From a phage: a stretch of 529 bases of DNA. The stretch lies in sequence record AF039882.1; one strand, 5' to 3'. Shown piece by piece: positions 1 to 529 of the stretch. The translations under genes and the position numbers were made by a program. Every line of letters starts with the position of its first letter. Positions within the stretch are counted from its first letter, which is position 1. The notes beneath the pieces are model-generated. The model searched no databases, was not told the DNA's origin, and saw nothing but the letters and a program-made list of their open reading frames with translations.

Positions 1-41
1 TCCCGTTNACTTTTGATGGGGATACTAAAACANAGGGGGAT

Positions 42-200
42 TTAACTGGAGGCGTGAAAAACGGGGAGCTGATCCCCGTCGGTTATCANGAGAAGTGGGC
101 AATTGTTACGCTTTGCCATTTCCCGCCAATCATCTTGCTGTCTAGACTTGCGATGCCGTANTAAAAACCGTTTATACCAGTGATTAAACCATCGTTTCAT
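42..200 (-). CDS. hypothetical small basic, Trp/Arg-rich protein (52 aa), apparently translationally coupled to the upstream ORF
   Basis: ATG at 200..198 overlaps the upstream TGA (199..197) as ATGA. GAGGGGG (plus-strand 205-211, read on minus) sits 4 nt upstream of the ATG. Hand translation: MKRWFNHWYKRFLXRHRKSRQQDDWREMAKRNNCPLLXITDGDQLPVFHASS, stop TAA at 44..42. About 11 Lys/Arg against 5 Asp/Glu. Absent from the ORF track (presumably below a length cutoff). Two codons contain N. Could instead be a frameshifted continuation of the upstream ORF if the read has an indel near 197-200. Confidence 0.35.
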   Translation of the reverse strand: MKRWFNHWYKRFLXRHRKSRQQDDWREMAKRNNCPLLXITDGDQLPVFHASS

Positions 201-382
201 AAATCCCCCTCGGGTAATCGATGCGTGATCTTCTCCTCTTCCCCGTAGGAATCGACCAAATGCTGATAATANCCATCGGNATCATAAATAACGCTATCAT
301 ACTCGCCCCGCTCGACCGCTCCCCGATTCTCCGGCGTATCGGGCANATAGAAAANGTCTACNATTGTGGTAGTTTTGGTCAC
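197..382 (-). CDS. hypothetical small acidic, Tyr-rich protein (61 aa counted from GTG at 382..380; true start uncertain)
   Basis: ORF from the supplied track. Enterobacterial-style codons (GAT, GAG, CGG, GGG). 14 Asp/Glu against 5 Lys/Arg, and 6 Tyr. No convincing Shine-Dalgarno upstream of the GTG; the frame stays open up to an in-frame TGA at 433..431, so the start may lie elsewhere or be obscured by read errors. Five codons contain N. The stop TGA (199..197) overlaps the ATG of the next minus-strand ORF. Confidence 0.4.
   Translation of the reverse strand: MTKTTTXVDXFYXPDTPENRGAVERGEYDSVIYDXDXYYQHLVDSYGEEEKITHRLPEGDL
205..211 (-). promoter_or_regulatory. Shine-Dalgarno-like GAGGGGG for the ATG at 200..198
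   Basis: Minus-strand sequence cccGAGGGGGatttATG read directly from the window; purine-rich motif with short but acceptable spacing to the start codon. Confidence 0.45.
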
Positions 383-400
383 AATAATTTTATTGCTCAG

Positions 401-419
401 TAATAACGCCCCGTTATTA
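401..419. repeat. perfect palindrome TAATAACG-ccc-CGTTATTA (8-bp arms, 3-nt spacer); candidate operator or hairpin
   Basis: Read directly: 401-408 taataacg is the exact reverse complement of 412-419 cgttatta. Lies in the AT-rich stretch 383-420, 19-37 nt upstream (in minus-strand terms) of the GTG at 382. A second weaker inverted repeat, caataa/ttattg (382-387 / 390-395), is adjacent. Confidence 0.45.
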
Positions 420-454
420 GTTGANGANTCTCAAAGATAGCGTTCGCAAGTGTN

Positions 455-481
455 GCCCTTAGATATCCCANCCGNGGCTTC
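455..481. other. probable polylinker or primer-derived junction sequence between insert and vector
   Basis: Clustered 6-bp restriction sites immediately before the vector match: EcoRV GATATC 462-467 and SacII-like CCGNGG 473-478, followed by EcoRI 482-487 and NcoI 487-492. Three N calls in 27 nt. The exact insert boundary cannot be fixed from sequence alone. Confidence 0.3.
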
Positions 482-529
482 GAATTCCATGGTCCGGTTT
501 CCTGTGGTGAAATTGTCGATCCAGCGTCA
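482..529 (-). other. cloning-vector sequence: lac operator / SD / NcoI / EcoRI segment of a trc/tac-promoter expression vector (pTrc99A-like), at the degraded end of the read
   Basis: Reverse complement of 482-529 is tgacgctggatcgacaatttcaccacaggaaaccggaccatggaattc. From memory the pTrc99A lacO-RBS-MCS is TGTGAGCGGATAACAATTTCACACAGGAAACAGACCATGGAATTC. The right-hand ~30 nt match except for one inserted C and a CGG-for-AG change; the left-hand part is noisier, as expected at a read end. The adjacent NcoI-EcoRI arrangement (CCATGGAATTC) is characteristic of this vector family. Confidence 0.65.

Follow-up and report, generated by a model that had tools for sequence, protein, structure and literature searches.

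The 529-nt stretch of DNA considered here, referred to in the following as the window, is a low-quality read with many Ns from a plasmid clone carrying DNA of phage T5. Its positions 4-470 match T5 at 96.1% identity in a blastn comparison (NC_005859 8887-9349, opposite strand), and according to the T5 annotation this match sits within the left terminal repeat, the first-step-transfer (FST) DNA with the pre-early genes. Neither the E. coli genomes nor the plasmids searched gave a blastn match to the window. The alignment to T5 yields no match past position 470, and positions 471-529 align locally with what we take to be the pUC18 sequence; this alignment scores 67, and shuffled sequences reach 39 at most. 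Two entries of the phage collection under the names 'Listeria phage LM 4-14-1' and 'Campylobacter phage A148' also contain T5-like pre-early sequence; both are probably mislabelled or contaminated. The features of the window are as follows (L001 denotes a comparison locus):

57-80, minus strand: intrinsic terminator with an 8-bp stem, a UCAGC loop and a subsequent U-run, annotated in NC_005859 and AY587007
86-200, minus strand: ORF2, a basic, Trp/Arg-rich product of 37 aa, MKRWFNHWYKRFLVRHRKSRQQDDWREMAKRNNCPLL (alignment to T5; L001 5083..5196)
197-200, minus strand: ATGA stop/start overlap (ORF2 ATG at 200-198, ORF1 TGA at 199-197), kept in all ORF1-ORF2 junctions examined
205-211, minus strand: Shine-Dalgarno sequence of ORF2, GAGGGGG, with its GAGG core 7 nt before the ATG
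197-401, minus strand: ORF1, identified as T5.017 (YP_006845.1), an acidic product of 67 aa (alignment to T5; L001 5193..5396)
358-372, minus strand: terminator-like hairpin CTACCACAATGGTAG with a T-run behind it, in ORF1 codons 10-17 (L001 5354-5368; weak fold, z about -0.8)
417-470, minus strand: 3' end of T5.016 (ending ...RATLENAIFEIVN before the stop), the cistron upstream of ORF1 (T5 annotation and alignment)
471-529, no strand: badly read pUC18-type lacZ'/polylinker vector (M13-reverse region, EcoRI, SmaI/BamHI), by local alignment

Two small reading frames in the T5 pre-early region

When compared with the T5 genomes NC_005859 and AY587007, the read has four bases too many in 467 nt, and these errors altered the lengths of both ORFs, so that the caution over read quality voiced in the preliminary description of the window was well placed. 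That description located a pair of small ORFs at 42-382. Both ORFs are real, but their extents are ORF1 at 197-401 and ORF2 at 86-200. A spurious C at position 400 splits the ATG of ORF1, which truly reads 401/399/398, while its TGA stop occupies 199-197; because of this extra C, the ORF appeared to start from a GTG at 382 and to encode 61 instead of 67 aa. In ORF2, the N at position 89 is a spurious inserted base that shifts the frame past the tandem stops (TGA at 88-86, TAA at 85-83), and the product therefore has 37 aa and not the 52 aa (42-200) assigned to it before, of which the last 14 residues are translated terminator hairpin. The ATGA overlap at 197-200 and the GAGGGGG sequence at 205-211, both already recognized in the read, are found identically in the finished genomes NC_005859 and AY587007. 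The proposed charge difference between an acidic first and a basic second product holds as well: ORF1 has a pI of 4.4, a net charge of about -8 (-8.3) and six Tyr residues, and ORF2 has a pI of 11.3, a net charge of +7.7, three Trp and seven Arg residues. Nine ORFs of at least 20 aa are present in the window, and the size of the two ORFs by itself is therefore not beyond chance; we judge both to be real because of the comparative evidence.

Once the read errors are removed, ORF1 is identical (100%) to YP_006845.1. The PHROG 6973 profile matches it with an E value of 1.6e-40, residues 1-64 aligning with all 64 profile positions, and ORF1 is a member of this small family, which is restricted to the Demerecviridae. 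Homologues occur in 296 phage records across the Demerecviridae, including Eps7 and My1, and the 41 database homologues of the protein are all from T5-like phages. Its frame has a pN/pS of 0.17. In a structure model of high predicted confidence (pLDDT 93), ORF1 takes the shape of a long beta-ribbon of two strands with a pair of short helices as its cap, a fold without a relative in the PDB or BFVD. ORF1 had no Pfam, NCBIfam or PADLOC match at E <= 1 and no relative by sequence in the PDB, and a search of its profile against 1.84 billion representatives returned only a dozen matches, either small phage proteins or repeat-protein noise.

One promoter-like match (9/12) lies just upstream of ORF1 (L001 5422..5395); the region as a whole contains nine such matches, which is not above the 6.5 +/- 2.8 found in shuffled sequences. 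The hairpin at 358-372 is annotated as a rho-independent terminator in AY587007 (Hangzhou), a record in which neither T5.017 nor ORF2 is annotated; we consider this hairpin to be probably incidental.

ORF2: coding evidence, coupling and distribution

The N-terminal part of ORF2 is predicted to form a strongly amphipathic helix of aromatic and cationic residues (hydrophobic moment up to 0.76), followed by an Arg/Lys patch, and its conserved C-terminus reads (D/E)(D/E)WRExAKR(N/D)xCPL(L/F/I), with one conserved Cys; a transmembrane segment was not predicted for it. The T5 records NC_005859, AY543070, AY692264 and AY587007 all leave ORF2 unannotated. Orthologues are annotated as hypothetical proteins in oldekolle (YP_009857735.1), T5_ev219 (YP_013605744.1), EASG3 (EASG3_00017), slur09 (SLUR09_00026), STP-SP2 and TrudiGerster (bas27_0181, 33 aa). 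Searches with ORF2 gave no Pfam, NCBIfam or PADLOC match at E <= 1, nothing in PHROGs and no sequence relative in the PDB, and a query padded with in-frame residues found no candidate in a database of 5.8 billion proteins. Its absence from that database and from PHROGs indicates that most gene callers skip it. A relationship to ribosomal protein L34 was considered and dropped, as there is no Pfam match at all and Pfam presumably includes the L34 family. Likenesses to the arginine-rich motifs of lambda N and, in the CPLL tail, to a CaaX-like ending were dropped as unsupported.

Copies of ORF2 were traced by tblastn and with a degenerate DNA motif. The tblastn search found ORF2 in 63 records, in every one of which it is of full length and its frame is open. 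A degenerate scan for the C-terminal motif of ORF2 recovered only T5-like sequences from IMG/VR and metagenomes, including intact copies of ORF2 in five metagenome contigs, and it recovered none from 185,579 bacterial and archaeal genomes. Protein identity amounts to 78-89% within Tequintavirus and to 57-63% with the Eos and TrudiGerster versions.

Among 14 distinct close sequences, the variable columns fall on codon positions 1, 2 and 3 in numbers of 9, 4 and 13, and pN/pS in the ORF2 frame is 0.23. Of the five other frames, four have values of 1.1-1.8 and one, the antisense frame with shared third positions, has 0.37; all five contain stops. Between T5 on the one hand and Eos and TrudiGerster on the other, synonymous sites are saturated (pS 0.55-0.93) while pN is 0.19-0.35, and the ORF2 copies of Eos and TrudiGerster carry two different, independent in-frame deletions of 12 nt (four codons). 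The family is narrow (63 records, all from Markadamsvirinae and mostly at least 78% identical), and the selection signal hence derives mostly from the 14 close and two distant sequences. Together with the value for ORF1, these substitution patterns show purifying selection on both reading frames. A Ribo-seq or proteomic record of ORF2 translation was not found in the literature; a peptide as rich in Arg and Lys as this one would be almost undetectable after tryptic digest. Judged by its open frame, its pattern of substitutions and its in-frame indels, ORF2 is very probably a real protein-coding gene that the T5 annotations omit.

Each ORF1-ORF2 junction examined combines the ATGA overlap with an upstream Shine-Dalgarno sequence, in the forms GAGGGGGA, GAGGAGGA and GAGGATGG. 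This Shine-Dalgarno sequence and the ATGA are encoded by three extra codons at the 3' end of ORF1 that are found only when ORF2 is present, and the ORF1 tail next to ORF2 accordingly reads EGDL, EEDL or EDGL. A Shine-Dalgarno sequence is kept before ORF2 in all four upstream contexts in which it occurs; in phiP4 and SE8, for example, ORF2 has ATGA and AAGGTGG after a T5.015 homologue. The conservation of these signals supports the translational coupling of ORF1 and ORF2 that had been proposed from the read.

The two genes are, however, not bound to occur together. ORF1 is present in 296 records and ORF2 in 63, and about 80% of the ORF1-bearing records are without ORF2. Where ORF2 is absent, ORF1 has 64 aa (ending ...RLPD), and TAATAA and the hairpin come directly after it; in phages with ORF2, ORF1 has 67 aa, and the same TAATAA-hairpin junction stands behind ORF2. 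It follows from this comparison that ORF2 is a precise indel of about 120 nt. Apart from the three-codon tail, there is no consistent difference between ORF1 sequences with and without ORF2. Conversely, ORF2 also follows three other upstream sequences, in each case without an ORF1 within 1.5 kb: a T5.015 homologue in phiP4 and SE8 (with an ATGA overlap), Eos45, and, in TrudiGerster, an unannotated ORF (again with an ATGA overlap). It is found with two different types of downstream terminator. On the evidence of this distribution, ORF2 is a separable accessory cassette for which T5.017 is no obligate partner. In the family at large, the position after ORF1 is a variable site of insertion.

The possibility that Eos45 is a cryptic ORF1 homologue, which would keep the pairing intact, was rejected (hhalign probability 0.8%; PHROG 12351; BLASTP identity 23%). 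In the Pectobacterium phage My1 (L044 1501-1903), the ORF of an unrelated acidic protein of 72 aa, My1_015, comes after the ORF1 homologue My1_016 and overlaps it. The 3' end of T5.015, GGTGGCGCAATGA, is a recurrent modular junction in the loci L038, L040 and L033, and the next gene, either ORF2 or bas27_0182, starts at its ATGA; this junction suggests recombination at gene boundaries in which the coupling would be preserved. An unannotated ORF ending ...NNTAGKHSQRLRFGNGFAMLIIIILILGAMAL likewise recurs in L033 (TrudiGerster, 1310-1495), in L043 (Eps7, 1256-1393), in L032 (Eos) upstream of Eos45, and in L053 upstream of ORF1. It combines a basic N-terminal part with a hydrophobic helix, its stop and the ATG of the next gene overlap in ATGA, and it spans a terminator-like hairpin whose pairing persists through different stem sequences. 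This ORF may be either a gene for a small membrane protein or a terminator/spacer module that merely looks translated.

Alternative readings of the gene pair and the terminator

Tight coupling of an acidic and a basic product invites the idea that T5.017 and ORF2 form a functional complex, either of the toxin-antitoxin kind or of an effector with its chaperone or inhibitor, in which the coupling would set the stoichiometry. The net charges are opposite and of like size (-8.3 and +7.7), the ATGA coupling is conserved wherever the two ORFs are adjacent, and most copies of ORF2 do come after ORF1. The distribution described above points in the other direction: most ORF1-bearing phages manage without ORF2, ORF2 stands behind three other upstream sequences without ORF1, and the ORF1 sequence is indifferent to its presence except for the three-codon tail. 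Neither protein matches a toxin-antitoxin or defence family in Pfam, NCBIfam or PADLOC. Furthermore, Annor et al. (2026; bioRxiv 10.64898/2026.04.02.716235) expressed the 17 annotated pre-early genes each alone and found seven of them to be toxic, 017 not being included among these, and the same study reports that hegG-017 can be deleted from T5. Hence, the analogy with toxin-antitoxin and other two-protein modules, which the preliminary description had drawn from gene architecture, is not supported, and we regard a complex as the basis of the arrangement as unlikely. The opposite charges are nevertheless compatible with complex formation in those phages in which T5.017 and ORF2 are both present.

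In every case ORF2 comes last among the ORFs, and what follows it are the terminator and the non-coding repeat region. The terminator RNA has a fold energy of -12.9 kcal/mol, and its hairpin starts 5 nt past the ORF2 TGA. The spacing between stop and stem is conserved, either as TGATAA plus 2 nt or as TAATAA plus 4 nt, and in Eos the terminator hairpin takes in the last codons of ORF2. NC_005859 places ORF2 inside the iss feature (9140-10149), the annotated injection-stop region.

It should also be noted that the segment of about 110 nt past the first hairpin contains a conserved palindrome, AAATGAGAATCATTCTCATTT, in L006 (at about 3345-3365), L008, L031 and other Tequintavirus loci. In the relatives it lies downstream of the stop of ORF1 or ORF2, and it is absent from T5 itself. 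We take this palindrome to be Fur-box-like. The recurring unannotated ORF ending ...NNTAGKHSQRLRFGNGFAMLIIIILILGAMAL contains a stretch, AATCATTCTCATT, that is homologous to this palindrome.

The location of ORF2 within the broad iss feature and its abutment on the terminator, combined with its very short length and its missing annotation in the T5 records, could also mean that it has no functional product and that its sequence is kept as a cis-acting DNA or RNA element of the injection-stop/terminator region. We consider this very improbable. The changes in ORF2 are concentrated at third codon positions, pN/pS is low, and the peptide is kept in Eos and TrudiGerster in spite of saturated synonymous sites, with indels that remain in frame; the start codon and the Shine-Dalgarno sequence are kept in unrelated upstream contexts, and the locus has no match in Rfam. 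The ORF2 segment is, moreover, absent from most T5-like phages, and since we assume that these phages inject their DNA in two steps as well, it is not essential to the stop signal.

Alternatively, the act of translating ORF2 might matter rather than the peptide, with ribosomes that stop 5 nt before the hairpin modulating termination and read-through into the repeat region. Such a role would suit the tight and conserved spacing between stop and hairpin, and also the Eos hairpin that includes the last ORF2 codons. ORF1 shows the same spacing where ORF2 is absent, however, so that ORF2 is not needed for it. In addition, it is the amino acids of ORF2 that are under purifying selection, and its C-terminal motif hardly varies even between copies whose synonymous divergence is saturated. 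We therefore rate this reading, too, as very improbable.

That one protein of about 113 aa had been split by a sequencing frameshift, as was initially considered in view of the indel errors that the read does carry, is refuted. NC_005859 and AY587007 agree with the read at the junction, and all relatives examined keep two frames there. ORF1 and ORF2 are not fused in any of the 41 homologues, of which the longer ones are N-terminal mis-starts or frameshifted reads, and most phages have an ORF1 with a clean end at 64 aa.

ORF2 as a probable accessory pre-early gene and its relation to known systems

Taking the comparative evidence together, we consider it likely that the window holds the two cistrons at the end of the pre-early operon T5.012-T5.017, and that ORF2 is a genuine accessory cassette gene coupled to the preceding ORF without being an obligate partner of T5.017. 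The operon is transcribed from the first-step-transfer DNA towards the injection-stop region, with ORF2 as the terminal cistron of the T5.012-T5.017 transcript. Ribosomes would begin ORF2 at the ATGA, either re-initiating there or recruited by the Shine-Dalgarno sequence, and translation of ORF2 would be coupled to whichever ORF precedes it, through an ATGA overlap or a close stop together with the Shine-Dalgarno sequence. It would presumably take place in the first minutes of infection. The peptide may be dispensable and directed against the host or its defences, and it might bind an anionic target, be it nucleic acid, the surface of the inner membrane or an acidic host protein. Most likely, ORF2 encodes an accessory peptide of the pre-early phase that is directed at the host.

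T5 has long served as a model of how phage DNA is injected in two steps and how the host is taken over. Recent studies of this phage, in which the '17' pre-early genes were cloned singly, a minimal-genome deletion mutant was constructed and transcriptome-wide CRISPRi-ART was applied, rely on the annotation of NC_005859. Because ORF2 is missing from this reference annotation, it is not among the '17 pre-early genes' that were cloned, deleted or targeted. A conserved, selected and coupled gene of 37 codons in the annotated non-coding injection-stop region means that the list of pre-early genes is incomplete. We tentatively put forward, as a possibility that we ourselves view with some doubt, that ORF2 is an overlooked 18th pre-early gene of T5 whose peptide is made in the first minutes of infection and has a host-directed or anti-defence activity of an undescribed kind. 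ORF2, with its Shine-Dalgarno sequence and ATGA, is probably still present in the 'four-gene' minimal T5, so that this 'minimal' phage may hold one gene more than stated; if so, part of the effects ascribed to A1, A2, hdi and 009 could involve ORF2. The sequence itself, ORF1 and the annotation of ORF2 in some relatives were known already, and what is new is the proposal of ORF2 as the missing T5 gene and a confident model of the ORF1 fold. We see this as a modest but concrete correction to the annotation and not as a new kind of system.

Among known proteins, the hypothetical 37-aa proteins of oldekolle, T5_ev219, EASG3 and slur09, and the 33-aa protein of TrudiGerster, are the direct counterparts of ORF2: they are its orthologues and, like it, come last before the terminator. 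Type II toxin-antitoxin modules such as RelBE, MazEF and ParDE likewise consist of two small overlapping cistrons, the upstream one acidic and the downstream one basic. In contrast to these modules, with which there is no homology, the downstream product of the T5 pair has only 37 aa, the two partners are distributed independently of each other, the upstream gene can be deleted in T5, and both genes lie inside the operon of a lytic phage and apparently not in an autonomous, autoregulated cassette.

A different comparison is provided by the phage 'morons' and by small early host-takeover peptides, for example T4 Stp, lambda Kil and CIII, and T7 Gp0.4. ORF2 is not known to bear sequence similarity to these peptides, it has neither a promoter nor a terminator of its own, and it depends on being coupled to the cistron in front of it. 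It resembles both groups in that it is very small, presumably expressed early, patchy among close relatives, and inserted exactly at a gene boundary beside a terminator.

Follow-up and report, generated by a model that had tools for sequence, protein, structure and literature searches.

The sequence record AF039882.1 holds 529 nucleotides of DNA from a phage, and this whole stretch, at its full length, is referred to here as the window. The locus raises the question of how much of the window is phage genome and where the remainder comes from. A first-pass annotation, made from the letters of the sequence, had described the window as a raw clone read that ends in expression-vector sequence. We compared both parts of the window with deposited vectors, phage and bacterial genomes and natural plasmids.

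The 3' end of the window aligns with a trc expression vector

The tail of the window was aligned by dynamic programming, and the reference vector sequence had been confirmed in deposited records beforehand. A string of 83 nt, running from the trc promoter through lacO, the SD and NcoI to EcoRI, was present at 100% in plasmid pCAGO (KY563785.1). The polylinker together with the rrnB part was present at 100% in NC_009716.1, and the polylinker was found again in a chromosomal tac cassette (NZ_CP026361.1). The support of deposited records for the vector is limited to the 83-nt promoter-to-EcoRI string and the MCS downstream of it. As reverse complement, window 482-529 reads TGACGCTGGATCGACAATTTCACCACAGGAAACCGGACCATGGAATTC (the reverse complement of the whole window starts TGACGCTGGATCGACAATTTCACCACAGGAAACCGGACCATGGAATTCGAAGCC...), and the trc cassette deposited in pCAGO reads TGAGCGGATAACAATTTCACACAGGAAACAGACCATGGAATTC. 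The two are identical at 41 of 43 vector bases, with two substitutions and five single-base insertions in the read. Local alignment of the tail to the trc segment gave a score of 56, as compared with a mean of 12.5 (sd 2.2, maximum 25) in 3000 shuffles, none of which reached 56. The proposal that the 3' end is the lacO-SD-NcoI-EcoRI region of a trc vector in reverse complement is thus borne out.

The individual elements could be followed through the read errors. The operator stretch, 529..511 in reverse complement, matches TGAGCGGATAACAATT with three extra bases and one substitution. From the SD to the start codon (AGGA, ACAGACC and the ATG within NcoI) the read has CACAGGAAACCGGACCATGG where the vector has CACAGGAAACAGACCATGG, a difference of one insertion and one substitution; CACAGGAAACAGACCATGG turned up in 15 papers, in keeping with its being a vector sequence in common use. 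The overlapping NcoI/EcoRI string CCATGGAATTC is free of errors at 492..482. The read terminates within lacO, and the -35/-10 promoter hexamers with their 17-bp spacer, lacIq, the rrnB T1T2 terminators and bla of pTrc99A-type vectors fall beyond the 529-base window. A direct BLAST search of plasmids with the raw 3' end returned only a chance match of 28 nt, the stretch being too short and too indel-ridden for a word-based search.

When different cassette layouts were scored against the tail, the trc layout reached 56 and trc with MCS 60, compared with 44 for pUC18 and 37 for a tac cassette. Judged by these alignments, the NcoI-EcoRI trc layout, as in pTrc99A, is a better fit than either tac or pUC18. 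With read errors allowed for, the window shares with pTrc99A-type vectors the order and spacing of lacO1, CACAGGAAACAG, ACCATGG and AATTC. Tac cassettes (pKK223-3 / pMMB-type, and the one in E. coli NZ_CP026361.1) likewise have lacO, the SD and the EcoRI-SacI-KpnI-SmaI-BamHI polylinker; however, they are without the ACCATGG (NcoI/ATG) element seen in the window. The vector is probably of the type of pTrc99A (Amann, Ochs and Abel 1988), from which the trc NcoI-EcoRI layout is known. Unlike these vectors, the window does not read cleanly as GAGCTCGGTACCC after EcoRI, and therefore a derivative with an altered polylinker is possible. The CCATGGAATTC overlap would set pTrc99A apart from pKK233-2, pSE380, pTrcHis and pTrc99B/C.

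The insert is bacteriophage T5 DNA

By blastn, window 4-470 is 96.1% identical (E = 0) to T5 8887-9349 in NC_005859.1, AY543070.1 and AY692264.1, and a fourth T5 record with its own numbering, AY587007.1, matches at 95.9%. Base-by-base alignment placed window 472..4, on the minus strand, at T5 8885-9349. Identity is about 96% when Ns are counted and 99% over called bases. The 19 differences between read and T5 comprise 10 Ns over a reference base, two inserted Ns, three inserted called bases (464, 400 and a third on the edge of the junction) and four isolated substitutions (446, 426, 350 and 10). They are read errors only, none being supported as a real variant, and the order of the end of T5.016, T5.017, a small ORF, a terminator and the start of the iss region is that of the T5 genome. 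The insert lies in the left terminal repeat of T5, the first-step-transfer (FST) DNA, which is duplicated at the right end.

Nowhere in a finished genome were the 529 nt found as one contiguous stretch. T5 records match window 4-472 only, and window 473-529 is unlike the stretch that lies upstream of 8885 in T5. Nothing similar to the window was present in 5,426 complete E. coli genomes, nor was there a match among natural plasmids (PLSDB), and an origin of the insert from E. coli or from a natural plasmid was rejected on these grounds. The first-pass annotation had set the limit of artificial sequence at 455-529. This stands for 482-529, which are firmly vector, whereas 455-472 are the genuine 3' end of T5.016.

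About 200 T5-like phages match the window at 80-90%. Among the records OR848837.1, OR844769.1 and OR850763.1, one of 3.4 kb labelled 'Listeria phage LM 4-14-1' carries T5-like DNA. It matches the window at 86.5% and 499 bits, the same values as for fragments labelled E. coli phage and Salmonella phage in this accession series, which looks like mislabelling or cross-contamination of the records.

Errors accumulate toward the 3' end of the read

The window contains 14 N calls, as had been counted before, at positions 8, 33, 89, 161, 272, 280, 346, 355, 362, 425, 428, 454, 471 and 475. Error density was 4% in window 1-100, 1% in 101-200, 2% in 201-300, 5% in 301-400, 9.7% in 401-472 and 14.6% in 482-529. 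Such a profile is that of one single-pass read whose quality falls off toward the 3' end, and the rise from 1-2% in mid-read to about 15% agrees with the earlier description of a raw clone read of falling quality. Some of the errors imitate or remove features: an extra A at window 464 makes an apparent EcoRV site (GATATC, 462-467) where T5 has GGGATTC, and a substitution at window 446 deletes a TGA in another frame.

Genes and elements in the insert

The features of the window are collected in Table 1. T5.016 and T5.017 are both encoded by the minus strand, in keeping with the claim that this strand of the insert is sense with respect to Ptrc.

Table 1. Features of the 529-nt window, with strand and the basis of each assignment.
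Feature	Window position	Strand	Basis and remarks
TCC, not T5	1..3	+	exactly beyond the CG^CG cut at T5 9349|9350
Part of 'injection stop signal (iss)' region (NC_005859.1 9140-10149)	4..214	-	annotation; promoter-proximal 210 bases only
Rho-independent terminator 'palindrome C'	57..78	-	T5 9275-9296; T5 annotation
Conserved 37-aa ORF (MKRWFNHWYKRFLVRHRKSRQQDDWREMAKRNNCPLL)	86..200	-	T5 9154-9267
T5.017, complete, 67 aa, function unknown, phrog_6973 (E 1.6e-40)	197..401	-	T5 8954-9157
T5.016 3' end, last 18 codons (DGILRATLENAIFEIVN) and TAA stop 419..417	417..472	-	T5 8885-8938; NC_005859.1 alignment and annotation
Vector/insert junction, reverse complement GAAGCCNCG	473..481	-	enumerated models of polylinker bases kept and T5 start
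trc-promoter expression plasmid sequence	482..529	-	alignment to deposited KY563785.1 (L005 441-483)
EcoRI GAATTC	487..482	-	within vector tail
NcoI CCATGG	492..487	-	encloses vector ATG 490..488
SD AGGA	503..500	-	within vector tail
lac operator O1, 3' part	about 529..511	-	within vector tail

The 61-aa ORF with a GTG start that had been reported from the raw read is the annotated T5.017, whose ATG (401..399) is split in the read by the spurious C at window 400, turning ATG into ACTG. The 37-aa ORF downstream is basic, and its ATG overlaps the stop of T5.017 (ATGA). It is present at full length in 63 phage records with 78-100% amino acid identity; it is unannotated in the RefSeq record of T5 (NC_005859.1) and an annotated CDS in some relatives, e.g. 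phage phB7. In the raw read, the 37-aa ORF loses its TGA to a surplus N at window 89, which gives rise to a false ORF of 52 aa. A Pfam search of the raw ORFs gave no matches.

The 37-aa ORF shares sequence with the first part of the annotated injection-stop region. The functional iss repeats are located further downstream, in a non-coding region starting at 9194 (Davison, bioRxiv 10.1101/866236), of which the clone contains only the edge. The terminator has an 8-bp G+C-rich stem (ACGGGGAUCAGCUCCCCGU) and then a T-run; as RNA it folds at -12.9 kcal/mol (z = -2.5). A scan of the window for consensus promoters and terminators returned nothing and so missed the annotated terminator too, probably as its stem can extend into the T-run. 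With Rfam, the sole hit in the window was the frameshift site RF01074 at 98-124 (-); its score of 18.6 bits (E 0.75) is below the gathering cut-off of 40, and it was taken as a chance match.

The insert ends at two adjacent CGCG sites

T5 has adjacent CGCG sites at 8882 and 9348 with none between, and CG^CG cuts at these sites yield 8884-9349, a fragment of 466 bp. The T5 segment of the read ends on the right exactly at 9349 (CGCG at 9348-9351) and starts on the left at 8885±2. Among 80 palindromic 4- and 6-mers, CGCG alone occurs at both insert ends. At a density of 7 CGCG sites per 3463 bp, the joint chance for both ends is ~2e-5, or ~1e-3 after correction for 80 palindromes. The position of both ends on adjacent sites points to a blunt CG^CG restriction fragment and probably a library-type clone; this agrees with the first-pass annotation, which had favored a library clone over a designed fusion. 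The enzyme would presumably belong to the class FnuDII/ThaI/BstUI/AccII.

The TCC at window 1-3 is presumably untrimmed vector or linker, and these three bases are all there is of the right-hand junction, a weak point of the assignment. As a side observation, the same three bases would fit the tail of GGATCC(CC) in a BamHI/SmaI polylinker.

At the other junction, window 471-481 reads GAAGCCNCGGN in reverse complement where polylinker GAGCTCGGTACCC was expected. None of the polylinker models accounts cleanly for the 9-11 bases that separate EcoRI from firm T5 sequence. The best-scoring models, which are tied, keep 4-9 polylinker bases (GAGC...GAGCTCGGT) and continue with T5 from 8882-8887. Several models lie within 2-4 score units of the best, and the local error rate of about 15% bars a decision among them. 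A plain SmaI junction (GAGCTCGGTACCC followed by CGATGGG) needs about six bases to be missing from the read. We regard 473-481 as probably residual polylinker in which bases of the SacI region were misread. Junctions made by an EcoRI linker, filled-in EcoRI, EcoRV or SrfI were dropped by eye, each leaving several bases unexplained, and the EcoRV site exists only through the read insertion described above.

The vector ATG forms no translational fusion

Counted on the raw read, 108 bases separate the vector ATG (490..488) from the GTG at 382; the two codons share a frame, and a TGA falls between them at 433..431. The first-pass annotation had argued from this TGA that the clone was no designed fusion. 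The frame relation holds for the raw read only. The argument fails because the raw read is indel-ridden between the vector ATG and the ORF, with at least three spurious insertions (464, 428 and 400) in addition to those in the junction. The conclusion survives nonetheless: in the reference-corrected sequence, the frame of the vector ATG stops after 9-13 codons in each of the three junction models translated (3/3). As read from the corrected sequence, there is no translational fusion, and all that the clone contains of T5.016 is a C-terminal stub.

Origin of the clone

Taken as a whole, the window is very probably a single-pass read of one trc-vector plasmid with a 466-bp CG^CG fragment of T5. 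The plasmid would be a pTrc99A-type trc vector with the arrangement lacO-SD-NcoI(ATG)-EcoRI-polylinker. The insert, T5 8884-9349, was most likely released by an enzyme that cuts CG^CG bluntly and then joined to the polylinker, with the T5 genes in the direction of Ptrc. A Sanger-type read primed beyond the far side of the insert would cross it on the antisense strand and die in the lac operator, with base-calling errors climbing steeply across the last 130 bases. In such a plasmid the vector ATG would open just a short junk peptide, and any translation of T5.017 and of the 37-aa ORF would begin at their own start sites on a Ptrc transcript. The vector and T5 matches, the coordinates, the coincidence with CGCG and the error gradient are direct results; which vector, enzyme and cloning site were used, and what the clone was made for, we infer. 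A literature search found no paper describing a T5 library or T5 fragments in pTrc99A or another trc vector.

The vector could in principle be a pUC-type lacZ-alpha plasmid in pUC18 orientation instead of trc. The lac operator and the SD are common to pUC and trc, and lac, tac, trc and pUC sequences all share the first 33 aligned bases, from lacO to GGAAAC, so that this part of the tail suits either. The bases that follow do not. Where pUC18 has CAGCTATGACCATGATTACGAATTC, the read must have lost 4 + 5 bases, whereas the other errors here are all insertions; the lacZ-alpha element CAGCTATGACCATGATTACG, which in pUC18 stands between the SD and the polylinker, does not fit the read. Given also the score of 44 for pUC18 as against 56-60 for the trc layout, we hold a pUC-type vector to be very unlikely. 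Continuity across the junction, which is unreadable, is unprovable from the sequence alone, and this leaves room for an in-silico or in-vitro chimera, in which vector contamination of other origin became attached to a T5 read when the data were assembled or trimmed. The error rate, however, climbs smoothly over the junction as in one trace, and the vector part is polylinker-proximal, in the expected orientation and adjoins the end of a restriction fragment; a chimera is scarcely credible.

A trc plasmid could also have received a PCR product, made with an EcoRI or SacI primer site for expression of T5.017 from its native start, in which case the coincidence with CGCG would be due to chance. 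Such a design is in line with the neat position of T5.017 inside the fragment together with its own upstream region, and the junction models 'GAGCTC + G + T5 8885' and 'GA + T5 8878' lie within 0-3 units of the best. Yet the insert is bounded on either side by a CG^CG cut, with base precision on the right, a coincidence with the corrected chance given above, and a designed construct would hardly start 69 bases upstream within T5.016 and hardly run 190 bases beyond T5.017. We therefore consider a PCR product very unlikely and retain the single-pass read of a CG^CG fragment cloned in a trc vector.

Implications

The window, with its man-made 3' end, is a cloning artefact assembled from parts already known, namely the trc cassette and a T5 stretch present in four genome records. 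Bases 473-529 belong to neither a phage nor a bacterial genome and are unfit for analysis as natural sequence. An operator, ribosome site or start codon found within 473-529 is that of the plasmid, and the earlier advice to treat any promoter or operator near the junction with caution was right. The same care applies to ORFs, since single-base read errors distort two of the three in the window: lists made from the raw read mislead, giving 61 aa for the 67-aa T5.017 and 52 aa for the ORF of 37 aa. The value of the finding is one of data hygiene only; the phage part duplicates the four T5 records and holds no new biology. A different meaning would attach to the extra C at window 400 if it were a real mutation, selected in a clone from a functional screen of FST DNA under Ptrc, with T5.017 being harmful to E. 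coli. We rate this as very improbable; if true, it would provide the first phenotype for T5.017, a conserved pre-early protein of unknown function.
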